Sequence record: OR496884.1
DNA length: 64,000 nt
Direction: 5' to 3' (one strand)
Part shown: piece by piece, positions 1 through 64,000 of the stretch
Position numbering within the stretch: position 1 is the stretch's first letter
How the letters are laid out: each line of letters begins with the position of its first letter
Position numbers and translations under genes: made by a program
The notes under the pieces: generated by a model
The model's database searches: none
Seen by the model: only the letters and a program-made list of their open reading frames with translations
What the model was told of the DNA's origin: nothing

Positions 1-387
1 GTTATCAAACCCCTTCATGTTCCCGACATTAGACAACTGACCTTCTGTTCGAAGATCTCGATCATTAGTCGGGATAACAACAAACTCTCTGATCAATCGC
101 TCCGACTCTGTATCCGCAATGACTTGTATTGTTAAGTTATCTCGGTACGGGATAATCTCATCAAAATAAACACTGGGTTGGAGTTTTAACTTAATGCCTA
201 TCTTTTCTGATCTAGCATTAATCATATCGGCTATCTCAGTAAAGTGTGTTACGCCAAGTACGTTAATTTGTTTTTTAGGTGTAATAATAACGGCGTTTAG
301 CGCAATTGATACAGATAGATTAACTTTGTGTTTGTCTGTTAATCTAGCTTGCTTTAAGAACCCCTTTATTTGCGCTTCTAAGCTCAT
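1..387 (-). CDS. Hypothetical phage protein, 3-prime partial (MSLEAQIKGFLKQARLTDKH..., runs off the left edge)
   Basis: Hand-translated, not in ORF track: ATG at 387 after AGGGGA, 129 codons without a stop to position 1, directly after the 391-1059 ORF. Confidence 0.75.
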   Translation of the reverse strand, partial: MSLEAQIKGFLKQARLTDKHKVNLSVSIALNAVIITPKKQINVLGVTHFTEIADMINARSEKIGIKLKLQPSVYFDEIIPYRDNLTIQVIADTESERLIREFVVIPTNDRDLRTEGQLSNVGNMKGFDN

Positions 388-390
388 TTG

Positions 391-1059
391 TTAATCCCCT
401 AGTCCGAATGGGTTAGTAGAGGAGAACATGTCCTCCATTGTGACCGGAGGACCTTTTACAGCAACAGGTTCATGGTAGAGACCGCTTTCAGCTTCTTTGA
501 ATATTCCTAGGTGCGAAATAAAAGAAGGACCTTCTCGTGTATCGTGTCCATACATCCAAGTCGTTGTTAATGCATCCAAAAGCACAAGTTCTTTATTGCT
601 AGAAACGCCGCACTTTTTGTTTACTTGTTGCATTTGATATTCACGATACCAACCAAATATGTATTTGGCTATTTTTTCCAAGATTTCTAGTTCTTGCATC
701 TTGGGTCGGTCAAACCAAGGAAGTTTTCCCATGACCTCACACCAAGTAGAAATATATTCTTGAATATTTGTATACATAGGGATAATGTCTTTTGAAGGAT
801 ATCTAAACGAAAATCCTGCATTGTCTCCCATGTGCAAAAACATATCGCAAAGCCTAGCTATTGTAGTAGGTCGTTCAACTACCTTCCCAAACATTTCCAA
901 TCCATTGATAGGAGGATATTTTTCCATTTGTTTGATTTGCTCAAAACTTAAGAAAAATTGTCTTGGGGCAAAAATATGAAATGTCTTGTTGCTAATGTAA
1001 TGATGAAGCGTCACCAGACGCTCCCTATTGTACATATAACGTTCTACATCCATTGTCAA
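391..1059 (-). CDS. Hypothetical protein in virion structural operon
   Basis: 222-aa ORF tightly packed with neighbours. Confidence 0.7.
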   Translation of the reverse strand: MTMDVERYMYNRERLVTLHHYISNKTFHIFAPRQFFLSFEQIKQMEKYPPINGLEMFGKVVERPTTIARLCDMFLHMGDNAGFSFRYPSKDIIPMYTNIQEYISTWCEVMGKLPWFDRPKMQELEILEKIAKYIFGWYREYQMQQVNKKCGVSSNKELVLLDALTTTWMYGHDTREGPSFISHLGIFKEAESGLYHEPVAVKGPPVTMEDMFSSTNPFGLGD

Positions 1060-1068
1060 TACCTTTTA

Positions 1069-2361
1069 TCACGTATAGAAAGAATTCTCTACCAGAGCGT
1101 GTTTAATCGCTCCTAGATAGATTCCTCCCATATAGAGCTTTTGAATATCGGTTAGATTCCAATAGTTCTCAACGACTTTCAATATTTCAGCTTTGTCCGC
1201 TGTCTTATCTCGCCAAACTTTCCAAATAAATTGCTCCAATTCATTTCCTTGACCGTCGTAAAACTCATCGGTAAAGAAATATGAATAAGACCTACCTGGT
1301 TCAGTTGGAACAACAGGTGTTGGACCAATAGGGAACAATGAACCGCTATTACGATACGCTTTTGGATTTGCTGATTGTTTATGAACAACGATGCAGCGAT
1401 CCATTTTGGAAAAGAATATTCCACCGTACGTTTTTGTGTTTAACATCTCACCGCGGTAGTGTTCGAAATATTCCTGTTTATATCGTTCTGGATGATTAAA
1501 CCCGTTTCGATAAAACATATCCCAAATAGTAATTGGTTCTTGCATTTTTAAACTGTCAACTTGATAATTGCAGTTTAATAGTTTAATGGGTTTTCTCATT
1601 CCAGTTAATTTAGACGGAATGGTATAACTTAAAAACTTGGCAAGATAAGGGTCATAAAGACGATCGTTCTTTTCATTAGGAATGATGATAGTTTCTTCTT
1701 CATTGTAATAATGATTCCCTAAAATATCATCTATCATCGCCAACCTAACAGAGTAAAGTTCGTTGTTAAGATCTTTATCTGTTTTTGTTAGTATTGCGTT
1801 ACCACCGGCTAATAAAATATCTTTTTGATAATACAGTTCCTCAATAACTTTAGCGTTGAGATTCTGCATGATCTGTTCGGTGACAATGGCAAGTAAACGC
1901 GCTTCAAACTGGTAACATTTATCAGCATGATACGTTTTTTCTTCCGGCTGTTCAAATACCGTATAAAGACCAGCCCTTCCGTCTCCGATGTCTTTAATGA
2001 ATAAGTCACCTATCCCAGGCGCTAAATCAAATAGAACATATCCAGAAATTACGTCACCTACTTCGGCTCGTTGTTGATCAAAACTAAAACTTCGATTAGT
2101 TTCTAATTTAACAATGAGGTTGTTGATTCGTTTGCAAGAAGAATAAACTTCCATTGAATCTGGGGTAAAACTGTGTTGTTCTTCATCAATATTGTTAGAA
2201 CCTCTGTACCATTCAACTAAGGTTGGTTCACCGTTAACAAAAGAAAGTAAACTGGTATGAGGCGTATATTTGGATTGAATAATAGAATGACGATATCCCT
2301 CGTCAAATATTGTTGTTTCTTGTTTTGGGGGAGTCACTCCCCCAACGACTGTTTGCGCCAT
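1069..2361 (-). CDS. Probable virion structural protein (phiKZ gp101-like, tentative)
   Basis: 430-aa ORF; position after head-protein cluster; assignment by recalled synteny. Confidence 0.55.
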   Translation of the reverse strand: MAQTVVGGVTPPKQETTIFDEGYRHSIIQSKYTPHTSLLSFVNGEPTLVEWYRGSNNIDEEQHSFTPDSMEVYSSCKRINNLIVKLETNRSFSFDQQRAEVGDVISGYVLFDLAPGIGDLFIKDIGDGRAGLYTVFEQPEEKTYHADKCYQFEARLLAIVTEQIMQNLNAKVIEELYYQKDILLAGGNAILTKTDKDLNNELYSVRLAMIDDILGNHYYNEEETIIIPNEKNDRLYDPYLAKFLSYTIPSKLTGMRKPIKLLNCNYQVDSLKMQEPITIWDMFYRNGFNHPERYKQEYFEHYRGEMLNTKTYGGIFFSKMDRCIVVHKQSANPKAYRNSGSLFPIGPTPVVPTEPGRSYSYFFTDEFYDGQGNELEQFIWKVWRDKTADKAEILKVVENYWNLTDIQKLYMGGIYLGAIKHALVENSFYT

Positions 2362-2371
2362 TTAGTCAACC

Positions 2372-3919
2372 TCAACGTCGATAATTAAAACGGTTACTGT
2401 CGGCATTGTAAGCAAAGATAACAGATCCCATTGTTCCTCTTTCAAAGAACTCTACTTCGTCACCATCCCCTACTTCAATTTCATTATGGATATCCCACCA
2501 ATCCAATTTACCATTTTCTCCAAAATGAGGAGGAATATTGTAATTTGGAAAGAGTTGTTCAATAATCCATTTCCCCCACTCTGTATCACTAACAATATCT
2601 TCAATACAATCTGAAGTATAAAGTCTCAATGCATAATCAAGACTAAATACAATTCGATAGATGTTAGATAAAGTAGGAGGACGTAATAAAACTAAATCGC
2701 CGTTTTCTCTTAATTCTAATTGTTCTTCAGCTACTTCTGTGTTATCAGAATACACTTTGAAATTTAATGGATTACGATGTCTTGTTGTCACTTTACTGTG
2801 ATATTTCAAAACCCATTTTAAAAAAGCTGGATCCCAATTAAACCCATTTAACTGAGTAATATTAAGTAAAATTTGTTCTGGGTCATTTGTGACTGTAATC
2901 AACACTTGTAGTTGAGGGGACAACCAATTAACATTAGGTGGTCTCCAGTTGTCCTGTGATGGCAACGCAACATACCCTGCTGTCTCTATTAACTTGTCAC
3001 CAAATATCAAAGCAGCTAGTTTAGATTCCATAAACCTATTGGTAGGAAGATCCATTTTATTTTGTTCAAATACTTCAGGTAACCATTCTTCTTCCATCAC
3101 TTGTTGATAAACTTGGATGGGATATTGAACTTCCCATTTAACATGTTCATTCCAATAAAAAGAATATGTCCAGCTAACTTCGTATTTCCCAACAAACGCA
3201 CCCTTGCTTACTTTAGCAAAGTTGACTTCCCCGAACTCAATCCCTGTGTTAGCAACTTGTTGGTTAAAGACAAGTGTGTCGTTATTACCAATTATATTAC
3301 TAATGATATCTGTTGGAACAGTAGCAAAATACCTAAACCATTTAATAAAATTAACATCAGGACCTTCTGTATAAATTCCGGCTGCTAATTGCTTTTTATA
3401 AATAGATTGGAAACATTCCAAGATTCTCCAAGGAATAGGATAATGCGTGTTCATATCAAATAGATTGTTTTGATGTGAACTTAAAGCACCGCTCCTGATT
3501 TTATTATGGAATGTCTTTGCAGTTATTCTGTCTTTAAAATACTTGTTTAATGTAATGGTGTATTTTCTATTTTGGTAAATAGGTCTAATCATCGAATTAG
3601 TGATTGGATCATACCACATATGTGGAGTGGTCGGAGTAGATCTTGACTCAGCATCCAGCTCATCATTATAACCAGAATAATCATCGTCTAATTCAACAAA
3701 GATTTTATCATCATAACCAAGATCAGTATCTTTATCGTCACCACGTCGACTGTTATACAAACTACCTAACAACTTACTGACTTCTGCTTCACCATTGAAA
3801 AATACTTTATGATTTTTAGCAATATTGAAATATTCAATGATTGTTGCTAATGATTTTAATATAGCGGGTCTTGTCGAAATACGGTAAACCTCGCTTGCAG
3901 ACACATCTACTTTAAACAT
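2372..3919 (-). CDS. Probable virion structural protein (phiKZ gp99-like, tentative)
   Basis: 515-aa ORF; recalled synteny. Confidence 0.55.
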   Translation of the reverse strand: MFKVDVSASEVYRISTRPAILKSLATIIEYFNIAKNHKVFFNGEAEVSKLLGSLYNSRRGDDKDTDLGYDDKIFVELDDDYSGYNDELDAESRSTPTTPHMWYDPITNSMIRPIYQNRKYTITLNKYFKDRITAKTFHNKIRSGALSSHQNNLFDMNTHYPIPWRILECFQSIYKKQLAAGIYTEGPDVNFIKWFRYFATVPTDIISNIIGNNDTLVFNQQVANTGIEFGEVNFAKVSKGAFVGKYEVSWTYSFYWNEHVKWEVQYPIQVYQQVMEEEWLPEVFEQNKMDLPTNRFMESKLAALIFGDKLIETAGYVALPSQDNWRPPNVNWLSPQLQVLITVTNDPEQILLNITQLNGFNWDPAFLKWVLKYHSKVTTRHRNPLNFKVYSDNTEVAEEQLELRENGDLVLLRPPTLSNIYRIVFSLDYALRLYTSDCIEDIVSDTEWGKWIIEQLFPNYNIPPHFGENGKLDWWDIHNEIEVGDGDEVEFFERGTMGSVIFAYNADSNRFNYRR

Positions 3920-3960
3920 AGCTATGGTTCCCTAATTCAGAATTCATAACATCAAGGAGA

Positions 3961-3992
3961 TTCTCCCTACCCCAGTTAAGGAGTAAGGAGAA
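3961..3992 (-). terminator. RNA hairpin downstream of 3999-4970
   Basis: Minus strand UUCUCCUUACUCC/GGGGUAGGGAGAA: 13 bp whose two mismatches become G-U pairs only on the minus strand. Confidence 0.6.
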
Positions 3993-3998
3993 TATAGT

Positions 3999-4970
3999 TT
4001 ATTCTAAATCAGGATCTAAGTAAACAACAATTTCTTCTTCTATTTCATCTTGTATTAGTTCTTCCGGTTTCTCCTCTGGAGTTAAAGAAGGATTAGGATT
4101 GATTACTTCGTAATCGCTTATATAGTTTTCTCCCTTTCCCTCATCCGGTTTCTCCGATACCTGTTCGCTTTCACCGAGTAACAATTCTTTCGAATCATCG
4201 CTCAATAGATTAGTGTCTTCAGTAGAAGAATAATTAAGATCTGGAATATCGTCTAAGTTGGAAGTGAATCGAACAAACAACGATAAGCCGTTAGGACACT
4301 TAAATACAAGAATATCGGAAAGTGTATCTGTAAATAAATGAGTTACTACACCTTTGGTGATTTGTAAATCCATCAGTGTATAAAACTCGGAACTTAATCT
4401 GTGTTTAATTTGATTTAGTAAATACTGTTTACTTGCTTGTGTAAAACGATTTCCAATGAACGCGTTAGTTTCTAAGTTTCTTAAATCAAAGATTCTTGAA
4501 ACAAAGAAAAGTTTTACCATGGAAAGTCTAAAACAATATTCATGTGGAATATGTGTAATATCCCTCATTAAACCGTCCCCATTCACGCCAGAATCACTTC
4601 TTGTGTAATAGAGCGGTATTTCCCCATAATAACCGTAGGAATCGTTTAAAATAGGAAGAGAGATGTATTTCTGATCTTGGGTTGGATAAAGCGGTTCGGC
4701 GTTGTAATAATCAATTCCTTTTTCTAAACCAAGATTATATTTATCAGACACTATTTGATAAAAATCATCCATGGTTGTTCCAACAGGAATTTCAATTACT
4801 GGGCTAAACCCAAAGAGTAGTTTAATATCCAACTTTTGTAACACCGTGCTAACAAGCATTCCATTAGCGCGTGTTTCAATGATGCTTCTTAAATTACTCT
4901 TTGCATAGATCCGAATAAACTCATGACCAGAACTTAGTTTTTGAATAACTTGTTCTTTAAAGGTCTGCAT
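3999..4970 (-). CDS. Hypothetical (probable virion) protein with acidic C-terminal tail
   Basis: 323-aa ORF, E/D-rich last ~80 aa. Confidence 0.7.
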   Translation of the reverse strand: MQTFKEQVIQKLSSGHEFIRIYAKSNLRSIIETRANGMLVSTVLQKLDIKLLFGFSPVIEIPVGTTMDDFYQIVSDKYNLGLEKGIDYYNAEPLYPTQDQKYISLPILNDSYGYYGEIPLYYTRSDSGVNGDGLMRDITHIPHEYCFRLSMVKLFFVSRIFDLRNLETNAFIGNRFTQASKQYLLNQIKHRLSSEFYTLMDLQITKGVVTHLFTDTLSDILVFKCPNGLSLFVRFTSNLDDIPDLNYSSTEDTNLLSDDSKELLLGESEQVSEKPDEGKGENYISDYEVINPNPSLTPEEKPEELIQDEIEEEIVVYLDPDLE

Positions 4971-4973
4971 TCG

Positions 4974-5864
4974 TTATCCCTTAAATTCGGATTCTTTTGT
5001 TTCAGGTTTAACACTGTTGGCGTTGTTAGAGATAGCGTTAAGCATACCAGTGATTTTAGTTCGGATAGATCCAAGCAGTTTAGTTCCTTTTGTTTCTTCT
5101 TTAGCTGTGTCCACTGCTTCCTTCTGCTCAGCCTTAGCAGCTTGCTGGATTTCACTGGTTGCATCCTCGCTAACACTTGGACCTTTACGCATTTTCTCAG
5201 CAGACTGTTCTGCTGCTTTAACAGACTGTTCCAATACGGTAGTGACTGCTTTAGAAGCTTCTGCTGCTTTCTTACGCATCTCTGTATAGACAGCACCAAG
5301 TTGTCCTACTGTTTTAGCGTTACTAACTCGTGATGCCGCTGCTTTACAATTTTCAATAGCTGTTCCAAGAGCCGGATACTTTTTCATTAAGTTTTCAAGT
5401 TCGACACTTTCACCAATCCCTTTAAAGTAGGTCAACGGATTAGTTAACTTACTTTCTTCTTTAATGGGAGCTTCCATGTCCATCTTGCTCAAAGACTCAA
5501 GAGATTCAACTGCTTTCTTGTCAGCCTCTTCAGCAGCTTTCTTACCGTCACCAAAGAAATACTCTTTGATCTTTTTAAGTGTTTCGATAATTGCTTTATA
5601 AGCTGCTTCACCAGAACTTTTGAGTGTATCTACCCAGCTTTCAGAACCTTGAAAACCATGAAGTTTTAAAGTAGTGATACTGTAGGCTTCTGTTCCTGAC
5701 ATAGCAGCAAAGTCAAGTTGTTCCTTACTCAACATACTTCCATATCCGTCAAGGATTTCGACAACATGGTCAATGTCTTCATTAGAAGCTTTTGCAGGAT
5801 TAACAGTTACGTCATCCTCAGGAAACTCAGTCAGTTCATCACTGAGAATATTAGATTCAATCAT
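4974..5864 (-). CDS. Internal head protein with acidic propeptide (phiKZ gp93-97-type paralog family)
   Basis: SGTE/A and QGSE/SW motifs ending an acidic N-terminus; Ala/Lys-rich helical body. Confidence 0.7.
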   Translation of the reverse strand: MIESNILSDELTEFPEDDVTVNPAKASNEDIDHVVEILDGYGSMLSKEQLDFAAMSGTEAYSITTLKLHGFQGSESWVDTLKSSGEAAYKAIIETLKKIKEYFFGDGKKAAEEADKKAVESLESLSKMDMEAPIKEESKLTNPLTYFKGIGESVELENLMKKYPALGTAIENCKAAASRVSNAKTVGQLGAVYTEMRKKAAEASKAVTTVLEQSVKAAEQSAEKMRKGPSVSEDATSEIQQAAKAEQKEAVDTAKEETKGTKLLGSIRTKITGMLNAISNNANSVKPETKESEFKG

Positions 5865-6439
5865 TACTTACCCCATTTATCATTAGTAAAATTAAAGAAC
5901 CAATCTGCTGTGTGAATCAGATTAACTAATTGCAGAGCTTGTAACAAATTCATTAATAAAAATGAAACTTCATTACAAGCACTAATTTTAACCGCTGCAA
6001 TTAATCGTTCTAATCCTTCTTCAATCTGAGAAATAATTTTAGCAACGGTTGATTTCCCATTGTAAAACATATTTTCATCGTCTAACTCTGTCGTTTGAAT
6101 AATCTTTTCTTCCAAATTAGCAAAGTTAGGAAAGTCATAAACAGCCGTGCGTAAATCAATTAATTTATATTGCAACATTTTATCGGAATCAATTCTGCTT
6201 ATTATTTTGTTGAAATTAGATTCTAAATCAAGTGTTGCGTTAACAGCTACTTTGCGTGTTAACAACGTGAACGGGATAGTAAAGTCTTGCTGAATCCCTT
6301 CTAGTTGTTTAATTAAGTTATCTGCCATGGCTTTAATGTCGACTTGCTGACCATCGATATTAACGGCGTATTTTAAAATCATGGCGTTGTAAATACACAA
6401 TCCTTGTTTTAAGGAAAGGTATTTATCTTGGTTCATCAT
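5864..6439 (-). CDS. Hypothetical protein in head-protein operon
   Basis: 191-aa ORF with start/stop overlaps to both neighbours. Confidence 0.7.
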   Translation of the reverse strand: MMNQDKYLSLKQGLCIYNAMILKYAVNIDGQQVDIKAMADNLIKQLEGIQQDFTIPFTLLTRKVAVNATLDLESNFNKIISRIDSDKMLQYKLIDLRTAVYDFPNFANLEEKIIQTTELDDENMFYNGKSTVAKIISQIEEGLERLIAAVKISACNEVSFLLMNLLQALQLVNLIHTADWFFNFTNDKWGK

Positions 6440-6960
6440 ACTGTCACCTCTACCGTTCCAGTAAAAATGGGATGTGTGTTCACCACGGAGATAGTTAACT
6501 TATCGTCCTGCTTTCCAAGCATCACATCGGAGACTTGTAATTCCCAAAATCCTAATACACGGCAAAACAAATAAAACTGTTTTATAAGATGCTCGTCAAA
6601 TCCTTCAGGAACGGTTATACGCTCATCTGGGTATTTCACAAGTGGTTTATTAGGTTCTGTTGGAAAAGCGTTTATAAAGCTTCCCATGTCCGTCTGTGAA
6701 GGACTTATTTGTTTAACTAACTCTTTATCATTAAAAACAGTGAGATCGATGTTTTTTGGAAAGAAAGCGCCGATATTGATCTTTCTACTCAATACACCTC
6801 GGTGAGAAAAAAGATCTTTTAAAATGACATGTTCTTGAACACTTGAAACAAAACCCAATCCATTTAAATCAGTTTCTATTTCAGTTTCATTGAGTTCATT
6901 AATCAAACGTACCACGTCGTACTTTAGTCCGAGTTGATTAACTGTAATGATATCAATCAT
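6436..6960 (-). CDS. Hypothetical (probable virion) protein
   Basis: 174-aa ORF with 4-nt overlaps to neighbours. Confidence 0.7.
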   Translation of the reverse strand: MIDIITVNQLGLKYDVVRLINELNETEIETDLNGLGFVSSVQEHVILKDLFSHRGVLSRKINIGAFFPKNIDLTVFNDKELVKQISPSQTDMGSFINAFPTEPNKPLVKYPDERITVPEGFDEHLIKQFYLFCRVLGFWELQVSDVMLGKQDDKLTISVVNTHPIFTGTVEVTV

Positions 6961-8039
6961 TCATTAATCCCCGCTTCACAAAAATCCAAAGCGCCATCAA
7001 TAGAACTGGTCACGTAGTTAATAGCTCTACCATTTAGTGTTTTACTAAGCGATATCAGCCAATTCAAATAAGCACGTTGTTCTGATTTAATAGACGTATC
7101 GTTCTTATTAATATAGGAAACAACCTCTTTTTCAAAAAGACGATGTAACTCACTGACGTTCTTTTGATTAGAACGGACTTTATTAATAAGATCACCAATA
7201 CTGCTTAACGTGCTATCAATAATGAAACTAGTAGGTCCAAATTGAGGAGCTTTTAATTTTGACTCAATACTGGTGTTGTCAAAATAACAAGGTGTATTAA
7301 TAATGCGTTCTGGTGTTGAAGCTTGATAAACAAAATAACGATTTCCTGGCAATACCCCAGAATGATAGGAAACGACCCCATCCTGTCCTTTTGTTCCAAG
7401 TTCTAAATTAAACTTATTAACAAATAAACGATTTATTTTACCCACCGCTGTATCGATATCAAAATCATTGTAATGAATTGAAATGTTATCTAACAGCCCT
7501 TTGTACACGTCTATTGCAGTTGTGTAAAACTCATTTACTACAATAATTGATTCTTTTACCCACTGACCATCTTCGGTCACTTTGCTAGGTATAATCAAAC
7601 GTTTTACGGTACTTGGGTATTTAACGTCTTTATTTTTTAACCCATAACGTTTACGACGAGAAGAGATACGGAAACGACGATTATCAATACGAGTAATTTT
7701 ATTATTGATCAAATTCACAATCCAAGCAACAACGTCCTTAGCAAATTGCACTAAAGAACGTAATATAGCTTTGGTTTTATCTGCAAGTCCTTCTACGCCA
7801 TCAATTGGATTATCTAATGACAATGTAGTTTTATAAGTTCCAAAATCCTTTATTACCGAAGCTAATATTTGACCTTGACCTTCAAAACTTTCATTACCGG
7901 CAACATCTTCGGTTTCTTCAACTTTGATATCCTTACCAATAAAGAAATTTAAACTGTCTTCAACATCACTAACCCTTGTAGCATATAAGTCATCTTGGGT
8001 ACTACCCTGATCTTGCTTAGGCAAAATAGTTGTGCTCAT
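6957..8039 (-). CDS. Internal head protein with propeptide
   Basis: RBS AAGGAG; AGNE/SF and DGVE/GL motifs. Confidence 0.7.
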   Translation of the reverse strand: MSTTILPKQDQGSTQDDLYATRVSDVEDSLNFFIGKDIKVEETEDVAGNESFEGQGQILASVIKDFGTYKTTLSLDNPIDGVEGLADKTKAILRSLVQFAKDVVAWIVNLINNKITRIDNRRFRISSRRKRYGLKNKDVKYPSTVKRLIIPSKVTEDGQWVKESIIVVNEFYTTAIDVYKGLLDNISIHYNDFDIDTAVGKINRLFVNKFNLELGTKGQDGVVSYHSGVLPGNRYFVYQASTPERIINTPCYFDNTSIESKLKAPQFGPTSFIIDSTLSSIGDLINKVRSNQKNVSELHRLFEKEVVSYINKNDTSIKSEQRAYLNWLISLSKTLNGRAINYVTSSIDGALDFCEAGINE

Positions 8040-8080
8040 AACGTTCTCCTTAAGAAGTCATAGCATTATTGAAAACAACC

Positions 8081-8114
8081 AAAGAGTGAAGGGACGTCTG
8101 TCCCTTCACTCTTT
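8081..8114. terminator. Intrinsic terminator
   Basis: Perfect 15-bp stem aaagagtgaagggac/gtcccttcactcttt, 4-nt loop, after the 8117 stop. Confidence 0.8.
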
Positions 8115-8116
8115 TA

Positions 8117-9127
8117 TTAATTATGCATAAATTTATCTAAATCTTCGATAGACGTCATTGCTGGAACAATATTTTCTAGTTTACTACTAGTCCCTCCAAC
8201 TTCTTTATTAATTTTTGATATGGCGGACCCAATTTGAATAATAAAATTATCACATTCGGCGACTAGCTTAGACATTTTGGTCGCGGCTTTGCCTAATGAT
8301 TGAGTAAATTTTAATACTGCTTCAGCGCTGCGATGTTCATTACCATCTTTAATTAGTTTTTCATAATAGATCGTTGATTTTTCAAGGGTGTCGTTTACAT
8401 TTTGTAATACGTCTTTTGCAACAGTACGAAACTTTTCAGTTGCTTCAATAACTTTACTGCCGGTTTCAATACTTTCAATTACTGCAACAACTTCAATCTC
8501 TTCGGACTTTCCATTTTTATTACTATGTTGAAAAGATTTACTCAATACATTGAACGCGCTTAATAATTTCAAGTGATCTGATTTACGCCAGTCAAGTTGC
8601 AATGTCGCTTTACCTGTTTGGGCGGCTGCAAGGTAACCTTCGGTTTTTGCATCTGCTACTTCGTTAAAGTACTCCGTCATGAAACTAACATAAGGACCAA
8701 AACGAAGCTCAATTGCTTCTACAGTTCCCGCGTTTTCAATTTTATTAATACTGGGTTTAATCTGTTGAACTTTGTTTTCTACGGTTTCTTTTAAATCAGG
8801 TTGTTTTTTGATGGCTTGTAATACAACTTTGGTTTCTTTTTCAATTTCTTTTATTTGAACATCTTTAATTTTACTTTTACTACCAAAGAAAAACTCTTTA
8901 ATACCCTTAATCAAATTCCAAATCATTTCAACGACTTTTTTAGCACCGGCTTTAATTGCAGAACCTAATCCTTCCTGACCCGCAATTGCGGCTAAATCAC
9001 AACCATTGAGTCGTAATACACTTTGGGTGTATTTTGCATTGATTGTTTTAAAATCTTTATTGCAAATAGATTCAAACCCTGAAAGTACATCAAATGCATG
9101 ATCCATTTGATCGATATTAACGTTCAT
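8117..9127 (-). CDS. Internal head protein with propeptide
   Basis: SGFE/S and AGQE/GL motifs; N-terminal layout matches 4974-5864. Confidence 0.7.
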   Translation of the reverse strand: MNVNIDQMDHAFDVLSGFESICNKDFKTINAKYTQSVLRLNGCDLAAIAGQEGLGSAIKAGAKKVVEMIWNLIKGIKEFFFGSKSKIKDVQIKEIEKETKVVLQAIKKQPDLKETVENKVQQIKPSINKIENAGTVEAIELRFGPYVSFMTEYFNEVADAKTEGYLAAAQTGKATLQLDWRKSDHLKLLSAFNVLSKSFQHSNKNGKSEEIEVVAVIESIETGSKVIEATEKFRTVAKDVLQNVNDTLEKSTIYYEKLIKDGNEHRSAEAVLKFTQSLGKAATKMSKLVAECDNFIIQIGSAISKINKEVGGTSSKLENIVPAMTSIEDLDKFMHN

Positions 9128-9181
9128 AATTTTCCTTAATAAATGTTATTTGTTGTAATCAAAATATTCATTAAATAAACA

Positions 9182-9213
9182 AAGAGAGAAGGGACCGAAG
9201 CCCCTTCTCTCTT
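9182..9213. terminator. Intrinsic terminator after 9244-10410
   Basis: Stem aagagagaaggg/cccttctctctt. Confidence 0.75.
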
Positions 9214-9243
9214 AAATTTTTATGTATTCTAAATCCACACTAA

Positions 9244-10410
9244 TTAATAGTGAGCTTTAACCAGGGCCAACTGTGCTTGCAGCAGATCAGCAGCAACGCT
9301 CAGGGCACCTTTTTGCAGTTTCAGACCGGCGCGGCAAGCAGCTTTGATAGCGTCGATGTCTTCTTTAACATCAGTCTTATCTTCAGCAGCCATACGCTCC
9401 AGAGAAGCAATGGTGTTATCACGTTGGGCAGTCAGAGATTTGCTATCCAGTTTGCTGAATTGCAGAGCCTTGGCAGAACCAACAACGTCGTTAGCAATAC
9501 TGCGCAGGGCGCCTTGCTCCATCGGGGCTTGATCTTTCTTAGCTTCACCACCAGTCAGACCGGACACTGCAACTTTACCCAGGCCAGCAACAGTTTTCGG
9601 GTAAACAACAGTAAAGGAACCACCACCGACGGTCACTTTAAAGGTTTCGGTTGCTTCGTTAGAAGCAATGCTAGAAGCAGTACCGACAGCCTTCAGTGCG
9701 TTAACGGCAGATTGTACGCCAGACAGCGCACCTTCTTTACCGCCAGCTTTCAGAGCAGTTTCAACTGCGCCGATCACTTTACTTACATCACCGGCAGGAG
9801 AAACCTTACCATTGGCAGGCAACCAGCTTGCGCTAGCGGAAAGGTTAACCTTTTCTTTCGGATCTTTAACGACAGAAGTACCCAGATTTTTGGCTTGCTT
9901 TTCCAGACCTTTAAACTTGTTAAAGATACCCATGAAGAAAGCAATGAAGCCATTGTACAGATCAACGAAGAACTTCTTGATGGCTTCTTTGGCTTTACCA
10001 GCACGCTCTTTGAAAGATTCGATGCCAGCAACGGCGTTCATAGAAGCAGTGGACGCATCAGCAAAACTTTCAGCACCTTGAATTTCTACGGTAGCGCCAA
10101 AACGAGCAGCGATTTTAGCGGCGCGCTTCATCTTGTCGTGGAACAGAGCAGAGTTGAATTCGGTAGTGCCGTTCAGCATACCTTCCATACCACTGATCTC
10201 TTCTTCCAGCTCTTCAACCTTTTCGGTCAGAACTTCGATAGCGGTATCGTTCTTTTCAATGTCTTTCTCTTGCTCAGCCAGTTCAACTTCAACTTCAGCC
10301 AGCTCTTTTTCAACAATAGCTTCAGCCACGGCTTCAGCAGTCACTTCTACCTGGGTGTCCAGATCAGCGCTTTCGGTACCGGCCACAGCTGCAAAAATAG
10401 TATCGTACAT
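9244..10410 (-). CDS. Abundant internal head/ejection protein (phiKZ gp93 / SPN3US gp53-54 type)
   Basis: Four G-x-E sites (AGTES, SGMEG, QGAES, AGIES), acidic coiled-coil propeptide, strong high-expression codon bias. Confidence 0.75.
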   Translation of the reverse strand: MYDTIFAAVAGTESADLDTQVEVTAEAVAEAIVEKELAEVEVELAEQEKDIEKNDTAIEVLTEKVEELEEEISGMEGMLNGTTEFNSALFHDKMKRAAKIAARFGATVEIQGAESFADASTASMNAVAGIESFKERAGKAKEAIKKFFVDLYNGFIAFFMGIFNKFKGLEKQAKNLGTSVVKDPKEKVNLSASASWLPANGKVSPAGDVSKVIGAVETALKAGGKEGALSGVQSAVNALKAVGTASSIASNEATETFKVTVGGGSFTVVYPKTVAGLGKVAVSGLTGGEAKKDQAPMEQGALRSIANDVVGSAKALQFSKLDSKSLTAQRDNTIASLERMAAEDKTDVKEDIDAIKAACRAGLKLQKGALSVAADLLQAQLALVKAHY

Positions 10411-10464
10411 AAGGATATCCTTTATTCAAAAAGTTTGTCAATTGAAACAAAATGCTAAAACGAT

Positions 10465-11523
10465 TTAATTAAATTGTTTACTCAGGAAGGAAGTTACTCC
10501 ACCCACATAATCATCCAGATACAGAGTTACCTTGGGTAGGAACCCACTGTAGAATGCAAATACTGGAACGTTTCCCTTTAATCTGGATTCCAAATCCCTG
10601 ATCAAATTAAAACTAATATTCCCTTTAAGAGATTCCAGGTGGAGATAACTCTTACCTACCACAGTATTGAAATCAATAATGTATTTTGCATATTTTTCAT
10701 TGGCATTTGAAAACGCTTTGAAAAACTCTACACCTTGATTAATTGTTGTCAGAAGCTTAACAACATCTTCCGTTGCAAAAGATGTGTCATTTTCTTTGAC
10801 AGAGACTTCATCAGAACTAACAGAAAACTGTTTTTGTTCCGAGTTAAACACAAAGTATTTACCACCTGGCAACACTTCTGAGGTTGACATAGAATCACGT
10901 TGTTCATTAAATTTAGGAGAGGGGTATTCCAGTCCATCTAATTTATGAAGTAATGAAATTGCGTCTTCAGTTGTTTTGATCCCAGTGATGTCTTTTAGAA
11001 GTTGGAGTTCTTTCTTATAAAAGCTCTCCAAATCCATTTCGAATTTCTTAACAACATCAAGTGTGGAAAATAGTAGTTCGGCGTCTTCTTGTAAATTTTC
11101 AATAGATCCTGACACTGAACATTTACTCAAAAATTCCTTTGTAAATTTGATTTCACCTTTAAGCTCGTTTTTCTTTGCTCTAGAGGCGATCATCGTTATT
11201 GCCATACGTCGGGTACCCAACGTGGTTATAATGGCTCCTGATGCGTTTTTAAGCGCTTTAGAGGCACCTTCATAACTCTTAGCAACTGTCCATTTTAAAC
11301 CAGTGGTAACTGATGATTGAACAGATGAAAAAACATTTGACAATAATGACTCGTTTCCTGCTATTAGTTCATCTGATTTAATAAAAGGTGCTAATGTTAC
11401 TTGTAACAAATCAGATTCAGCGGGTAATACCATAGTTGTTTCTACAGGCATATCAGAAACAACCTGGAGCGGATATCCGCTCCAGGAGATAGAGTCACTT
11501 GGTGTTTCATGATCTTGCATCAT
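10465..11523 (-). CDS. Internal head protein
   Basis: AGNE/SL motif; head cluster; exact start uncertain. Confidence 0.65.
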   Translation of the reverse strand: MMQDHETPSDSISWSGYPLQVVSDMPVETTMVLPAESDLLQVTLAPFIKSDELIAGNESLLSNVFSSVQSSVTTGLKWTVAKSYEGASKALKNASGAIITTLGTRRMAITMIASRAKKNELKGEIKFTKEFLSKCSVSGSIENLQEDAELLFSTLDVVKKFEMDLESFYKKELQLLKDITGIKTTEDAISLLHKLDGLEYPSPKFNEQRDSMSTSEVLPGGKYFVFNSEQKQFSVSSDEVSVKENDTSFATEDVVKLLTTINQGVEFFKAFSNANEKYAKYIIDFNTVVGKSYLHLESLKGNISFNLIRDLESRLKGNVPVFAFYSGFLPKVTLYLDDYVGGVTSFLSKQFN

Positions 11524-12778
11524 AACACTCCAAATTCAAGTTTACTGCTGTTAATATATGACTTGTTAAAACGGTCAAATAAGCAGAAACTTCGGTTCGG
11601 AACACATTGACTTGATGCTGATAGTCAGAAGTGATGTATTGATAAAGTGCAACTTTCATTGGATCAGCAGCGTTATCTTTTTTCAACGTATCAAGCACAT
11701 CTTTAACAGATACTTTATCCAAATCCAGTTTGTTGTAAAGATTGTTGAGTTCTTTAATGTAAGTCACAAGTTCTTTAGCAATTGTCAATAAACTAAACAT
11801 CTGAGATAAAGTCAGCGTTTCAATTGCAGTAGCACTTTCAGTGTTCTTACTTTCACTAGTTAAATGATAACCACACTCTGCCAGTGCAGTGATGTATGTT
11901 TCATTATCAGCAGGACTCTTCCAAGCTTCTTTAATCCATTTTGGATTAAGTACTTTACCAACTACGTTTCGATCACCTAATAGCGACTTAGACTGTTGCA
12001 TCAAGAATCGGGGATCTTGTTCTGGATCTTTTACTTTTTCAGTTAACAACTTAACTAAATCAAGTTTTACAACTCGACAGTCGTCACCTTGAACTGTGCC
12101 AAAATGTTTAAAGATGCTGGATTTAAAACGAGTCATTTCCATTTCATACAACTTAATAATTGTTGAAAGGTATTTTAACTCTTTTTCAACTTCAGTTGGG
12201 AAATTCCCATTAAATGTTCCATTAGGTTTAGAAAGTGTTTTAACTAAAATAGGATTATAGTTAACTTTTTCACAACCATCACGAAGAACATCCGCAGAAT
12301 CCAACGCGTCAGTTAGGTTCTCAATTCGCTTTTGTAAAATATCAAGAGAAGTGGTCAGTTCAGTCCAACGACGGGAAAAGGTATCTTGGAGTTGATTTGC
12401 CCAACGTTTAATGTCACGAAAGGTATCGTCCAAAATAGATTCCAAACCAGCCACTCGGCTTGCGCGCCATTCCTTTGGTGTGATATTCAAACCAAATGCT
12501 TCATTGCCAGTAATCTGTAAAACACCACCGGGTCGAAGTTTTAACCCACCAAAGTCATTAATAACACGATCTACTTCTGCTGCTTTATCTGGAGTAATTT
12601 CGTAGTCTGCTTTAGAATTGATAAAATCCAAAGCTTGGGTAACTTTCTCTTTTACTTCTACAGATGTACGAAGATCGTTTAATGCTTTTTTAGCTTCGGT
12701 TTGGAGTTCACCAACATTGGGAACTTTAGCCAAGCTAACTTCAGCCATCTGGAGGTCACGTACCAGTGTTTCACTCAT
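11507..12778 (-). CDS. Internal head protein (phiKZ gp92-like)
   Basis: TGNE/AF and AGLE/SI motifs; start moved to ATG 12778 with GGAG 7 nt upstream. Confidence 0.65.
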   Translation of the reverse strand: MSETLVRDLQMAEVSLAKVPNVGELQTEAKKALNDLRTSVEVKEKVTQALDFINSKADYEITPDKAAEVDRVINDFGGLKLRPGGVLQITGNEAFGLNITPKEWRASRVAGLESILDDTFRDIKRWANQLQDTFSRRWTELTTSLDILQKRIENLTDALDSADVLRDGCEKVNYNPILVKTLSKPNGTFNGNFPTEVEKELKYLSTIIKLYEMEMTRFKSSIFKHFGTVQGDDCRVVKLDLVKLLTEKVKDPEQDPRFLMQQSKSLLGDRNVVGKVLNPKWIKEAWKSPADNETYITALAECGYHLTSESKNTESATAIETLTLSQMFSLLTIAKELVTYIKELNNLYNKLDLDKVSVKDVLDTLKKDNAADPMKVALYQYITSDYQHQVNVFRTEVSAYLTVLTSHILTAVNLNLECYDARS

Positions 12779-13295
12779 AGTAGACTCCATCCAGACTCAT
12801 CAGGAATTTGGCGGTTAATTCAGGGCCCATCACAACTAAGATATCATAAAGATGACGATTTTCAATTTTGGAAAAATCAACATCTTCAATTTTAAATTTA
12901 TCTCGAGCTGGATCATATTCGTTATACATCACCGGAACTTGAATTTGTGTTCCTGGTTTAGAAATATTCAAACGACCAAAATCTTGACGGAGTTGTCCAG
13001 TTATTGCTTTAAAGGAAACTTTCCCATCGATGTAAGCAACTATTTTACGAACAAGTTCGCGGCGTGCCCCGACACCCATCCTGAAATTAACAAAACACCA
13101 ATTACGGAAATCGTCACCAATATATTCATTAGCAATACTGAAGATCTCCGAGTGGCTTTCTGCATTAGAAAGAAGACCAACTGAGTTGAACGTTTTCAAA
13201 AAGCTTTTAAGAATTTGTTCGTTGGCCTCCATCCTGCTATCGGTCATATCCAAAGGAACTAGACCAAAGCGAGCATGACGGAAATCTTTAGCCAT
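12771..13295 (-). CDS. Conserved hypothetical protein (phiKZ gp91-like, tentative)
   Basis: ATG 13295 overlaps the upstream stop; ORF-track start 13388 lies deep inside the upstream gene. Confidence 0.65.
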   Translation of the reverse strand: MAKDFRHARFGLVPLDMTDSRMEANEQILKSFLKTFNSVGLLSNAESHSEIFSIANEYIGDDFRNWCFVNFRMGVGARRELVRKIVAYIDGKVSFKAITGQLRQDFGRLNISKPGTQIQVPVMYNEYDPARDKFKIEDVDFSKIENRHLYDILVVMGPELTAKFLMSLDGVYYE

Positions 13296-14163
13296 TGTAC
13301 TTCTCCCGGACTTGACGAATGTATGCGTTGTCCTTGATGATCTGGTCAGTGTAGATCTCAATCTGGTGATCCAAAGTAGGATCTTCAAGACCGCTTGCCT
13401 TATTGTTCAGTCGAGCAATTTTCATTGCCATAAGGTCAATGCGGGCTTGTGCGGTTTTGATAGCGCGGACATCACGTTTCATCACCCAGAGCAGATACCA
13501 GTGAACGGGATTCAATTGGTGAGGAGAAAGTCCTTCTTTAATCGAAACCGCACCTAGTCCATCGACACCTTTTACAATTTCTTCAGAAAGTTCATCAACA
13601 ACTTCATCAGAAAGTTGTTCAATCATTTCAGAAAGTGTTTTAGCTGGTTGATTAAAACGAATCAGTAAGGTTGCGTAATAGTTAGCAGTGTCGGTAAAGA
13701 AAGAATAATCAACTTTAGTCAGTTGCTTGGTAATTTCAGTACCGTCATATGCATGGGTGGTGAGAACATCAATTACCATGGTGGTATAACGATTAAAGAA
13801 GTTGATCGCAGAAACTGCATCTAAGATTCCGCGCTCTTTAAACGTGACTGTATGTTCATCATAAACTTGGGTAGATGACTTATTAACCAGGTCTTTAAGA
13901 CGACCCATCCACAGTTCAATATTTTCGATACCAAAACCAATTACCCGAATCAAGTCAGCTTGGGTGTTTAGCCCTTTTTTAACTTGACCGTAAACTGATT
14001 TCAAAACTGCATTTTGATTAACAGTTCGAATCATTTCATCTTTGATTTCATCTTTTACATCAGAGAGCATTACCAGGTTATCTTTCAAACCAATCAGGTA
14101 ATTTTGCTCCCGTTCAATCACGTTGATAACTTCCCCTTTGCGGGTATCTTTAATATGTAACAT
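13288..14163 (-). CDS. Head protein (phiKZ gp90-like)
   Basis: 291-aa helical ORF following the gp89-like gene; recalled synteny. Confidence 0.6.
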   Translation of the reverse strand: MLHIKDTRKGEVINVIEREQNYLIGLKDNLVMLSDVKDEIKDEMIRTVNQNAVLKSVYGQVKKGLNTQADLIRVIGFGIENIELWMGRLKDLVNKSSTQVYDEHTVTFKERGILDAVSAINFFNRYTTMVIDVLTTHAYDGTEITKQLTKVDYSFFTDTANYYATLLIRFNQPAKTLSEMIEQLSDEVVDELSEEIVKGVDGLGAVSIKEGLSPHQLNPVHWYLLWVMKRDVRAIKTAQARIDLMAMKIARLNNKASGLEDPTLDHQIEIYTDQIIKDNAYIRQVREKYNG

Positions 14164-14165
14164 TG

Positions 14166-15254
14166 TTATCGCCCACCAAACAGTTTCAGAAGAGAAGCAA
14201 GATCCAAAGAGGTATCTTTCTTAGCAGTTGCAGTGATATTACGGATGGTGTAGCTTTCCGGTAAATTGCTGCCGCTGTTCCAGAATGTTATTAAACCTTC
14301 ACCATCATTAACAATGATGATAGTATTGGCAAGTACCGCTTTACGAATACGAGGCATGCCAGATTTATCAAAACGGAAACCGTTTTCACTTTCAATCTGT
14401 TTGGCTGTTTCAGAAGAAAGGATAATGGTATTAGCCATGGTATTCATGGACATAACACCGCTTGCAAGCGCAGCTGCACGGTTACGACTTTGACGGTCTT
14501 GCGCTTCTTCGTAATAACCGGAAAGATCATTGGTCCGAATATTAAATTCCCGCTTAATGATATCAGTGCCTTTGAGAAACTCTGGGCGAGTTAATTCATC
14601 AGCACGATACATCATCACACGACCAAACCAACCGTCTTCTGGACGAGCGGCTTCAAACATCACTTTAAGATCGTTTGAGGTCATGGGAACAGGAACTTCT
14701 TTAAAGTTCAGTGGGAAGGAAACTTGGGTTTGACCAATTTGGGTTTGAGCAGTTACTGTACGACCAACAGCCAAAGCCGCGTTAACAGTAATCTCACCTA
14801 ACTCTTTCCCGCCAAAGGTAGCACTCTTTCCATTAGTAGGTGCTGCTTCACAACCACTGATCAATTGCTTTTTAGCCAGTGCTTCAACGCCTTGCAAAGA
14901 AAGAAACCCGCCAGTGCGGCGAGGTTGGATCGAATCAACAAGACTGCTTATTTTGATACCGTCTATTTCACCTTGCATGGCAATGTGAGTTAACGCATCT
15001 TTAATATCACGAAGCATCGTAACAGTTAGCAAATCCTGCATGTAATCCATGTGGATAAGATCACGTTCAATAGCAACCATTGGTGCTACAGTAACTCGAC
15101 CTGCTGATTGAGAAACGGAGAGGGTGTTAAATGCATTGTATGCTTTACCAGCTACTCCAATGGCTTTTTCTGCCGCATTAACGACTTCACCAGTTTTACC
15201 AGCCGTTTTGGCAAGCTGCACCAGGAACCCGCCAAAGTTGATGACACTCAGCAT
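14166..15254 (-). CDS. Inner-body/head protein (phiKZ gp89-like)
   Basis: ATG 15254 with AAGGAG RBS; QGVE/A and SGCE/A motifs; divergent from the baseplate pair. Confidence 0.6.
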   Translation of the reverse strand: MLSVINFGGFLVQLAKTAGKTGEVVNAAEKAIGVAGKAYNAFNTLSVSQSAGRVTVAPMVAIERDLIHMDYMQDLLTVTMLRDIKDALTHIAMQGEIDGIKISSLVDSIQPRRTGGFLSLQGVEALAKKQLISGCEAAPTNGKSATFGGKELGEITVNAALAVGRTVTAQTQIGQTQVSFPLNFKEVPVPMTSNDLKVMFEAARPEDGWFGRVMMYRADELTRPEFLKGTDIIKREFNIRTNDLSGYYEEAQDRQSRNRAAALASGVMSMNTMANTIILSSETAKQIESENGFRFDKSGMPRIRKAVLANTIIIVNDGEGLITFWNSGSNLPESYTIRNITATAKKDTSLDLASLLKLFGGR

Positions 15255-15278
15255 CTTTGACTCCTTAAAGGTATAAAT

Positions 15279-16352
15279 ATGAATGAACAAGAAAATGATT
15301 TTACAAACTATTCGGGAGAGACCCTAGAAAAAAGAAAAGAGGTTTTTGACACCGCATTAAGGGATCAAGGTTCTCCAGGTTATACGTCACCATTAATAAA
15401 CTCTTTGAGGGGTTTTAGAATACTGGGGACGGGTCCGGCGATGATGCCGCTCTCGGATAACACCATAGGATTGAGCTTTGTAACAAGACCACAATTGAAT
15501 TTAACAGATGATAACGTTAGTCGGTCTGAAAAGCTTTGTAGCCTTTATGGATGCGGACAATATAGCATCGGTGCTTATATTAGAGGAATGTTGGATGAAA
15601 GGTGGGCGGCTGCAAATCAACCCGTTGCTTTGAACAATAAGATTCCATTTATTCCTTGTTTAACAAGTTACTTAAAAACAAGTACCGGTTTTGGTGATTT
15701 GCAAATGCAAATCCAAACTTCTGAACCAGGTATACGTGACCAAGTTTATCAACGGATCGCAAGTAAATTGGAAGAAAATGGTTTGTACACAATGTCACAA
15801 ACCTATTTTAATCCGAAGCCTGGAGTTATACCAGCTTTATTCCAAACTTGGGAAGATTACATTTCCGAAGTAACATCCGGGGATCGTAATCTAAGCCCTC
15901 GTGATTTTTATTTGTTTAGTAACCGTATTGATTTTGATTGCAGAATCTATCACTTGATTATGAACAAAGATGCGGAATACTTAGAACACATTTTTGCAAC
16001 GGTTCAATCTATTCCAAATACTTATCAAGCAGGTGCATTGGCTAACATTGATAATACTCAAAATTCAATGAGAGCTGAAGGTCAAGATGACTTTAGTGTC
16101 CAGTTTAGTTCCGTCGGAATGCGGTTTAATGAGCTTGGTTTAATACAATCGTTTAATGAACACAGTTTTGCTTACAACCCTAATCTTCGTCCAGAACGGC
16201 GCGCGGGATATTATCGGATGTTAAAAACATCGGAATACCAAGAATACGGTTACGGCGCTTATCCATTACTATTACCGATGGCTGATGATAGACGCAACCC
16301 AAATGGTGTTGGGCGATACGGTATAAAGTTGACCTGGTGGGTAGAACGTTAA
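15279..16352 (+). CDS. Baseplate/tail structural protein (phiKZ gp88-like)
   Basis: 357-aa plus-strand ORF upstream of the large wedge gene; recalled synteny. Confidence 0.55.
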   Translation: MNEQENDFTNYSGETLEKRKEVFDTALRDQGSPGYTSPLINSLRGFRILGTGPAMMPLSDNTIGLSFVTRPQLNLTDDNVSRSEKLCSLYGCGQYSIGAYIRGMLDERWAAANQPVALNNKIPFIPCLTSYLKTSTGFGDLQMQIQTSEPGIRDQVYQRIASKLEENGLYTMSQTYFNPKPGVIPALFQTWEDYISEVTSGDRNLSPRDFYLFSNRIDFDCRIYHLIMNKDAEYLEHIFATVQSIPNTYQAGALANIDNTQNSMRAEGQDDFSVQFSSVGMRFNELGLIQSFNEHSFAYNPNLRPERRAGYYRMLKTSEYQEYGYGAYPLLLPMADDRRNPNGVGRYGIKLTWWVER

Positions 16353-16403
16353 ATAACACGACATACTAACATTAAGGTTACTATTAAAATTTATGGAGTT
16401 GTT

Positions 16404-19322
16404 ATGGACTTTTCAGTTCTTGAAAAATATGCAAATAACCCTAGCCGGATTATTCCAATTATTTTTAATGGAATAGAGCAAGCGGCTGATGTCGGGGGAG
16501 GACAAATTAATGCAACAGGTCATCCTTTTTCTTATGCTATTGATTTGATCATTGGTACTAATTACAGTTTCATTAGTAGGCTAGGTGATAGCACAGCAAA
16601 AACTTATCAATCTCACGCTCGTAATTTGCAAGACTTATCTAAAGTAATGAGTGATGAAGATTGGGTGGGTGTCTTTTCAGAACCAAGCGGTGAAACCATT
16701 CGTTGGATCATTGGAATTGAGACATTAGAAAAAATAGCAAAAGACTTTATTGAACAAGATGGCGCTTTAGTTAACACCTATAAGAAATTGGAACTTCCGC
16801 CTGATACCCAGTTTTTTGTAGCCGGGATCCCCTTCCTGCTTGAAAATCCAGTTGAAATTAGGATTATGGAACATGGGGGTATTCAAGTCGTTTACGACAG
16901 TAGTTACAACTCCCCATTTAAACCGTTAACAGATAACTCCCCAGATCGAGAGATTATTCAAATTAATGGTTCTAGCAAACTTGCAATACACCTGCCTGTA
17001 AGACAACTGGAAATTAAAGAATATCCTAGTCGTCCGGTTAACGTGACTTCAGGGTATCGTGAAACAATTACATTTAATGATAAGTTGTTTGGGATACGGG
17101 CATTTATAACTCCGGATGGTTCTAACACTCGTCAAGAACTTTCTATTGTTTATAACAATGAAATTTTTGATCCGAATCAACCAACACTTGTCATCGACAT
17201 GATTGACGATAATAATTTTCAAGCAAGTATTCCAACCGTTTACCTGCAAAATGAAACTGCATTAGGTCGTTTGACTATTTTGACATACACGACTAGAGGT
17301 GCACTTTATCAAGATCTATCAACGCTAAGAACTCAAGAACATACAGTTGCATATTACGACTATCGTAATGAAAAGGGTAAGCTTGGAACATATTCCGAAG
17401 AATTGCGTAATGTTAATGAAGTCTTGGTGGACAGTCTTACACCTATCACTGGCGGTAAGAACGGATCAAGCTTTGAAGAAATAAAGAACATGGTGATATA
17501 CGGTTATCGTAGACGCCAGATACCTATTTCTAATAGTGATTTCAGTCAAGCGTTGTCACGTGCTGGATTTGATAATGCAAAATCAATTGACACCGTAAGT
17601 CGTCGAATTTTTAGAACAACTAAAAATCTTCCTATTCAGGAAAATAAGTTGTTTGAAGGAGATGACGTCGCGCGTTTTAATAGCTCTATCGGAACTTACA
17701 CAGGTAGTACGTTAACTTCTATCGAGGAACTGGTTGGTACCGGTAACGCAATCGACAACGGTAGACGTATCACAATCTTGCGTGGTTGTGTTTATGACAT
17801 CACCGAACAAACTCCAAGGCTGGTTCCGTTATACGAAATTAATGCACTAAAGAACGCCAGCAATCAAGTTAAAATAGATACCATGGGTAATCACTCAATG
17901 GTGTACCTTCCTTTCATGTATGTTATTGATATCACTAATGACAGGGCAGAGGTAAGATGTTATCGCGTAGCCAAACCAGAAATACGGTATCAAACATTCC
18001 GTTATGAAAATGCAACACTTGGAATGCAAGTTTCTGTTGGGTCCATTAATATTGTTTCTGATAATGATGGTTACACTATTTCTTTGGAAACTAAATCAAC
18101 AGATACCTATAAGCAGTTGGCTAATGAACTTGTTGGTATTCAGTTAAGTTTTAGTGTGGAAGGTTCTACAGCACCAGCAGTGATGAAAGGGACACTATTG
18201 GGTAAAACGGCTGAAGGCGAACGTGTTTTCCAGTTCAAGATACCGAGTCGATTTGATGTTGATGCGCTTGACACAATAGATCTTAAAAACTTTAATCAAT
18301 TTGGAAGACCTCAAGACACTGTTCGGGTGAATTTGGAAGAGACAGCTAATTTCATATTTACTTACAGTGGTGATGGATTAGCTTTAAAATCCGCTACAGA
18401 TTTTAAAATTGATCAGACGCTTTTTAATAATATCACAATTGCTATCATTGAAACAGAATACAAGTTGACTTTTGGTCAAACGTTAAACAGTCTGTATACT
18501 CGTATTCGACCGATGGTAGGTGAAGCACAGTACGAGAAGTATTTACAAGGTGTTCCTGAAACCTATCTCGATGACACGTTTGTTTACGAAAATGGTAAAC
18601 TAAAGATCGTTGACGGAAAGGCAGTAATTGAACATCGCAAAGGTGAAGTCGTTTATAATACGGATGGTTCAATCAGATGGAAGCATTTGGCAGGAACTAC
18701 TGTTTATGACGAAAACGGTGAACCAGTATTGCTTAAACCTCGTGAACTTAAATACCATTGGGATTTCATTGGTTTTGATTTCAACTATCTGTTAAGCGAA
18801 GATGACTATGACGGTGATTATGTAACGTTAGTAGAAGACTTCTTTGCCGAACAGGTTGATAGCGAAGTTATTGAGTTTAATAAGAAAACACTTGATGAAA
18901 CAAAGATTGTTTTCAAACCTCGATCCACTATGGGGTTCACACAAGTTATTCTTAATGAAAACATTACCAAAACAATTCGAACTGATATTCGTTTAGCAGT
19001 GACCTATTACTTGACAACAGAAGGTATGAGTAACGAAGATTTGAAACAGTCTTTGAAAAATAATACTCATAAAGTTTCCAATGAACAACTTTCAAAAGGG
19101 ACTTTCTCTGTTAGTGAGTTGACTAACCAATTAAGAACTGGTGACGCCGTAGCTGTTAAAGTTACTGCAACAGCAGGGATTGATAATGTTGATGTTATCA
19201 CTAACATCGATGAAACAAACGGTTTTTCAATTCGTAAAGTATTGGATCAAACATCTGACCGTCTGTTAACAATTAAAGAGGATATAGAGATTACTTTTAA
19301 AGCTCACATTCAAAATAAATAA
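16404..19322 (+). CDS. Baseplate wedge protein (T4 gp6 / baseplate J-like; phiKZ gp87-like)
   Basis: 972 aa; ITGGKNGSSFEEIK...RRQIPISNSDF resembles the GG.D.ES.EE.R...AVT..DY baseplate-J signature. Confidence 0.7.
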   Translation: MDFSVLEKYANNPSRIIPIIFNGIEQAADVGGGQINATGHPFSYAIDLIIGTNYSFISRLGDSTAKTYQSHARNLQDLSKVMSDEDWVGVFSEPSGETIRWIIGIETLEKIAKDFIEQDGALVNTYKKLELPPDTQFFVAGIPFLLENPVEIRIMEHGGIQVVYDSSYNSPFKPLTDNSPDREIIQINGSSKLAIHLPVRQLEIKEYPSRPVNVTSGYRETITFNDKLFGIRAFITPDGSNTRQELSIVYNNEIFDPNQPTLVIDMIDDNNFQASIPTVYLQNETALGRLTILTYTTRGALYQDLSTLRTQEHTVAYYDYRNEKGKLGTYSEELRNVNEVLVDSLTPITGGKNGSSFEEIKNMVIYGYRRRQIPISNSDFSQALSRAGFDNAKSIDTVSRRIFRTTKNLPIQENKLFEGDDVARFNSSIGTYTGSTLTSIEELVGTGNAIDNGRRITILRGCVYDITEQTPRLVPLYEINALKNASNQVKIDTMGNHSMVYLPFMYVIDITNDRAEVRCYRVAKPEIRYQTFRYENATLGMQVSVGSINIVSDNDGYTISLETKSTDTYKQLANELVGIQLSFSVEGSTAPAVMKGTLLGKTAEGERVFQFKIPSRFDVDALDTIDLKNFNQFGRPQDTVRVNLEETANFIFTYSGDGLALKSATDFKIDQTLFNNITIAIIETEYKLTFGQTLNSLYTRIRPMVGEAQYEKYLQGVPETYLDDTFVYENGKLKIVDGKAVIEHRKGEVVYNTDGSIRWKHLAGTTVYDENGEPVLLKPRELKYHWDFIGFDFNYLLSEDDYDGDYVTLVEDFFAEQVDSEVIEFNKKTLDETKIVFKPRSTMGFTQVILNENITKTIRTDIRLAVTYYLTTEGMSNEDLKQSLKNNTHKVSNEQLSKGTFSVSELTNQLRTGDAVAVKVTATAGIDNVDVITNIDETNGFSIRKVLDQTSDRLLTIKEDIEITFKAHIQNK

Positions 19323-19332
19323 CAAACAAAAT

Positions 19333-19365
19333 CTACTCTCTAGAGCACAATGCTCTAGAGAGTAG
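19333..19365. terminator. Bidirectional terminator between convergent genes
   Basis: Perfect 15-bp stem ctactctctagagca/tgctctagagagtag. Confidence 0.8.
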
Positions 19366-19373
19366 TAATATGT

Positions 19374-20045
19374 TTAATATTTCAAAAACGTATCAAGGTA
19401 TTCCAAATAAGAATCAATGGAAGCCAAAGTGGTATCGTTATCCAAATTCCACCAATCATACCAAATGGAAGGACGCGAGTCATCATCATAACACAACTTC
19501 GATACAAGCTCATCGAGACTAGTATTAAGGTAGTCATTATATTCAGAGACAGGTATCTCGCACCATTGATCTTTTTGAATAGGAACCAACAGATGACTTT
19601 GACAAACAGTAATTAAACGTGCTACTGCTCTTCGAAGATACGTCTGACGTTCCTTAGCGTCTCTAAGAGAACTCTTATCCAATTGTTCATGAACATACTT
19701 GATATGTTCACCGATCGTCTCTAGAAGCGTTTGACGAGCCTTAAAGAGTTCTTTTGCATTATGGGTTTCTACTGCAGATTTACCCAAGAGCATTCTTAAT
19801 CGGGTAGAATTGAATTCACTTTTAGCAGCTAAAAGAGTAATACTAATATCCATTAACTCATAATGAAAAATTCTGGGAGAAGCATCATTATGAACATCGT
19901 CAGTTAATGACTTAATAAATTCAATACAACCTTTTTTGCAGCGGGGCTGATTTGTAAATTCGAGATAATGTTCGCGAAACTTATTCTGGTTATTAATCAG
20001 AATCCGTAGCTCCGAAATTATCTTTTTAACTTCTTCTTTAACCAT
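19374..20045 (-). CDS. Hypothetical helical protein
   Basis: 223-aa ORF. Confidence 0.7.
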   Translation of the reverse strand: MVKEEVKKIISELRILINNQNKFREHYLEFTNQPRCKKGCIEFIKSLTDDVHNDASPRIFHYELMDISITLLAAKSEFNSTRLRMLLGKSAVETHNAKELFKARQTLLETIGEHIKYVHEQLDKSSLRDAKERQTYLRRAVARLITVCQSHLLVPIQKDQWCEIPVSEYNDYLNTSLDELVSKLCYDDDSRPSIWYDWWNLDNDTTLASIDSYLEYLDTFLKY

Positions 20046-20049
20046 GGTC

Positions 20050-21597
20050 TTATACCTTCATAGGGAGACCGAGCTCCTTGAGCAAGTTATTAATCGGAGT
20101 TTTAACTTGAGGAAGTTCTCGAAGAATACGGACGGTATCAATTGCTTCTTGCTTTAAATCAAGTCCAGGATAATAAGCTTTAAGCACTTTTGTGTCATCT
20201 GGCAGCAACCGTGGAAGATTTAAAGAACCATCGCTGTTTTTAGAAAAGAATTCATCCTCATGACCTGGTGTCGTTTCTTGATGTGCTTGAATAATTTTTT
20301 CAACATCCTGAGCAACATACGCCATACCAAGTGTTTGAAGAGATGTGATCCATTTACTAACGGAAGCAGTTGTGACGGCACAACGTTGCAAAACTTCTGA
20401 AATCAAGTTAACTGATTCATTAAAGTTAGTGATTGCATTTGAAAACGCCATGTAAGAACCGATCAATCCTACATGTTCAGGATACATTTGAACAACTGAA
20501 TCCAACAGAACAGCAAACTTATCATCTACTGCATCTTTCAAATTAGCATAATCAAATCCAGTAATACGATGATACTCATTTTCGTTTACACGCTTAATAT
20601 ATGATTTTTGCAGTTCTTTGTAAAGTGCAATGTGATCTTCGCTAATTGCCTGTTTGGTTTGTTCAAGGTTTGTTTTTAACAAATCACTGATATTTTTAAA
20701 GCTGGTTTCAACACCCAGATCTTTAATTTCAATATCATAAATTTGTTCAACCAACCGTTTAGCCATTTCAGCATATTTCGTTGGATCAAGATTTTCTACC
20801 ACTAATTTATCAAGTTCACTGGTAAAGTTGATAACATCAGCTTCTGTTACATTTTTACTTTTAACGATGCGTTTAAAGTTGTCAGTAATCCGTACGTAAT
20901 TATTTTTCACATTACGTGCTTTTTGACTACCTTCGATCAACAGTTGATATGCTTTTTCAATATCAGCAGAAGCTTTGTTCATTGCATTAACGACATCGCC
21001 CGCACTTTGCGCACGGTTCTTGACGATGGTCATTACTTCTTTACCGGTCACACCCTGAGGTAGTGTTTCCATGAACTCTTCTAAATTAAAGCTAACAGCT
21101 TCTTGAGTCCCACCAAATGCGCGAATCATGAAATTACGCAGCAACGGTTTGAGTTTTTCCATGTGCTGTTCTGCAGCTGCAATTTCTTTTTCGGTTTTAC
21201 TAAACCCAAACAACGATTTAAGTTTAACAATTGCCCAATCGATAACAGCACCCAGCCATTTACGAACAGCCTTGATGATGGCAACAAAACCTTCTTTCAA
21301 ACGACTAACGAAAGATTCACCACCCATTCTTGCATTATGTTTATCGTAAATCGGTAGAAAACTTTCAGTCCCTGAAATCTTTAATGCAGAAAAGGAATCA
21401 CGGTGCAAACGACCTTTACCAAAAAACTCTTTTGCAGAACGTTGTATAACTTTTAAAGATTCTTGACCAGTGTTTTCATACAAGTCATCAAGGGAGATAA
21501 GATCTTCTCCCTCTTCTGTTTTTGAAAGCACAGTGACCTTTTCACTTTCTCCATGGGGGGAAAGTTGAATAACACTTGAGAGTGCGACATCAGACAT
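20050..21597 (-). CDS. Internal head protein (phiKZ gp86-like)
   Basis: TGQE/SL, SGTE/SF and MGGE/SF motifs; ATG 21597 with GGAG. Confidence 0.65.
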   Translation of the reverse strand: MSDVALSSVIQLSPHGESEKVTVLSKTEEGEDLISLDDLYENTGQESLKVIQRSAKEFFGKGRLHRDSFSALKISGTESFLPIYDKHNARMGGESFVSRLKEGFVAIIKAVRKWLGAVIDWAIVKLKSLFGFSKTEKEIAAAEQHMEKLKPLLRNFMIRAFGGTQEAVSFNLEEFMETLPQGVTGKEVMTIVKNRAQSAGDVVNAMNKASADIEKAYQLLIEGSQKARNVKNNYVRITDNFKRIVKSKNVTEADVINFTSELDKLVVENLDPTKYAEMAKRLVEQIYDIEIKDLGVETSFKNISDLLKTNLEQTKQAISEDHIALYKELQKSYIKRVNENEYHRITGFDYANLKDAVDDKFAVLLDSVVQMYPEHVGLIGSYMAFSNAITNFNESVNLISEVLQRCAVTTASVSKWITSLQTLGMAYVAQDVEKIIQAHQETTPGHEDEFFSKNSDGSLNLPRLLPDDTKVLKAYYPGLDLKQEAIDTVRILRELPQVKTPINNLLKELGLPMKV

Positions 21598-21602
21598 TGT
21601 GA

Positions 21603-22025
21603 TCACTCCACGTAGCAGGATTGGAAATCTTTATACTTGGATTCAGCTTCTTTAACCATGGTGTTAACCAAATCCACGTATCCTGGGATTTCTACCACAC
21701 TCCCTTCAAACTCAATGGGTGCGATTTCAATCACTATCTTATCAACACTGGCAACATTGTTGATCGCTTGGGTTAGCTGACCGTTAAAATGAGTAATTTC
21801 AGCGATTACCAAATTACCGGCAACAGGATGAACTTCGTTCCAATAAGCCAGTACATAACGATAAAAATCACCTTGATGTTCTACCGCAATGTTCAATTTG
21901 TTTTTTACCATAAACAAAGCACGGACATAAGCAGTACGAACCACTTCAATTTGTTTAACGGGATCGGTAACACCCTGACCGATTAGTGCTTGTTTAACGG
22001 TAACAATATGTGCTAAATGCGACAT
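21603..22025 (-). CDS. Small virion protein (phiKZ gp85-like, tentative)
   Basis: 140-aa ORF; synteny. Confidence 0.6.
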   Translation of the reverse strand: MSHLAHIVTVKQALIGQGVTDPVKQIEVVRTAYVRALFMVKNKLNIAVEHQGDFYRYVLAYWNEVHPVAGNLVIAEITHFNGQLTQAINNVASVDKIVIEIAPIEFEGSVVEIPGYVDLVNTMVKEAESKYKDFQSCYVE

Positions 22026-22027
22026 GG

Positions 22028-23386
22028 TTATTCCTCAGTAAAATATTCAGTGTAAAGAGAAAGATTGTGGCTTAACAATTCTTGGGTGTAATGCTCGAAA
22101 TCACGGGGTTTAAAATCGGGGCCGTAATCTAACCAGTTTAAAATACGTTGGACAGATGTCCCTTCAAAATAAGGTTTGACCTCATCCAAAACCTTTTCCA
22201 TTTCGCGAGCTGTCTTTAGTAACACAACCTTTTCTTTATTATCGATTTTCTTGTTACTATTGATTTCTGAAGCATAAACCCGCAGAACATTTTTGGCACG
22301 ACGATAAGGACTATCGTAAGTATCATCCATTACTAAGTCGTGACTAAGTTTAGCCATTCCAAAAATAAAAGAAAGGGTAAGTCCATGTATCCCGACATAA
22401 ATTCCAACCGGCGGGAAGACAGCAAGTAGTGTGGCTGTCGCAATGGCGACACCGGCGGTAAATTTTACCACGTTGATTGGGAAATCGGTCAATGATCCAA
22501 GCGCCACTACAAGTGTTTTTGGACACCCTACCTTTAACGCATAAATGTCAGCATAGACTTCCGACATTTTGTTTTGTGCACCAAGTGATAATGAACGCCG
22601 AGAATTACGATCATTAATAAATTTAGTCACCATGACATTGATGGCTGTTTCATCAAGATCTTCAATATCTTTTTGTTTAATTGGTGTTTCTGTCTCAGTA
22701 ACCTTACCAAAGTCTTTAATGATGTTAAACCGTTCAACACCAGTTTTTGCATTAGTGGCAAGTCGAGTAGTAACAAAACAAGAAATAGTATCTAGACATT
22801 GACTTTGGATAGTCAAGAAGTGTGTAAAGACGTGCCCGATTTCATGGCAAATAAACACGGCAAGTGAACTAGCATAAGACACTTTAAACTTCTCATGGAG
22901 TTCTTTTAAAAAATATCGGTTTATAGTACCGCCACAAAGCAATTGAAATTTTACTTTGCTAAAATCACCACCGATCCTACCAGTTTTACTATCCACCCAA
23001 CCTTTTAAAATATCGGTTTTAAAAGTTTTCATTGCAATTGAAACAGAAGAATGTTGAGCTGAATAAAAGTTTTCAACTTCCTTACTGTTCATCAAATGGT
23101 TTGGAATAATAAACCCGCTTTCAATTGCTAATTCTGGTTCACCCAGAGCAGGAGGACGGGATTCTACTAAAACACCTGATTCTGTAAAGACGATTGTATC
23201 AAGATCTTTGTAGCTATCTTTATCCATTACCAATACTACTTTTCCGTCAATTTCTTTAACCAACGGTTCAAAAAACGACTCCAACCTTTTAAACATGGTT
23301 GGACTGACTCGTTCCATAAATTCTAGACCAGCTATACTAGCTTGAAATGGAACATCTTTTTTAAGAAATCCAATATCAATCATCAC
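22028..23386 (-). CDS. Head protein with zinc-metallopeptidase motif (phiKZ gp84-like)
   Basis: AGLE/F propeptide site; HEIGH plus downstream EVYAD; hydrophobic C-terminal segment. Confidence 0.65.
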   Translation of the reverse strand: MMIDIGFLKKDVPFQASIAGLEFMERVSPTMFKRLESFFEPLVKEIDGKVVLVMDKDSYKDLDTIVFTESGVLVESRPPALGEPELAIESGFIIPNHLMNSKEVENFYSAQHSSVSIAMKTFKTDILKGWVDSKTGRIGGDFSKVKFQLLCGGTINRYFLKELHEKFKVSYASSLAVFICHEIGHVFTHFLTIQSQCLDTISCFVTTRLATNAKTGVERFNIIKDFGKVTETETPIKQKDIEDLDETAINVMVTKFINDRNSRRSLSLGAQNKMSEVYADIYALKVGCPKTLVVALGSLTDFPINVVKFTAGVAIATATLLAVFPPVGIYVGIHGLTLSFIFGMAKLSHDLVMDDTYDSPYRRAKNVLRVYASEINSNKKIDNKEKVVLLKTAREMEKVLDEVKPYFEGTSVQRILNWLDYGPDFKPRDFEHYTQELLSHNLSLYTEYFTEE

Positions 23387-23470
23387 TCTACTCCGGAGTA
23401 AATTAAAAAGAAAGAGGCAATAATTTAGACCACCTCTTAATTAAGACGTCATAACATTCGGGTTACTATT

Positions 23471-25198
23471 ATGGAAAAGAAAATTATTGCGCGTGTTTGT
23501 AAACATGCTCATTTGTCGTTTTATAAATACAATAAAGAAAACGATTTGCTCACCGCAAAGATCACAAACATATTTGATGACGGGTCTAGAGAAGACCAAC
23601 TTGTTCATATTGAAAACTTTAAACGTAATTTTTATATTGTTAAAAAGAAATATAGAACATTTAAAGATTCAAGAGATTACATTGAATTAAACAAATGTGA
23701 TAAATTCCAATCCAATGAAGGTAAGCTTGCAACTAATATTTCTAAAGTTTTGTTTGGGAGACCTGATAGGGGCGCCGATCTAAATGAACTAAAAAATAAT
23801 CCCTATATATTTGGTTGCCAAGAAACTGTACCAGTTGTTTTTAAACAAAGATTTTACGACAAGTATCCTGATCATCAACCTCAAGAAGTTTATAACGTAG
23901 CCGCGTATGACGTGGAGACATTTATTCTTCCAGACGGTTCTGTTGGTCCAGTATGTATGGCTTCGACCACACATCAAAATCGCGTGTATTGGGCAGGGTT
24001 GCGGTCTATCTTTAAAGGCGAACCTGACAATGTCATCATAAGAAAGTTAAATGAACACGCAGAGAAGTACTTGAAAGAGTACATGGAAAAACACAATGTT
24101 AAAATTCATTTTCAATTAGAAGACACACCGGGAAAGATTGTTTATAACAACATTCAATTCTGGCATGAATTAGGACCCGACTATATTGTCTCTTGGAATG
24201 CTAACTTTGATATGGAAGCTAACCAACGGGAATTAAAGAACGAAGGATTTGATTTACCAAGAACGTATTCTGATCCAAATACACCTAATGGATATCAAGA
24301 CTACTTTTATTATCCCGGTCGGGAATTTAAAACAAAAGTAGACGGAACAAGAACTCCGCTTGATAACCATGAACGATTCCCTGTTGTAAAAGCACCAGCT
24401 AAGTGGCAGTGGTTTGACGGGATGTCTTTCTACGCCATTAAACGCGCTCCACAAGGAAAGAAGGAGTCTTACTCTCTTCAAGCTACCGCTCAACATGAGA
24501 AAGTGCTCTCAAAGCTTTACACAGACATCGGGAACCATCTACAAGAAGGGTCTGCTGAATGGCATAAATGGATGCTTGAAAATGAACCTTACTTGTATGC
24601 GATGTACAACATCCAGGATAACTGGGTAATTGAAGATATTAATCGCGCCACAAACGACTACTCTATGTCATTACCTGCACTGTTAACTTCTTCTGAGTTG
24701 AATTCATATCAATCTCAGCCAAGTATGATTTCTGATATGTTGTCATTCATTGCTTTGAAGAATGGATACGTCTGGGGAACTGTAGGACGTCGTAAAGAAG
24801 ACCCCTTTAAAGAAATGAAACCTGACCTGCGTGATTGGATTGCGTTGCTTCATGCTGAGATGAACGAAGAGAACGGTAAGAAACTTTATGAAGGTCTGAA
24901 TAACTGGGTATCTAAAGCTCATGGTTACACTGACGACATTGATGTTAGTTCAGCGTATCCATCAGTAACAGTTAGTTTGAATGTTAGTAATAAAACAACT
25001 AAACTAGAAGTGTGTAAAATAGAAGGGATTGATCGTATTGAATATAGAAGGTTGGGTGTTAACTATGCAAGTAGCCCATTGGCAAATGCTGTAACACTTT
25101 CTTCTACCATTTATGGAATGCCTAGTTTGATAGAGATAAACAATTTCTATAGCAATAAAGTTGTACCGTTTATTGAAGAACAAAAGAAAGCTGCATAA
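23471..25198 (+). CDS. Split family-B DNA polymerase, exonuclease/motif A subunit (phiKZ gp82-like)
   Basis: ExoI AYDVET, ExoII SWNANFD, ExoIII YNIQD, motif A DIDVSSAYPS; no motif B or C. Confidence 0.9.
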   Translation: MEKKIIARVCKHAHLSFYKYNKENDLLTAKITNIFDDGSREDQLVHIENFKRNFYIVKKKYRTFKDSRDYIELNKCDKFQSNEGKLATNISKVLFGRPDRGADLNELKNNPYIFGCQETVPVVFKQRFYDKYPDHQPQEVYNVAAYDVETFILPDGSVGPVCMASTTHQNRVYWAGLRSIFKGEPDNVIIRKLNEHAEKYLKEYMEKHNVKIHFQLEDTPGKIVYNNIQFWHELGPDYIVSWNANFDMEANQRELKNEGFDLPRTYSDPNTPNGYQDYFYYPGREFKTKVDGTRTPLDNHERFPVVKAPAKWQWFDGMSFYAIKRAPQGKKESYSLQATAQHEKVLSKLYTDIGNHLQEGSAEWHKWMLENEPYLYAMYNIQDNWVIEDINRATNDYSMSLPALLTSSELNSYQSQPSMISDMLSFIALKNGYVWGTVGRRKEDPFKEMKPDLRDWIALLHAEMNEENGKKLYEGLNNWVSKAHGYTDDIDVSSAYPSVTVSLNVSNKTTKLEVCKIEGIDRIEYRRLGVNYASSPLANAVTLSSTIYGMPSLIEINNFYSNKVVPFIEEQKKAA

Positions 25199-25218
25199 AA
25201 GAAAATAACTTTGTTAAA

Positions 25219-25248
25219 TTCCACCTATCCCTGTTGGGATAGGTGGAA
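25219..25248. terminator. Bidirectional terminator between convergent genes
   Basis: 13-bp stem ttccacctatccc/gggataggtggaa. Confidence 0.8.
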
Positions 25249-25258
25249 TACATTTAAT

Positions 25259-25864
25259 TTATGCTTTTAAATCATATTGACTGTTTTCAGCCATTGAACT
25301 AAGTCTTTTATTTTCCTCTAAAAGTTCATTGACTATACCATGTAACAATTTATTCTCTTGCTCTGGTGTAAGAACTAACTCAGCTTGTTTCATTTTATCG
25401 GTGAGTTCTAAGTATTTATTCAGCTTCTCACAATTTGTAGGATAAACTAAATTTTGGTTAGGATTCCCGTCGTGATACTTTATACCAAATTCTTCTGTTC
25501 TTTGGTTCCATGTTGACACATTTTCTTCCGATAACATGTTTATCCAACCATCGAGTTGGATCATCGATAAACAGCTGTAAGAATTTTTAAATTCATGTTC
25601 CATTGCAAAACCAGGGACATCTAAATTTTCCGATGGGGACATGTAAAGAAAAAGATTTGATTTATCATTGGAGCAGATCATCTTCTTAATATCGGGATAC
25701 ACCACATAGTGAGTAAAATCCCTAATTTGTTTTTGATAATCATTTAATTTTATTGTAATCAATTCAACAGTCGATGACTTACAGAGAAAAGACCCGATAT
25801 AAACATGATTTTTTAAAACAAGAATTTCTTTAACATCCATATTCATACCTTTATTATTTAGCAA
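25259..25864 (-). CDS. Hypothetical protein (accessory)
   Basis: 201-aa ORF; true start probably a slightly later ATG. Confidence 0.65.
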   Translation of the reverse strand: MLNNKGMNMDVKEILVLKNHVYIGSFLCKSSTVELITIKLNDYQKQIRDFTHYVVYPDIKKMICSNDKSNLFLYMSPSENLDVPGFAMEHEFKNSYSCLSMIQLDGWINMLSEENVSTWNQRTEEFGIKYHDGNPNQNLVYPTNCEKLNKYLELTDKMKQAELVLTPEQENKLLHGIVNELLEENKRLSSMAENSQYDLKA

Positions 25865-26429
25865 TACGGTTAATGAGACGATTCATCAACTGGTTAGTTG
25901 TTTCTACCATCTCTTCTTTAAATTGTTTAAGGATCTCTTGGACTTCTTCGTTAGTGTACGTTTCTTTATGAAGTGTCCATTTTGGAATTTCTACTGTCGT
26001 GACAATTTGATGTTCTAAAGTTATCCCGCCAGTTGGGGTAAATGATATATAGAGTTTTTGAAGAGCTGACATAATAGAGTCAAATTTAATGTTTCTTTCT
26101 ATTATTTTAAAATCTGTATTTTTAAACTCAGCTGGGTAATGAAAATCGTCAAAAGAACAAGTCCCCTTTTCCAAAATAATGCAAAGAAAATTCTTATTGC
26201 TTTTTTCACCAAAACTCACATAACACGTTTGTTGAGTTTTCATTTTGTTTATAAATGCGGTAAGGGTTTCTAATCTATTTTTAGTTTTACTGTGAGGATT
26301 TCCACCCGACTCCAAGGGATGTATACCTTTATCCCAAGTCAAATATAACGCCCCACCAGTGCTGTAAATAAACTCAGAAAAACTACCTTTACAAAATCTA
26401 TTTAAAATTACATCATTTTCCAAAGACAT
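25854..26429 (-). CDS. Hypothetical protein (accessory, behind early promoter motif)
   Basis: 191-aa ORF with AAGGA RBS. Confidence 0.7.
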   Translation of the reverse strand: MSLENDVILNRFCKGSFSEFIYSTGGALYLTWDKGIHPLESGGNPHSKTKNRLETLTAFINKMKTQQTCYVSFGEKSNKNFLCIILEKGTCSFDDFHYPAEFKNTDFKIIERNIKFDSIMSALQKLYISFTPTGGITLEHQIVTTVEIPKWTLHKETYTNEEVQEILKQFKEEMVETTNQLMNRLINRIAK

Positions 26430-26464
26430 GTTATTTTCCTTATTAATTTAGGTGAATGACATTC

Positions 26465-26479
26465 TAATAATATCTATTT
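26465..26479 (-). promoter_or_regulatory. Putative early (virion RNAP) promoter motif
   Basis: Minus strand AAATAGATATTATTA; matches five other intergenic copies. Confidence 0.6.
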
Positions 26480-26500
26480 AAATTATTATAAAACAAACAA

Positions 26501-26531
26501 AACTAGAGAGTCCCAAAAGGACTCTCTAGTT
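26501..26531. terminator. Terminator after 26552-27097
   Basis: 13-bp stem aactagagagtcc/ggactctctagtt. Confidence 0.8.
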
Positions 26532-26551
26532 GATTATATAAAAGTATACTA

Positions 26552-27097
26552 TTAACGATATGCGTAGTTATTCAAAGTTTGTGCTGCAGCACCAGGGAAC
26601 AAATGAACAAGTTTGGCAACGTCAAAATTGGAAATGAAATGATCACGCACTTTGATGTTAGCAGAAAGCATTGTCATAAACAACATAAATTTCTTATAAC
26701 GATCAATCTCGCTAATGGGTGCCAGTTTTTCTTTTTCAATAACATACAGGGGAGCCAGCAAACTGTTTTGACCAAACGCCGCTTTGTTAGCTGCGATAGT
26801 AACAATCCAGTGGTCCAAAACTTCGTGTGCTTGATTACCATCAATCTGTAGAAGATTGACAATGTCTTTCATGAAAGACAGTTGGAAGTCGTTACGTTCT
26901 TCCTGAGAACCGTTTTTAACTTCCCCCTTGAGAAAGAGTACAAACTTATCAAAACCATTCTTATAAATAGTTGCCGGAGTAGTTGGAATTTTTTCAGTAG
27001 GGATACCTAATGCAGTATCCATACCTTCTACCTTTTTAGACTGCTCGGTAACTACATCAGAACGAACAGCAATATCTGGGGCTTTATGTGGCTTCAT
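26552..27097 (-). CDS. Hypothetical protein
   Basis: 181-aa ORF, AAGGA RBS, starts right after the upstream stop. Confidence 0.75.
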   Translation of the reverse strand: MKPHKAPDIAVRSDVVTEQSKKVEGMDTALGIPTEKIPTTPATIYKNGFDKFVLFLKGEVKNGSQEERNDFQLSFMKDIVNLLQIDGNQAHEVLDHWIVTIAANKAAFGQNSLLAPLYVIEKEKLAPISEIDRYKKFMLFMTMLSANIKVRDHFISNFDVAKLVHLFPGAAAQTLNNYAYR

Positions 27098-27607
27098 TTA
27101 CGTGTTTTCCTTTATAACTTTGTTGAGTTCTTTACTTGGATCAGGGTGTGCCATTTTGTTTTTAGCAGCACGCTGCGCCTGTTCTTTTGCTTTGCGTTTT
27201 CCTATAGCTACGCCTTCCAAAAGATCATCAATCAAATTGACAGGTGAATCCATGTAATCTTTGAGTGGAATTAAACTATCATACTCACGAAGCCCAAATG
27301 TTTCGCCAATACTTTTAACAGAAAAGATATGGAAGAAATCCTTACGTTGGTGATTATAAATCAACGCATTTGCCATAGTTTCTTTTTCATTAACCCATCC
27401 GTAAACCATGCAATAAGCACGTTGTTCGGAAAACAACGTCTCCAAACTAGAGACGTTGTCTTTTTTATAAGTATTGTGAAGTAGCTTATTGGCGGACTCT
27501 ATCCAACGCTTTCCAGAATTGACCTCGTCGGGATGGATTAAGAAAGAATTTCCTCTTGTAAAGCTCCGATCTCCCGACGGATTGCTATCAACATCCGGGC
27601 CTGGTCG
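27098..27607 (-). CDS. -1 frame extension (169 codons) probably reached by frameshifting from 27538-29148
   Basis: Frame open from 27625 to stop 27098; only a hairpin-embedded TTG (27445) and a late ATG as possible starts. Confidence 0.6.
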   Translation of the reverse strand, partial: RPGPDVDSNPSGDRSFTRGNSFLIHPDEVNSGKRWIESANKLLHNTYKKDNVSSLETLFSEQRAYCMVYGWVNEKETMANALIYNHQRKDFFHIFSVKSIGETFGLREYDSLIPLKDYMDSPVNLIDDLLEGVAIGKRKAKEQAQRAAKNKMAHPDPSKELNKVIKENT

Positions 27608-29148
27608 AAAAAATTCAAGATAGGATCAATTGGTGTAAATCCATTTCGAATTTCTTTTTGAGGATGACGTTCTTTACATTTTGGACACTCATCATCGGGT
27701 ATCCCAATAAAAGTGTAAGAGAAACGAGGAACAAGTTTCAACACCTTTGTAAGAGCAAGTGTATAGAATTCCTCATCTTCGTTAAACATATCAATCAACC
27801 CTTGGTTAAACTCACCAGGGTCTTCTGAACGAAGAATAATTTCATCTTTCTCATCAGGGTTAAGCGGGTCTGCTTTATTTGTCATTGATTTAAAATATTG
27901 CAGGTAATCGATCATACGCATAGAGCCGATCAATTCTTTTCGCTTTTCCCCAAATTCATTTGCATTGGGGAATTGAGCAGCAAGCTCACGGATTTCTTTA
28001 TTGATCAGTTCAGCAGCCCGGTCAAAACACATGAAGTATTCTGACAGATAAGGACTATCAATTTCCAGTACAATACCGCCATCATGGCTAACGACACGAG
28101 CGTCAATATCTGACAGGTCTACATCACGATAAGGGACGGTTGAAGAAAGAAGTTCTTCTCGAGTGTATTTTTTACCTGTATTGATTGTTTCCAACATTTG
28201 AACCATATAAGCTTCTGGATATCGGATATCATCAAATACAGCAAGTTCAGCAGCATCGACCAAGATGTTACGAGAATACTGACACTTATCTGCCAAACAT
28301 GTCAGACGATAAGATATCCCCTTAGGAGCACCAATTGCAAGTATGGATGTAGCAATGATATCAGCATCTTCTCGCTTAATAACAGTAAGCAGCTCTTCCG
28401 ATTCAACAATATCACTAACAGACCAATAAGTACAACGAGAGAGCACCCAATCCATGATAGTCCGAATAATCAGAGCACGCTCCAGATGTAAACTAGAAAT
28501 CCGAATACGGCCACCAAATTGGGTACGTTGGAGGGATACGGATATCTTGTTAATCAGACTAGCCAATTCCCAAGGAGTGGGAACCTTTACCCGAAGCAAA
28601 ATACGGGAGTTCATTAAAACAATAATAAACTCGTCTGCTGAACTAGACGCTTTCAAAAGACTACGACGCATTCGATCGCGAATACTTGTTTTGTTACGGT
28701 TGTTTTTAACAGGAACGGGTTCAATCAAACTCATCACTGTATTATCACGTTGGATTTGATTGCTAAAACGTTCAGGGTCAAGAAGATCCAGGTTGTCATC
28801 ACGACGAAGAGTACGTTCACCACGTTGGATAAACGTAAAGTAATTTGCCAACGTTTCTTCTAGTTCTTCTTGATCAACATTCTGGAAATGCTTTTCTTTA
28901 AGTTCAGCATATTTTACTTCAAGTGAATTTAGTATTTGATCAGGAACACCCTTTCCTTGTTCTTTGTCCATTTTCATTTGACGGAGCTGAACAAAAATAA
29001 TTGCGGTCTGCATAATAGCATCATGCTGTTCTTTTAATGAACCCAAGAACAAAGGAGTAGCAAAACCGGGATTACTTTCTCCTTCTTTAAAAGGAGTTTT
29101 ATAACCAGCACCTTTGTGCTGGCTGTTATCTTTAATTTGTTCAGACAT
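27538..29148 (-). CDS. Conserved protein, probable tail/baseplate assembly chaperone (phiKZ gp77-like, tentative)
   Basis: 536 aa with CLADKC and CPKC Cys pairs; slippery site near its 3-prime end. Confidence 0.55.
   Translation of the reverse strand: MSEQIKDNSQHKGAGYKTPFKEGESNPGFATPLFLGSLKEQHDAIMQTAIIFVQLRQMKMDKEQGKGVPDQILNSLEVKYAELKEKHFQNVDQEELEETLANYFTFIQRGERTLRRDDNLDLLDPERFSNQIQRDNTVMSLIEPVPVKNNRNKTSIRDRMRRSLLKASSSADEFIIVLMNSRILLRVKVPTPWELASLINKISVSLQRTQFGGRIRISSLHLERALIIRTIMDWVLSRCTYWSVSDIVESEELLTVIKREDADIIATSILAIGAPKGISYRLTCLADKCQYSRNILVDAAELAVFDDIRYPEAYMVQMLETINTGKKYTREELLSSTVPYRDVDLSDIDARVVSHDGGIVLEIDSPYLSEYFMCFDRAAELINKEIRELAAQFPNANEFGEKRKELIGSMRMIDYLQYFKSMTNKADPLNPDEKDEIILRSEDPGEFNQGLIDMFNEDEEFYTLALTKVLKLVPRFSYTFIGIPDDECPKCKERHPQKEIRNGFTPIDPILNFFDQARMLIAIRREIGALQEEILS
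27607..27613 (-). promoter_or_regulatory. Putative programmed -1 frameshift heptamer U_UUU_UUC
   Basis: In phase X_XXY_YYZ (AAT TTT TTC); -1 frame closed by TGA four codons upstream and open downstream; GC-rich stem-loop ~7 nt downstream. Confidence 0.6.
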
Positions 29149-29830
29149 TATCCATAAGCTCCTGTTTTACGCTTGCTTGTTCCAGTACAGTATATGCGAC
29201 AGCTTCTGTAATGGCAATTCGGGCTTCATCCATTGTTACTTCAGGATGTTCGATCATATATTCTTTTGCAGACCCTGTGACATAACTTGCAATGGCGATA
29301 CCGTGTTCGTCATCAATCTTTGAAATCTCTTCGTACAGTTCGGTTGCACGAGTTTCCAATTCACTACCGACATCAAAGACATTGATAACAAAGTTTTCTG
29401 GATCAGATTCACGAAGCGCTTTAAATGTAGAGAACGTTTTATCAATGTTCATCATTGAACGGGCGATATCTTCAATATCGATAGAAGGTTGATAATTAAT
29501 TTTATTCTGTTCACCTAGCTTAACAGCAAGAGAAACATAGCAGAACAATTTAAAGCAATCACCAATTGCTGAACGAGTAGAGTTAATCAATTCATCGGTA
29601 TTAATTTTAGAAAGTTTTTCTTTATTAACCCCGCCAGAATGTTTAATTAGAGAATCGACACGGTTATTATCAAGAGAGGTGCGAATATTCTCTAATGTTT
29701 TATTAAAGGTTTTGGACTTAACGGGTTTGACACTGACCTGATTGCGATTTGCATTTTTCTTTTTTGCTGTACTTGCAATACGACGAGCTGCACGTTTTTT
29801 ATCTGCGTTTCTTTGTGCTTTAATGGACAT
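29141..29830 (-). CDS. Hypothetical protein with basic N-terminus
   Basis: 229 aa; K/R-rich first 40 aa; GGAG RBS. Confidence 0.75.
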   Translation of the reverse strand: MSIKAQRNADKKRAARRIASTAKKKNANRNQVSVKPVKSKTFNKTLENIRTSLDNNRVDSLIKHSGGVNKEKLSKINTDELINSTRSAIGDCFKLFCYVSLAVKLGEQNKINYQPSIDIEDIARSMMNIDKTFSTFKALRESDPENFVINVFDVGSELETRATELYEEISKIDDEHGIAIASYVTGSAKEYMIEHPEVTMDEARIAITEAVAYTVLEQASVKQELMDNV

Positions 29831-29868
29831 TGTATGACTCCACCTTTTGTTAAATAAAGGAATAAATT

Positions 29869-30747
29869 ATGTTTGACGTTGTTGATATAGAAAATGAAGA
29901 TTTTGCACTTTCCGACATCGGAGAAATGTGGTTAGACTTTTGTGTTACCTGTTCCGAGCAATCAGCTATACAATTCAAAACCGCGTATAACTTAATTACG
30001 TTATCTTTTCCTGATAATAATCTTGGAAATGATATTACGAATATTTTAATCGATGACGGCATTGAAACAGTTGATAAATCTTCACACGTAAGAAAGATCC
30101 TTATTTTTGGTTTAATAGATTGTTTAAACGTGTTAGGTATTACCATTGATCTTGATTTTACAGAACCAAACAATCTTAAAGATATTAGTTTAATTCTTGA
30201 TACACTTTATACCACTGATGGATTTGAGGACATTCTTTCTTTGAATGCCATTTTGGAAAATGAAGAATTAGATACTAAAGGTCGTTTTATTGAAGTAATA
30301 AAGAAACTTTATCCAGAGCACGATTGTGAGTGTTTTGATTACTTAATTAAAGATGTAGGTCCAATGGTAACAAAGGGTATCTTGGTTGGGTTAAATATTC
30401 TTTCTACTGATGATAATGAATATCTTGAACCATCCTTGAAAAAGAGAATGGTAAACAACAAAACATTTTTAAAAGGAACCTTGGCGGAACGACATATTAT
30501 TAATGGTGGCGCTTCCGGACTTACATTAGAGAACTTGACACTGGTGTTTGTAAACGAACTCGGTCAAGCTATGTTAGAATCTCAAGAACGGTATCTTAAA
30601 GAAATATTAGCTTTAATGATTGTTGCTAGTTTAAGCGACACTCAAATCGAATCTCAATTTATGAGTCTCGCCAATCAATTTGGTGAGGATTTCCAATTGC
30701 TGTATCGAGCTCAAGAAATGGTTAAACAGGTAACTCTCCATGAATAA
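29869..30747 (+). CDS. Conserved virion-associated protein (phiKZ gp79-like)
   Basis: 292-aa acidic ORF overlapping the start of the vRNAP subunit gene; recalled synteny. Confidence 0.6.
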   Translation: MFDVVDIENEDFALSDIGEMWLDFCVTCSEQSAIQFKTAYNLITLSFPDNNLGNDITNILIDDGIETVDKSSHVRKILIFGLIDCLNVLGITIDLDFTEPNNLKDISLILDTLYTTDGFEDILSLNAILENEELDTKGRFIEVIKKLYPEHDCECFDYLIKDVGPMVTKGILVGLNILSTDDNEYLEPSLKKRMVNNKTFLKGTLAERHIINGGASGLTLENLTLVFVNELGQAMLESQERYLKEILALMIVASLSDTQIESQFMSLANQFGEDFQLLYRAQEMVKQVTLHE

Positions 30748-32035
30748 GTTTGATTATTTATTTGAAGCCTTTAAACAAAGAGCTTATGTTAACAAAAGTT
30801 TTTTATTGTCTGTATTTTCCATTGTCAAAGATACACCCAATAATAACAACAAGTTAAAAACAATTCCTTATGCTCTTTTTAGGGACGATAAAGAAAAACA
30901 AGTTTACTTTATTAGAGATGGTGAACGCGTTGTAATTGACCACCCTAATTTTGAATTACCGCTATTTGATAAAGATGAAAAAGTTAAAGTTAATCCGACT
31001 ATACACGAATACATTCAAGATAGCTTTGAAACAACTGTCGGAATATTTTTAACTAATCTAGTTGTACTTTATGAAACAATTGGGTTTGCAACCAGTTACA
31101 TTAATGCCGAAATTACTGGGAATAAAATCAAATCCATTATTGATAAAGTCATGGTGGATGACGGTATTGATATTCCAGAAGGAAAGGCTTCAGTTACTGA
31201 TACTTTAAAGATCACTAAAAACTTAGACTATCTTGAAGGTTTGAACCAAGTATTTGTTAAAGCATCCAGTCTTGACGTATTGACTGTCCATCCTGAAGTA
31301 GTCGCACTTCGTGATAAGTTATTGGATGAATTAGAAACGCAGGGCAAACTAAACGACCCAACAGCAGTTGCAAAAGCAATTGATCAAGTTATTGAATTAG
31401 ATGCAAAGATTCAATACTCAGGTCCTTCTAAAGATTTCTTTATTAACCCAAAGTTTATTGATAACGCCAGAAAAAAGATGTTTATCATTTTTGATATGGT
31501 TCCTGATTTTAATACAGGTAAATATAAACTATTAAGAAAATCTTTGAATGAACGTTGGGATATTGAAAACTATCCAGCTTACATAAACACGGCAATCTCT
31601 GCTTCATTTGATCGCGGCAACGCTACTGGTGAAGGCGGTGCGGAAGTTAAGTTAGCAATATTGTTAACTGGTCGTATGTTGGCTATAGACACTGATTGTG
31701 AAACAACTCGTACAGAAACGGTTGTTCTGAGCAAACTAAATTTTAACGGTTGGGTTGGAGGGTACTTTATCAAAGATGGTAAAGTTACTTTACTTGATAA
31801 AACCCAAACGGATTTAATCGGGACTACTCAAGAGTTTAGAGTTCCTCAAAACTGTAAACAACCGGAAGATAATTTATGCCGGGTTTGTTGTGGAGAGAAA
31901 CTAGGAAGTATCGAGACAAGGCTTTCTTCAGAAACCGTATTCATCTTTACTCAGTATATGTTGACACGGATGAAAGCAATGCACGTTTCTCAATTGAAAA
32001 CGTTAACAATTCCTTTTGATTCGATGTTTAGATAA
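30740..32035 (+). CDS. Virion RNA polymerase beta-prime-like subunit (phiKZ gp80-like)
   Basis: Bridge-helix-like DRGNATGEGG, Zn site CETT...CKQP...CRVCCG, C-terminal TQYMLTRMKAMH (cf. TQLTMRTFH). Confidence 0.85.
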   Translation: MNKFDYLFEAFKQRAYVNKSFLLSVFSIVKDTPNNNNKLKTIPYALFRDDKEKQVYFIRDGERVVIDHPNFELPLFDKDEKVKVNPTIHEYIQDSFETTVGIFLTNLVVLYETIGFATSYINAEITGNKIKSIIDKVMVDDGIDIPEGKASVTDTLKITKNLDYLEGLNQVFVKASSLDVLTVHPEVVALRDKLLDELETQGKLNDPTAVAKAIDQVIELDAKIQYSGPSKDFFINPKFIDNARKKMFIIFDMVPDFNTGKYKLLRKSLNERWDIENYPAYINTAISASFDRGNATGEGGAEVKLAILLTGRMLAIDTDCETTRTETVVLSKLNFNGWVGGYFIKDGKVTLLDKTQTDLIGTTQEFRVPQNCKQPEDNLCRVCCGEKLGSIETRLSSETVFIFTQYMLTRMKAMHVSQLKTLTIPFDSMFR

Positions 32036-32054
32036 ATAAACAAAAAAAATAATG

Positions 32055-32090
32055 TTTCCTCCGCAACCCGTTACTGGGTTGCGGAGGAAA
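32055..32090. terminator. Bidirectional terminator between convergent genes
   Basis: 15-bp stem tttcctccgcaaccc/gggttgcggaggaaa. Confidence 0.8.
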
Positions 32091-32094
32091 TCTG

Positions 32095-32676
32095 TTAAAA
32101 TATTAAACATTGCACAGAAACGGTTAATTGTCCAGTTGTCGTGTAATACCGAAAATTAACTAGATTTAATTTGGTCGCCATAGACATTTCTTCATGTAAG
32201 TAATTAACATGTTCATTATAAATATCTGAACTAATGTCTTCAACCATTTTATTAATCAAGTTATTTAATTGATTTTCAATATATGTAGCTTGTTCAATAT
32301 ATCCTGTTTCGGTTTTAGGTATTTCATGAAAATCGTAAAAAGATCCATCACAATGGTTTTGGATTAAGCTAACTGTTTCACAAACCCATTGCTCTTCTAT
32401 TTCGTCAAAATTTTCGGTTGCATCTAAACTTGTGATGTGTGGATGAAATATAATGTTTAATACACATTCTAATGCAAGATGTATTTGCGCTTCATTCCAT
32501 CCGTCCATGCAGTCTTCTAAATCAACTATATTAAAATTTAAAACCAATATTTCCTTGTTTGGCTTATAAAAAGGTTCATTCCCAATATCCGATCTTAAAG
32601 TCTGGATCAGCGAACAAGACAAATCTTGTTGTGGTATCATAAATTGTTGTGACATATTTATAAAATCCTGCATCAC
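32095..32676 (-). CDS. Acidic hypothetical protein
   Basis: 193-aa ORF; start probably the internal ATG of MSQQF. Confidence 0.7.
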   Translation of the reverse strand: MMQDFINMSQQFMIPQQDLSCSLIQTLRSDIGNEPFYKPNKEILVLNFNIVDLEDCMDGWNEAQIHLALECVLNIIFHPHITSLDATENFDEIEEQWVCETVSLIQNHCDGSFYDFHEIPKTETGYIEQATYIENQLNNLINKMVEDISSDIYNEHVNYLHEEMSMATKLNLVNFRYYTTTGQLTVSVQCLIF

Positions 32677-33019
32677 TAAAGTTTAAACCGTAAAAGGTTT
32701 GATCGTGCCAAAGTGCGTTATAGTGCTTTTGAATTTCTTCATATATAGCTTGGCAATGTGCTTTGTCTAAAGGACCTAATTTACCATAAAGTTCCTGAAC
32801 ACATGTCATTGCGTCATTATAGTCACCTGGCGCGGCGATTAAAGTTTCTCCTAAAGAGTAAACAAGAATCTCAAGCAAAACCGCCTGGGGAGTATCTATA
32901 GGGGTTGTAAATCTTGGGTTTATCATTAACCACGCTGTTGTTGTTACGTTAGGAACCTGGATTGGTTCATCTCCATAAACTCCAACACCAATACCCGTTA
33001 ATTCATTTTCATCAAACAT
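32576..33019 (-). CDS. Acidic hypothetical protein
   Basis: ATG 33019 overlaps the upstream stop (ATGTTTGA). Confidence 0.7.
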   Translation of the reverse strand: MFDENELTGIGVGVYGDEPIQVPNVTTTAWLMINPRFTTPIDTPQAVLLEILVYSLGETLIAAPGDYNDAMTCVQELYGKLGPLDKAHCQAIYEEIQKHYNALWHDQTFYGLNFSDAGFYKYVTTIYDTTTRFVLFADPDFKIGYWE

Positions 33020-33503
33020 AATTAAGGTCCGGTGGTAAGCCAACTATGTTGGTATAATTAACATAATTATCAATGGTTGCGTAAAGCCCCATCAATGAGC
33101 TATTAGGTTCAGGTTGTAAACCTTCTTGTAAAATGATTATGATCATTTTAGGTTTAACCTGATACAGACACATAGAAACTCCCTCAGACGTTGTTATAAC
33201 GTCATTGAGAAGCGTTCCTTGCATTTCCATTATGTCTCTTAATGTTTGATTACAAATACTGTATTCTTTTTCAAAGTTTGCGACGCTTCCATAACAATCG
33301 GCAAGCATTTCTCCCATTGCAAAACTAGCTATATCTAAAGAGAAAATATTGTCAATGCTCGTATCTGGATTATCACGACTATGTGCAATTAATGCACAAA
33401 TTCCACTTGCAACAACATGAAGTAAATCTTCATCTTCTTCATCAACATAAAAGCAAAAAGTTAATGTTTCAGGAGGTTTAAAATTGGTGAGTAGTTTTTC
33501 CAT
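33012..33503 (-). CDS. Acidic hypothetical protein
   Basis: 163-aa ORF. Confidence 0.7.
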   Translation of the reverse strand: MEKLLTNFKPPETLTFCFYVDEEDEDLLHVVASGICALIAHSRDNPDTSIDNIFSLDIASFAMGEMLADCYGSVANFEKEYSICNQTLRDIMEMQGTLLNDVITTSEGVSMCLYQVKPKMIIIILQEGLQPEPNSSLMGLYATIDNYVNYTNIVGLPPDLNYV

Positions 33504-33522
33504 GACAAACCTTGGGATAGTT

Positions 33523-33551
33523 GACTTTAGGAACCATAGGCTCCTAAAGTC
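33523..33551. terminator. Hairpin after helicase gene
   Basis: Stem gactttagga/tcctaaagtc. Confidence 0.55.
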
Positions 33552-33565
33552 AGTTTTAAATTAAG

Positions 33566-36166
33566 TTATACAGTAACACCACTATCTATTGGTTCAAATA
33601 TTTTCATCTTTTTAGTAAAGATACCTTTTCTCTTGCGACCGTATTCAACCTGTTTTGGTTCATCGACACAAACAAAGTAAACAAAGATAGGATCAAGATC
33701 AGGCCACCATTCATCGATAGGTCTGGTTCGCCCCACCATTTGATCATTACGTTGTGAAGACGATACCGCTATTGGTGAAAATACGGCATAAAGCTTTTTA
33801 ATATCTTTACCTGTTCCGCAGCTACCTGGAGTAGTGACAACATTACGATGTTCTCGATATGCGGTAGGATTCTTTTTGTTTGTAACAGAGTTAAATACAA
33901 TGGAATCAAGTTCTGGGTAATCTTTAAGTAATCGCTTATTGAATCTTTCACAAAACTCAATAGTTGCAAAGAACCACATTGACTTTTGACCTTCCCGATA
34001 CTCATCCATGTAAAACATGTCATAAGCACCTTTGAGCATTTGATAATAACGCTCAAACACATCTGGTCTTTTTAATATTCCTTGTTCAAATTTAACATGG
34101 GAATAACCGCCAAACCCTTTTGTATTAATTCTATATTCCCATAACTTCATTCGATGAAAATAAGAAATTACACGTATATATTGGGTATATTCCGGAGGTT
34201 TTAAATAAGAGGTATGAGGGAAGATTTGTGAATAAATACCATTAATAAACTCATCGTCACCTTTTAAGGTTGCAGAGAGTATAATAGTTTTATTAACGTT
34301 ACCGTACATCAAGCTGTTGTAAACAGAATAGATTGACTCGTGAGCTTCATCAATAATTCTAGTACCAATCCCAAGATCACTATAAATTTGATCAAGTGTT
34401 GGAAGTGTTGGTTCTTCTTTGCACTTTTTCAAATAAATGTCTATTTTACTTAGCGGTAAAATAATGACCTTTGGATCACTTACACCGGATTTAACGTTTT
34501 CATGGACTTGTTGAACATTAAGAATATCCGCAACTAAAATATCTTGGGGTTTGATATTGTAAAATTCCCCCATTGCTTTAATCCAGATATCAATATATCT
34601 TGGCAGAACTGTGATGAGAATGCGATCAGCTAAAAGTTTAGCGGTGTAAAGTGCACAAAACGTATTGTGAGTGACAATGTAGTCGTCAGTTACGTAGAGG
34701 TGGTCTGGGTGGTCAATTGAGATGCATTGTGCTTCTTCATGACTTACCAATTCTACATTTGTAATGCGTAGTTTAAGTTTTTCAGAATACTGAGTTTCCT
34801 GAGGGACTCGATCTTTCTTCTTTGGAAGGGAGAAACATCTTTTTGGATTCTTTATTCTGATATAAACTCGATACGCAAGCTGACCTTTTAACTTCTCTCC
34901 TTTATGTTCGTACTTAGGAATTCTAGACGTGATTTTTGCAATCCCACCTAAACTCCAAACCAGTTCCTGAACTTGCAAAGCAAGTTTTTCAGAACTTGTG
35001 CTAAATACAGGATGTCCTACATTTTCATTACGGCTTCCACAAAGATCTGCAGAACCATCGGTATCCATTAAACCACGCAGTAATTCCCAACGCTGTTCAA
35101 TCGAACCATTCATGTATTCTTCTGGAATAGATTTTTTCAGAGAAACTGCTTGCTCTATTCCAATAGACTTCAATACACTTAACAATGAAACCTTTGATTG
35201 ATTCATTGTTATAAAGTTTTCATATGCCTTTGCAGTGTGTCTTGTTTTAACTGAAAAATCTTCTCCTAATCTTTCAGAAAGTTTATTGACTACGAATGGA
35301 TCATTATTAGTAAACGTGACTACTGTACCTGTGAATCCACCGTCACCTAGCAATGCACCTAAAGCCCAAGGATCAAGTTTAAAATCTTTATCCTCAGTGA
35401 TTTCAGCGGCGGGCAATGGAACATAAATCCTCGGCTGCGCTAATTCAAATCTTCGAATAATTTCTGAGGTGTCAATAATTTCCCAGCGTTTATGCTTTCT
35501 TTTGGAACAATCATACACTTTCCAAAGATGTTCAGCACAAACTTCGGTACTTCTACCGTCATAAAAAGTGATACGGTAAATGTCCTTTTTACCTTGAGGG
35601 AATACACCAATAACTTTACTAGATGTTCCGTCCCATGCTGTTACGTAATCACCTACTTTCATTTCACCCATGGTGCTCCAACCACCAGGGATTTTAATCT
35701 TACTATGAAGTGGTTGCGCTTTCCCGCCACCAGTCGTCATGTTGTTCACAACAAGTGGAAGTGGACCTCCCATGAAATCACAATACTCTTCTTGTGTCTC
35801 ATTACGAGGTTTAATTTTATCATTGAGAAAAGAAATATCAACTTTCTTAGCTTGTATTTTTTCTTCATCTTCAATTCTAATTCTTGAACGCTTGTACCCA
35901 CTACTTTCCATTATTCTAAGTAGTTCTTCTAACTTAGATGGATTAAATCGTAATTCTGTTTCATTGTGATTAAAGCGGGCGTAAACTTGTTTTACTTCCC
36001 ACTTAGACGTCCCGAACAATTCCCCCGGAACTTTCTGAAATCGAAAGAAGTTCCTTTTACAAAAAGGTCTTAACACTTGTCTAACGAGTTCAGGCTTGAA
36101 GTCCGTTAGGCGGACATATGTACTCGCCTTATAGACCGTCAACGTAGTTCTCATACGAAACCTCAA
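33566..36166 (-). CDS. SF2 (DEAD-like) helicase, intein-containing (phiKZ gp75-like)
   Basis: Walker A TGGGK/T, IIDEAH, LSAT, QMVGRTR; probable start ATG 36154. Confidence 0.9.
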   Translation of the reverse strand: MRFRMRTTLTVYKASTYVRLTDFKPELVRQVLRPFCKRNFFRFQKVPGELFGTSKWEVKQVYARFNHNETELRFNPSKLEELLRIMESSGYKRSRIRIEDEEKIQAKKVDISFLNDKIKPRNETQEEYCDFMGGPLPLVVNNMTTGGGKAQPLHSKIKIPGGWSTMGEMKVGDYVTAWDGTSSKVIGVFPQGKKDIYRITFYDGRSTEVCAEHLWKVYDCSKRKHKRWEIIDTSEIIRRFELAQPRIYVPLPAAEITEDKDFKLDPWALGALLGDGGFTGTVVTFTNNDPFVVNKLSERLGEDFSVKTRHTAKAYENFITMNQSKVSLLSVLKSIGIEQAVSLKKSIPEEYMNGSIEQRWELLRGLMDTDGSADLCGSRNENVGHPVFSTSSEKLALQVQELVWSLGGIAKITSRIPKYEHKGEKLKGQLAYRVYIRIKNPKRCFSLPKKKDRVPQETQYSEKLKLRITNVELVSHEEAQCISIDHPDHLYVTDDYIVTHNTFCALYTAKLLADRILITVLPRYIDIWIKAMGEFYNIKPQDILVADILNVQQVHENVKSGVSDPKVIILPLSKIDIYLKKCKEEPTLPTLDQIYSDLGIGTRIIDEAHESIYSVYNSLMYGNVNKTIILSATLKGDDEFINGIYSQIFPHTSYLKPPEYTQYIRVISYFHRMKLWEYRINTKGFGGYSHVKFEQGILKRPDVFERYYQMLKGAYDMFYMDEYREGQKSMWFFATIEFCERFNKRLLKDYPELDSIVFNSVTNKKNPTAYREHRNVVTTPGSCGTGKDIKKLYAVFSPIAVSSSQRNDQMVGRTRPIDEWWPDLDPIFVYFVCVDEPKQVEYGRKRKGIFTKKMKIFEPIDSGVTV
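34664..35719 (-). mobile_element. Class 3 intein (352 aa) with LAGLIDADG homing endonuclease
   Basis: Starts AQPL (Ala1), block B CAEHLW, block F AQCISI, ends VTHN before Thr+1; GALLGDG and RGLMDTDG motifs. Confidence 0.92.
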
Positions 36167-36264
36167 CTGAACACATAGGAATTTAAATTAGACCCTTGAT
36201 TTACTGGGCTCAAACTATTATCGTCTAATGAATGCCTATTACAGTGTTTTTATAACCATTTTGT

Positions 36265-36284
36265 AAAGGGAACGTATTCCCTTT
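36265..36284. terminator. Short hairpin after 36291-36650
   Basis: aaagggaa/ttcccttt. Confidence 0.5.
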
Positions 36285-36290
36285 TGTTAT

Positions 36291-36650
36291 TTACTTAATT
36301 TGCGTCAATACTTCTTTACCGTTTACTATCGAATGGGAATAATGTAAGTTTTTCCCAAATATAGATTGGAATCGTTTTCCTATGATGTAAGAACCGGTCG
36401 CTCCGTTAACACCACCAACATCTGCGTGTTCCATATTTTTAACTGTAAAGTAACGTTCATCATCAGGGACGTTACTTTTTAAGAGTAAACATGAGGTATG
36501 ACAACCTGGATTTCTAACAGCTAATATAGTTTTTGCAAACACAATTTTAGACTTTTTATTATTAAATTCGGCTTGTTTATCTTTGCTTTGAAAATCAATC
36601 ATCCATTTAGGAACTTTTCTACCTTGTTTAAAACAATAAAACTTTTTCAT
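36291..36650 (-). CDS. Small basic hypothetical protein
   Basis: 119-aa ORF with AAGG RBS. Confidence 0.65.
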   Translation of the reverse strand: MKKFYCFKQGRKVPKWMIDFQSKDKQAEFNNKKSKIVFAKTILAVRNPGCHTSCLLLKSNVPDDERYFTVKNMEHADVGGVNGATGSYIIGKRFQSIFGKNLHYSHSIVNGKEVLTQIK

Positions 36651-36654
36651 GGTG

Positions 36655-36930
36655 TTAACCTTTATTTTTAATAGAGGGATGAACTCTCATAATAAATTTC
36701 TGTAGTAAACAAAGATGTTCTTTTCTGGCCCGTACCGCAGCTATTAAAGAACCTTCTTGATTAATTTTGGCTGGCGCAACAATCCATTCTTTATTTTCTT
36801 TAAAAATGAGAATGTCCATCCCCGCTGCAATTGAAACACGTTGATTTTTAGAGAGTTGTGATTGTGAAGGTAACTGTAGTAGTTCCTTGGGGAGTAAGTT
36901 ACCCTTTTTTACAAGGTATATGTTTTTCAT
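36655..36930 (-). CDS. Small basic hypothetical protein
   Basis: 91-aa ORF with AGGAG RBS. Confidence 0.65.
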   Translation of the reverse strand: MKNIYLVKKGNLLPKELLQLPSQSQLSKNQRVSIAAGMDILIFKENKEWIVAPAKINQEGSLIAAVRARKEHLCLLQKFIMRVHPSIKNKG

Positions 36931-36932
36931 GT

Positions 36933-37160
36933 CTATCTCCTCTTTTTATTACACAATGGACATAGAGGGTGATTACAACCGCATTGCATCAATGAAGGCT
37001 GGTGTTTAGTATTACCTGACTCTAAACTAATAACTAACACTTTATCTCTATTTATTGGTTTAGGGGTAGGGGGTCTTTGGTTTACAATTTTACTTACTTG
37101 ATAACCACGATCAATCAACTCTCGAATCAATACATCTGTTTCTATGTTAGCAAGTTTCAT
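36933..37160 (-). CDS. Small protein with C-terminal Cys/His cluster
   Basis: 75 aa ending CGCNHPLCPLCNKKRR. Confidence 0.6.
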   Translation of the reverse strand: MKLANIETDVLIRELIDRGYQVSKIVNQRPPTPKPINRDKVLVISLESGNTKHQPSLMQCGCNHPLCPLCNKKRR

Positions 37161-37181
37161 AGTAAATAAAAACCTTTTGAA

Positions 37182-37209
37182 AAGTTAGAGGAGTTTCCTC
37201 CTCTAACTT
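37182..37209. terminator. Terminator after nvRNAP subunit gene
   Basis: 12-bp stem aagttagaggag/ctcctctaactt. Confidence 0.75.
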
Positions 37210-37214
37210 ATTTG

Positions 37215-39233
37215 CTAATTTGCCAATGTTTGCATGAATGCTTCTAGAGCTCCACCTTGTCTGTTTTGTATCAAGAACTTGTATGGATCTTTGAGAAGAG
37301 ATTCGTTTTGATAACCATACAACAATGCGTTACACATTCCTCGATGAATAACAGCTTCATGTAGAGAAAGTATAACACGTTGGTCATCCGCACCTGGAAG
37401 TCCGTAGTTAAGATTGGTTGGATCTCTGGCCATACAAGAAAACAAGAATATATCGTGCAAAATGATATTTGCATTTTTATATTTCTCATCAACTACTTTC
37501 CAAAGAGAAACCAATAGTTCACCATGTATTTCTTCGGTGATGAAATAATCCCATCGACGCCGCAACTCTTTAAACAAGAAGAAAGATTCTACTCGCTTAC
37601 GATACGCATCCAAATCTTCATTGACTTCCGGAAGCTCAAATGCGGGCTCTTCAGGACTAAAATGCTTTAACGATATTTTATACGTTTTACCTTCATTCTC
37701 AATTGGCTGAGACATCAGGTATTCTACAAACGCTTTTGTCATCCTTGCATCACGACTAGCTACTGTTGTGACGATGATCGGATAATGGGTTGCCCTAACA
37801 TCAGGAAACATAGGGTTGGCAACAGAAACTTTCAACTGGATTTTTTCATACGTTCTCAGTCTACTGCCATCAAGTTCATCCAAAGATTCCATAAAGGAAT
37901 AATCAGAAAAATCTTGTTGTGTTTCTTTATCCAGGATCAGATAAGGATCAGATTCATCATTTAAAATCTTTTCATTGAAATAAATGAAATCACCTGGTTC
38001 ATCTGTTTTAATGTAATCAGCGTCTCTTGGGTTAACCTTATAACCAACGGAACTAGCAGTCCCTATACGGTGTTTGGTTTTCAAGATAGACTGACCTATT
38101 GGTTCAGCAAAAGTTGAACCATAAAACAATCCTGGTACAGCTCCGCGTTGTGTATATGGGTTATATGGAATAGCGGATTCCATTTTGCCAAAGCACTTGG
38201 AACAAGGTTTACCTGTTCTTCCGTGGTTACACCAAGCCACAGAACGAATTTTAATGAACTCCCCTGTATTAATTTTGTTTAGATTTTCTCCATGAAGAAG
38301 TTCAGTTGTACCGTCATCCAGAATTCGCCATTTACCAGCGAGAGACTTTTTGAAATCCTTACTTACAACTTTGATTTTTGGACCTTTGGTAGAACCACAA
38401 TCTGTTTGATATGTAATGCCTTGAACAACTTGTGCAAGGTTATGGACTTTCTTATGGAACCATTCGGAATCCTGCAAGGCTGCTCCGTTTGAAATCAACG
38501 AGAAACCTGCACCTTTACTATCCGCAAGAGAATCCGCCAGGTTGGTTATACCGTCCCCGTATGAGTTCAACACGGCATTAGGAAGGATACTTGAATCCAA
38601 GTCCGTTACATATCCACGTGCGATAATCAATTGGAAAGATTGGACGCTCGACACTGCTCGGGTGCGATAAAGAAGACCAAATACAGAGCGATCAAAATCA
38701 GGATCTGTCATCATGATTTGTTCAAACTCAATCATGGCGTCGCCGAGATTTGTTTCTCCCCGACTAACTCTTTGTTTTAGATTTGCAATTTTTGGATTTT
38801 TGTAAGCGTGATTGATATCGTAGGTACTACCTGCAACTACGCCAGTTTCAGATTTAACACACATGTAATTGTGTATCTGATTATGCCAAACAAAAATCAA
38901 TTGCTTGATCAGATCATAACCTTCTGGATCTTCCATGTCGATCATAACGCGAGCCAAGAAATTATCAATTGGTTTTGTCAACACTCCGTCATCAATAAAT
39001 GCTTGCCTATTTTCTTCTGGATTTAACACTACTACTTCGTCAATCAAATAAGGATAATTATTAAAATAACGGTGGATACCCAAACTAAACCAAGTGTGTG
39101 CCAAAAGCCAAGAATCGGTAATGACTTTATCGCCATTGTCGTCTTCAACCTGACAGCGATAACGCCTTATTGTATTATCTAAAACAGTTACTAAATCACT
39201 GTTTGCCCATTCGCGCAAATTGATCTTTTTCAT
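37215..39233 (-). CDS. nvRNAP beta-prime C-terminal subunit (phiKZ gp74-like)
   Basis: Bridge helix GLADSLA-type segment, DCGS, Zn site CNH...CSKCFG, AEPIGQSILKTKH. Confidence 0.9.
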   Translation of the reverse strand: MKKINLREWANSDLVTVLDNTIRRYRCQVEDDNGDKVITDSWLLAHTWFSLGIHRYFNNYPYLIDEVVVLNPEENRQAFIDDGVLTKPIDNFLARVMIDMEDPEGYDLIKQLIFVWHNQIHNYMCVKSETGVVAGSTYDINHAYKNPKIANLKQRVSRGETNLGDAMIEFEQIMMTDPDFDRSVFGLLYRTRAVSSVQSFQLIIARGYVTDLDSSILPNAVLNSYGDGITNLADSLADSKGAGFSLISNGAALQDSEWFHKKVHNLAQVVQGITYQTDCGSTKGPKIKVVSKDFKKSLAGKWRILDDGTTELLHGENLNKINTGEFIKIRSVAWCNHGRTGKPCSKCFGKMESAIPYNPYTQRGAVPGLFYGSTFAEPIGQSILKTKHRIGTASSVGYKVNPRDADYIKTDEPGDFIYFNEKILNDESDPYLILDKETQQDFSDYSFMESLDELDGSRLRTYEKIQLKVSVANPMFPDVRATHYPIIVTTVASRDARMTKAFVEYLMSQPIENEGKTYKISLKHFSPEEPAFELPEVNEDLDAYRKRVESFFLFKELRRRWDYFITEEIHGELLVSLWKVVDEKYKNANIILHDIFLFSCMARDPTNLNYGLPGADDQRVILSLHEAVIHRGMCNALLYGYQNESLLKDPYKFLIQNRQGGALEAFMQTLAN

Positions 39234-39278
39234 TGCTTTTCCTTAATGCAAGAAAGCGGTCAATTGACCGCATATCTT

Positions 39279-41393
39279 TTATACAATATCAGATGGTCTT
39301 TCTTTACGCAACCTTATACCAAAATCACTCATGATGTTTTCGATCACTTGGATTGAATGGTTGTCATTTTCTTCGCCAGGTTTGATCAATTGTTCAATTA
39401 AGAATGGATTAGGGGCTCGCAATATTCGCTTACACGCTTTCTCCAAGTTCTTTGGTCCATTGGCAAGAGAAAGTGCCCTGACTGCTGCTGCACCACCTTT
39501 TTGGTTAATATACAAACGACCTTCTGTTTCACCCACGTTACGGTTAAGGACGGCTCGATAAAATTCCCTAGCTCGTTCGTGTTTACTTAGTGAAGTGGGA
39601 AGCCCGAATATATTTAGTTTAGGCAACGACTGACAGCTAATGTCATCACCAAACTTATCCAGCATGATGTAATAAAGAGAAGATATAGGTATTGGATAAC
39701 GAGTTCTGATTGTTTCTCCAAATTCGTTTTTGTAAGTAACAGGTGTTGGTTTAATATTAGGGTAGGTTTTTTCCAATCGATCAGAAATTTTAACCCCGAC
39801 AATATTACCGGACTGAGCACCTTTAACTGAGAACTCATATTCATTTCGAGTGATCCAGTCAATGTGCTCAATACGTTGATCTGCATTAAGTGAATCAGCT
39901 AACGCGGCAAATTCTGGATTTACTGTGTCATAAAACTTAAATGCATTATCCCAAGCTTCTTGATAGTTACCTGCTTCTTTTGCGGCCTTGATCTTTGGCC
40001 ACAAATGAATGTTAACAAAGTTAATATCTTGTTCTAACAAAGAACTCAATATTTGACGTCGGAATGCAGGTGTGTTACCTACAATCATATCTGCCATATT
40101 ACCATGATCGTCAACAGGTGCCATTTCACTTGGCAAGACTTTCATAATAACCGATTTGTTACCATCCATCCCGGTATTTTTAAATCTAACTTTACCTTCA
40201 ACATCTTCTTTCAACCGAATAATAATTCTCCAGTCTTTAAGAGGAATGTTGTAGATTTTACGTTTGACTTTGTGGAAACGACCATTAGCACCAGGAGTGT
40301 GATAATCGCGTGTTACGTTACCAAGGCAACGAGTAATGAAGTTTTCCAATGCTTCGGTGACAGGAACGTTATTAGCATACTGATGATTTTTACGTCTAAA
40401 CCATCTGAGAACTTCGTTATAGAAACTGTTGTATGATTCTTCAATCTTTTCTAACACAACAGTGTGGGGCTGAGTCGCTTTTTCAGCTCTTCTATTATTA
40501 GACTGGTTTTTATAACGTTCTGTCTGGACTTCAATGTCAGCAACAATACACCCTGGGGTTGAATAAAATAGCACGTCATAAACCGGATCAGGTTTCATCA
40601 ATGCTTTTTTGCTCATTCCGGCCAATCCAGCGTTAGGATCTTTCTTGCGGAATCCCATCACAATTCCATCAGCTCTAACCGGTTCACCACTTAAAGGCGT
40701 TGGTTGGTGGAATTGACTCGTTCCATAAAGATTCAAAGGAACCCATTCATCTTCGTTCCATTGATGATCATGCATGCGTTGAAATGTAACAGCTATTTTC
40801 TTTGCATAATGTTCAAAAATAACAACTGCATCTTCTTCGGTATACACATGTGACATTGTTGCAACAGCAGTTTCGATTCCAGGACACCATTCGCCACTAT
40901 CGGTTATCCGAGCTGACGTTCCAAACACGGTTCCTTTCTTAAACATCGCATCTTCACGAACGTTTCTGAGAAGTTCTTGATCATAGCGATATTCAAATCC
41001 AAGGTCCATGTTTTGAGCATTGAACTTGGTCATTTCAATTAGATCATAATAGCCTGTTTCCAATTGTTTAACAATAACGTAGACCGTACCCCAGAGCATC
41101 GGTTCTGCGCTATTTTGAAAATCTTTAACAAAGAAAACACCCTCGACCCGAACATCAGAGTCGATTTCTATTTTCCTTGCTGTTTTTGCATATTCTATTT
41201 CTTCGCCAGAAGTGTAACGCCTTGGAGTACTATGATGAATGACTGCCGCTTTACCTAGGTTTTTTCCTAACATGTAAAGGCGGGATGGGGAAACTAGAAC
41301 TCGGCTTGCATTCATACCAACTGCTACGCTAGCAGTTCGGTTAGTGCATTGGTTAACAATATCCGCTACCTTGTTAACTTTTACAATTTTCAT
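39279..41393 (-). CDS. nvRNAP beta C-terminal subunit (phiKZ gp71-73-like), uninterrupted
   Basis: YTEEDAVVI, KNTGMDGNKSVI (cf. GRHGNKG), RNVGETE. Confidence 0.9.
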   Translation of the reverse strand: MKIVKVNKVADIVNQCTNRTASVAVGMNASRVLVSPSRLYMLGKNLGKAAVIHHSTPRRYTSGEEIEYAKTARKIEIDSDVRVEGVFFVKDFQNSAEPMLWGTVYVIVKQLETGYYDLIEMTKFNAQNMDLGFEYRYDQELLRNVREDAMFKKGTVFGTSARITDSGEWCPGIETAVATMSHVYTEEDAVVIFEHYAKKIAVTFQRMHDHQWNEDEWVPLNLYGTSQFHQPTPLSGEPVRADGIVMGFRKKDPNAGLAGMSKKALMKPDPVYDVLFYSTPGCIVADIEVQTERYKNQSNNRRAEKATQPHTVVLEKIEESYNSFYNEVLRWFRRKNHQYANNVPVTEALENFITRCLGNVTRDYHTPGANGRFHKVKRKIYNIPLKDWRIIIRLKEDVEGKVRFKNTGMDGNKSVIMKVLPSEMAPVDDHGNMADMIVGNTPAFRRQILSSLLEQDINFVNIHLWPKIKAAKEAGNYQEAWDNAFKFYDTVNPEFAALADSLNADQRIEHIDWITRNEYEFSVKGAQSGNIVGVKISDRLEKTYPNIKPTPVTYKNEFGETIRTRYPIPISSLYYIMLDKFGDDISCQSLPKLNIFGLPTSLSKHERAREFYRAVLNRNVGETEGRLYINQKGGAAAVRALSLANGPKNLEKACKRILRAPNPFLIEQLIKPGEENDNHSIQVIENIMSDFGIRLRKERPSDIV

Positions 41394-41419
41394 TTAACAC
41401 CTCCCATTGTTATACAAAT

Positions 41420-41434
41420 AGATAATATCGGTTT
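41420..41434 (-). promoter_or_regulatory. Putative early promoter motif upstream of nvRNAP beta subunit
   Basis: Minus strand AAACCGATATTATCT. Confidence 0.65.
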
Positions 41435-41473
41435 GTATTTATATAAGGTCAGTAAAAAATTACGGAGAATAAA

Positions 41474-41809
41474 ATGCCCATTAATATTAATTCAGGTAAT
41501 GAGTATTTCTACACAGAAGAATTTAAAACAACAGTTAGATCATGTAAAGAAATTATTTTAGCGCAAGCCAGTTGGGCAGGATTTGAATCTCCCGCGGTTA
41601 AACAAGCGTATAAAGGTAACTTTCATAAACTATTAAGGGCATTTGGTGGTGAAGCTCCGATTGTTCCTGAGGACATGATTTGGGTTATTGCTTATATTAA
41701 TGGAATAGAAAATCCTAATGCTGATTTTAGTCATTTAGATGGATTATGGATTGTCGATAGATTTGTTATAACTAACATTATACAAGTTAATCGAGTAATC
41801 AGGGAATAA
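41474..41809 (+). CDS. Small protein, possibly LysM / T4 gp53-like baseplate wedge
   Basis: 111 aa; WVIAYINGIENP resembles gp53-type W.I...N.I.DP; GGAG RBS. Confidence 0.5.
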   Translation: MPININSGNEYFYTEEFKTTVRSCKEIILAQASWAGFESPAVKQAYKGNFHKLLRAFGGEAPIVPEDMIWVIAYINGIENPNADFSHLDGLWIVDRFVITNIIQVNRVIRE

Positions 41810-41824
41810 AAGAAATTAAATAAT

Positions 41825-41855
41825 AGCGAGAGTAACCCATTGGGTTACTCTCGCT
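41825..41855. terminator. Bidirectional terminator between convergent genes
   Basis: 14-bp stem agcgagagtaaccc/gggttactctcgct. Confidence 0.8.
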
Positions 41856-41869
41856 TGTACATTTGTTAT

Positions 41870-43378
41870 TTAGAAATTGTTGATGTTAGTCATGCCGCCA
41901 ACGACGTCCAGCGGATTGGTTTGGGTGTCCCCCCAACCAGAGGTTTGAGTTCCCCAACCATTATTAACGGTAGTTTGATTTGCAGGAATCAATTGCTTGG
42001 TGTATGGATCCACTACATAACCATTAGGAGTACCTACTCCATACAAGGGTGGAACATTAGTGGCTCCCATTCCAGACTGTGCAAGAAGTAGTGCTGCCTG
42101 AACACGAGGGTCCATTAACCCACCCCCCATTCCCAAATTCATTCCAAATTGGTTTAACGGGTTAGTTTGCATCATTGGGTTAACAATGTTTTCAGAAATC
42201 AAACCGCCGCCTTCAGAAATAACGGTGACTCGTTCCATACCACCGGTAGTCTGATAACGGTATTCAAAGATTCCGCTTGCCTCGTTATACGTTACGCCAA
42301 TAAACTTTTCTCCTGCTCGTGGAGAAGGTTTTACTGGCAGGTTTGGTGTTGGTTTTGTTTGCTGTTGGTTGTATTGATTTTGAACCTGATACGGTTGTTG
42401 ATGTTCACTTTGGGTATTGAGTACATTTCCGTAAACGTTAGTATTAACGTTTTCTTCTTGTACGGTATTGATGTTCTGGTTATTGTAATCCAAGGATGGA
42501 ATCAATCCTTTCAAACTACCCAGGTTATCAAGTTCCACACTCCACTCAATATCAATCCCGTATTGGCCAGCGGAATCAAATTCTTTACGATGCTTACCAA
42601 TCAGGGAATTGAGTCCAGTGGCAACCATTACATAAGAATTCAAATAAGCTGTCAATCTTGCTGCATCAGGGGAAACAACAAACGCAGTACACATATCAGG
42701 ATCAGAAGCACTGGGGAAACATATTTCCATCAGATGGATCATCAGTTCCAATGCTTCTCGGCTAACCGCGGTTCCATTAAAATTAAGGCGATCAGTTTGA
42801 CTACCTTGGTTTTTCAACAAGAACTTGCACAGTTCATTGTAGTAAGGGAACACTGGTGTTGCAGTCCAATAGATATGACGGTCGTTTTCGTCTTTACCAC
42901 CTTTGTGCATATTAAAGGTAATCAAACGGTTATCAATCCCAGCCGCGTCCAGAGTAATCCCAACACCTTTGATCAATTGAATAAGTTGTTGTTTAGTTTC
43001 TTGGCTCGCGTTCTTAAATGGATTCAGTGTTGCTACCATTTTATCAGAAAGCGTTTTACCGGTCTTTTTGGCGGCAACAGCAAATAGTACTTGAGCAATA
43101 GGTTGCCATGTGCTATAGATTTTAGCGCTGGTCAACTTACGAATGACTTTAAATATTTCAGTTTCTTTCGACATGATGGATTCACATGCCGGATGAAAGA
43201 AAACTTTACCAATGGTAACAGCAGAAAGATTTTCAGCAGTTGGCAAATAAACGTTTTTGTCATCCACTTTAACTGGATGTTCAGAGCCGCCCATTGAAAG
43301 CATCAACGCGTATTCTGGGGTAAACGTTACATTCCAAGACAACAACATGGCTTCGTAAAGTTTATTAAGAGCGTTCAT
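41870..43378 (-). CDS. Conserved core protein with Q/N/G low-complexity tail (phiKZ gp70-like)
   Basis: 502 aa between the PicA-like gene and the beta subunit. Confidence 0.65.
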   Translation of the reverse strand: MNALNKLYEAMLLSWNVTFTPEYALMLSMGGSEHPVKVDDKNVYLPTAENLSAVTIGKVFFHPACESIMSKETEIFKVIRKLTSAKIYSTWQPIAQVLFAVAAKKTGKTLSDKMVATLNPFKNASQETKQQLIQLIKGVGITLDAAGIDNRLITFNMHKGGKDENDRHIYWTATPVFPYYNELCKFLLKNQGSQTDRLNFNGTAVSREALELMIHLMEICFPSASDPDMCTAFVVSPDAARLTAYLNSYVMVATGLNSLIGKHRKEFDSAGQYGIDIEWSVELDNLGSLKGLIPSLDYNNQNINTVQEENVNTNVYGNVLNTQSEHQQPYQVQNQYNQQQTKPTPNLPVKPSPRAGEKFIGVTYNEASGIFEYRYQTTGGMERVTVISEGGGLISENIVNPMMQTNPLNQFGMNLGMGGGLMDPRVQAALLLAQSGMGATNVPPLYGVGTPNGYVVDPYTKQLIPANQTTVNNGWGTQTSGWGDTQTNPLDVVGGMTNINNF

Positions 43379-43400
43379 TAGTCAATTGTCCTTGTATGAA

Positions 43401-44933
43401 TTAAAGAGAAAAGTATTCGCGAATGTTGTTGAGGAAGTTTAGACCCAGTGCGGTAGACGCCTCGCTGGTACCCAACACATTACTGGCATTATTAATTGCG
43501 AAGGTTGGGAAAGAATAAGTTTTCATTCCATCGATGTTACCGCTACCATCAATAGAGAATCCAGAACTGATATTATTTTCATTTACCAGTGTCATGTTGA
43601 TTTGAACAGTACCGAACAATTCTGCCGATACTTCAAACCGGATTGGAGTTGTTGAATGGATTGCTTCACCGCGGAGTCTTGCAAAGATCTGGTTGGACAA
43701 ATCTTGACAGAAGTTTTCTACTTTAGGGCCCAGGTTCCAGTCGTCATCTGACATGGAAACACCACCCCAAGGAAGAAGAACAACGTTATCAAAACCGTCT
43801 TGACCAAAGTTATCACAGTTGGAACCTCGGAATGAAACACCAACCAATCCATGACGAATCAACAAGTCACAAACGTTAAACATGATCTGGTGAACTACAA
43901 TTTCTTGAATTGTAGCAGTACCCATTGTTTCTGCCGTTTCGGTAAAGTCCATTGGAGTAAACATGGTACTGTCAAACAGATCCAGATCCACAACGTCTTC
44001 AAAGTTTTCGTACATGTAAATAAGATCGCCAATACTGTAACCGGCAAAATTATTCATTCGTACTTGACCTAACGAACCATTCATGTCATTGAAGAAATGA
44101 TCTCGCAACAAACCAGGTTCACGTTGTCCTGTGTTATGGGCCAACATAGACAATTCGCCGTCAACACCTTCACCCAGACTTATTTCACTAGGAGAACCTG
44201 AGCCACTACCTTGATAGTTACGAATCCTGAATTGATAGTCAGTCCCTACACTCAACATCTCTGCTGCGTACTGAGATGGATTCATATTGGAACGACGGGA
44301 GGTGACAACACCCAAACGGTTAATGTCGGCGGAGGCAGCAGTCATTGTTGGGACAATACCACTTAGACCTTCATTTTCCATTTGCTGGATAATGTCGTTT
44401 TTATTATTTTCATTTAGTCCAATCTGGATAATATCAGTAGGACGAAGTGCAACCAATTTGTTATCATTGGATCCGTCGTTCATCAGATAGTCAGTACGTT
44501 CACCAATGGTTCTACGAGTAGAAACTGGGCTAGCAAAGTCACCGCTTCCTACCATAGTCTCTTCTGTTTTCCAAGAGAACTGTGGTACAAAACGTGCATT
44601 GGTAGAAAGACCTTGTGCGTCGTTGTTAACAATATAACCGATGACATGCATATAAATAACATGAACGTTACTTTGTTCAACAATAAAGTCCAATTTCATC
44701 AAACCTTTACTGTCATTCCAACCACCAGCAATAGTTGCAAAGTCAGAAGCCTGAGCGTTCAAACAACCTGACATGGCTGCTGCATTAAGAATACTTGCTT
44801 TAGATACACCGCCACTTAGATTTTCAGAAATAAGTTGATCAACAACTTGGTTGGACATGTCAACTTGGTTTTGACGAATGACCTGGTTTACATAATAGTT
44901 AGTCAAGCCTACTTTTGCGCGGATCAATTGCAT
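43401..44933 (-). CDS. picA: Probable phage-nucleus protein import factor (phiKZ gp69 = PicA/Imp1 position)
   Basis: 510 aa immediately downstream of the sigma-like subunit in the Chimalliviridae core block; synteny-based. Confidence 0.65.
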   Translation of the reverse strand: MQLIRAKVGLTNYYVNQVIRQNQVDMSNQVVDQLISENLSGGVSKASILNAAAMSGCLNAQASDFATIAGGWNDSKGLMKLDFIVEQSNVHVIYMHVIGYIVNNDAQGLSTNARFVPQFSWKTEETMVGSGDFASPVSTRRTIGERTDYLMNDGSNDNKLVALRPTDIIQIGLNENNKNDIIQQMENEGLSGIVPTMTAASADINRLGVVTSRRSNMNPSQYAAEMLSVGTDYQFRIRNYQGSGSGSPSEISLGEGVDGELSMLAHNTGQREPGLLRDHFFNDMNGSLGQVRMNNFAGYSIGDLIYMYENFEDVVDLDLFDSTMFTPMDFTETAETMGTATIQEIVVHQIMFNVCDLLIRHGLVGVSFRGSNCDNFGQDGFDNVVLLPWGGVSMSDDDWNLGPKVENFCQDLSNQIFARLRGEAIHSTTPIRFEVSAELFGTVQINMTLVNENNISSGFSIDGSGNIDGMKTYSFPTFAINNASNVLGTSEASTALGLNFLNNIREYFSL

Positions 44934-44935
44934 TT

Positions 44936-46528
44936 TTATTCCTCAACTATTTCATTTACTTGTTTAATAAACGCTACCAGTTCTTGTTTTATTTCTGGTA
45001 CCAGGTCAATAGGATACATATCACCTTGTCCCATGGCATCAATGAATACTTGATTACCTAAGAGACCTGGCTCAATGTTTGATTCCCAACTAGATGACGC
45101 TAATTCATCTAAAAAGTTTTGTGTTCCAAGAACCATGAAGTTATCTGTAGTAGCGGTATTTTGACCACTATAGATATATGACAAATTACACAACTCTTCA
45201 CGTTCTTTTGTGTTAAGTTTAAATTCATCATTAATGAACGTCATGGCGCCATTTTTATTTCTTACTGCACAAAGAACCGTTGCTAGATATTCATATCCCA
45301 TCTCAAACAACTTTACTTGTGCAAGACAAATAGCAGCAAGGAGTTGGCGATAATCCATTGCTGGATAAAGGTAATAATTTACATCTTCCGCAAACGTTAA
45401 TTGCAACAATTGATATTGAATATTGGTAAAGCGGAAATTCCAAACGGCAGGTAAATTGTTATACAGCTTTTCTGCCAATGCTTGATTTTTGATTCCAAGT
45501 CCGATTGCTTGATGTTTAAAGAAATCGTGATAAATTGGATTTTCATTTTCATCAAACATTCCAAACGAAAAGTATTCGCAAAGTGCAGTTTCATCTGTAC
45601 CATTAACTGCTTGAGCGATACGATAACTTTCCGGAATAGATTGATCTTCAGAACCTTTTCTGGTTTCTGAAAAACTAGAGAATTTAAAAGATTGGTCTTT
45701 TCTTTCTTCTCCTGCCACCAAGCTGTTTAGTTCTTTACTTAAGTTTTTATCTTTAACCTTACTTGGAATAAAAGATAAACACAGTTTATTAAACAAACCC
45801 TTTGAAACAATGTGATCAATGTACTTTGCATCCGATACTACACTTGCAGTATTCCGACTTCCTGCTTGTCTAGCGGCGCTGGCACGGATATAGGTATCCA
45901 TGATTTTCCAACCGGTCATATCAGGGATATAACCAATGTTGGGTATCATGTTACCTGCCACCGCATACTGATAATCTTTACCAGTAACCTCGTTGATTTG
46001 ATCAAGAAGCTGGTGTACGAGCGGATAAGAAACTTGCGCAGTAAACGCTAGCTTAACCAATTCCGCGTACTTAATATTATCAATGGTTGTTTCTTCTGGA
46101 TAATCCCCCATTGACGCCATTTGCATTAGATCTTTAGGTGCAACACACCGACCTGTAACATCAGCTGCATAAGCGATGTCATTAGGAGAAATAATTGCGT
46201 ACATCTCCTTAATGATTACTTGGAGCTGTTGAGTTAGGAATTCGTAATCAAGACTTTTAGCCCTGAGCTGGATTAGCTCTTCGGTTTCTTCTTCCTCAAA
46301 ATAACCAGGTTCTAAAATACGTTTACCTCGTTTAAACAGAGCAAACATTTTATCGATGTTACTTTGGTCAGAACCCTCAAAAAACTCATTGAGAAATTCA
46401 AAGAGCTCTTGGGTCGCATCACCACCATTGACCGTAGCAACACCCCTAAATTCTATTTTTTCATTTTTATGGGAAACAATGATGCTATCTATCCTTCGTT
46501 TTCCGCTCATTGTAATGTCGTAACGCAT
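44936..46528 (-). CDS. nvRNAP sigma-like specificity subunit (phiKZ gp68-like)
   Basis: ~530 aa (ATG 46528 with GGAG); core-block position. Confidence 0.7.
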   Translation of the reverse strand: MRYDITMSGKRRIDSIIVSHKNEKIEFRGVATVNGGDATQELFEFLNEFFEGSDQSNIDKMFALFKRGKRILEPGYFEEEETEELIQLRAKSLDYEFLTQQLQVIIKEMYAIISPNDIAYAADVTGRCVAPKDLMQMASMGDYPEETTIDNIKYAELVKLAFTAQVSYPLVHQLLDQINEVTGKDYQYAVAGNMIPNIGYIPDMTGWKIMDTYIRASAARQAGSRNTASVVSDAKYIDHIVSKGLFNKLCLSFIPSKVKDKNLSKELNSLVAGEERKDQSFKFSSFSETRKGSEDQSIPESYRIAQAVNGTDETALCEYFSFGMFDENENPIYHDFFKHQAIGLGIKNQALAEKLYNNLPAVWNFRFTNIQYQLLQLTFAEDVNYYLYPAMDYRQLLAAICLAQVKLFEMGYEYLATVLCAVRNKNGAMTFINDEFKLNTKEREELCNLSYIYSGQNTATTDNFMVLGTQNFLDELASSSWESNIEPGLLGNQVFIDAMGQGDMYPIDLVPEIKQELVAFIKQVNEIVEE

Positions 46529-46554
46529 TAGAGACTCTCCATTGTTGAACACGA

Positions 46555-46569
46555 TAATAATATCTGTTT
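46555..46569 (-). promoter_or_regulatory. Putative early promoter motif upstream of sigma-like subunit
   Basis: Minus strand AAACAGATATTATTA. Confidence 0.65.
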
Positions 46570-46599
46570 AAAAACTTATAGAAGAACAAAAATAAAATA

Positions 46600-46625
46600 A
46601 TCCAGGAGACCTTAGTCTCCTGGAT
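46600..46625. terminator. Terminator after ChmC-like gene
   Basis: 11-bp stem atccaggagac/gtctcctggat. Confidence 0.75.
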
Positions 46626-46639
46626 GTTGTTATTAGATA

Positions 46640-47359
46640 TTAAAAATCGACGTCATCAAAATCACTGCTATTGGCTGGCGGTTGACTTCCACCAGAACGG
46701 TTTCCACCGTTATTGTTGTTATTTCCGCCACCGTTATTGTTAGCGTCTTTCTTTTCACGAGGTTTGTAATTTTCAATCTCGTATTTGTCAAGAATTTTAG
46801 CCGAGAATTCAATAAAGGCTTTACAGTAAACCCGAGACATTAGACCTTTGTCTTCTTGCGGTTCACCGTCTTTTTGAACAAGGATAATTGATTCAAATGG
46901 AGAATTGAAATGGAACATGACTTTATATGTTCCTTTACTGTAGCCAACAGAAATTTTACCTTCTGGATTTCGAACAACAGTAAAAATACCCAAAGTAGAT
47001 GGATGATCATTCAGTCGACCACCATTACCAAATGTAACTTGTTTTACATGGTACTGGGCTTTTGTAAAATCTTTATTATCACAAGCTTCACGCATTAGAT
47101 TAAACAATGAATTTCGATCCATTGCACTGAGAGCAACTTCTTTTAGTTTTGCATTACGGTCGTCTTTACCGTAAACACCATCGTTAACTTTAAAATAAAT
47201 TTTACCATCAAGACCGAGTTCGTAAGTCCAACGAGCCGGATACTTGGCACCCTCAACTGGTTGCTCGGACATGGGCATCGGATAACGGTAGTCGTTTAGC
47301 ATGGAACCAGGACGACGTTGAAATTCTCGGTTGGTATTGTTGTTGTAGCTGCTGGACAT
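46640..47359 (-). CDS. chmC: Nucleus-associated nucleic-acid-binding protein, ChmC-like
   Basis: 239 aa, beta-rich core, N/G-rich disordered tail ending SDFDDVDF, directly upstream of the sigma-like gene. Confidence 0.65.
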   Translation of the reverse strand: MSSSYNNNTNREFQRRPGSMLNDYRYPMPMSEQPVEGAKYPARWTYELGLDGKIYFKVNDGVYGKDDRNAKLKEVALSAMDRNSLFNLMREACDNKDFTKAQYHVKQVTFGNGGRLNDHPSTLGIFTVVRNPEGKISVGYSKGTYKVMFHFNSPFESIILVQKDGEPQEDKGLMSRVYCKAFIEFSAKILDKYEIENYKPREKKDANNNGGGNNNNNGGNRSGGSQPPANSSDFDDVDF

Positions 47360-47371
47360 GGTACTGATTCC

Positions 47372-48187
47372 TTATATCATCTTTAATAGGATTGGTTTAG
47401 CAGGATTAGTGCTAGGAAGTTTATTGATTGAGTTTCTTACAAAACTAACTGTTGAACCTGTGCTCCAAGGAACACTGTTTGCAAGTTGTTTAATTTCATT
47501 CTTAATAGCAGCTGATTGTGCATAAAAATGGTTAGCCCTATCCCCAAACACTTGAATCGTTAATTTGTTTAAAGGGATATTTGGATGTTCACTTGCACCA
47601 GTTAGTTTTGTACTAAATAATGGAAAGTTTTTAATTGTTCCCGTATGGGATTCCAATAAATGCAATCTGGCGTAACTTTCTGTTGTAACAAGATCAACAG
47701 GTAGATGGGTTAATATTAATCCGTCACCGCCAAATTGAGGAATGGAACAATCAACTTGATTTATGTATTTGTCAAACTCCTTTAAAATTCGTTTTATTAC
47801 ACTGTTATCTAATAATACTTGCTCTTTTCTATTTTGCTCTTTTGGATTAACTAGCTTTTCAGGATTCATTTCCTTTAACTTTGCAAAAGGAAAAAGTCTA
47901 GAAAGAGATTGATAACTTGGGTAATAAAACTTTAGATCTAATATTGTTTTTAATTTTAAAGAATTAATATGCTCAGCTATTCCGACCATATCTTCTTTAA
48001 CGGATTCAAAAAGTAAATCTTCACCTGGAGTCTCCTCAAAGCTCTCTCTTGCATTTCTAACAATAGTCCTTATGTTGATGAGGAAAGATTGGAAGCGATG
48101 CATAGGAGTGTTCTGAAAGACTTCTATGGCTAATGCAGTACCGACACTAATCGGTACCGTCCCCAGAGTTCTAATTGGACTAGTCAT
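47372..48187 (-). CDS. Conserved core protein, possibly RNase H / 5-prime nuclease-like
   Basis: 271 aa; LINIRT, THLPVDL and ESHTG segments; position after SbcD. Confidence 0.45.
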   Translation of the reverse strand: MTSPIRTLGTVPISVGTALAIEVFQNTPMHRFQSFLINIRTIVRNARESFEETPGEDLLFESVKEDMVGIAEHINSLKLKTILDLKFYYPSYQSLSRLFPFAKLKEMNPEKLVNPKEQNRKEQVLLDNSVIKRILKEFDKYINQVDCSIPQFGGDGLILTHLPVDLVTTESYARLHLLESHTGTIKNFPLFSTKLTGASEHPNIPLNKLTIQVFGDRANHFYAQSAAIKNEIKQLANSVPWSTGSTVSFVRNSINKLPSTNPAKPILLKMI

Positions 48188-49352
48188 TCATTGCCTCATC
48201 CAATAATTCATCTAAAAGTTCTTTATCATATTGTTCAAATAAGTTTACGCTATCACCAAGTTGGTTTTTGATAAACCGATAAAGATTGTCTTTTAAATTT
48301 TCTTTTGTTAATTGGACACCAGCGTATTCTTCTGGATCATAAAGTGTTTCGTCAATATTGACGTTTTCTTTCTTTACGTTATCCGATTCAAATACATAAT
48401 CTGGAAATTGTTCTTTATATTCATTTAACAAAGGAACAACAACACTACCTTCACCATTTCTAACTTTAATATGTGTTCGAACAGGAGGTTTCTTCTCAAG
48501 GTATTTATTGAGAATCTTTATCAGTTCTTTTGTTGTTGTTTCTGGTGTAACATCGATGTAATCATAAATTTGAGCATCTTTGTTATCCCAGAACTCTGCA
48601 AAAAACTTTTCTTTGTTAAAACTGAAACGATAAGCACCTTTTGGATGCATTTCTCCATAAGCCGTTCTATTGAACGATCCAGAACAATGTATATTAAGTT
48701 TACGTGCTGGTTTATGAATATGACCTGAAAAGATAGCGTGCTTTGCTAACTTAGACCATTTTAATTCATCGTATAATGTTCCGTGTTTGTCGGCTATAGG
48801 TGGGAGTTGAAACTTAAACCCACCGTGGAGAAATATAAAATCTACTTGTGTTAAATTGTGTTTAGCTAGCTCTTCCAAAGCGAGTTCATAGATAGTTTCA
48901 GTATTAACTTTACCAAAATTATCAGGAACATAAAGTACATTAATATCCAGATCAGGGAAGTATTCAATACAAAGTGTATTAATGTATTTTACATAAGGAG
49001 AACCTTTTGGTTTACTGATTTCCAATAACTCAGGTTGCCCCCAATCGTGGGAAGACGTTCCTTCTAAATATCTAGCGTATGTTTTATTTTCATGACAGAT
49101 ATGGTTGTATTTTTTAAACCATCTTTGAACCAAAATCATGTTTGGATCATTAGCTGATGCTAAGTCATGAAAAACATCACCGCCAAAAACAGATAACTTT
49201 ATTTCTTTTGGGTTATTGTCTTTGTAATAAAATTTGTCCATACAACTTAATGTATGGCGAGTAGGTGTATGCGGATGGAGGGTGTGATGATCCGAACTCC
49301 AAAGTGCTTTAATCATTGACATGAATATATCTCCGCCATCCGCAGTTAGCAA
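48180..49352 (-). CDS. SbcD/Mre11-family metallophosphoesterase nuclease (phiKZ gp65-like)
   Basis: SDHH, GGDVFH, GTSSHD, LHG, SGHIH motifs. Confidence 0.9.
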   Translation of the reverse strand: MLTADGGDIFMSMIKALWSSDHHTLHPHTPTRHTLSCMDKFYYKDNNPKEIKLSVFGGDVFHDLASANDPNMILVQRWFKKYNHICHENKTYARYLEGTSSHDWGQPELLEISKPKGSPYVKYINTLCIEYFPDLDINVLYVPDNFGKVNTETIYELALEELAKHNLTQVDFIFLHGGFKFQLPPIADKHGTLYDELKWSKLAKHAIFSGHIHKPARKLNIHCSGSFNRTAYGEMHPKGAYRFSFNKEKFFAEFWDNKDAQIYDYIDVTPETTTKELIKILNKYLEKKPPVRTHIKVRNGEGSVVVPLLNEYKEQFPDYVFESDNVKKENVNIDETLYDPEEYAGVQLTKENLKDNLYRFIKNQLGDSVNLFEQYDKELLDELLDEAMND

Positions 49353-49354
49353 TA

Positions 49355-50179
49355 TTAATCTTCAAATGGATTAATAGTCGCAGTTACTTTTTCTTCGGTG
49401 GATGGTGTTTGTTGCGGTTCTAACAAATTACCTGTCCAGTCAAAATTAAATTGGTGATCGGTAATCTCTAAAACAAATGCTTTATCACTATTGGTTACTG
49501 TATTTTCAGTATTCCAAGTAAAGAGGATCTTCTCTACTTTTTTGATAATGTCACCATCAGGATCGATAGGTTGATTTGCGAATTTAAAGTTATCGCGAAT
49601 ATAAATAACTTGTTGCAGTGTTTTAGGATCAACGTTGTGTTTACGATAATACCATAGAGGGATCATTCCGGTAATGGTGTTATCCGTCTCGTCATTTTCG
49701 GTGATTGATTTAACCTGAAGTGCAAATTGTTTTACCAATTCATCACGTTCTTGTTCTTGAGCATGGTTAGCGTGGGACGCATAGGACCCACAGAAGTTTA
49801 GCTGTTCGGTCCCTTGCTGAGAAAGTCCCATGTCAGTGAATTTGCGAATCAACAAAACAGGTTCTTTTTGTTCATTGATTACAATAACACCTTTGGTAAA
49901 ACCGTCGGTCAGAACACTCCATTCTTCCATATTGAAGTAGTTTTTGTCACCAACCTGATGGATAGCGAATTGGACCAACCAGTTATTAACAAAATAATCT
50001 TCTTCCATGAGAACATGTTCAACAAACAAACCATCTGGTGTTTGAATAACGCGTTGTCCGCCAACAGTGGCGTATTTAAATGATCCTGTCAAAAACTCGA
50101 TCAATTTACCATGATCCATTTGATCGATATTTTCCAACCCTTCTTGGTGCAGCGGTTCGACAATAATTTTCTCAGACAT
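49355..50179 (-). CDS. Conserved hypothetical protein
   Basis: 274-aa ORF. Confidence 0.7.
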   Translation of the reverse strand: MSEKIIVEPLHQEGLENIDQMDHGKLIEFLTGSFKYATVGGQRVIQTPDGLFVEHVLMEEDYFVNNWLVQFAIHQVGDKNYFNMEEWSVLTDGFTKGVIVINEQKEPVLLIRKFTDMGLSQQGTEQLNFCGSYASHANHAQEQERDELVKQFALQVKSITENDETDNTITGMIPLWYYRKHNVDPKTLQQVIYIRDNFKFANQPIDPDGDIIKKVEKILFTWNTENTVTNSDKAFVLEITDHQFNFDWTGNLLEPQQTPSTEEKVTATINPFED

Positions 50180-50624
50180 TACTTCTTCCTTCTCTTATTT
50201 TTTCAAAAGTCTTTCCATTCAATATTACTGAATGCGAAAGATCGTAATAAGTGTCTTTTTCTAATACCCGCCCACTAATAGCAAGTGTGAACATTTTCTT
50301 TCCCACTTCATAACCAGGTGCACGAGCTTTAACTTCTGCTGCGTCAAAACACTCTAATAAAAAACTTTGTAGGTTACTCTGGATCTCTTGCAGAAACCCA
50401 TCTATTTGTTTGTCATCTTGATGTTTAGCAACAACATATTGAAAACTTTGGATATTTCTAAAAATAATAGATTGATCTTTGCGGTTAGCAAACCAGTACG
50501 CTATTAACCTATCTATTTTTACAACAGGTTCATCAACCCATCCTAGCGTATCCATTGTTCCGACTATTCCAGCCATAACAACTCCAAAAAAAAAATAAAT
50601 AAGTGAAATAATCACCTGACCCAT
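50172..50624 (-). CDS. Conserved hypothetical protein (possibly gp25-like sheath initiator fold)
   Basis: True start probably ATG of MAGIVGT; fold guess from size and pattern only. Confidence 0.5.
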   Translation of the reverse strand: MGQVIISLIYFFFGVVMAGIVGTMDTLGWVDEPVVKIDRLIAYWFANRKDQSIIFRNIQSFQYVVAKHQDDKQIDGFLQEIQSNLQSFLLECFDAAEVKARAPGYEVGKKMFTLAISGRVLEKDTYYDLSHSVILNGKTFEKIREGRSNV

Positions 50625-50642
50625 TTGGGTCAGGTGTTTATT

Positions 50643-50780
50643 TTACGCTTCGTTAAAACGAGCCATAGGACGACGTTGTTTTTGCTTTTTGTTTTGTTTC
50701 CACTCTTTGTAGTAATGGAAAGCCAAAGAACCAAAAACAACCAGACCAATAGAACCAAAGAAAACGTTAGCAATTGTCAT
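50643..50780 (-). CDS. 45-aa single-TM membrane peptide (not in ORF track)
   Basis: AGGAAA RBS; MTIANVFFGSIGLVVFGSLAFHYYKEWKQNKKQKQRRPMARFNEA. Confidence 0.7.
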   Translation of the reverse strand: MTIANVFFGSIGLVVFGSLAFHYYKEWKQNKKQKQRRPMARFNEA

Positions 50781-50791
50781 GTTATTTCCTT

Positions 50792-51268
50792 TTATTTAAT
50801 TTTAAAAACATTACTGATACGCTCAAAATCCATCAGGATGTCTTTTAAAGATTCAGCGGATGGACACAGAAACGGGTCCAGACCATACGAAAAAACTTCT
50901 AGCAACTTGATATCAAGCCAGGGAATGAGCTGATCAATTGTGGTGTATGGTGGTTCGATGTGTCTTAAACATTTCCCACTATCGTATAACACCCAGGCTA
51001 CTGCGAGAACATCAGCTATTCCAATAATAACTTTTTTGCGGTCCTTATGACCTTGAGCAAAGTTTTTTGAATCAAGAACATTACAAAAATAGATCATTAC
51101 CGCGGAACTATAAACATCTAACTTCCGAGAGCGTTTTGCAACCAATTGATGACGCTGAGCCATTGCCAGTTCATCAGTCATGTTTAACTTAACCAGGGCG
51201 TTATTTCCGGTAATTACCGCTAGATTTTCAAAGAAAACAGCACCCGGGGTTTTATCAACGTTGGTCAT
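50792..51268 (-). CDS. Hypothetical protein behind early promoter motif
   Basis: 158 aa, AAGGAG RBS. Confidence 0.7.
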   Translation of the reverse strand: MTNVDKTPGAVFFENLAVITGNNALVKLNMTDELAMAQRHQLVAKRSRKLDVYSSAVMIYFCNVLDSKNFAQGHKDRKKVIIGIADVLAVAWVLYDSGKCLRHIEPPYTTIDQLIPWLDIKLLEVFSYGLDPFLCPSAESLKDILMDFERISNVFKIK

Positions 51269-51316
51269 TTCTCTCTCCTTACTAAATTGGTTAGAACATT
51301 GTTGTTCTTTACACTT

Positions 51317-51331
51317 TAGTAATATAGGTTT
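51317..51331 (-). promoter_or_regulatory. Putative early promoter motif
   Basis: Minus strand AAACCTATATTACTA, containing the TATATTAC early motif described for phiKZ. Confidence 0.7.
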
Positions 51332-51346
51332 GAAATGTAATGGGTA

Positions 51347-51826
51347 TTAAACCTTACATTTATTCCATGTCTCTCGACATAGTTTAATTGTTTTAGGGAA
51401 CAGATCTTTTTCCCACATCTTATTAAGAATCCGATAACCTATTTCGGTTGATGATCCGTAGTTAAGAGAAATGTGTAATTTTAATTCTGGGAAACTGTGT
51501 TCAAATCCAAGCTCTTGAAGTTCTTTAAAACGTCGCTGTATCGCATCAGATTCAAGAACTAATGCCAATGCGTAGTAATTCCCATTTGGATTACCCATTT
51601 TCTCAAAACCGATTACATTGGCAGTATAGACGGTATTATTAATTCCAGGATCAATCTCAGGATCACGTTTGTCATACATCAATGTCGCATGTATTTCATT
51701 TCCTGAAAGATTAACCATTTCCCATTTTTCTTCTTCCGGGAATTCATTAAGGAATTTGCTAACAGCAACATAAATATCAGAAATTGATTTAACGTCAACA
51801 CACAGTGACGAGTACCCCATTCCCAT
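51347..51826 (-). CDS. 2H phosphoesterase, Acb1 (T4 57B)-like
   Basis: Two HxT/S motifs (IHATLMY, LHISLNY), second preceded by GFEHSFPE; ~159 aa. Confidence 0.75.
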   Translation of the reverse strand: MGMGYSSLCVDVKSISDIYVAVSKFLNEFPEEEKWEMVNLSGNEIHATLMYDKRDPEIDPGINNTVYTANVIGFEKMGNPNGNYYALALVLESDAIQRRFKELQELGFEHSFPELKLHISLNYGSSTEIGYRILNKMWEKDLFPKTIKLCRETWNKCKV

Positions 51827-52158
51827 TATGCTTTCTCCGTATCGTATACGTTTCTTTCTTTGCGGTCTTCTATTCTAGTGTTTAATGCAAAGAGTGCTGA
51901 CTTCAAACCATCCAAAGCAATATCATTGTGCTGACATTTAAATTGGTTTTGATTGAATTTATCTAATCGATAAATACACATCGCAATGACAGCTTCCAAT
52001 GTAACGCCGTTGACACCAATTACCGGAGAACCATTTTGAAAACATATTTTACCCAATTCATTTTGTTGATTATCTAAAGCAACAAAATCGTTAATTGTCC
52101 CAGAGCGAATAATTGTACATATATCATCAGTGTGGATAATTTCAGTTGTCAATTCCAT
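51826..52158 (-). CDS. Tad1-like nucleotide-signal sponge protein
   Basis: FQNG...GVNG...E......RL..F....F.C..N..AL....A...L..RIEDRKERNV pattern; ORF-track start 52206 lies in a hairpin, ATG 52158 preferred. Confidence 0.65.
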   Translation of the reverse strand: MELTTEIIHTDDICTIIRSGTINDFVALDNQQNELGKICFQNGSPVIGVNGVTLEAVIAMCIYRLDKFNQNQFKCQHNDIALDGLKSALFALNTRIEDRKERNVYDTEKA

Positions 52159-52191
52159 TTTAAAATCCAAATAAAAAATAGTTGTAAGTAA

Positions 52192-52220
52192 AGAGGTAAC
52201 TACCAATGGTAGTTACCTCT
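52192..52220. terminator. Hairpin after 52226-52900
   Basis: 13-bp stem agaggtaactacc/ggtagttacctct. Confidence 0.7.
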
Positions 52221-52225
52221 CGCTA

Positions 52226-52900
52226 TTAATCCCCGCTTTCAGCTTCTTCTAATGCTTTTCTTCGTTGTTCCAATACTTCTAGAGCTTCCTCGTTGTTTAG
52301 ACGATTTTCACCCATGATGTTAGTTGGATCAAACAGTTCATTTGCAAGATGCAAATTAGAAGCTTGCCACGTTCTAAAAATATCAATCCTTTCTTTAACA
52401 GAAAGTCTAACAAAGTCATCACGATTAGTTAGGTATTGTGTCCGTTCAATAATCCCGTCATCGTTCAGACGATTAAGTCCATCTACTGCTTTGTTATAAA
52501 AATAGTTATCACGACCAAGTCCAGTACAGTAACTAGAAAACTCGTCATCATAACCACTAATATGACCGGTCTCATAAAGTCCCATCATCATGGGGTTGGC
52601 CATAATGTAGTTTCTCATGAACCCAACAGCTTGTTGTTGATATTTCAGATCACTGAGATACCCGATTTCAAAACGACCTACGTAGTAGCCGTCTTTACCA
52701 ACTCGGTTAGAAAATTCCCACATACGAGAGTTCATGAATTTCTCGTGAGACTTCTTAACACTATCAATAGCACCTGATAGCCAACCTGTCAGATTACTAA
52801 ACTGGTTATAAATTCCCCCCATGTAACTATTGTAAGAAGCGGCAGCGTTTTCTGACATAGCGCCACCACAACCATACATAAAAGCGCTGGTTGCATTCAC
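52226..52900 (-). CDS. Conserved core protein following nvRNAP beta-prime (phiKZ gp59/Imp3 position, tentative)
   Basis: 224 aa, GTG start 4 nt after the exon-3 stop; synteny only. Confidence 0.5.
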   Translation of the reverse strand: MNATSAFMYGCGGAMSENAAASYNSYMGGIYNQFSNLTGWLSGAIDSVKKSHEKFMNSRMWEFSNRVGKDGYYVGRFEIGYLSDLKYQQQAVGFMRNYIMANPMMMGLYETGHISGYDDEFSSYCTGLGRDNYFYNKAVDGLNRLNDDGIIERTQYLTNRDDFVRLSVKERIDIFRTWQASNLHLANELFDPTNIMGENRLNNEEALEVLEQRRKALEEAESGD

Positions 52901-52903
52901 TTA

Positions 52904-55187
52904 CTAATCCTCTTGTATGGGTTCATCCAATAACAATGCGTTGTAATTCAATAAATTTGTTTTTGTTGCTGTTGCAAAACGACTTGTCTTAAACAGGCGG
53001 TTTGGATCCAACATTTGATGATGGCCAAAAGAACTATACGCCTGAATTCGACTAATCAGATCTGGCAACATAATGCAATACATTTGGTCCTAACACATTG
53101 TAACGCTTCACAGCGGCTTTAGTTGTTCGCTAAACAACATTCCGATACTTTCATACCGGTTGAGATCATATCTTCAAAACTACATCCTTGTAGTTTGCCT
53201 ACCGTTAACCCAAGCTTTTGGGTACATGATCGTTGAACACATCGTAGATTTATATCTAGGACTTCGTTGCTGATTGCCCATTATAATTTCTAACCCTTAG
53301 CACCCAATCTTCCAAGACTAGGTTATTAAGCATAGGTCATTTCTTTGTTTCTTTCTACCTTTCGGTAACATTCACGCTCACCCTCTCAGGTCACGTTGTA
53401 GTACAAAGAACTTTAGGGGTTTCCAGCAGTTAGATAGGTTTAACGACGGCAACCAAATTTTACCGTCAAAGTCTGCCATATACATTGTCCACTTAAGTGG
53501 TTTTCACCGATTGCGCTAATTCGGCATTCCGATAGTCTCCTACCGGTTGAGAGTACATCTTTCAGGTTCTAACAAAAGTTAGCCCGTCCCCACGTTCGGA
53601 TCGCGACATGATCCACTTACTCGTTGAGCACACTTCCTATCCATTCTCACGAATGTACTTAGAAGCTTCGCTGCTGATTGACTCTATTCAATTCTTTTTA
53701 AACCACACCATATACCGTTTCCAGTTCCGTTTTGGTGAATTGACCTAACAAGTTCGTTCCAGCAATTAGAGGGGTTTTACTTCGGCACAGAGTCTACCGA
53801 ATTCTTTTACAACTGTTATTGGAATACGGATTGATTTATCTTCAACGTCCCTATTAAACTTCAAAAAGAACGTTCGAGCTGAAAGATATTGGATAGAAGG
53901 ATTTCGACCAGCGATCGCCATTGCATACTGGTTTGTCTCTATCCAATCAAAGAACTCCTCAATTACTGGATGACGGTAATTGGCAGCGCTCCGAATGATT
54001 TCTTTTGCTTTTAATGGACTATAACCTTTTACTCGGTACAACCAGTTTGACAAATGTTTATCATAACACGTTATACCGTACAGCCAAGGCACTACAATTG
54101 TATCAGATCGACAAACACCAGATTCACCAGTAATGATAGAACGACCCGTCATAGGAAGTTTACCAGCACCAGCATGATAACGGATCATTCCTTTCTTCTT
54201 AAACACCACCGCTTCCATCACCTTATACATCACGGCTCGGAGTTTGGTAAAATGTTTACCCATTAATGTTCCGTTTTCTTCCGAACGAATGTCGTAAGCA
54301 GGAAACATATCAGCAATGGTAAAAAAGAATTTATCCAGGTCTGTCTTTTCTTTATTGATGTAACGATCACGTTGGTCGCTTTCAATAATGGTCGTTATTT
54401 TATTTGGTATTGGGAAATATTGAGAAACAGCAAGATGTTTAAACTTGTTCCAGAATCGGGAATAATGTTCCCTGGAACGCTCGTCTACATCTAGAATACC
54501 ACAAAGATCTTGGTTAACAGATGCATCAATAATTAAATCGATGTTTTCAATAAATTCGTTATAACCAAATTCAAGACCTAGTGTATCTCTAAACGCTTCT
54601 ATTTTACATGCTATTTTAAACGCCGTGTTGGTAGGATCTCTAAACCGTTTTTCTTTTCTAAGATCACTGTTAATCCAATATTCCACCAGATTAACTTTTG
54701 GTGTTTTGGTATTTAAGTTATCAAAGAAAACTTTACATATAGATGGATTAAGAAACCCTGCTACTTTATCAGGTGTTTTTAGCCATACTTTTGTTTCTAT
54801 TTTATCAACTAATGGCTTAGTGACAGAGTGTCCGCAATCTTCACAAACAACATTCATATCCAAATAAATGTTGGATCGATACTTTTTACATTCGCATGAT
54901 GCTACTGTATCAAAACAGTTTCCTTCATACTCCGTTCTAAGCAAGCTGATAATACGGTCTCGATCTTCTTCCTTATTAAAATCGAAATCGTTTAAATAAA
55001 TAGGTGTGTTGACAGAACAATTGTGTCTGGCATCATAGTCATCAAAATCCGGATACAAAGCTTTATAAAAACTTTGATCGTCCTTTGGAATTTTAAAACC
55101 AGTTTCTTTAATGATTTTATTAAAGATAGCCGACGGCAACAGGTTTTCTACTTCGTAAGGTTTTAAGATTTCCGCTAAAGTAGGCAC
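52904..55187 (-). CDS. nvRNAP catalytic beta-prime N-terminal subunit (phiKZ gp55-like), spliced join(55187..53796, 53476..53462, 53089..52904), 530 aa
   Basis: Zn site CECKK...CEDCG, RNPSI; splicing restores KEFG-ADFDG-DQMYC with the DFDGD Mg-binding motif. Confidence 0.93.
53090..53461 (-). mobile_element. Group I intron 2 (372 nt, IA-like, no ORF)
   Basis: Exon GACGGU pairs IGS GCCGUC with U-G at the splice site; P10 GACCAAAU/AUUUGGUU; P AACUGCUGGAAA, Q AAUCAGCAAC, P7 GAUCA/UGAUC; ends in G. Confidence 0.93.
53462..53476 (-). other. 15-nt micro-exon GCAGACTTTGACGGT encoding ADFDG
   Basis: Reads in frame between two group I introns and completes the RNAP active-site motif. Confidence 0.93.
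53477..53795 (-). mobile_element. Group I intron 1 (319 nt, IA-like, no ORF)
   Basis: Exon UUCGGU pairs IGS GCCGAA with U-G at the splice site; P10 GCAGA/UCUGU; P AAUUGCUGGAA, Q AAUCAGCAGC, P7 GAGUA/UACUC; ends in G. Confidence 0.93.
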
Positions 55188-55228
55188 ATTACACTCCTGT
55201 GTTGCTAATACTCTTTACTCTCTCATAA

Positions 55229-55243
55229 TAATGATATCTAGTT
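55229..55243 (-). promoter_or_regulatory. Putative early promoter motif (variant) upstream of nvRNAP beta-prime
   Basis: Minus strand AACTAGATATCATTA. Confidence 0.5.
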
Positions 55244-55270
55244 AAAAATAAAATAGAAAACATAAAAACA

Positions 55271-55298
55271 CAGAGGGTGGGTTTTACCCCACCCTCTG
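55271..55298. terminator. Terminator after chimallin
   Basis: 11-bp stem cagagggtggg/cccaccctctg followed by U-rich run on minus strand. Confidence 0.8.
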
Positions 55299-55316
55299 CA
55301 TAATTACATTTTGATA

Positions 55317-57305
55317 TTACAGAGTAGTAAACAGACCAGACAGACCCAGAGCACTGTTCTGGTTCTGAGGAGCCAAAGTAGCAGTCATCATCATGTTCAG
55401 GATTTCGTTATCTACCTGGTGAGTCCACTGACCGTTGTAGTTAGAAGCAGATACTGCAACAGTACCGGCAGCAACCATTGCTTGAGCCATGGTAGACGCA
55501 AAAGCATTGGATACGATCAGACGCAGATCCCAACCTTCAATACGAGCAGTGTTGTTGGTCAGTGCTTGCAGACGGCTGATGATGTTGAACTGACGGACAC
55601 GAACGTCCAGGTTACCGGTACCTTGAATCAGAGCCATGAACTCAGCAATTGCTTGTTCGTTCTGACCGTAGTATTCCGGCTGACGCAGCCACATGGCATC
55701 GATCTCGCCCAGATCAAACAGTTTACCATCTTTACCAAAACCAGTACCGTGCGGGCGCAGTACTTTGGTTTGGTGAACAATTGCGTCACCAACTTTCCAC
55801 TGCTTGTTAACGTCACGACCGTTTTCATTACCATTCAGAGTCGCCAGTTCACTGAACTTGCCTTTGGACAGCGCGTTCATACCAGCAATCACTGCGCGGT
55901 AGTAAGGGGAAGTAACGTCTTTGCTTGCTACGCCAAACCAGAATTCAGAAATAGCACTGTTTTCCAGGTTCGGTGCAATGTCAATCACATAGACAGGGTT
56001 GGTGGAGACGTACTTTTGGATCCAGCTGCTGACAACAGCGATGTTCATGATGTTTTTATCAGTCAGGAACTCGTTAGCAACATAGACACCTGGGAGCATA
56101 GCAGCCAGAGTGTTGTTGAACACACTCAGGTTACCACGGTATCCAACTTCTTTACCACGGTAGGCTTCTGCTAGGGTTGCTTGACCGTTTGCACACAGCG
56201 CTGCGTACAGACCCATGATAGAAGCGATCGGGCTGGCGTTATGGTTCAGGGTTTCACCAGGGAAAGAAGTCCCGATAGAAACAACTGGTACCAGCGGACC
56301 TACACCACCTTGACCAGGACGAGCAACACGTGCTTGTTGGAATTGACCAGGAGACATCATTTCCAGCTGAACGTTCAGGTTGGTAGTGATGATGGACTTG
56401 CTGTTGTTGTTCTGGCTGTAACCACCTTGGTTTTTGTTGGTAGATGCCAGTTTAACACTCAGGTTGTACGGAGTAGGGACACCGTTATGAACATGACGGC
56501 TCATTGCTTCGATACGAGCCAGAGCGGCATCGTGTTCACCAAACAGTTTACCGTCTTTTGCCGGAGAAGGCAGAGTAACGTTATTCTTGACGCCCAGCAG
56601 GATACCCAGAGACAGCAGACCCAGGTTCCAGTCATCCATCATGCGGTTAACAACGGCACGAATCAGATCACCTTCTTTGACGTCGTTTTTGATGTAACGT
56701 TCCAGGTTGATAACGTTCTGGGACATGACATACACTTCATCCATTTTGTTGCCTTCAACAACACTGAATGCTTGCTTGACACGAGTCAGCAGATCTTTGG
56801 TCATGAAGCTGTTCGGAACTTTGGCAAACCCACGCGGAGCTTCGTTTTGCAGTTGAACAGTATCGGTTGCATCAGTAACACCGTCTTTGAAGAACAGTAC
56901 CGGCATAACGAAAACAACTTTGTTGATGACAGTATAAACAGCAACACCAGGAAGTTGCGGAGAGATCTCAGTAGACAGAGTCTGAACAGCTTTAGGCAGA
57001 GTTGCCTTTTGTGCTTCTGCCGCGGTATTCATGCGCAGAGTTTTGGTACGCTCGTCCAGTTCTTTGATAACCAGATCCAGCTCAGAGATTTGATGTTGGC
57101 TGGCGACGATGTTGTGCATACCCAGGAGAGTGGTCAGTGCATTTACGGAGGTGGACATAGTTACATTTCCTTGTTGGTTAGAAGATGAATCTTGCTGTTG
57201 GGGTTGAGATTGAAAAGGAGTATCTTGCGGTTGCTGACCAAAAGAGGTGTCAGCGCCAAGTTGATGACCAGATTGCGACTCTGGTGCGTCATCAGTATGA
57301 ATCAT
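55317..57305 (-). CDS. chmA: Chimallin, major phage nuclear shell protein (phiKZ gp54-like)
   Basis: 662 aa, Q/S-rich N-terminus, strong high-expression codon bias, directly upstream of nvRNAP beta-prime; HGTGFGKDGKLFDLGEIDAMW resembles the recalled ChmA G.W.D..G...D....D..W segment. Confidence 0.88.
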   Translation of the reverse strand: MIHTDDAPESQSGHQLGADTSFGQQPQDTPFQSQPQQQDSSSNQQGNVTMSTSVNALTTLLGMHNIVASQHQISELDLVIKELDERTKTLRMNTAAEAQKATLPKAVQTLSTEISPQLPGVAVYTVINKVVFVMPVLFFKDGVTDATDTVQLQNEAPRGFAKVPNSFMTKDLLTRVKQAFSVVEGNKMDEVYVMSQNVINLERYIKNDVKEGDLIRAVVNRMMDDWNLGLLSLGILLGVKNNVTLPSPAKDGKLFGEHDAALARIEAMSRHVHNGVPTPYNLSVKLASTNKNQGGYSQNNNSKSIITTNLNVQLEMMSPGQFQQARVARPGQGGVGPLVPVVSIGTSFPGETLNHNASPIASIMGLYAALCANGQATLAEAYRGKEVGYRGNLSVFNNTLAAMLPGVYVANEFLTDKNIMNIAVVSSWIQKYVSTNPVYVIDIAPNLENSAISEFWFGVASKDVTSPYYRAVIAGMNALSKGKFSELATLNGNENGRDVNKQWKVGDAIVHQTKVLRPHGTGFGKDGKLFDLGEIDAMWLRQPEYYGQNEQAIAEFMALIQGTGNLDVRVRQFNIISRLQALTNNTARIEGWDLRLIVSNAFASTMAQAMVAAGTVAVSASNYNGQWTHQVDNEILNMMMTATLAPQNQNSALGLSGLFTTL

Positions 57306-57383
57306 GACTTTTTATTCCTTAGCTAAGAATAGTGATTATTGTTGAGAATAAAAGAAATTAAATATCCAACTCCCTTTACACTC

Positions 57384-57398
57384 TAGTAATATCGGTTT
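57384..57398 (-). promoter_or_regulatory. Putative early promoter motif upstream of chimallin
   Basis: Minus strand AAACCGATATTACTA. Confidence 0.7.
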
Positions 57399-57550
57399 CA
57401 AAAATTATAGACTTAACTTTTTTAACCGGAATCGTTTGGATAAAATTACAATAGACGTACATCTACCGCATTCTAACTAATCCGTAGATTAGTTAGTTGT
57501 TTACATATAATAGTAAATTAGGTAGAAAAATAATTTACAAGGATTTAACA

Positions 57551-58648
57551 ATGAACCAATTTCTTTTATCTGTTGGTGGAGGAACTAAACCTAACCTTCC
57601 TTTATTTGGTAAGATGAACAATTTACGTGCCATACATAAAAGAAATGTAGAAAGGTTTAAATCTTTTTATGGCATGGGTAATCGCGTACTACCAAATCAG
57701 CACCCACTTGTGCAGTTTCTCTTACAACTCTCCATTGATCCAAAATGGACACCAAATGAGTTGTACGATAATATTGTTATGAGCAGTAAAAAAATAGCAA
57801 GTAATGTTGGAATCACTTCTCTTTATAATCGTGGAAAGAATCACTCCCTTTCTCTTTATCCTGAAGAAAACCATCACACGTTACTTGTCATGCCATTTGA
57901 TAAAGATTTAAATGGTAAATGGGAACCGGATAATGAAGGAACCGTAAGAACTAATACAACAGCCGCTCTAACACCTTTAATGACAACCAGTAAAACGCAT
58001 TACTGGAACATTGACCATTTGATTGATGGGGTTGTTAGGAAAGCTCCTGAAGACGTATACAGCGTTTTAGAGCTAGATCCATTTGCATTAGCGTTTGGGT
58101 TTTATTGGTATTTAAAAGAACGTATAAAAAATAACATTAATGTAGGACTAACACCTCACCATTATGTTATATTGGTTTTAATGGAAGCTTACATTGCTCA
58201 TAATAATTTAACTGTTCTTAATTTGATTACTGATAATGAAAATGTTGTTGTTCAATCAAGTGGGTTTGCAATGGAGTCATATAACCATTTGCAAAATGAG
58301 CACACTGGCTGGGCTAGAACAACTTTATTATCAGAACGGATTAAGACGTCAGGTGAGTGGGTTAGCCTTTGCGGAAATTGTTTCTACGATATAGATAATC
58401 GTAAATCTGTTTTCTCTCAAAGATCTGATAGTGTCATGTTTGTTCAATTAGGTTGGGTGTATACACTTTGTTCTTTATATTGGGCAAGTTCTTATTTGTT
58501 CTTTATGGATTTCATGGGTTCTTTTGATCCAATGGTAACAAGTAAGTTAAAAACGTTTTATAAAATTCCAATGAACTTTAATACTAACCAAATTAAAGAT
58601 CCTTACTGGAATAGCTTTTATATTAACGTTTGGAAAAACTTAAATTAA
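57551..58648 (+). CDS. Conserved core hypothetical protein between DNA polymerase and chimallin
   Basis: ATG 57551 with AAGGA RBS; characteristic opposite-strand position. Confidence 0.7.
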   Translation: MNQFLLSVGGGTKPNLPLFGKMNNLRAIHKRNVERFKSFYGMGNRVLPNQHPLVQFLLQLSIDPKWTPNELYDNIVMSSKKIASNVGITSLYNRGKNHSLSLYPEENHHTLLVMPFDKDLNGKWEPDNEGTVRTNTTAALTPLMTTSKTHYWNIDHLIDGVVRKAPEDVYSVLELDPFALAFGFYWYLKERIKNNINVGLTPHHYVILVLMEAYIAHNNLTVLNLITDNENVVVQSSGFAMESYNHLQNEHTGWARTTLLSERIKTSGEWVSLCGNCFYDIDNRKSVFSQRSDSVMFVQLGWVYTLCSLYWASSYLFFMDFMGSFDPMVTSKLKTFYKIPMNFNTNQIKDPYWNSFYINVWKNLN

Positions 58649-58663
58649 CGATAACATAATAGT

Positions 58664-58694
58664 TCCCCCTGACTCCACTGTGGAGTCAGGGGGA
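58664..58694. terminator. Bidirectional terminator between convergent genes
   Basis: 14-bp stem tccccctgactcca/tggagtcaggggga. Confidence 0.8.
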
Positions 58695-58720
58695 GATGTA
58701 ACGTTAGTTACAAAACATTG

Positions 58721-60790
58721 TTAATGCTCGTCAGAAATTAAACGAGTAATATTATCATTCATGACATAAATACCAGTAGAGTGCAAAACTTCATAAATTG
58801 ATTTACAGTTTTGTTTTATGAGGGTGCGGTAATCAATGGCTTCTTTAAACTCAGTTGGGATGTCTCCAAGATTCTGAAGTATCTCACGTGGAATATAAAG
58901 GTTACTAAGTCCATCTTTTCCTTTCTCAATTAACCAAGTTGTTAATCTCTCTTTAATCTCTGTGTCTTGTATAGATTCAAGCCAAGCTTTTAATTTAGTC
59001 TTTGAACCCATGTCCACAGACATTTTAGCAGCCACATAAGGAAGCTCTGGTGCTGGACCATATTTGTGTGCAAAACACTGTTCCCACATATCGTGATACA
59101 TGTACTTTTCGCTAAACGGACTAGAGTACGCACTGGCGTTTTTAATCGTTTCTCGTGTTAGCCATGACCAAGTACCACTTTTAATTTCATTGATGATTTC
59201 ACGTTCCATTTCACCAATTTCAAAAAGTATGGTAGCGGCGTGTAGTTTTTTCTTTTGCTCAACCGCATTTACAACCGACTCCATAATCTCCTGAGCTTTA
59301 CCTTTTATATTGGCAGCTATCTTAGAAGATTTTAAATGAACGCCTTTGATTTCCATTTCAGGTTCTTTGTTAGCGACGCCTTCTACCATTCGCTGTGAAG
59401 CGTAATAGTGTTTTGACATAAGTGTAGTAACATAACTACCGAAGAAATATTCGTTCTTCATGTTAAGCATTCGAAGATTACGTTTGCTTACATTCATATT
59501 TGCTGAAAGTTGACCATGTTGATCAACAGAAATCATTCGAATAAAATACGTTAACACAGCGTTAAGTCTAACACCTTTTTCATAATCATCAGTATAGTCT
59601 TCAGTCATGGCGTCTACGGTATAAATTGACGAATCTGTATCAGATGTTAATACACAGTCTCGAACAGAATGTATAACGTCAAAAAGACCTGATGGCGGAA
59701 TAGGTGATTTAAAGAATATGTTCATGAAATCAAAATACTTAGATTCCAATTCCATATGGTATTCGTTAAGTTGGTTAACTTGAATCTTTTCTGAATCGGG
59801 CGGGAGCTTGGAAATGGTCAGTACATATTTATCACCATTATCCGGTTTTATCCCTTCCTTTCCTTCAATGACTTTTGGTACTTCAACGTACTCATCAAAA
59901 AACTGATGGATAAACTTTTTATTAAAATTGTACAGTGATACCAAATCAAGAGTATACGCAATTGTTGCTAACTCAACTTCATTTAATGAATCTAGAAACT
60001 TTTTGATGTACTGCATTGTTGTTCTAGATTCCCAGTACCTTCTGGAACATCTTTCAACAATTTTTAACACGTCCTCAGAAGTTGGATAATAGAGTTGATA
60101 TTTCTCCATTACCTTTAATACTTTATCAAAATTTGTTACACTCAATCGTGCAACGATGGACTGCATTGTATTTTCAGGTGTATTATAAAACCTGTTACCT
60201 GCAATAAACTGTTCATTAACAAGGTTAGCTGTAGATGTTAAACAACGGCAAGTGGACGTTAGTGTCGTGTGTCCTGTCTTATTATTAATCGGTGTCCCTT
60301 CTGAAGACATCGCACCTGACTGGGCGTTGTTAAAAATCTTAAATGCGTTTTGAAGTTCATTGTATTTAATATAAAGATCTTTATTACCTTCTGCCTTTGC
60401 ATCTTGGCGTTTGTCTTTATAAAACTTACGATTAGCTAGAAAATCCCTGGTACCAATAGCGTTAACACATTCCTCTTCGTCAGAATGCTTGTATGCAATC
60501 ATGGAAGGAGAGAAATGATAATTCTTTTCTTGAACGTGTTTTAATACGCTTGAAAAAGGAACAACCTTTAGTTCCCTATCTTCATTTTTATTTTTAACAA
60601 GTATTTTTGCACGTTTAGATTTAAAGTCGTCTTTCTTTGCTTTAAAGAATTCAATCAATTCTTTTTTAACTTGATCAAATGGTAAATTTTGAATTTTACT
60701 GACAACAGTTGCATATTGATCAATTGAATGTTTAATTAGATTTCTATTGGTGTCGTACTCATCAGAGACGAACGGACTTGCAGTGGACAT
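58721..60790 (-). CDS. Split family-B DNA polymerase, catalytic subunit (phiKZ gp50-like)
   Basis: Motif B KIFNNAQSG, motif C LTSDTDS, KHY, IKGVHL; ATG 60790 with GAGGG RBS. Confidence 0.9.
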   Translation of the reverse strand: MSTASPFVSDEYDTNRNLIKHSIDQYATVVSKIQNLPFDQVKKELIEFFKAKKDDFKSKRAKILVKNKNEDRELKVVPFSSVLKHVQEKNYHFSPSMIAYKHSDEEECVNAIGTRDFLANRKFYKDKRQDAKAEGNKDLYIKYNELQNAFKIFNNAQSGAMSSEGTPINNKTGHTTLTSTCRCLTSTANLVNEQFIAGNRFYNTPENTMQSIVARLSVTNFDKVLKVMEKYQLYYPTSEDVLKIVERCSRRYWESRTTMQYIKKFLDSLNEVELATIAYTLDLVSLYNFNKKFIHQFFDEYVEVPKVIEGKEGIKPDNGDKYVLTISKLPPDSEKIQVNQLNEYHMELESKYFDFMNIFFKSPIPPSGLFDVIHSVRDCVLTSDTDSSIYTVDAMTEDYTDDYEKGVRLNAVLTYFIRMISVDQHGQLSANMNVSKRNLRMLNMKNEYFFGSYVTTLMSKHYYASQRMVEGVANKEPEMEIKGVHLKSSKIAANIKGKAQEIMESVVNAVEQKKKLHAATILFEIGEMEREIINEIKSGTWSWLTRETIKNASAYSSPFSEKYMYHDMWEQCFAHKYGPAPELPYVAAKMSVDMGSKTKLKAWLESIQDTEIKERLTTWLIEKGKDGLSNLYIPREILQNLGDIPTEFKEAIDYRTLIKQNCKSIYEVLHSTGIYVMNDNITRLISDEH

Positions 60791-60807
60791 AACGTTCCCT
60801 CTAATAG

Positions 60808-60858
60808 AAAAAAAAAATAAGTATCTTACTAGACCTACCAAATGGCGGGTCTAGTAAG
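60808..60858 (-). terminator. Terminator between 60866 ORF and DNA polymerase
   Basis: cttactagacc/ggtctagtaag stem followed by a U10 run on minus strand. Confidence 0.7.
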
Positions 60859-60865
60859 AATAAAC

Positions 60866-61288
60866 TTATTGTTTATCTGTCACTTGAATAGTGAAGGAAA
60901 CGTTCAAGTTAGCAAAGAAATCTTTAACTGGCGCTTCATAACGCTCTTGCCAGTCGCCGATTAAAATTGTGGCAACACGTCCCTTTGTTACTTCAAGTGT
61001 TCCTGGTTGTATCCAAGGTTCTCCAATAACAAGTACTTGGTTAGTATTTGCATCGGGTTTAATGATCAGGTAATCATAAATAGTTGGATCATTAATGTTA
61101 TTGACATTTTCTTTAAACTTGGGATAAAAGTTTTGATGTTTAACGTTCAGTTCTGGATCAATGATACTGGCGGTTTCATAACCCACTACACCTTGAACGA
61201 GTACACTTTTATACTGGGATCCGAAAATCCCAGGTGCAATCATATCAAAGTTTACCATGTCACCTTTTCGTAATTCATTAATTTTCAT
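60866..61288 (-). CDS. Conserved small protein upstream of DNA polymerase (phiKZ gp49-like)
   Basis: 140-aa beta-rich ORF; synteny. Confidence 0.6.
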   Translation of the reverse strand: MKINELRKGDMVNFDMIAPGIFGSQYKSVLVQGVVGYETASIIDPELNVKHQNFYPKFKENVNNINDPTIYDYLIIKPDANTNQVLVIGEPWIQPGTLEVTKGRVATILIGDWQERYEAPVKDFFANLNVSFTIQVTDKQ

Positions 61289-61953
61289 ATCGTCGGTCTC
61301 ACTATTGCAACAAGTGTTGGGAACCTAATCAAATTATCCCCATACTTAACAGTTGGACCTTTGTCGTTTACAACTAACAACTCCCAAACAAGGTTAGGAT
61401 CATTTTCTTCAATATAAAGCATTTCTCTAATTTGTTTTTCAATTAGAATATCTGCTTCATCTTTTACTTCTAAATTCTCATCCCCACCAACCATCTCCAT
61501 GATTTCAAAATCGATATCACTCATCAGACTTTCTATTTCACTGGGTGAAATCATGATTGTGATAGTATCAATTTCTTCTTCATCCAGATATGTACCATAA
61601 AAATCTTTTACAATTTTTAAAGCATAGTACATAGGGTCGGTTTTAGTAAAGGTACTTGATAACCTTTTGGTAAAATCTTCTAATATTTCTACAGCATCTG
61701 GACTATCAAGACCATTTTTAATTAATGACAGTGCATCAATTAAATTATTGATCATGGTCTTATACTTACATGGAACTTCTATCTTTTTGAACTTCCCAAC
61801 ACGACCTAACTTTCTAAACACTTCCGCCAAAATGTTTGTTGTTACTACCGTGTCTTCTAATTGCTTTTCTTTTATAATCGTTTCCAATAACTCTTCATAT
61901 TTAAAATTATCCAAGTGTATCCACATATTTTTGTCGCCGTTATGAACATTCAA
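61285..61953 (-). CDS. Acidic hypothetical protein
   Basis: 222-aa ORF. Confidence 0.7.
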   Translation of the reverse strand: MNVHNGDKNMWIHLDNFKYEELLETIIKEKQLEDTVVTTNILAEVFRKLGRVGKFKKIEVPCKYKTMINNLIDALSLIKNGLDSPDAVEILEDFTKRLSSTFTKTDPMYYALKIVKDFYGTYLDEEEIDTITIMISPSEIESLMSDIDFEIMEMVGGDENLEVKDEADILIEKQIREMLYIEENDPNLVWELLVVNDKGPTVKYGDNLIRFPTLVAIVRPTI

Positions 61954-62266
61954 ATGTTAAAAACAAAACGTTATCGTACATTTGCGACTTACACAGACAA
62001 GTGTTAAAGGTAACGTTAATATGATGACACAAATTTTTCAATTCAAGAAATTTTGCCAATATGGGTGTATCGACTTGTGGGTTACCTGTGGTTAATGAAT
62101 TTGGGTCATCAAGATTGATCGGAAGTGTATGCAAAATTCCGAATGTTTGGATAACCAACCCAACTGCACTTAATGCACTTTCAACAGGAATTCCTGGAAA
62201 CCCTATGTTGAATTTAATAATTTCACTAGGTACATGTGCTTGTGTCATTACTTGCTCCAAAAACAA
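61940..62266 (-). CDS. Small hypothetical protein
   Basis: 108-aa ORF; start may be ATG 62248. Confidence 0.6.
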   Translation of the reverse strand: MFLEQVMTQAHVPSEIIKFNIGFPGIPVESALSAVGLVIQTFGILHTLPINLDDPNSLTTGNPQVDTPILAKFLELKNLCHHINVTFNTCLCKSQMYDNVLFLTFECS

Positions 62267-62534
62267 AAAGAGTATTGTTATTGATTTTTATAAATTCTGT
62301 ACTTGATTGGAAATCAATAACATTAATAATCTCATTTAAATAAACCATTACTTGGGATTTGATTAATGGCGCTGCAATTCCAAATTCATTTGCAAATCTC
62401 AGATTTAATATTTCCATGTTTCTTGTTTGTAAATATTCTTTTACTATTTCAAAGAAACGGATCTGATTCAATTGGTAACGATTCGCAATCTCCCGTAATG
62501 GGAAAAGATTGACAGTCAGACATGAGTTTGTCAT
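62226..62534 (-). CDS. Small hypothetical protein
   Basis: 102 aa, AGGGG RBS inside the upstream gene. Confidence 0.6.
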   Translation of the reverse strand: MTNSCLTVNLFPLREIANRYQLNQIRFFEIVKEYLQTRNMEILNLRFANEFGIAAPLIKSQVMVYLNEIINVIDFQSSTEFIKINNNTLFVFGASNDTSTCT

Positions 62535-62910
62535 GATCGTCCCCTATTTCATATAAAATAAAATTTAGATTATCTTTATATCGACTAAGTCCATACTTTT
62601 TGGATAAATCTAAACCAAGTTGATAAACAAGAAAATCTCTAAATTTTAGGTAAAGGTCATCAAATTCTTCAATTAATACTTCTCGGCTAAACCAAACTTT
62701 AATATCCCCTTCTTTACAAGTCCCTGTCAAAGAAAATACTTTACATGCTCTTATTAGATATGTTTGCAACATTACTGCAATGCCAGGTTTATCTTTTTCT
62801 TTAATTAATTTATTAGCATGTATTTGGTTTTGTTCAATTGCTTCTTCTATGAAATAAAAGAAGCTAGAGAAATTAATTGATTTGACTTCAATCGTCTCTT
62901 TGCAGCTCAT
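62449..62910 (-). CDS. Hypothetical protein
   Basis: 153 aa, GAGG RBS. Confidence 0.65.
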   Translation of the reverse strand: MSCKETIEVKSINFSSFFYFIEEAIEQNQIHANKLIKEKDKPGIAVMLQTYLIRACKVFSLTGTCKEGDIKVWFSREVLIEEFDDLYLKFRDFLVYQLGLDLSKKYGLSRYKDNLNFILYEIGDDHDKLMSDCQSFPITGDCESLPIESDPFL

Positions 62911-63361
62911 TTAGAACCTCGAATGTTGGATTATCTTCAACACACTGACTGATATCGTGATTTTCAACTTTTGGTTTAAAATCTAGAAACGTCATTTCAA
63001 GATCCATGATGATAGTGCAAAGACTTCTCCTTCCACATTTTTTAGTGATCACTTTATACATGAGTCTAGGATCAAAACCTGCTGTATAAAATTGTGTTTT
63101 AATATCGTGAACAAGTTGTTCAATTAATGGACAGAGTTCATAGAACAACGGTTCTTCATTTTGATACTCGGTTATCATTGTGTCGAGTATTGTGTTTATT
63201 TTGTCTTGTTTGTTGTTCAGAATCTGAACTACACAATCAACGGTCAACGTAAAGAAATATTCTAATCGTTCATCTACATTTTGTGCTTGATTTTCAAAAC
63301 CGTAAATCTTGCACAACAAAGCTATACGCATTTTTAAATCATCAGTATCTATCGTGTACAT
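62888..63361 (-). CDS. Acidic hypothetical protein
   Basis: 157-aa ORF. Confidence 0.7.
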   Translation of the reverse strand: MYTIDTDDLKMRIALLCKIYGFENQAQNVDERLEYFFTLTVDCVVQILNNKQDKINTILDTMITEYQNEEPLFYELCPLIEQLVHDIKTQFYTAGFDPRLMYKVITKKCGRRSLCTIIMDLEMTFLDFKPKVENHDISQCVEDNPTFEVLNELQRDD

Positions 63362-63374
63362 GAAGTTTGTCCGA

Positions 63375-63692
63375 TTAGTAAAATGTTAGCTGAAAACGCA
63401 TATGACCTAAATTAACTAACGTTGCGTTATCAGGAATGGGAAGTGTCGCAATTTGATCGTCAACATAATCTTTAACTATTTCATAAACTGCACTATGGCT
63501 AAAAGACAAGTTACGATCAAAAGGACTTGGTGGAAGTGGTATACCGTTATCTAAACAAGCATCTTGAATAACAGAATACGCTAAACTTTCTGGGCATTCA
63601 GAAAGTGTTTTTAAATCTTGGCTGTGACCCGCTAAATTAAAAATAAGTTGCATAAATTTATAGAGAGGTAGAAACCTACCTCTCTTCTCCAT
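63375..63692 (-). CDS. Small hypothetical protein
   Basis: True start probably ATG of MQLIF (~63653), since the track start overlaps a hairpin. Confidence 0.6.
   Translation of the reverse strand: MEKRGRFLPLYKFMQLIFNLAGHSQDLKTLSECPESLAYSVIQDACLDNGIPLPPSPFDRNLSFSHSAVYEIVKDYVDDQIATLPIPDNATLVNLGHMRFQLTFY
63662..63685. terminator. Terminator after phuZ
   Basis: 10-bp stem agagaggtag/ctacctctct. Confidence 0.7.
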
Positions 63693-63703
63693 TAATCTTT
63701 AGA

Positions 63704-64000
63704 TTAAAGGTACATGCCATCCGGAGACGCATCGGAAAGGTCAACTTGTTTTACTTTATGCCGACCTGCAAGTTCGGCTTGTTTGGCTTGTTGTTCTTTG
63801 ATCATCTCCTCAAGCTCTATCAAAGTAGAACCATGATCAAGTACAACGTGCGCTGTTTCGACATACCCTTTAGTTACATCTGTAAACAGACCGGCTTTGC
63901 GATAAAGCAGATTAGTAAACGGAGAACGGATTTGCTCAATGTCGTTATAGATGGACAAGGCGGCAACAGGGATACGTTTGTATTCGGTTACCTTTTCTTC
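63704..64000 (-). CDS. phuZ: PhuZ tubulin, C-terminal fragment (5-prime partial)
   Basis: Frame open to the window edge; ends HVV...QAKQAE...VDLSDASPDGMYL, like the PhuZ tail (QAKF...DVDD...DGMVV); position upstream of DNA polymerase as for phiKZ gp39. Confidence 0.8.
   Translation of the reverse strand, partial: EEKVTEYKRIPVAALSIYNDIEQIRSPFTNLLYRKAGLFTDVTKGYVETAHVVLDHGSTLIELEEMIKEQQAKQAELAGRHKVKQVDLSDASPDGMYL

Follow-up and report, generated by a model that had tools for sequence, protein, structure and literature searches.

A probable programmed -1 ribosomal frameshift at core gene cg18 of phiKZ-like jumbo phages

The DNA considered here is a 64,000-nucleotide stretch, hereafter the window, of Aeromonas phage AerS_266 (OR496884.1), a phiKZ-like jumbo phage. 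At its centre of interest (Table 1) is gene A, near whose 3' end lies a heptamer of the kind on which ribosomes shift to the -1 frame, and a small downstream ORF, B, that occupies that frame. The neighbourhood contains homologues of gp78, gp79 and the virion RNA polymerase beta' subunit, together with the 181-aa ORF, an HNH endonuclease and a ribonuclease, and in most loci read for their annotation the 181-aa gene is found in synteny. No tRNA genes were found within the 64-kb window.

Table 1. Features of the cg18 locus in the window (position 1 is the first letter of the window)
Feature	Position	Strand	Basis
Upstream gene of the same operon, in the position of phiKZ gp078; its stop overlaps the gene A start	29141..29830	-	ORF list, GenBank, homology notes
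Gene A, 0-frame product of 536 aa	27538..29148	-	ORF and translation; GenBank CDS WNV45855.1; phrog_4585 match, 1e-73
TGA shutting the -1 frame shortly before the heptamer	27626..27628	-	Frame scan
Slippery heptamer T_TTT_TTC in X_XXY_YYZ phase; codons 512-514, AAT TTT TTC (Asn, Phe, Phe)	27607..27613	-	Phase check
Putative post-shift reading in the -1 frame, 169 codons and TAA	27098..27607	-	Frame translation
Overlap zone read in two frames: gene A C-terminal helix (0) and linker (-1)	27538..27606	-	Synonymous rate, stops, models
Weak stem-loop proposed earlier as stimulator; chance-level, not conserved	27572..27600	-	Folding, RNAalifold
Start-less linker from the gene A stop to the first ATG/GTG/TTG; encodes the first B helix	27446..27537	-	Codon scan, dN/dS
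Stable 15-bp hairpin inside the linker; contains TTG 27445 and TTG 27436 as well as the sole GGAG resembling an SD	27433..27459	-	Folding
Conserved B core, 103 aa; phrog_19747 match	27098..27409	-	GenBank WNV45854.1, profile match
Downstream 181-aa gene, phrog_14374; its start follows directly on the -1 ORF	26552..27097	-	ORF list, profile match
Operon-ending strong terminator-like hairpin and T run	26501..26531	-	Hairpin search

Homologues of gene A include phiKZ gp077, PhiPA3 gp074, Goslar gp081, EL ORF047 and SPN3US gp39. Two of the searches gave 246 and 70 records with a homologue. A chain of tblastn searches that began with the window protein reached EL ORF047, then PhiPA3 gp074, and after it PA7 and Goslar gp081; a GenBank note equates PhiPA3 gp074 with phiKZ gp077 and EL gp047; and in a compilation of Chimalliviridae core genes phiKZ gp077, Goslar gp081 and RAY gp267 are cg18 (PMC10299810, Table S3). 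Taken with synteny with the gp78, gp79 and gp80 homologues, these comparisons place gene A as cg18, and so bear out the assignment to a core gene made in an earlier, sequence-only reading of the window. PicA/Imp1 (phiKZ gp69), at first suspected as the orthologue, was rejected in favor of gp77. (The 'gp77' of the Goslar-structure, Tn-seq and ChmC papers follows the numbering of other phages and is not gene A.)

In the window an open stretch of the -1 frame, 175 codons long (27625 to 27101), separates the TGA upstream of the heptamer from a TAA at 27100-27098. A ribosome shifting at the heptamer would add 169 codons to residues 1-514 of gene A, giving by arithmetic a predicted product of 683 aa beside the unshifted 536 aa. 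The phase and coordinates of the heptamer, the stop upstream of it and the two product sizes had all been proposed from the letters of the window, and recomputation returned the same values.

Whether such an arrangement is more than accident is a matter for comparison, and the set assembled comprises 72 related loci, 62 of them distinct (some counts below use 59 loci, or the first 49 non-redundant ones), from phages of Aeromonas, Pseudomonas (EL, OBP, PhiPA3 and the phiKZ-like PA7), Erwinia, Vibrio, Klebsiella, Salmonella (SPN3US), Escherichia (Goslar), Ralstonia, Shewanella and others, with protein identity down to ~20%. Every one of the 72 has an in-phase N_TTT_TTN, 11-27 codons ahead of the gene A stop, has its downstream ORF in the -1 frame, and keeps that frame open over ~150-185 codons, beginning no later than the heptamer. 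The sequence-only reading had named conservation of the heptamer and of the open frame among orthologues as the check to make, and its central proposal, a core gene fused by a programmed -1 shift to a start-less ORF, is strongly supported by this outcome. Over the 60 codons past the heptamer, the 59 loci together have 259 stops in the +1 frame and none in the -1 frame. The choice of codons at the site is also telling. The first Phe codon is TTT in all 49 non-redundant loci, and the base before it is T in 47 of them, while TTT makes up only 34% of the Phe codons of these same loci; elsewhere in them just 7 of 520 Phe-Phe pairs (1.3%) are slippery, from which it follows that the slippery nucleotides are themselves under selection. 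In the 0 frame, synonymous difference falls from 0.51-0.59 before the heptamer to 0.185 after it (59 loci). On these comparative measures the heptamer is conserved beyond what its amino acids require, with the drop in synonymous change starting at the site, and the openness of the -1 frame there is far beyond chance given the stop counts and the 1.3% background.

The same conservation can be read in another way, as that of a run of at least six T's on which the RNA polymerase of the phage or its host adds one U, with the same outcome at the protein level. The phages are annotated as having unusual multisubunit RNA polymerases of their own. The heptamer is perfect in 56 of the 62 distinct loci; in the other six the first base is G or C, leaving imperfect re-pairing in the P site, and five of these six still keep six T's, as a polymerase slipping on the run would have it. 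However, the T runs (six in 28 loci, seven in 26 and eight in four), at 5-8, are short for efficient polymerase slippage as seen in bacterial cases; one locus, L067, has five T's only (G_TTT_TTC); and most often the site is a textbook tandem-slip heptamer in the correct phase. Polymerase slippage is on balance rather unlikely to be the origin of the shift.

Elements that might stimulate a ribosomal shift were sought by folding 87, 47 and 29 nt past the site in the window and the corresponding stretch of eight relatives, and by RNAalifold on 19 sequences. A GC-rich stem-loop beginning ~7 nt past the site had been put forward in the sequence-only reading and does not hold up: its pairing over 29 nt is interrupted and amounts to -7.9 kcal/mol, a value equalled by 37 of 200 shuffles (z -0.8). 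For the 47 nt past the heptamer z is +0.2, and in seven of the eight phages folding past the site gives z from -0.95 to +0.5, with Goslar at -1.9 (a modest hairpin). RNAalifold found no conserved helix after the site in the 19 relatives, no SD-like motif was seen by eye upstream of the heptamer, and an Rfam scan of 26900-27900 gave no match. Stimulators are common at -1 frameshift sites but not obligatory. With none found, the efficiency of frameshifting may be low.

Between the heptamer and the gene A stop the DNA carries the marks of being read in two frames. Over this overlap zone the -1 frame has no stops and the +1 frame 100 (59 loci), and the 0-frame tail of gene A is itself conserved, closing in a conserved motif. 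In the AlphaFold model of gene A the last 27 residues (509-535) form a helix, and in that of the -1 piece residues 1-25 have pLDDT below 50 and are followed by a helix at 26-48 with pLDDT 86-95. Past the gene A stop the linker has a dN/dS of ~0.33 (pS 0.53, pN 0.25), against 0.13 for the core of B, and its substitutions fall 41/40/72 by codon position (13 independent pairs), a third-position excess. By these substitution measures the linker evolves as coding sequence, under constraint that is relaxed relative to the B core. Protein-level conservation extends upstream of any start in the -1 frame, and in tblastn the -1 piece aligns with phages of nine host genera beginning at residue 1.

Starts from which B might be translated on its own are poor. 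From the heptamer there are 54 codons to the first ATG, GTG or TTG in the -1 frame, TTG 27445, and SD pairing at this codon, at ATG 27409 and at ATG 27376 falls below that of every annotated gene in the window, 45 in number. The linker hairpin (dG -25.7 kcal/mol, z -4.8, with 0 of 200 shuffles folding as well) buries TTG 27436 together with its GGAG, and also encloses TTG 27445. No usable ribosome-binding site was found at any candidate B start in the window. The codon scan, the SD comparison and the folding are thus in accord with the sequence-only reading, which had seen no ATG or GTG ahead of TTG 27445, no clear ribosome-binding site and a TTG start placed within a hairpin. The hairpin is kept in CF8 with different stem letters, and hairpins are enriched in the linker stretch across loci. 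The start annotated for B differs in almost every genome; the ATG annotated in the window is not conserved, being CTG in CF8, and a CTG is among the starts that annotators chose.

A second alternative gives B the status of a separate gene, reached by a non-canonical start or by re-initiation past the gene A stop, with the T run and the overlap reflecting a Phe-Phe motif of A and RNA signals for starting. Gene callers and annotators do treat B as an ORF of its own everywhere. In some lineages an ATG or GTG lies at or beside the gene A stop (in RP12 an ATG overlaps the stop, and in pTD1 there is a GTG 9 nt past it), so in these few B may also be made alone. A GAGGA is conserved ~12 nt before the gene A stop in the Aeromonas/OBP clade, and the hairpins of the spacer could be regulatory. 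What this alternative leaves unexplained is considerable: the -1 frame free of stops from the heptamer on in every locus, the placement of B in that frame in all 72, and the choice of slippery codons against codon usage. Furthermore, the synonymous constraint begins at the heptamer and not near the stop, the linker ahead of all canonical starts is coding-like and encodes a predicted helix of the domain, and in the window there is no candidate start with a usable SD. A separate gene is accordingly judged unlikely. Coincidence or a sequencing artefact, with an accidental open frame or with one ORF split by miscalls in homopolymer runs (which some sequencing chemistries do read poorly), is hardly credible given the same -1 offset in 62 distinct genomes or metagenome contigs, which were produced by many laboratories on many platforms and have four T-run lengths, a 0-frame tail past the heptamer that is itself conserved to its closing motif, and no relative found with a single long ORF.

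In-frame fusion of A and B was likewise sought. The detectable relatives of B among 1.84 billion representatives, 32 in number, are all small separate ORFs of 74-172 aa, with no in-frame A-B fusion and no long protein among them. Relatives of ~686 aa in BFVD that might have passed for fusions were rejected as such, being an N-terminally extended A with a separate B (ChrisDB, SPN3US). A profile search with the gene A alignment, repeated against a set of 5.8 billion proteins, returned the same 13 proteins.

The cg18 site is probably, then, one of programmed -1 ribosomal frameshifting that fuses A to the start-less B. Ribosomes would reach T_TTT_TTC with Phe-tRNAs in both P and A sites; the majority would continue for 22 codons to complete the 536-aa protein with its predicted C-terminal helix, and a minority would slip back one base and translate 169 codons in the -1 frame to yield the 683-aa protein. 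The shift would exchange the C-terminal helix for a linker of ~25 residues, predicted to be disordered, and the ~144-residue helical domain B. As no credible start for B exists in AerS_266, the domain would be made there solely at the C-terminal end of the long form. That slipping takes place on the ribosome we infer, together with its frequency and the roles of the two forms. Counting against this explanation are a stable, partly terminator-like hairpin within the frame that a shifted ribosome must cross, the imperfect heptamers of six loci, the stimulator sought and not found, the starts at or near the gene A stop in a few lineages, and the relaxed constraint on the linker. From the alignments the recoding site is very probably family-wide, and it is apparently undescribed: as the sequence-only reading had supposed for phiKZ-like phages, a literature search found no description of frameshifting at cg18, and no recoding event reported for the family.

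Most of the 68 Chimalliviridae core genes are without known function, and clues to what the A and A-B proteins do are few. Sequence profiles of Pfam, NCBIfam and the PDB gave nothing for A, B or their neighbours, PHROGs gave only families without known function, and for the models of A and B there was no fold match in the PDB. The gene A model (pLDDT 72) does, in Foldseek searches of BFVD, match models named 'baseplate hub assembly protein, T4-like' or 'baseplate hub subunit' (E 4e-5 to 1e-3, probability 1.0, target TM-score 0.5-0.6); there are eight such models in all (E 4e-5 to 9e-3, target TM-score 0.41-0.59), the comparison being of a prediction with predictions. Matches of the gene A fold to 'tail assembly chaperone' models have a probability of 0.41 or less and are insignificant. 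The T4-type hub assembly family profiles of Pfam, PHROG and NCBIfam found no match in 14 homologues at E up to 0.1-1. The profile searches lend no support to the labels 'ZipA-like cell division protein' and 'baseplate protein' that some records carry. Gene A is missing from the paper on the Goslar virion structure, the text of which mentions gp81 as little as gp82, and the gene A homologue of phage Churi is listed as non-structural and seen 15 min after infection (PMC11849849); both fit an assembly factor. Gene A would, from these listings and the models, be a non-virion protein with a likeness, at the level of fold only, to T4-type baseplate-hub assembly proteins. Even this likeness has its limits, since gene A is about twice as long as the matched models of 226-285 aa, and these are predictions bearing automatic names, with no sequence match and no solved structure behind the resemblance.

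Tail chaperone pairs made by -1 frameshifting are well known, with lambda G/GT and P2 E/E+E' as examples and the frameshift in tail genes conserved among dsDNA phages. The cg18 pair has in common with them an in-phase heptamer near the 3' end of the upstream ORF, a downstream ORF in the -1 frame without its own start, a shared N-terminal part to which the long form would add a C-terminal module, and retention across very divergent phages in which no fused and no fully split state was seen. However, the upstream protein is of 536 aa here and ~100-150 aa in those pairs, the locus is not between tube or tail and tape-measure genes but adjoins those for virion RNA polymerase beta' and the gp79 and gp78 homologues, and the Churi homologue is seen already at the early time given above. 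The description 'G/GT-like tail/baseplate chaperone pair' in the sequence-only reading therefore stands in part: the analogy of design is apt, and the BFVD fold match offers a hint of the baseplate, but size, position, the lack of a chaperone-family match (no tail-chaperone match was found for gene A in Pfam or PHROG) and the non-structural listing in Churi speak against it. The cg18 pair is not a member of the G/GT family; the likeness is one of design only.

Other parallels are mechanistic. In the IS3 family both the short product of orfA and the fused orfAB product are functional. There, as is proposed here, a -1 slip on a heptamer of homopolymer type extends a complete ORF into the one that follows, which lacks an efficient start, but the proteins and the biology are unrelated, and IS3 elements usually have an SD-like element and/or downstream structure, neither of which was found at cg18. 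With tau/gamma of E. coli dnaX the shared features would be a tandem -1 slip of bacterial type and a fixed ratio of two forms. In dnaX, however, shifting gives the shorter form and the site has strong stimulators on its flanks, while the shifted cg18 product would be longer by a whole domain, with no stimulator evident.

As a working guess, the A and A-B proteins may together be a non-virion assembly or scaffolding factor in which a minor long form carries an additional binding module, in a ratio set by the rate of slipping, the principle on which the tail-chaperone pairs of lambda-like and P2-like phages are built. A bolder and more tentative extension, possible though doubtful, is that nucleus-forming jumbo phages and relatives (Halocynthia phage JM-2012) make from cg18 a third, unannotated protein, a minor isoform bearing the downstream domain at a level fixed by frameshifting, that the pair is a counterpart on the G/GT principle built on a structurally different chaperone resembling T4-type hub assembly proteins, and that the linker hairpin acts as a second control, by termination or processing, on the amount of the long form.

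Phages of the phiKZ-like group (Chimalliviridae) are intensely studied for the phage nucleus and for therapy. If programmed frameshifting operates at this site, the annotation of cg18 (phiKZ gp77) would be wrong in all the deposited genomes examined, and the small ORF downstream would be the C-terminal domain of a ~680-aa isoform and not a separate gene. Gene counts and core-genome lists would change, and proteomic searches as well as knock-out and Tn-seq results at the cg18 locus would be read differently. A deeply conserved recoding event would be added to a family for which the literature search returned none, and a handle on the function of cg18 would be provided by two isoforms in fixed ratio, a putative C4 metal site (C284, C289, C488 and C491) and a fold resembling that of hub-assembly proteins.

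Near the 3′ end of gene A, a minus-strand member of the phiKZ gp77 family, codon 512 begins at 27615, and AAT TTT TTC places the heptamer T_TTT_TTC (27613-27607) in X_XXY_YYZ phase. The -1 frame is closed upstream by TGA at 27628-27626, as the sequence-only reading had it, and is then open for 175 codons, up to TAA at 27100-27098. Since 514 residues would precede a slip and 169 codons (the -1 piece, which holds the start-less domain B) would be read after it, the predicted product lengths of 536 and 683 aa stand. The first ATG, GTG or TTG in this frame is TTG 27445, 54 codons past the heptamer and, as had also been pointed out, within a hairpin, here of 15 bp (27459-27433; dG -25.7 kcal/mol, z -4.8). 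All genes of the locus are on the minus strand; the plus strand carries, in divergent orientation, homologues of phiKZ gp79 and gp80, the latter being the beta' subunit of the virion RNA polymerase. GenBank has two homing endonucleases nearby, both minus strand, an HNH type (25854-26429) and an 862-aa 'DOD-type homing endonuclease' (33566-36154) that may be an intein- or intron-bearing gene.

Features of the A/B locus in Aeromonas phage AerS_266 (genus Chaoshanvirus, 243.7 kb; window coordinate = OR496884.1 record coordinate minus 62,000; megablast, 100% identity)
Feature	Position	Strand	Source or place
229-aa gene, first in the row	29830-29141	-	ORF/annotation
Gene A, 536 aa	29148-27538	-	ORF/annotation
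Small annotated CDS, 103 aa	27409-27098	-	GenBank
181-aa gene	27097-26552	-	ORF/annotation
Strong terminator-like hairpin	26531-26501	-	3′ of 181-aa gene

With gene A, tblastn matched 70 phage records, and searches via EL ORF047 and PhiPA3 gp074 added 246 further records to the family, phiKZ-like phages, SPN3US, Goslar, Ea35-70, RP12 and Halocynthia phage JM-2012 among them. The -1 piece, taken from the first codon past the heptamer, aligned from residue 1 with phages of nine host genera (tblastn), each match overlapping the 3′ end of an A homologue. Comparison covered 72 loci, 62 of them distinct once duplicates are set aside, with 35 from GenBank and 37 from IMG/VR by a peptide pattern spanning the Phe-Phe pair; ten came from IMG/VR by patterns placed elsewhere in protein A. 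The earlier suggestion that orthologues be compared for heptamer and open -1 frame has a uniform answer, both being kept in 72/72 loci: N_TTT_TTN is in phase 11-27 codons upstream of the stop of A, the downstream ORF is in the -1 frame, and that frame is open for ~150-185 codons from the heptamer or earlier. In 59 distinct loci the heptamer is T_TTT_TTT (28), T_TTT_TTC (24), G_TTT_TTT (4), T_TTT_TTA (1), C_TTT_TTT (1) or G_TTT_TTC (1), and each of three loci beyond those has T_TTT_TTT.

Pattern-based choice of loci fixes the amino acids at the site, not the codon choices, and neither the GenBank loci nor those of the second IMG/VR set were selected by the site. Across long ORFs of the loci compared, only 34% of Phe codons are TTT. 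Among 520 other Phe-Phe pairs there (drawn from every ORF of 150 codons or more, a few of these being possibly non-coding), 15% begin with TTT, 21% are preceded by a T-ending codon and the slippery ones number 7 (1.3%). At the site itself, 49/49 loci have TTT as first Phe codon, and the base before it is T in 47 of the 49. What is conserved at the site is, on these codon counts, more than the conservation of two PHENYLALANINES.

Evidence that the -1 frame is coding comes from several directions. Over the first 60 codons past the heptamer, 49 loci have no stop in the -1 frame versus 259 in the +1 frame, some in each locus, and inside the overlap (heptamer to stop of A) the corresponding figures for 59 loci are 0 and 100, the latter spread over 46 loci. 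Thirteen phylogenetically independent pairs, compared by simple Nei-Gojobori counting, have a synonymous difference in the 0 frame of 0.565, 0.511 and 0.590 in three stretches of gene A up to the heptamer and of 0.185 after it, with the non-synonymous difference nearly unchanged (0.107 after, 0.12-0.13 before). This drop at the heptamer is, to judge by these pairs, the signature expected of a second reading frame starting at the site. The linker, taken from the stop of A to the first canonical start of either pair member and read in the -1 frame, has pS 0.53 and pN 0.25, hence dN/dS ~0.33 (0.13 for the B core), and substitutions by codon position of 41/40/72 (chi-square against equal thirds ~13, P ~0.002).

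Structure prediction is also pertinent, the models being built on shallow alignments (13 and 34 sequences). With 33 relatives, the AlphaFold model of the -1 piece (mean pLDDT 80) has residues 1-25, which are the overlap, disordered and residues 26-169 as a helical domain, the first helix of which (26-48, pLDDT 86-95) precedes both TTG 27445 and the GenBank start, ATG 27409, in its entirety. Conservation of the -1-frame protein upstream of all starts is plain to see among the three Chaoshanvirus phages, and the GenBank start ATG reads CTG in CF8, of that genus. Just before the stop of gene A (~27540-27556, minus strand), GAGGA and TCTTT are invariant in 19/19 Aeromonas/OBP-clade sequences and the Leu codon is always CTT (alignment A6, columns 58-76), which fits dual coding; GAGGA is also SD-like, but no start codon is suitably spaced from it.

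The probable mechanism is that two Phe-tRNAs slip back -1 in tandem on U_UUU_UUY, yielding a major 536-aa form that would end in its own conserved helix (509-535 in the model) together with a minor form of 683 aa that would carry linker plus B domain in place of the helix. Polymerase slippage on the T run would have the same protein outcome and agrees with a pattern of at least six Ts; it is unlikely given that the runs are short and that one locus has only five. That locus, L067 (IMG/VR contig 3300046542_000227; G_TTT_TTC, 40 nt upstream of the stop of gene A), is alone in this among the loci and is useful for separating ribosomal from polymerase slippage.

Independent initiation of B is quite improbable, leaving unexplained the stop-free overlap, the universal -1 offset, the slippery codon choice and the point at which synonymous constraint sets in. 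Of 45 annotated genes in the window, 44 start with ATG, and the median SD-anti-SD pairing energy of the 45 is -6.0 kcal/mol (weakest -3.2); the candidate B starts TTG 27445 (-0.9), ATG 27409 (+0.4), ATG 27376 (-0.9) and TTG 27364 (-1.5) are weaker than all 45. TTG 27436 has a GGAG just 3 nt away, and the 3′ arm of the hairpin contains both. Depending on the genome, 21-85 codons separate the heptamer from the first canonical start past the stop of A; the annotated start (ATG, GTG, TTG or CTG) varies in almost every one of 30+ GenBank records, from 0 to 237 nt past the upstream stop. A start codon adjoins the stop of A in a few lineages (RP12, pTD1), where separate synthesis of B is possible; heptamer and open overlap are retained there too. 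In Ralstonia phage RP12 (L075, 3398-3446), whose genome is GC-rich, T_TTT_TTT is kept and the -1 overlap stays open, the downstream ATG overlaps the upstream stop, and B may, on this arrangement, exist in free as well as fused form. As explanations, artefact and chance carry negligible weight.

As to stimulators of the tandem slip, the GC-rich stem-loop proposed 7 nt past the heptamer did not hold up: its 29-nt piece has a folding energy of -7.9 kcal/mol, a stability matched by 37 of 200 shuffles. Folding past the site in the window is unexceptional (47 nt, z +0.2; 87 nt, z -0.9), and neither a conserved structure after the site in the relatives compared, an SD-like motif before it, nor an Rfam match at the locus was found. 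A stable hairpin does recur in the linker: within 140 nt past the stop of A, 44% of 59 loci have a 40-nt window folding at -15 kcal/mol or lower, compared with 14% of 531 control stretches within gene A, an about threefold enrichment, and in 39% of the loci the linker is more stable than all nine gene A controls. These hairpins (window 27433-27459, minus strand; L003-L016, L019, L021, L025, L034, L039, L043, L050-L058) are perfect, of 9-15 bp, variable in position and sequence, several being terminator-like; that of CF8 keeps the pairing with stem letters unlike those of AerS_266. They could serve transcription attenuation, as a processing site, or in masking the internal SD and TTG.

That gene A is a core gene is borne out: it is Chimalliviridae cg18 (Goslar gp081, phiKZ gp077, RAY gp267), labelled 'hypothetical protein' (PMC10299810 Table S3). 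B is absent from the published 68-gene core list (PMC10299810), yet present in 72/72 loci. Churi gp256, the homologue of A there, is listed with the 'non-structural proteins' seen at 15 min post-infection (PMC11849849), and a preprint on the structure of the Goslar virion mentions neither gp81 nor gp82. Cysteines 284, 289, 488 and 491 (C-x4-C and C-P-x-C) are invariant in homologues down to ~17% identity and probably form a metal-binding site. PHROGs places A and B only in families of unknown function. Neither A nor B has a match in Pfam, NCBIfam or PDB sequence searches or in a PDB fold search. The sole support for the idea of a baseplate chaperone is a fold-level lead, not a test, in BFVD: the AlphaFold model of A (pLDDT 72, pTM 0.62) matches its own jumbo-phage homologues and, more weakly (E 4e-5 to 1e-3, TM-score 0.5-0.6 relative to target), models of 226-285 aa that bear the names 'baseplate hub assembly protein, T4-like', 'baseplate hub assembly chaperone' or 'baseplate hub subunit'. 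The 'G/GT-like' label is apt for the design, shared with tail-chaperone frameshift pairs and IS3 orfA/orfAB; however, the proteins, gene position and (as far as tested) family differ, and A/B is therefore not filed as a G/GT member.

No in-frame A-B fusion was found by HMMER with the -1 piece among 1.84 billion representative proteins; its 32 relatives there are all of 74-172 aa, none being the C-terminus of a long protein. Relatives of A with 656-686 aa proved to have an N-terminal extension and a separate -1-frame B (ChrisDB, SPN3US). In the SPN3US/Machinavirus clade this extension is of ~120 aa (gene A 656-659 aa; L072 ChrisDB, L073 SPN3US), the extended gene A being by position SPN3US gp39 and the -1-frame ORF gp40. 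Full-text literature, with subscription journals largely outside its scope, gave no description of frameshifting in jumbo or giant phages, phiKZ, SPN3US or 201phi2-1, and the words 'frameshift' and 'recoding' do not occur in a 2025 review of nucleus-forming phages. Because the two-frame state is kept everywhere, it is suggested that the ratio of the two products matters. The proposed frameshift in A/B, with its putative long protein, is well supported by comparative sequence evidence and of clear interest for the jumbo-phage field.

Follow-up and report, generated by a model that had tools for sequence, protein, structure and literature searches.

The phage proteins closest to the pair described here are the Acb1 nucleases and the Tad1 sponges. 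Our references for Acb1 are T4 gp57B and the proteins of Erwinia phage FBB1 (7T26/7T27) and Burkholderia phage BCSR5 (9Q2G/9Q2Y); for the BCSR5 phosphodiesterase, literature searches turned up no paper. The HxT/HxT tetrad of Acb1 performs metal-independent cutting 3′ of adenosine, and cGG and 3′2′-cGAMP are left intact (PMC9117128). Those for Tad1 are the founding SBSphiJ7 Tad1, CbTad1 (7UAV/7UAW/8KBE-H), and CmTad1 (8KBB-D). Mutation of F82, N92, R109, and R113 of CbTad1 abolishes binding of gcADPR and 2′3′-cGAMP, and R90 and T97 (R88 and T95 in CmTad1) bind the cAAA/cAAG phosphates, help to form the hexamer, and abolish cA3 binding when mutated (PMC10680739). Because 19 of 84 tested sponge homologues, about a quarter, inhibit none of seven systems (PMC12393519), a Tad1 fold is no guarantee of gcADPR binding.

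Nucleus-forming jumbo phages, which resist DNA-targeting defenses, are candidate therapeutic agents, also for use against Aeromonas in aquaculture; small-molecule signaling defenses are what still halts them. cAAA-activated NucC is a documented threat to such phages, and an nlp1 mutant of phiKZ, a phage that carries Tad1, is killed by cAAA-NucC CBASS and rescued by the cAAA sponge Acb2. The Tad1 protein of phiKZ, gp184, comprises 230 residues with an N-terminal capsid-anchoring part, and is packaged and injected (bioRxiv 10.1101/2025.11.23.690004).

The locus analyzed here lies in a 64,000-nucleotide stretch of record OR496884.1 (the window, to which all positions refer), from the 243,674 bp genome of Aeromonas phage AerS_266 (genus Chaoshanvirus, host A. 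salmonicida), to which positions 50600–53200 align with 100% identity. Chimallin, RNA polymerase subunits of the phiKZ type, and a divergent family B polymerase are annotated near the gene pair in GenBank and identify AerS_266 as a nucleus-forming jumbo phage. OR496884.1 already labels the 159-residue product “nuclease / Anti-CBASS” and the 110-residue product “immune evasion protein / Anti-Thoeris”; the paper describing AerS_266 mentions neither gene.

Results

The gene pair, its overlap, and the start of the small gene

Both genes lie on the minus strand within 51347–52158, as an earlier note made from the sequence alone had placed them: a Tad1-family sponge gene (110 residues, 51826–52158, stop included), assigned from sequence, model, and fold matches, is followed by an Acb1-family 2H phosphodiesterase gene (159 residues, 51347–51826, stop included), assigned from Pfam, a PDB profile, and the fold. 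That homologues keep this order in 18 isolates and that dN/dS between AerS_266 and ZPAH34 is low (small gene, 0.055; large gene, 0.085) indicates that these are real genes rather than chance open reading frames; both are under strong purifying selection.

Read from the sequence, the genes are joined by a TAATG stop/start overlap (51824–51828, minus strand), which the earlier note had reported at 51826 and in which the upstream stop TAA (51828–51826) and the downstream ATG (51826–51824) have one base in common. The 1-nt overlap recurs in CF8 and ZPAH34; in other relatives the genes are separated by 1–24 nt (approximately 3–9 nt according to the gene calls of the records). A Shine-Dalgarno-like GGAG (51835–51838, minus strand) is located 8 nt 5′ of the Acb1 ATG, within the 3′ end of the Tad1 gene, and we infer that it has a role in the translational coupling of the two genes.

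In GenBank the small gene begins with a TTG (52206–52204) and encodes 126 residues, versus 110 from the ATG at 52158 that the earlier note had preferred. This TTG lies in the loop of a conserved hairpin with a 13 bp stem (52192–52220, minus strand), 5 nt past the stop of the upstream gene. The stem is kept in ZPAH34 via compensatory (paired) changes; CF8 has other sequence at the site and retains the hairpin fold, and carries indels between hairpin and ATG that break the TTG-extended frame. Tad1-like homologues of other genera start at or near the methionine encoded at 52158. The position of the TTG in a conserved hairpin loop, the frame breaks in CF8, and the starts of the homologues show that the ATG at 52158 is the true start and that the GenBank TTG is wrong, so the earlier choice is backed in particular by the hairpin conservation and the CF8 indels. 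The hairpin is probably a terminator-like or transcript-boundary element; it was not among the calls of a simple terminator scan. The motif TATATTAC, an early promoter motif of phiKZ, has one copy near the pair (51319–51326) and shows no enrichment in the window (3 observed versus 3.3 expected). A search for RNA runs containing the region found none, and returned only two metagenome runs with small shares of it.

The 159-residue protein

The Pfam family for Acb1 (PF23474) matches the 159-residue protein at 46.9 bits (E 3.1e-12; cut-off 27), with no other family at E ≤ 10, and is precomputed on 56 of 56 homologues. A profile built from 43 homologues is significant in the PDB only for Acb1 entries (7t26, 1.1e-7; 9q2g, 5e-6; 9q2y, 2.4e-4). 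Alignment of an AF2 model (pLDDT 90.7) with VIA-align gave Z scores of 14.1 (9q2y), 13.8 (9q2g), 12.9 (7t26), and 12.5 (7t27), falling beyond Acb1 to 9.7 for a plant CPDase, with Usb1 and LigT (9.0) also among the matches; 136 of the 137 residues of 7T26 were aligned to the model, and Foldseek too ranks solved phage Acb1 first. Pfam, the PDB profile, the model, and the fold searches thus agree with the earlier description of this frame as Acb1-like, and the best structural match is to Acb1 (Z 12.5–14.1) and not to LigT-type 2H enzymes (9.0), the alternative that the earlier note had named.

The two HxT/S motifs pointed out in that note are H46-A-T48 (51683–51691, minus strand) and H118-I-S120 (51467–51475, minus strand), with H46, T48, H118, and S120 invariant in 43 family members. 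The second motif aligns with the PHITLSY segment of FBB1 Acb1 and has serine where FBB1 and T4 Acb1 have threonine, a substitution that is allowed in 2H enzymes; the catalytic tetrad of Acb1 is therefore present. G4 and Y5 are invariant in the Acb1-like family, E152 is found in at least 90% of the 43 members, and W154 is near-invariant in an 11-member alignment. The clade conserves Y5, an aromatic residue at position 85 (tyrosine in AerS_266, tryptophan in most relatives), F112, and W154. In FBB1 Acb1 the base-stacking/lid set is Y12, W74, F107, and W147, with paper and PDB chain numbering off by one. Sequence and model together indicate that the 159-residue protein is very probably an Acb1-family 2H phosphodiesterase, the substrates of which are predicted.

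The 110-residue protein

A phmmer search of the PDB matched the 110-residue protein to CmTad1 (8kbb, E 5.1e-7), phiKZ gp184 (8y6v_I, E 1.4e-5), and CbTad1 (7uav, E 1.9e-4), and tblastn against SBSphiJ7 Tad1 gave E 3e-8. A Pfam scan at E ≤ 10 returned no match, PF24729 included; this family is precomputed on the three closest homologues. The AF2 model (45-sequence alignment, pLDDT 90.8) has strands at 5–10, 15–19, 24–28, and 34–40 and helices at 54–68 and 76–101, i.e. a four-stranded β sheet followed by two helices, which is the Tad1 arrangement of an N-terminal antiparallel sheet and two C-terminal helices. All 20 Foldseek PDB matches to this model at E ≤ 0.001 are Tad1 (TMq 0.74–0.85 among the matches listed), and the next match has E 0.12. 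The sequences FQNG..GVNG and RIEDRKERNV, from which the earlier note had proposed a Tad1-like protein, were located as F40-Q-N-G43, G48-V-N-G51, and R95-IEDRKERNV-104; the PDB sequence matches, model, and top Foldseek entries uphold its proposal. The protein is very probably a Tad1-family sponge, its function being predicted from homology and conserved residues. A word-based protein search retrieved only three close Tad1-like homologues, distant relatives surfacing only with alignments, and a search for IMG/VR loci with the single 110-residue protein found nothing.

Ligand-site residues

Ungapped alignments to CmTad1 and CbTad1 cover helices α1–α2 (51862–51957, minus strand); the relation of chain to published numbering was verified on the named CmTad1 residues (11 of 11 agree). 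All four CbTad1 residues required for gcADPR and 2′3′-cGAMP binding are kept, as F68 (F82CbTad1), N78 (N92CbTad1), R95 (R109CbTad1), and R99 (R113CbTad1). In a table of 91 Tad1 sequences, 80 of them IMG/VR ORFs, the equivalents of N78, R95, and R99 are kept nearly throughout; the F82-equivalent position is occupied by L, C, Q, or Y among close relatives of the AerS_266 protein.

The trinucleotide ligands are absent: the positions of R90 and T97 of CbTad1 are occupied by Q76 and D83, the hexamer Met-Trp (M102 and W103 in CmTad1) is replaced by F90-A91, and of the 11 CmTad1 residues at the trinucleotide site and hexamer interface, 8, the tryptophan among them, are not conserved. Since Q76 and D83 replace the ligands and the Met-Trp is missing, the protein probably does not sequester cAAA/cAAG and may fail to assemble into the canonical hexamer. 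The earlier note had assigned to Tad1 gcADPR and “some cyclic oligonucleotides”; the first part is consistent with the F68/N78/R95/R99 pocket, and the second probably reduces to dinucleotides at most.

The arginine, the threonine, and the tryptophan (preceded by Met, His, or Leu) are kept in 51 of 80 IMG/VR ORFs and in SBSphiJ7 Tad1. Arginine and threonine are absent from 10 of 10 standalone homologues of nucleus-forming phages, from phiKZ gp184, and from 8 of 8 IMG/VR contigs of more than 170 kb. A quick, weakly resolved tree places 28 of the 32 Tad1 sequences without R/T in one clade (SH-aLRT 95) and the Acb1-linked Tad1 genes in a subclade (SH-aLRT 94). Judged from these sequences, loss of the trinucleotide site characterizes a broader Tad1 lineage, phiKZ gp184 among its members, and took place before Tad1 and Acb1 became linked, so that the linkage alone would not explain it. 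The killing of the phiKZ nlp1 mutant by cAAA-NucC CBASS and its rescue by Acb2 fit such a loss.

The trinucleotide site and hexamer interface mark the dual-site hexameric form of Tad1 and not the family as first described. Their loss is shared by phiKZ gp184 and by all 10 standalone homologues of nucleus-forming phages; phiKZ is without Acb1.

Linkage across phages and fusions

Comparison of two tblastn tables found a Tad1-like gene directly upstream of an Acb1-like gene, on the same strand and with a gap of no more than 24 nt, in 18 isolates. Thirteen infect Aeromonas (AerS_266, ZPAH34, CF8, AVP1, AhC3_1, pAEv1810, ACP1, PS1, PS2, LAh10, D3, D6, and D9), and the others are Pseudomonas phage OBP, Serratia phages Yubaba and Sureiya, Klebsiella phage N1M2, and Shewanella phage SXP01. 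The pair thus occurs in at least five genera (Chaoshanvirus, Ferozepurvirus, Ludhianavirus, Petsuvirus, and Nimduovirus) and additionally in SXP01. Every locus that was opened has the order chimallin, nvRNAP β′, a 224-residue protein, Tad1, Acb1, a small variable ORF, a virion protein, a 274-residue protein, and SbcD. Among 80 IMG/VR Tad1 loci, only that of OBP has an adjoining Acb1 gene, so the linkage is confined to a single clade of nucleus-forming phages and is not a general property of Tad1.

The content of the slot differs elsewhere. Edwardsiella phage pEt-SU has Acb1 alone in the slot, and a profile search of its whole genome found no Tad1. In phiKZ the flanking genes have counterparts (gp59 and gp65), between which lie the unrelated gp60–gp64; the Tad1 gene of phiKZ sits elsewhere, and no Acb1 was found in this phage. 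We considered gp60 and gp61 of phiKZ (111 and 154 residues), in the equivalent slot, as diverged Tad1 and Acb1, and rejected them (no Pfam match; hhalign probabilities of 0.2% and 1.5%). The slot is thus variable across the family, and the cassette is old and stable in one multi-genus clade. The earlier suggestion that the pair was inserted between core nucleus genes stands insofar as a variable slot is bordered by flanks conserved as far as phiKZ; within its own clade of several genera the pair is an old syntenic feature and not a recent insertion.

A single ORF occupies this slot in Kosakonia phage Kc263 (245 residues) and in Erwinia phage AH04 (241 residues), and public data contain eight more distinct fused proteins of 224–245 residues. 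The C-terminal 150 residues of the fused proteins are Acb1, and a profile of their N-terminal 72–92 residues matches the Tad1 profile with 96.6% probability (E 6e-10). Conversely, the Tad1 profile finds the N-terminal part of the fused ORF in Kc263 (E 2.9e-5), and only this ORF; no Kosakonia record was among the tblastn matches listed for the Tad1-like protein. The fusion shows that the two genes are inherited and expressed as a single unit. Because the FQxG loop and the R95 equivalent are lost from the fused Tad1-derived domain, this domain has probably ceased to act as a gcADPR sponge.

Discussion

We propose, with a probability of about 80%, that the two genes form a co-expressed counter-defense cassette directed against immunity based on diffusible nucleotide signals, in which a Tad1 sponge and an Acb1 nuclease are coupled. 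The proposal builds on what is shown above of the two families and their folds, of the conserved residues and the gene order, and of purifying selection. The phage nucleus would offer no shield against diffusible nucleotide signals; the same rationale accompanies a survey of 406 chimallin/PhuZ phages, in which anti-Thoeris and anti-CBASS genes rank with the most frequent anti-defense genes (PMC12625630). A homo-oligomer of the 110-residue protein, predicted to be at least a dimer, would bury the Thoeris signal 1′′-3′/1′′-2′ gcADPR in the F68/N78/R95/R99 pocket and so keep ThsA-type effectors off, and the same pocket may accept some cyclic dinucleotides, perhaps 2′-5′-linked ones beyond the reach of Acb1. 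The 159-residue nuclease would destroy the 3′-5′-linked di- and trinucleotides of CBASS, and possibly also act on the cAAA of type III CRISPR, as the Acb1 authors suggested. Acb1 would in this way provide the trinucleotide coverage lost by the sponge; it plausibly covers cAAA/cAAG given that Tad1 here is without the trinucleotide ligands and the hexamer tryptophan. The stop/start overlap and the internal GGAG would couple translation of both genes.

A more specific version of this cassette, which we put forward only tentatively, is that a Tad1 lineage of nucleus-forming phages is a single-site, probably dimeric sponge for gcADPR and dinucleotides and that, in one multi-genus clade, it forms one functional unit with Acb1, possibly as a complex. 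The predicted labor would then be divided such that the sponge takes ADPR-type and 2′-5′-linked signals and the nuclease takes 3′-5′-linked di- and trinucleotides. The coupling and the recurrent fusions could mean that Tad1 and Acb1 associate physically as a sponge-nuclease complex, the fusions being the sole hint at such association; no description of a sponge-nuclease complex was found in the literature.

Other explanations have to be weighed against a counter-defense cassette, and the least improbable of them, though still unlikely, concerns the ligand of the sponge. The 110-residue protein might use its Tad1 fold for another signal (His-ADPR, N7-cADPR, cyclic mononucleotides, or a signal particular to Aeromonas), or as a partner or scaffold of Acb1, and not be a gcADPR sponge. 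Sponge families shift specificity widely, as the homologues inactive on seven systems (19 of 84) illustrate, the F82 equivalents differ in close relatives, and the Kc263/AH04-type fused domain without an R95 equivalent implies that loss of the canonical pocket need not entail loss of the fold. Set against this, AerS_266 has four of the four gcADPR/2′3′-cGAMP residues defined by mutagenesis, of which N78, R95, and R99 are near-universal. We consider it a little less probable again that the 159-residue protein serves a housekeeping role as a 2H enzyme (a LigT-like 2′-5′ RNA ligase or 2′,3′-cyclic phosphodiesterase for RNA/tRNA repair) with an unrelated small neighbor. Its match to PHROG 755, which bears the older label “RNA ligase”, and several GenBank records naming homologues as RNA ligase could be read in this way, and the fold and HxT/S motifs are common to LigT, CPDase, and Usb1 (Z 8–10). 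However, the Pfam Acb1 match lies above the curated cut-off with no other family at E ≤ 10, the PDB profile is significant only for Acb1, the structural scores of 12.5–14.1 drop to 9.7 outside Acb1, and the linkage to a Tad1-type protein is constant and in some phages extends to fusion.

That either gene, or the pair as a whole, is a decaying relic without present function, as the loss of Tad1 in pEt-SU and its degeneration in the fused forms might suggest, is very improbable in view of the intact frames, the low dN/dS values (0.055 and 0.085), the catalytic and pocket residues that are invariant across genera, and the high confidence of both models. A counter-defense cassette accordingly remains our preferred reading of the pair.

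The gene identities are already in GenBank, and the pair comprises new members of known families; the assignment is correct and largely ordinary. Our literature searches found no description of a fixed, coupled Tad1-Acb1 unit, of the single-site character of the jumbo-phage Tad1 lineage, of the Tad1-remnant::Acb1 fusions, or of the corrected start codon of the small gene. These four points are increments inside known families and leave current concepts unchanged. [quoted passage not shown] The AerS_266-type Tad1 would be a natural single-site form for studying the evolution of sponge specificity, and the fused forms a natural test of joint sponge-nuclease action.

Comparison with known systems

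The AerS_266 nuclease resembles Acb1 in being a phage-encoded protein of approximately 150 residues with a compact 2H fold and two His-x-Thr/Ser motifs. Its invariant N-terminal aromatic residue Y5, and the conserved E152-x-W154 in the C-terminal segment, where FBB1 Acb1 has its lid, are candidate counterparts of the FBB1 stacking and lid residues. Unlike the solved Acb1 proteins, to which its clade has only 15–18% identity, it has an HxS second motif and an extra segment of 15–20 residues at about 28–45, modeled with lower confidence, and its gene belongs to a nucleus-forming jumbo phage and is coupled directly to that of a Tad1 protein.

The small protein shares with the Tad1 references the fold (TM 0.74–0.85), the FQxG...G.NG loop, and the F/N/R/R pocket for gcADPR and cyclic dinucleotides. 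In contrast to these references, it is shorter (110 versus 122–142 residues), has glutamine and aspartate in place of the trinucleotide-site arginine and threonine, and is probably not a hexameric dual-site sponge. Its closest counterpart in setting is phiKZ gp184 (8Y6V chain I), which falls in the same Tad1 subclade in the quick tree, has likewise lost R/T/W, and also comes from a nucleus-forming phage. Whereas gp184 is encoded at another locus, in a phage without Acb1, as a capsid-packaged protein, the AerS_266 Tad1 is a bare domain, predicted to be made after infection, and coupled to acb1. The pair is comparable to the anti-defense islands of T4 and lambda (AntiDefenseFinder survey, PMC11724313) in that neighboring genes act, or are predicted to act, against different defense systems; it differs from them in that the AerS_266-type genes appear to be translationally coupled, have a constant order from genus to genus, and in some lineages occur as a fusion.

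Start Site and Immediate Surroundings of the Tad1-Acb1 Pair

The Tad1-like gene of AerS_266 starts at the ATG at 52158. The deposited start (GenBank CDS 113826-114206 in OR496884.1) is a TTG at 52206, which lies inside the loop of a conserved hairpin within the hairpin/start region (52159-52225 of the window), and the ZPAH34 record likewise over-extends its Tad1-like gene, from an ATG in the hairpin loop.

Immediately 3′ of Acb1, on the minus strand, is an ORF of 158 residues (50792-51268), for which searches of Pfam and PHROG returned no family and a search of Atlas gave no usable lead. This position varies among relatives, being occupied by ORFs of 47–80 residues in the related phages CF8, AVP1, and OBP; by its location, the 158-residue ORF is a candidate for a further counter-defence gene. 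Between the gene for a 150-residue protein and a small, membrane-like ORF of 45 residues lies a GC-rich hairpin (50613-50636) with a perfectly paired 10-bp stem and a T-rich tail on each strand; it resembles a bidirectional terminator.

Fusion, Probable Sponge Loss, and Variable Content at the Tad1-Acb1 Slot

The genomic slot of the separate Tad1-Acb1 pair is occupied elsewhere by a family of fusion proteins (224–245 residues), in which a degenerate Tad1-derived N-domain, which has lost its FQxG loop as well as one of the pocket arginines, is joined in frame to Acb1. Fused ORFs are present in Kosakonia phage Kc263 (L010:2719-3456) and Erwinia phage AH04 (L012:2725-3450), with further examples among public homologous proteins (P0029, P0038, P0039, P0042-P0044, P0047, and P0048). 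Separately, two canonical Tad1 paralogues lie ~1.6 kb apart on one 41.6-kb IMG/VR contig (L033:2830-3225 and L033:4807-5193).

Within the genus Petsuvirus, both Tad1 and Acb1 are present in OBP and Yubaba, whereas Edwardsiella phage pEt-SU (locus L011) has Acb1 alone at the slot and no Tad1 anywhere in its genome, which points to recent loss of the sponge. In phiKZ, the interval between gp59, the homologue of the 224-residue protein, and SbcD (gp65) encodes five small proteins (gp60-gp64, L105:14670-17101), none of them related to either Tad1 or Acb1; the slot has the appearance of a variable accessory region in nucleus-forming phages.

Follow-up and report, generated by a model that had tools for sequence, protein, structure and literature searches.

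Two predicted group I introns flank a 15-nt micro-exon within the catalytic-loop codons of the Aeromonas phage AerS_266 RNA polymerase gene

The locus raised the question of where an RNA polymerase encodes its catalytic loop when the annotated reading frame stops before reaching it. The gene in question is carried on the minus strand of Aeromonas phage AerS_266 (OR496884.1) and adjoins the chimallin gene, which lies upstream. It was analysed within a 64-kb window, meaning the whole 64,000-nt stretch taken from that record. On homology, the gene is a predicted counterpart of phiKZ gp55, which forms the N-terminal part of beta' in the non-virion RNA polymerase (nvRNAP beta'-N); roughly 260 phage genomes contain this gene. 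The exon 1 product matched phiKZ gp55 (PDB 7ogp chain A; E=8.5e-24), and the gene matched the RNA polymerase profile PHROG 2987 (E=4e-108). Homology, chimallin adjacency and the DFDGD loop, by which phiKZ gp55-type genes are recognised, were all found, the loop only after both splices. Transcription of the polymerase gene probably starts from a promoter of its own within 55267-55188. A strong terminator-like hairpin follows the chimallin gene on the same strand (55268-55301; 14-bp stem, then a T run).

Exon layout of the polymerase gene

Exon 1 (53796-55187, minus strand, as are all features below) comprises 464 codons ending ...VVKEFG, with GAA TTC GGT as its final codons at 53796. It was delimited using the ORF list, PHROG 2987, 7ogp chain A and tblastn with AhC3_1. 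The annotated ORF reads through past this point to a stop at 53766 and does not reach DFDGD. Intron 1 (53477-53795; 319 nt; site S1) is followed by the micro-exon (53462-53476), whose 15 nt, GCAGACTTTGACGGT, encode A-D-F-D-G and were assigned from the sequence. Intron 2 (53090-53461; 372 nt; site S4) comes next. Both introns were identified with RF00028 as ORF-less group I introns. Exon 3 (52904-53089), located by PHROG 2987 and tblastn with AhC3_1, opens with GAC CAA ATG at 53089 and comprises 61 codons (DQMYCIML...IQED) plus a TAG stop at 52906-52904. The next gene begins 3 nt further on (GTG at 52900). In the GenBank table, exon 3 is entered as a separate 59-aa hypothetical protein, so that two ORFs are listed with no intron marked. 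A separate small protein was considered for exon 3 and rejected, as a ribosome-binding site is absent before it.

Removal of both introns joins EFG-ADFDG-DQM and gives a protein of 530 aa (464+5+61), against 529 aa (AhC3_1) and 530 aa (OBP) in intact homologues. Residues 1-462 of the intact AhC3_1 protein were placed on exon 1 and residues 469-529 on exon 3 by tblastn. The PHROG 2987 profile was matched at positions 3-415 in exon 1 and 422-476 in exon 3, and the six positions left without a match are the place of the micro-exon. The micro-exon is colinear with intact homologues, and its junctions are fixed to the base by intronless alleles (AhC3_1, OBP and 47 IMG/VR contigs). It carries aspartates 1 and 2 of the Mg-binding DFDGD loop. 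When all frames of the gap were scanned, DFDG coding was found in the micro-exon only; by rough arithmetic, the chance of an in-phase ADFDG anywhere in the 700-nt gap is about 1e-4.

The first-pass annotation had proposed these coordinates, the stop at 53766 and the 530-aa product with its added 61-aa exon. Direct reading of the minus strand, the ORF list and the lengths of the homologues agreed with each. It had also named an intact DFDGD-containing paralogue as evidence that would count against the proposal. No second DFDGD besides the split one was present in the 64-kb window; a DYDGD at 18804 was considered as a paralogue and rejected, since it sits in a baseplate wedge protein. Its suggestion that the arrangement is invisible to annotation held for the isolate records examined, none of which marks an intron at the locus. 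In those that bear inserts, the polymerase ORF is truncated or run-on and is accompanied by a small ORF, either unnamed or presented as a polymerase piece in its own right; the codons for the catalytic aspartates are left unannotated.

Structure and relationships of the two introns

Both inserts are predicted to be group I introns. Intron 1 lies between codons G463 and A464 (site S1), is preceded by U 53796 and has its omega G at 53477. Its P1 (53781-53801) was formed by exon UUCGGU (53801-53796) and guide GCCGAA (53786-53781), with 6/6 pairs and a U·G at the splice site. P10 was formed by the loop strand UCUGU (53791-53787) and micro-exon GCAGA (53476-53472) in 5/5 pairs, and the G-binding helix P7 (53551-53622) by GAGUA (53622-53618) and UACUC (53555-53551). 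Intron 2 lies between G468 and D469 (site S4), is preceded by U 53462 and has its omega G at 53090. Its P1 (53445-53467) pairs micro-exon GACGGU (53467-53462) with guide GCCGUC (53450-53445), again with 6/6 pairs and a U·G at the splice site. P10 pairs AUUUGGUU (53458-53451) with GACCAAAU of exon 3 (53089-53082) in 8/8 pairs, and P7 (53164-53231) pairs GAUCA (53231-53227) with UGAUC (53168-53164). GNRA loops, conserved junction sequences and P/Q/R/S core elements were all present in both introns. P7.1, P3' and P8 were located between the P7 strands in both; each intron has one P7.1 hairpin. The phage-type subgroup IA is defined by an extra hairpin or hairpins (P7.1/P7.2) between P7 and P3'.

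On base-by-base checking, all helices P1-P9.2 were found in intron 1, P3 with one U-U mismatch, and helices P3-P9.2 were complete in intron 2. The unconstrained MFE fold of intron 1 recovered most helices, its folding z-score being only -1.6; that of intron 2 was -3.5. Against RF00028, intron 2 scored 60.7 bits (E=4e-14; match 53496-53142), above the Rfam gathering score of 50, and intron 1 scored 43.3 bits (E=6e-9; match 53878-53529), below it. Several relatives that must splice too gave scores equal to that of intron 1. In gathering mode, with default filters, a search of the whole 64-kb window returned neither intron; this was a filter artefact, as both were recovered in evalue mode. The longest ORF in either intron was 46 aa. 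No homing-endonuclease ORF, by which mobile introns are recognised, was present in either, and no maturase-like ORF was found within or beside them. The flanking U and terminal G, the P1 with its U-G pair, P10, the P/Q/R/S cores and the absence of ORFs had all been put forward in the first-pass annotation and were upheld base by base; the search with group I models that it recommended matched both introns.

Pairing in P3, P5, P7, P7.1, P8 and P9 was kept across 13 relatives despite sequence change. The distinct paired variants numbered 12 for P3 (including three flagged as mis-picks of the automatic helix finder), 9 for P5, 3 for P7, 11 for P7.1, 11 for P8 and 8 for P9, as counted from an anchor-based helix table in which P3 and P8 were mis-picked in PS1, ACP1 and Miami. 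The P7 variants in the family were GACUA/UAGUC, GAUCA/UGAUC and GAGUA/UACUC. RNAalifold reported double changes in 23 of 42 pairs, and captured only part of the structure because MAFFT misplaced the P4'-P6 block when long and short intron forms were aligned.

Pairwise core identities were 71-82% for every pair and therefore uninformative; a tree was more useful. In the tree, intron 1 was grouped with S4 introns and apart from the phiKZ S1 intron (split support 100/99). Its guide sequence departs from those of its S4 relatives exactly where the exon departs, both P1 strands having changed. Intron 1 occupies the site of the phiKZ gp56 intron yet is of S4-type lineage, with a guide sequence altered to fit the upstream CGGU. 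Intron 2 is assigned to the widespread S4 intron. Alignments covering at least 88% of intron 2 gave 75-78% identity to the S4 introns nearest to it, in pAEv1810, ACP1 and FishSpeaker. The S4 introns of pAEv1810, ACP1, D3, VP4B, Miami, FishSpeaker, HHBS8_1 and Serratia 2050HW share the site DFDG|D and the guide GCCGUC or a close variant. Most chimallivirus S4 introns are, unlike that of AerS_266, the sole intron in the gene. The S4 inserts of PS1, HHBS8_1 and Miami are long, with HNH endonucleases encoded in the first two.

An insertion hot spot in the catalytic codons

The closest known precedent for the site of intron 1 is the gp56 intron of phiKZ gene 55 (PHIKZ055 + PHIKZ056.1), which interrupts the same gene at exactly the same position (N/G before the A of N-A-D-F-D-G-D) and belongs to the same broad family (conserved P, Q, R and S sequences). 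The solved phiKZ chain (7ogp chain A) has ...KAPN joined to ADFDGD... precisely at this site. The phiKZ intron is single, 1372 nt long and carries an HNH endonuclease, whereas intron 1 of AerS_266 is 319 nt, ORF-less and on another branch, and AerS_266 has a second intron 15 nt downstream.

The DFDGD codons are a hot spot for introns: five insertion sites, all in phase 0, were mapped within 21 nt. Each of the 25 inserts catalogued at the locus is preceded by T and has G as its last base. At four sites, relatives carry I-HmuI-like HNH endonuclease genes (HNH_3 + NUMOD), with HNH proteins encoded by AVP1 (S3), PS1 (S4) and phiKp_32 (S2); at the fifth (S0), a 535-aa ORF was found in one contig. 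Intron content varies within a genus, endonuclease-bearing and endonuclease-free versions are found at several sites, and even close relatives have different sets: AerS_266 has S1+S4, and ZPAH34 and CF8 have S3. The first-pass annotation was correct in stating that some jumbo phages have a single intron at this motif (phiKZ, EL, ZPAH34, D3 and others).

Its further statement that the AerS_266 arrangement is unusual was sustained in part. The pair of sites S1+S4 with a 15-nt micro-exon was found only in AerS_266. Tandem inserts flanking a micro-exon that encodes part of the catalytic loop were also found elsewhere, which lowers the surprise: micro-exons of 9 nt in PS1/PS2, ACP1 and metagenomic contig L055, of 12 nt in phiKp_32/VB_ZK_P1 (where the second insert, of 311 nt, is not recognisable as group I) and of 21 nt in metagenomic contigs L071-L073 and L107. 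The site pairs in these cases are S3+S4, S2+S4 and S0+S4. In PS1 as well as in ACP1, Rfam recovered both ribozymes. AerS_266 differs from the other tandem cases in that both of its introns are ORF-less. IMG/VR relatives were retrieved with an alignment query; a single-protein query returned none. A metagenome pattern scan yielded no second 15-nt case, approximately 41 of its 44 matches being chance ADFDG-coding stretches in unrelated genes. The predicted mechanism is ordinary. No paper on introns flanking both sides of the motif was found in literature searches, and introns are not mentioned in the AerS_266 paper.

Group I introns a few exon nucleotides apart are known from fungal mitochondrial genes such as cox1; these are organellar, usually maturase-assisted and in genes unrelated to phage polymerase. 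Within phages, the small internal exons, multiple group I introns and possible exon skipping of AerS_266 have a likeness in Twort orf142, which has three group I introns and shows exon skipping (PMC11878797), and in the phiNIT1 ribonucleotide reductase gene, where two introns enclose a small exon (PMC11878797, its reference 34). These are other genes, in phages of Firmicutes, and in none of them is a catalytic motif reported to be set apart on the small exon. The PhiPA3 gp210 intron (Birkholz et al. 2024, PMC11620839) is likewise of group I and sits at conserved aspartate codons in an RNA polymerase gene of a chimallivirus; it shows that elements of this type can affect the outcome of competition among phages. 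It differs in lying in another gene (virion polymerase beta subunit, gp211/209), in being single and in carrying an active HNH nickase.

Proposed splicing and alternative readings

Taken together, it is very probable that the gene is interrupted, as a result of repeated homing, by two group I introns that belong to one family, are independent of each other and lack an endonuclease, and that both splice. Splicing of both in vivo is inferred from sequence and from the fact that the phage is viable, AerS_266 being a plaque-forming isolate (PMC10673249). The guide sequence of each ribozyme would pair with the preceding U-ending exon, which for intron 2 would be the final 6 nt of the micro-exon. 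Free guanosine would attack each intron, and the exons would then be ligated with P10, that of intron 1 occupying the first 5 nt of the micro-exon. Because the two pairings take different ends of the micro-exon, either intron may splice first; two ribozymes docking helices from the same 15 nt may be sterically awkward. An unbroken EFG-ADFDG-DQM catalytic loop, and with it the 530-aa subunit, would be encoded only by the doubly spliced mRNA, whose product would contain the peptide EFGADFDGDQMYC. Transcription of the middle and late genes of phiKZ is the task of its non-virion polymerase (cited in PMC10612078 and PMC7618050), and the dependence of middle and late transcription on two splicing events, as proposed in the first-pass annotation, would follow from homology to phiKZ gp55. 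The layout would have arisen as introns repeatedly homed to those codons that are most conserved in the gene, and a purpose-built regulatory device need not be invoked.

That the gene is broken is very improbable, whether as a pseudogene, as a 473-aa plus 59-aa split lacking the catalytic loop, or through removal of the 706 nt as one unit or twintron. The two separate, intronless ORFs of GenBank agree with such a reading. Against it, ADFDG is perfectly encoded, in phase and with an exact intron end on each side, removal of the 706 nt whole would lose two catalytic aspartates, the window offers no other DFDGD (the DYDGD at 18804 being in the baseplate protein), the phage is viable, and the same architecture with both ribozymes detectable recurs in other phages. 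A twintron was rejected as the introns are adjacent rather than nested, with a coding micro-exon between them and a P1 and terminal G for each. An intein and a frameshift were also rejected, given the precise U...G boundaries and the lack of an in-frame insert.

Less improbable, though still unlikely, is that either insert or both lack autonomy and depend for splicing on a protein helper, from phage or host, or on special conditions. The sub-threshold Rfam score and weak folding z-score of intron 1 point this way. Four Bastillevirinae introns were excised in infected cells only and not in vitro (PMC11878797), and predicted phiKZ introns showed no splicing in one long-read data set (PMC10914365); the phiKZ protein is nonetheless made with the spliced sequence. 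The completeness of both cores, with all conserved junction sequences, and the lack of a maturase-like ORF in or beside the introns argue for autonomy.

Similarly doubtful is a reading in which the introns splice and their arrangement is used, either blocking the homing endonucleases of competitors, whose target around the catalytic codons would be broken up, or tuning the amount of active polymerase through two splices, with or without in-frame skipping. HNH endonucleases are aimed at this stretch in related phages at four sites, and PhiPA3 gains an advantage over PhiKZ through an intron endonuclease whose target is a different RNA polymerase gene (PMC11620839). The differing intron sets of close relatives also fit. 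Since the length of every micro-exon is divisible by 3, skipping would keep the frame and yield a subunit without the catalytic loop, and exon skipping is on record for phage group I introns (PMC11878797). Phase-0 sites alone, however, force micro-exon lengths to multiples of 3; by inspection, P10 of intron 1 fits the micro-exon in 5/5 positions and exon 3 in only 2/5; and selfish accumulation suffices for the pattern, a benefit not being required.

A wider interpretation, that the DFDGD codons are a battleground of competing jumbo phages, that flanking introns give immunity at the sites between them and that intron 1 is an S4-type intron moved 15 nt upstream, is offered tentatively as a minority possibility. 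If true, endonuclease-bearing introns invade five adjacent sites; an S4-type intron would have re-paired with the repeated CGGU and then adjusted its guide sequence to become intron 1; and middle and late transcription would hang on two ribozymes folding inside a translation-free compartment. On the preferred reading of repeated homing, the locus records well-resolved intron turnover at a homing hot spot, with ties to intron-endonuclease competition among nucleus-forming phages. The active site of an essential enzyme would depend on two RNA-catalysed reactions sharing a 15-nt substrate, which makes the locus a compact natural test case for the spacing and order of two group I ribozymes.

Exons of the AerS_266 polymerase gene

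Aeromonas phage AerS_266 (OR496884), a jumbo phage of 244 kb from the genus Chaoshanvirus that encodes chimallin, matched the region with 100% identity. On the minus strand, GenBank lists chimallin, a 473-aa "RNA polymerase, PhiKZ-like", a 682-nt gap, a hypothetical protein of 59 aa and one more gene, in that order. The record marks no intron at the polymerase locus, and the AerS_266 genome paper mentions none.

The gene (55187-52904, minus strand) was read as three exons. Exon 1 (55187-53796) ends with GAA TTC GGT, and its ORF reads on through 29 nt of the insert until it meets a stop at 53766. Intron 1 (53795-53477, 319 nt) is followed by a 15-nt micro-exon (53476-53462; GCAGACTTTGACGGT, encoding A-D-F-D-G), intron 2 (53461-53090, 372 nt) and exon 3, which begins GAC CAA ATG at 53089 and stops with TAG (52906-52904) 3 nt ahead of the GTG of the next gene. 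The spliced product would comprise 464 + 5 + 61 = 530 aa.

The exon 1 product, 464 residues ending in EFG, matched the RNA polymerase profile PHROG 2987 over positions 3-415 of 478 (E = 4e-108) and chain A of 7ogp, the solved phiKZ non-virion polymerase (E = 8.5e-24). The 61-aa exon 3 piece corresponded to positions 422-476 of the PHROG 2987 profile, so the protein is colinear with its family save six positions. Uninterrupted homologues (AhC3_1, 529 aa; OBP, 530 aa) both read ...KEF(N/G)ADFDGDQMY.... When the AhC3_1 protein was compared with the locus by tblastn, residues 1-462 and 469-529 were covered and the gap was exactly the micro-exon. All coordinates of the first-pass annotation, which had proposed a micro-exon between tandem group I introns, were right when read on the minus strand. 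In phiKZ structures the chain runs from ...KAPN(435) straight into A(436)DFDGD, so the intron 1 site is one where the mature protein was already known to be joined. Introns in phiKZ gp55 have been noted before (PMC11512511, with Ceyssens 2014 and Mesyanzhinov 2002 as its sources).

None of the isolate genome records examined has an intron annotated here. The GenBank records for loci L002-L013 and L017-L019 (including ZPAH34, CF8, AVP1, pAEv1810, PS1, ACP1, D3 and Miami), all with inserts, show the gene as an ORF that is cut short or runs on, followed by a second, small ORF, and mark no intron. Downstream of the AerS_266 polymerase, a 224-aa ORF is followed by two genes (51347-52206, minus strand) that GenBank names an anti-Thoeris protein and an anti-CBASS nuclease; in PHROGs the first is of unknown function and the second falls in family 755, 'RNA ligase'.

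Ribozyme structure and predicted splicing

Rfam's group I intron model, RF00028, aligned in full length to both the intron 2 region (53496-53142, 60.7 bits, E = 4e-14) and the intron 1 region (53878-53529, 43.3 bits, E = 6e-9); the 64-kb window gave no other Rfam match. In default gathering mode Rfam reported nothing for the window, against 60.7 bits for intron 2 with relaxed filters and a threshold of 50. Routine pipelines would miss both introns, whose arrangement the first-pass annotation had called invisible to standard annotation.

Both structures were drawn by hand and each base pair was script-checked. Intron 1 comprised P1 (UUCGGU/GCCGAA, U·G at the splice site), P10 (UCUGU paired with micro-exon bases 1-5), P3, P4, P5-P5c (GAAA loop), P6-P6b (GUGA loop), P7 (GAGUA/UACUC), P7.1, P8, P9 (GAGA loop), P9.1, P9.2 and a terminal G at 53477, with a mismatch in P3 only. 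Intron 2 comprised P1 (GACGGU/GCCGUC, formed with the last six micro-exon bases), an 8-bp P10 with exon 3, a longer P5 extension with GAGA and GAAA loops, P7 (GAUCA/UGAUC), P7.1, P8, P9, P9.1, P9.2 and a terminal G at 53090. Most helices of both were recovered by unconstrained folding (intron 1, z = -1.6; intron 2, z = -3.5). No ORF exceeded 46 aa in either intron. Together with the RF00028 matches and checked helices, this bears out the earlier description of two ORF-less group I introns with a P1 U-G splice pair and P10. The P9.1 stem of intron 1 (GCCGA/UCGGU; 53506-53525, minus strand) repeats its own P1 sequence (guide GCCGAA, exon UUCGGU; 53781-53801); the P9.1 stems of its relatives have unrelated sequence and the same loop. 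The stem may mimic P1, or the likeness may be accidental.

P1, P10, a G-binding helix and a terminal G are present separately in each intron. Micro-exon bases 1-5 would serve P10 of intron 1 and the last six P1 of intron 2; with no overlap, either splicing order should spare the other intron's pairings. The Mg-binding loop would be encoded only by doubly spliced RNA. Unspliced RNA would yield the 473-aa protein lacking this loop, and micro-exon skipping an in-frame product minus two aspartates; P10 of intron 1 suits the micro-exon and not exon 3, which counts against skipping.

AerS_266 forms plaques (PMC10673249). A DYDGD at 18804 was rejected as a polymerase copy; it sits in a 972-aa ORF (16404-19322, plus strand) encoding a baseplate wedge protein, a phiKZ gp87 homologue (PDB 9xqs). 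An intact DFDGD paralogue, named in the first-pass annotation as grounds for refutation, was sought in the window, and no second DFDGD was found there in any frame. The phiKZ homologue of this polymerase transcribes middle and late genes. Given this role, the plaque formation and the single DFDGD, we infer that both introns splice in vivo, with or without helpers.

Insertion sites and tandem introns

That group I introns can interrupt phage genes at active-site codons is established. Exon 1 and exon 3 tblastn positions were compared across annotated phage genomes, and 19 loci plus 51 from IMG/VR were then read. These relatives pin down the exon junctions and reveal an insertion hot spot. Among the loci read, inserts lay at five codon-boundary sites within P/L-N/G-A-D-F-D-G-D: S0, before P/L (contigs L071-L073 and L107); S1, between N/G and A (phiKZ, contig L069, AerS_266); S2, between A and D (EL, phiKp_32, VB_ZK_P1); S3, between AD and FDG (ZPAH34, CF8, AVP1, PS1, ACP1, contig L055); and S4, between FDG and D (AerS_266, pAEv1810, D3, Miami, VP4B, FishSpeaker, HHBS8_1, Serratia 2050HW, PS1, ACP1, L055 and others). 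Each of the 25 catalogued inserts was preceded by T and finished with G. Versions bearing an I-HmuI-like HNH endonuclease were present at S1 to S4; the gene was intronless in many isolates and in 47 of the 51 homologues from IMG/VR. Within the genus of AerS_266, ZPAH34 and CF8 instead carry a single S3 intron, indicating fast turnover of intron content. The Pseudomonas phages EL and HHBS8_1 have near-identical motif flanks and HNH-bearing introns of ~1.4 kb at different sites, S2 in EL and S4 in HHBS8_1, whose record gives no taxonomy.

The layout had been called unusual. Among the loci examined, the S1 and S4 pair with a 15-nt micro-exon was seen only in AerS_266, and no second case was found by a pattern scan of IMG/VR and JGI metagenomes; the tandem layout itself recurs, with micro-exons of 9, 12 and 21 nt. 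In PS1, PS2 and ACP1, S3 and S4 introns flank a 9-nt micro-exon, TTCGACGGT; both ribozymes were found by Rfam in PS1 and ACP1, and identical spacing suggests the same pair in PS2. Contig L055 is arranged as PS1, around TACGACGGT. In contigs L071-L073 and L107, from uncultivated phages, two introns in tandem enclose a micro-exon of 21 nt (PNADFDG or LNADFDG; L071:1998-2039, L072:4857-4899, L073:585-626, L107:23-65, all minus strand), which defined the fifth site, S0. The first intron of L072 seems to be preceded by C, not U, and that of L071 contains a 535-aa ORF.

In phiKp_32 and VB_ZK_P1, an S2 intron and 12-nt micro-exon precede a 311-nt S4 insert (L010:5602-5912 and L011:3737-4047, respectively) unrecognisable as group I: the conserved core blocks are all absent, and no Rfam match was obtained even at E <= 10. 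This insert has GGT before it, G at its end and an S4-intron-like start (AAACGTATTGCCGCC). As the gene is essential, it is presumably removed somehow.

Literature searches turned up no account of the DFDGD codons being flanked by introns on both sides, or of 9-21 nt micro-exons in phage genes. PMC11878797, together with its reference to Twort, describes phage genes that combine several introns with small exons and exon skipping. Phage and ribozyme specialists have good reason to take an interest in the AerS_266 arrangement; the mechanism itself is unsurprising.

Origin of the two introns

As an S4 intron, intron 2 is ordinary: it shares 78% identity with its pAEv1810 counterpart and groups with the introns of pAEv1810 and ACP1. 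Intron 1 has the conserved blocks and 3' end (ACAAUG...G) common to the family, and its P9.2 hairpin is almost the same as the one in the S4 intron of PS1. When the cores were placed in a maximum-likelihood tree, intron 1 fell, on a long branch, with the S4 group and apart from the S1 introns of phiKZ and L069 (100/99 support for the split). Relative to the S4 consensus its guide changes from GCCGUC to GCCGAA, exactly mirroring the 5' exon change from GACGGU to UUCGGU; both AerS_266 targets have CGGU then G. These features point, with moderate confidence, to colonisation of the upstream site by an S4-type intron, separately from the phiKZ lineage.

Introns on both sides may protect the locus from competitors' S2 and S3 endonucleases, an effect that could matter, judging by the PhiPA3/PhiKZ case (PMC11620839).

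The glycine codon before S4 was GGT in every S4-occupied allele, as the U·G pair requires; it was GGC, GGG or GGT in intronless alleles and GGA in the S3-only ZPAH34 and CF8. An allele's synonymous third base may make it more or less susceptible to the S4 intron.

Follow-up and report, generated by a model that had tools for sequence, protein, structure and literature searches.

A 15-nt micro-exon between two group I introns in the catalytic-site codons of the AerS_266 nvRNAP gene

In the Aeromonas phage AerS_266, five codons of a polymerase active site stand alone between two introns. Is this 15-nt exon a point at which the phage controls its nvRNAP, or is it what was left between two selfish elements that came to sit side by side? 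An earlier note on this DNA had regarded the micro-exon as mostly a splicing guide, and had proposed that splicing order or efficiency could time nvRNAP activation or yield inactive isoforms. To answer the question we analysed the window, that is, the whole 64,000-nt stretch of sequence record OR496884.1, in which the locus is organised as follows.

52904-55187, minus strand: the whole feature, the phiKZ-gp55-like nvRNAP beta'-N gene
53796-55187, minus strand: exon 1, 464 aa coded, 3' end GAATTCGGT (E-F-G); nvRNAP beta'-N, orthologue of phiKZ gp55
53477-53795, minus strand: intron 1, group I, 319 nt, at site A between G and A codons; no ORF, final G
53781-53791, minus strand: intron-1 guide, UCUGU followed by GCCGAA; the P10 part faces bases 1-5 of the micro-exon, the P1 part the six 3'-terminal bases of exon 1
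53462-53476, minus strand: micro-exon, GCAGACTTTGACGGT, coding A-D-F-D-G; first two aspartates of the beta' Mg-binding motif NADFDGD
53090-53461, minus strand: intron 2, group I, 372 nt, at site B between G and D codons; no ORF, final G
53445-53458, minus strand: intron-2 guide, AUUUGGUU followed by GCCGUC; the P10 part faces exon 3 bases 1-8, the P1 part micro-exon bases 10-15
52904-53089, minus strand: exon 3, 61 aa (DQMYCIML...IQED) and the stop codon; third aspartate of the motif

Immediately upstream of exon 1 is the chimallin gene. Neither exon 1 nor exon 3 could be assigned to a Pfam family, the protein being divergent, and its identity comes from PDB 7OGP and from tblastn: exon 1 matched 7OGP chain A (PHIKZ055 joined to PHIKZ056.1) with an E value of 8.5e-24, and tblastn returned matches in 261 jumbo-phage records for exon 1 and in 70 phage records for exon 3. 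Full splicing is predicted to create the junction ...GAATTCGGT-GCAGACTTTGACGGT-GACCAAATG... and a stop-free protein of 530 aa, which is colinear with that of the intronless Kc263 in a gapless alignment. The spliced sequence ...EFG-ADFDG-DQM... aligns without gaps to ADFDGDQM of intronless orthologues, which places the Mg-binding motif, with its three aspartates, at the corresponding position of a beta'-like protein. The position of the micro-exon given in the earlier note was correct. The GenBank annotation lists a 473-aa protein with a 9-aa intron-derived tail, and a separate 59-aa "hypothetical protein"; none of the annotated products contains the five residues that the micro-exon contributes to the catalytic site. 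The 473-aa protein is the unspliced ORF with the C-terminus RLCAEVKPL, just as the note had it. The same misannotation of this essential polymerase subunit is found in ZPAH34, CF8, D3, PS1, ACP1, Miami and others.

Both intervening sequences are group I introns. Against the Rfam family RF00028 (group I intron), whose gathering score is 50 bits, intron 2 scored 60.7 bits (E 9.5e-15), while intron 1 scored 43.3 bits, which is below the gathering score, with E values of 1.6e-9 in a local scan and 1e-7 in a scan of the whole window. These two introns are the only RF00028 matches in the 64-kb window. A whole-window Rfam scan at gathering thresholds came out empty; since the introns did turn up in a focused scan, and in one of the whole window by E value, this emptiness was a filter miss and not an absence. 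The comparison introns, D3 and PS1 intron 2, reached 88.4 and 79.6 bits, respectively, and 17 base pairs of the P4-P9 core of intron 1 are kept through two-sided changes relative to the D3 and PS1 introns. No homing endonuclease gene was found within either intron, the longest stop-free stretch on the sense strand being 34 aa in intron 1 and 53 aa in intron 2.

A group I 5' splice site requires U at position -1. Exon 1 ends in ...GAATTCGGU and the micro-exon in ...GACGGU, each with this U, and the introns close with ...UAUG and ...UUAG, both on a terminal G. The borders are matched by natural alleles. The contig L068, a metagenomic relative, lacks intron 1 exactly at the borders of site A (GAATTTGGT^GCAGATTTTGACGGT), site B is uninterrupted in ZPAH34 and CF8, and in the intronless orthologues (Kc263, AhC3_1, OBP and many others) exon 1 and exon 3 are separated by exactly 15 nt. 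The contigs L067 and L069 carry both introns and an identical micro-exon; because these are two independent assemblies, an assembly artefact can be rejected. A twintron was also considered and rejected: the two ribozymes are neighbours with separate P1 to P9 elements, and L068 has intron 2 alone, with the micro-exon joined to exon 1.

P1 of intron 1 pairs UUCGGU with GCCGAA (6 bp, -7.4 kcal/mol), a stability matched by 1.2% of shuffled guides. Its P10 pairs GCAGA with UCUGU (5 bp including one G.U, -5.4 kcal/mol), which 12% of shuffles reach and which taken alone is within chance; the P10 guide lies directly 5' of the P1 guide, the position expected of it. In intron 2, P1 pairs GACGGU with GCCGUC (-9.9 kcal/mol, 0.2% of shuffles) and P10 pairs GACCAAAU with AUUUGGUU over 8 bp (-8.5 kcal/mol, 0.9% of shuffles). 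Each P1 places a U.G pair at the 5' splice site. The intron-1 guide is identical in L067 and L069, and the intron-2 guide in L067, L068 and L069; guides and micro-exon are invariant in all three carriers, so that P1 and P10 offer no covariation to compare. The two pairings that the earlier note had drawn onto the micro-exon hold, as does its count of 11 of the 15 bases engaged in P10 of intron 1 or P1 of intron 2. Its description of the micro-exon as a splicing guide needs to be turned around: the bases are paired by guides, but the guides sit in the introns and the micro-exon is their target.

According to these pairings, each intron would rely on a 6-bp P1 with a U.G pair to recognise the end of its 5' exon, and on the P10 guide next to it to recognise its 3' exon. 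With recognition separated in this way, the micro-exon would serve as the 3' exon of intron 1 with bases 1-5, and as the 5' exon of intron 2 with bases 10-15. As the two pairings do not overlap, either intron could presumably splice first. Production of the 530-aa catalytic subunit would require the removal of both introns with the micro-exon kept, and we infer that the AerS_266 introns do splice themselves. Searches of RNA runs and read mapping yielded no spliced junction and no sign of the phage in any RNA library found, and the metatranscriptome X18 contained fragments only, none of them across a spliced junction. For phiKZ, a long-read transcriptome gave no evidence of intron splicing (PMC10914365), although the structure holds the fused protein. 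Since the 7OGP chain is PHIKZ055 joined to PHIKZ056.1, and the phiKZ RF00028 intron (75.6 bits) occupies site A, splicing at this site yields the real subunit.

Where did the two introns come from? Along its entire length, intron 2 shares 76-77% identity with its site-B counterparts in pAEv1810 and ACP1. It would be an ordinary member of a widespread site-B lineage, and would itself have lost its endonuclease gene; a remnant HNH/NUMOD-like ORF is found in intron 2 of L067, and the PS1 and AVP1 introns have HNH ORFs. Intron 1 most likely derives from another branch of the same lineage, the one represented by D3 and PS1 intron 2. In the tree it falls within the site-B clade with these two introns (support 98/99), on a long branch of 0.57. 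Its identity to the nearest relatives is only 63-66%, which implies that the relocation is old or that the true donor has not been sampled. A move of intron 1 by 15 nt upstream, to site A, is probable; there, too, the exon ends in CGGU. The guides are consistent with such a move: in D3, GCUGUC faces GACGGU, and in AerS_266 intron 1, GCCGAA faces UUCGGU. Compared with the D3/PS1 guide, that of intron 1 differs in the P10 part and at two P1 bases facing exon positions -5 and -6, and these two face exactly the exon bases that differ between sites A and B. This comparison suggests that the guide of intron 1 was retargeted 15 nt upstream, a suggestion that is new here. The route may have been reverse splicing or illegitimate homing.

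Intron 1 shares its insertion site with the intron of phiKZ, and this raises the possibility that it descends, vertically or by homing, from a phiKZ-type site-A intron (with gp56 HNH) that was always at site A, in which case its likeness to site-B introns would reflect convergence or recombination of the core. The layout in phiKZ is indeed similar, with gp55, gp56 (HNH) and gp56.1 adjoining chimallin, insertion at site A between N and A of NADFDGD, and a mature protein in PDB 7OGP that is the fusion of both exons. It differs in having a single intron with an HNH ORF and no micro-exon, while intron 1 of AerS_266 is ORF-less and lies outside the phiKZ lineage. In blastn, intron 1 scored 151 bits with PS1 intron 2 and 97 bits with D3, against 35 bits with the phiKZ site-A intron, and it aligns with PS1 intron 2 and D3 also in the 5' region and the 3' terminal hairpin. 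Three AU tests, all of them picked after the tree had been seen, rejected intron 1 and the phiKZ intron as a clade (p 0.013), rejected introns 1 and 2 as sisters (p 0.004), and were borderline for intron 1 with the whole non-B clade (p 0.057). The last value and the long branch leave some room for phiKZ descent, which we nevertheless consider unlikely given the placement in the tree. Even less credible, and already disfavoured, is a recent tandem duplication of one intron in this genome. The two introns do share core segments such as CUCAACCGGUA.GA.A.UAUCGGAAUG and have similar 3' ends, but the significant blastn match between them is limited to 37 nt (41 bits), each has much closer relatives in other phages, and the sister relationship was rejected as given above. 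By sequence comparison, then, the placement of the introns in two site-B sub-lineages is well supported, and so is the polymorphism in their presence and absence among relatives.

The wider family puts the locus into perspective. Among the records inspected, about 20 intron-bearing phages and contigs use four insertion sites in the nvRNAP ADFDG stretch (given as 12 nt), all of them between codons: before A (after N or G), between A and D, between D and F, and between G and D. Most of about 50 metagenomic and IMG/VR homologues are intronless. The close relatives differ from AerS_266: L068, of the same 90% protein cluster, is without intron 1, and both introns are missing from ZPAH34 (95% aa identity) and CF8, which instead have a single, different one between the D and F codons. 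Stacking recurs in PS1 and ACP1, in which a 9-nt micro-exon lies between two RF00028 introns, while phiKp_32 and VB_ZK_P1 have a 12-nt candidate micro-exon with an unclassified second intervening sequence. Combinations of introns at both A and B were not encountered in IMG/VR, where a single-protein search returned no relatives and a profile search 33 loci, nor in the 17 loci found by profile search of JGI metagenome contigs, in which the exact 24-nt junction pattern had 0 matches. All 18 distinct intronless alleles have GAC as the first aspartate codon, and every carrier of a site-C intron has GAU; the glycine codon is GGC in 13, GGU in 4 and GGG in 1 of the intronless alleles, and GGU in every site-B carrier. 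Judging by these alleles, codon choice at the splice sites is a synonymous imprint of the splice-site U. The same records identify the DNA coding for the Mg-binding motif as an intron hot spot, a finding that is new here, and none of the literature searched describes a phage gene with such a micro-exon.

Taken together, these data make it quite probable that two ORF-less group I introns of different lineages became stacked 15 nt apart in the hot spot, and that the micro-exon is a by-product of neighbouring selfish elements and not a selected regulatory device. That the twin introns were selected to delay active nvRNAP through splicing order or efficiency, or to generate dead beta'-N isoforms with a role by skipping or retention, appears very improbable to us. 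A few points can be cited in its favour. Loss of the micro-exon is in frame, as the earlier note had predicted, and gives a computed product of 525 aa reading ...EFG-DQM...; CGGU is the 3' end of exon 1 as well as of the micro-exon, so that the intron-2 guide can form 4 bp with exon 1 (-4.5 kcal/mol), and both introns end in a similar ACAAUGU...G. Nucleus-forming phages separate transcription from translation (PMC12908238), while T4 intron splicing depends on translation, according to a paper cited in PMC10914365. A precedent for skipping is orf142 of Staphylococcus phage Twort, which going by the citation of Landthaler and Shub (1999) in PMC3073962 has three similar group I introns in one gene and shows exon skipping. 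As far as that citation goes, the two systems have in common several close group I introns in one phage gene, whose relatedness makes skipping possible; in AerS_266 the internal exon is just 15 nt long and codes for catalytic residues, and the introns are of different sub-lineages with distinct P10 guides.

Several observations nonetheless speak against a selected function. The arrangement is not conserved, as L068, ZPAH34 and CF8 demonstrate. Skipping is in frame because all four sites follow a codon-final U, the base needed at -1, and is thus a general property of the sites. Between the intron-1 guide and exon 3 no pairing forms (+0.3 kcal/mol), which bears out the earlier note in that this guide fits the micro-exon and not exon 3, and intron 2 has its strong 8-bp P10 with exon 3; both favour correct joining, and a simpler reading of the two different P10 guides is that they ensure the correct order of the joined exons. 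A dead subunit that can still assemble would probably be harmful. We found no support for the proposal that the order or efficiency of splicing sets the time of nvRNAP activation or produces inactive isoforms. Low-level skipping of the micro-exon may occur. There is only a slight chance that the 15-nt exon is a real control point, at which forms of beta'-N that retain an intron (473 or 496 aa) or skip the micro-exon (525 aa, minus two catalytic aspartates) would appear in measurable amounts at defined times and tune or delay the nvRNAP; if it were, a bacterial virus would be splicing a catalytic site in alternative ways by means of ribozymes.

Other systems resemble AerS_266 in part. Mitochondrial mini-exons, for example in fungal cox1, comprise fewer than about 4 codons, code for highly conserved residues and are flanked by self-splicing group I or II introns; they occur regularly and are routinely overlooked by annotation tools (PMC10352661), but they belong to organellar genes and often depend on maturases. 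The group I intron of PhiPA3 gp210 (Birkholz et al., 2024, PMC11620839) likewise lies in a jumbo-phage RNAP gene, directly after conserved catalytic aspartates. It differs in being the single intron of a virion RNAP beta subunit gene and in having an active HNH endonuclease, whereas the AerS_266 introns are without an endonuclease gene. As the gp210 case illustrates, introns in jumbo-phage RNAP genes affect the competition between co-infecting phages (PMC11620839). For the proposed relocation, a parallel is provided by rDNA, in which related group I introns occupy nearby sites, the new site being defined by 4-6 nt of guide-target complementarity; this has been attributed to reverse splicing (PMC1299323; reviewed in PMC3984707). 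In AerS_266 the target is a protein-coding phage gene, and the candidate donor lineage, the occupied site and the natural empty site are all in hand.

AerS_266 and its metagenomic relatives thus offer an occupied site, an empty site and a candidate donor with an altered guide, a combination that is rarely available for testing intron relocation. With introns stacked in different pairs, the nvRNAP hot spot provides a small natural setting in which to examine the competition among selfish introns for a conserved target, and their sharing of it.

The split gene of Aeromonas phage AerS_266 (OR496884.1; genus Chaoshanvirus), which is phiKZ-like and encodes chimallin, lies on the minus strand, directly downstream of the chimallin gene (55317-57305). 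Among solved structures, its first exon (464 aa) matched one chain of phiKZ's non-virion RNA polymerase (nvRNAP), 7OGP_A (E 8.5e-24), which is named after both PHIKZ055 and PHIKZ056.1, and tblastn with this exon returned matches in 261 jumbo-phage records. The gene therefore encodes the nvRNAP beta'-N subunit, as the earlier note had assumed. There is one matching place in the AerS_266 record, the sole copy in the genome. Its structure is as follows.

Exon-intron structure of the nvRNAP beta'-N gene of AerS_266
55187-53796, minus strand: exon 1, 464 aa, 3' end ...GAATTCGGT (E-F-G)
53795-53477, minus strand: intron 1, 319 nt, AGACUC...UAUAUG
53476-53462, minus strand: micro-exon, GCAGACTTTGACGGT (A-D-F-D-G)
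53461-53090, minus strand: intron 2, 372 nt, AAAAUU...GUGUUAG
53089-52904, minus strand: exon 3, DQMYCIML..., 61 aa and stop

In a focused scan against Rfam RF00028 (gathering score 50), intron 2 scored 60.7 bits and intron 1 43.3 bits (E 1.6e-9), and these were the only matches in the whole 64 kb. A default gathering-threshold Rfam scan of window 1-64000 returned neither, owing to its speed filters; with default settings, a group I intron that scores above the threshold can thus go unseen when the query is long. Neither intron contains an ORF, the longest sense-strand stop-free stretches being 34 aa (intron 1) and 53 aa (intron 2). The three joined exons encode 530 aa without a stop, and across the junctions this product aligned without gaps to the orthologue from Kosakonia phage Kc263, a gene with no introns (...KEFGADFDGDQMYCIMLPD... 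vs ...KEYGADFDGDQMYVIFIPD...). As the earlier note had stated, the unspliced ORF has 473 aa and ends in RLCAEVKPL, and skipping of the micro-exon is in frame. The skipped product has 525 aa. Retention of intron 2 alone gives a 496-aa product.

No intron is annotated in GenBank OR496884. The gene is represented by WNV45883.1 ("RNA polymerase", 473 aa, 53766-55187, minus strand), with a 9-aa tail derived from intron 1, and by a separate hypothetical protein, WNV45882.1 (59 aa, 52904-53083, minus strand). ADFDG is absent from every annotated product of the record, and the introns are not mentioned in the AerS_266 genome paper. The annotation is likewise split in ZPAH34, CF8, D3, PS1, ACP1, Miami, VP4B and others, and the immediate practical value of the finding is annotation correction. 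The downstream neighbours of the polymerase gene, 51347-51826 and 51826-52206 (both minus strand), bear the GenBank labels of an Acb1-like anti-CBASS nuclease and of an anti-Thoeris protein, respectively; the products of these neighbours in relatives gave hits to Pfam PF23474 (Acb1) and PF24729 (Acb2_Tad1_hairpin).

Both introns carry a guide within their first 18 nt, which can pair with the end of the 5' exon (P1) and with the adjoining start of the 3' exon (P10). The intron 1 guide consists of UCUGU followed by GCCGAA. Its P1 part, GCCGAA, forms 6 bp with UUCGGU at the end of exon 1, among them the canonical U.G (-7.4 kcal/mol, equalled by 1.2% of shuffled guides), and its P10 part, UCUGU, pairs with micro-exon bases 1-5, GCAGA (5 bp with one G.U, -5.4 kcal/mol); this P10 alone was equalled by 12% of shuffles, and its location is exactly that expected. 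The intron 2 guide consists of AUUUGGUU followed by GCCGUC. Here P1 joins GCCGUC to micro-exon bases 10-15, GACGGU (-9.9 kcal/mol, 0.2% of shuffles), and P10 joins AUUUGGUU to exon 3 bases 1-8 (8 bp, -8.5 kcal/mol, 0.9% of shuffles). The computed pairings thus place 11 of the 15 micro-exon bases within P10 or P1, and the intron 1 guide does not pair with exon 3 (+0.3 kcal/mol), which confirmed what the earlier note had observed on both points.

The exon borders were also examined in relatives. By tblastn, exon 3 starts exactly 15 nt past the end of exon 1 in many orthologues, among them those of Kc263, pEt-SU, N1M2, OBP, AH04, AhC3_1, SXP01, D6, LAh10, D9, BUCTxx100, YC1 and pTD1. Clustering of the 473-aa read-through ORF at 90% identity gave three contigs from public sequencing runs (L067, L068 and L069). 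Both introns are present in L067 and L069, with a micro-exon and guides identical to those of AerS_266 and with about 3% divergence in intron 1; this recurrence ruled out an assembly artefact. L068 lacks intron 1 exactly, with GAATTTGGT joined directly to GCAGATTTTGACGGT and then intron 2, and is therefore a natural empty site. The intron 1 alleles have C at window positions 53799 and 53471 (minus-strand -4 and +6 around the insertion site; TTC, GAC), whereas T occupies the two positions in the allele with the empty site (TTT, GAT). This difference could be a co-conversion tract, or the result of selection for a stronger P1 (G-C vs G.U at -4).

Our comparison set comprised about 20 phages and contigs with introns, together with about 50 homologues from IMG/VR and metagenomes, most of these intronless. 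The code for the Mg-binding motif NADFDGD contains four insertion sites within 12 nt, every one between codons and following a U-ending codon.

Intron insertion sites in the NADFDGD code and their carriers (L numbers, DNA stretches examined)
Site A, between N/G and A: phiKZ (with gp56 HNH), AerS intron 1
Site A', between A and D: EL, phiKp_32, VB_ZK_P1, L058
Site C, between D and F: ZPAH34, CF8, AVP1, PS1, ACP1, PDCC-1, Vibrio phage 2 TSL-2019, L050
Site B, between G and D: AerS intron 2, D3, pAEv1810, PS1, ACP1, Miami, phiKp_32, VB_ZK_P1, VP4B, USC-1, Aphrodite1, L051, L052

Twin arrangements recur. In PS1 and ACP1, a site-C and a site-B intron, both matching RF00028, flank an even shorter, 9-nt micro-exon, TTCGACGGT (F-D-G; L007 967-975 in PS1, L008 956-964 in ACP1), six of whose nine bases are used in the P1 of the downstream intron. 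In phiKp_32 and VB_ZK_P1, an RF00028 intron at site A' precedes a 12-nt candidate micro-exon, GATTTTGACGGT, which is followed by an intervening sequence of 311 nt (micro-exon and intervening sequence: L010 1848-2170 in phiKp_32, L011 801-1123 in VB_ZK_P1). The 311-nt sequence starts like a site-B intron and its removal is needed for the reading frame; RF00028 did not match it even at E 10. All 18 distinct intronless alleles have GAC as their first Asp codon and all site-C carriers have GAU there, and the Gly codon, which is GGC in 13, GGU in four and GGG in one of the intronless alleles, is GGU in all site-B carriers. The splice-site U thus marks synonymous positions, and it is in this modest sense that the exon bases are doubly constrained. 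In-frame skipping of any of these micro-exons follows from the rule of a U at position -1 and is no evidence of design. The site-C intron has 591 nt in ZPAH34 (L002 3401-3991, minus strand) and 439 nt in CF8 (L003 490-928); the excess of about 152 nt follows P1 and precedes the core, close to the 5' end, and AVP1 has a 336-aa HNH-NUMOD ORF at the equivalent place.

The two AerS_266 introns were then compared with their counterparts. Along its entire length, intron 2 shares 76-77% identity with the introns that pAEv1810 and ACP1 carry at site B. Intron 1 resembles neither the phiKZ site-A intron (35 bits) nor intron 2 (41 bits); it matched best to two site-B introns, that of PS1 with 151 bits and that of D3 with 97 bits (63-66% identity), and no closer copy was found in other phage genomes of the collection. 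A maximum-likelihood tree of 17 intron cores separated a site-B clade from an A/A'/C clade (support 96/95) and placed AerS intron 1, on a long branch, inside the former with D3 and PS1 intron 2 (98/99). AU tests, weakened by having been picked after the tree was seen, rejected a clade of intron 1 with the phiKZ intron (p 0.013) and a sister relationship of introns 1 and 2 (p 0.004), and did not quite reject grouping of intron 1 with the whole non-B clade (p 0.057). In the P4-P9 core, 17 base pairs keep pairing through two-sided changes between intron 1 and the D3 and PS1 introns, indicating that intron 1 has been kept under selection for the ribozyme fold.

The guide of intron 1 (GCCGAA) differs from that of D3 and PS1 (GCUGUC, pairing with GACGGU) at the two positions facing exon bases -5 and -6, and at a third, whose partner is G(-3) in either form. 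It is at -5 and -6 that site B (GA) and site A (UU) diverge, CGGU followed by G being common to both sites. These comparisons are most simply read as the relocation of a site-B intron to a similar site lying 15 nt upstream, with adaptation of its guide, a route that we infer. Such a relocation would fit reverse splicing, for which a guide requirement of 4-6 nt has been proposed (PMC3984707). The intron 2 lineage appears to have formerly carried an endonuclease gene, since intron 2 of L067 has an extra 801 nt ahead of its 3' splice site, holding a 162-aa ORF (L067 5374-5862) that weakly resembles HNH homing endonucleases at their NUMOD or DNA-binding end (phrog_59, E 1.8e-3; NUMOD1, E 0.05). 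This ORF is probably a truncated endonuclease gene. Of the insert, 72 nt are left in L069 and none in AerS_266.

Group I introns in jumbo-phage RNA polymerase genes were already known (phiKZ gp56, gp72 and gp179; EL ORF025; PhiPA3 gp210), as were tandem phage introns (Twort, as cited in PMC3073962) and mitochondrial mini-exons. In the literature searched, we found no description of a micro-exon between two group I introns of a phage gene, of the hot spot of four insertion sites in the code for NADFDGD, or of an apparent retargeting such as that of intron 1. In phiKZ, the intron that separates gp55 from gp56.1 (L016 4169-5540; RF00028 75.6 bits) lies at site A, between CCTAAT and GCTGATTTTGACGGC. 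Fused exons are already present in the phiKZ structure 7OGP, whereas a long-read transcriptome paper reported phiKZ intron splicing as not evidenced (PMC10914365); the two are unreconciled in the literature.

The earlier note had suggested that splicing order or efficiency could time polymerase activation or yield inactive isoforms. A mechanism for skipping is conceivable: CGGU terminates exon 1 as well as the micro-exon, giving 4 bp between exon 1 and the intron 2 guide, the 3' ends of the two introns are similar, and Twort orf142, as cited in PMC3073962, is a precedent. However, the differing P10 guides favour correct exon joining, and loss of the micro-exon would deprive the product of the genome's only nvRNAP beta'-N gene of two metal-binding aspartates out of three, which would probably be harmful. 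AerS_266 was not shown to be present in any RNA library searched, the metatranscriptome X18 yielding short fragments only. We found nothing in support of a timing or isoform function, and intron content differs among the closest relatives: L068 is without intron 1, and ZPAH34 (95% amino acid identity) and CF8 have a single site-C intron instead. Judged from these sequences, such varying content is the pattern expected of selfish mobile elements, and not of a conserved regulator.
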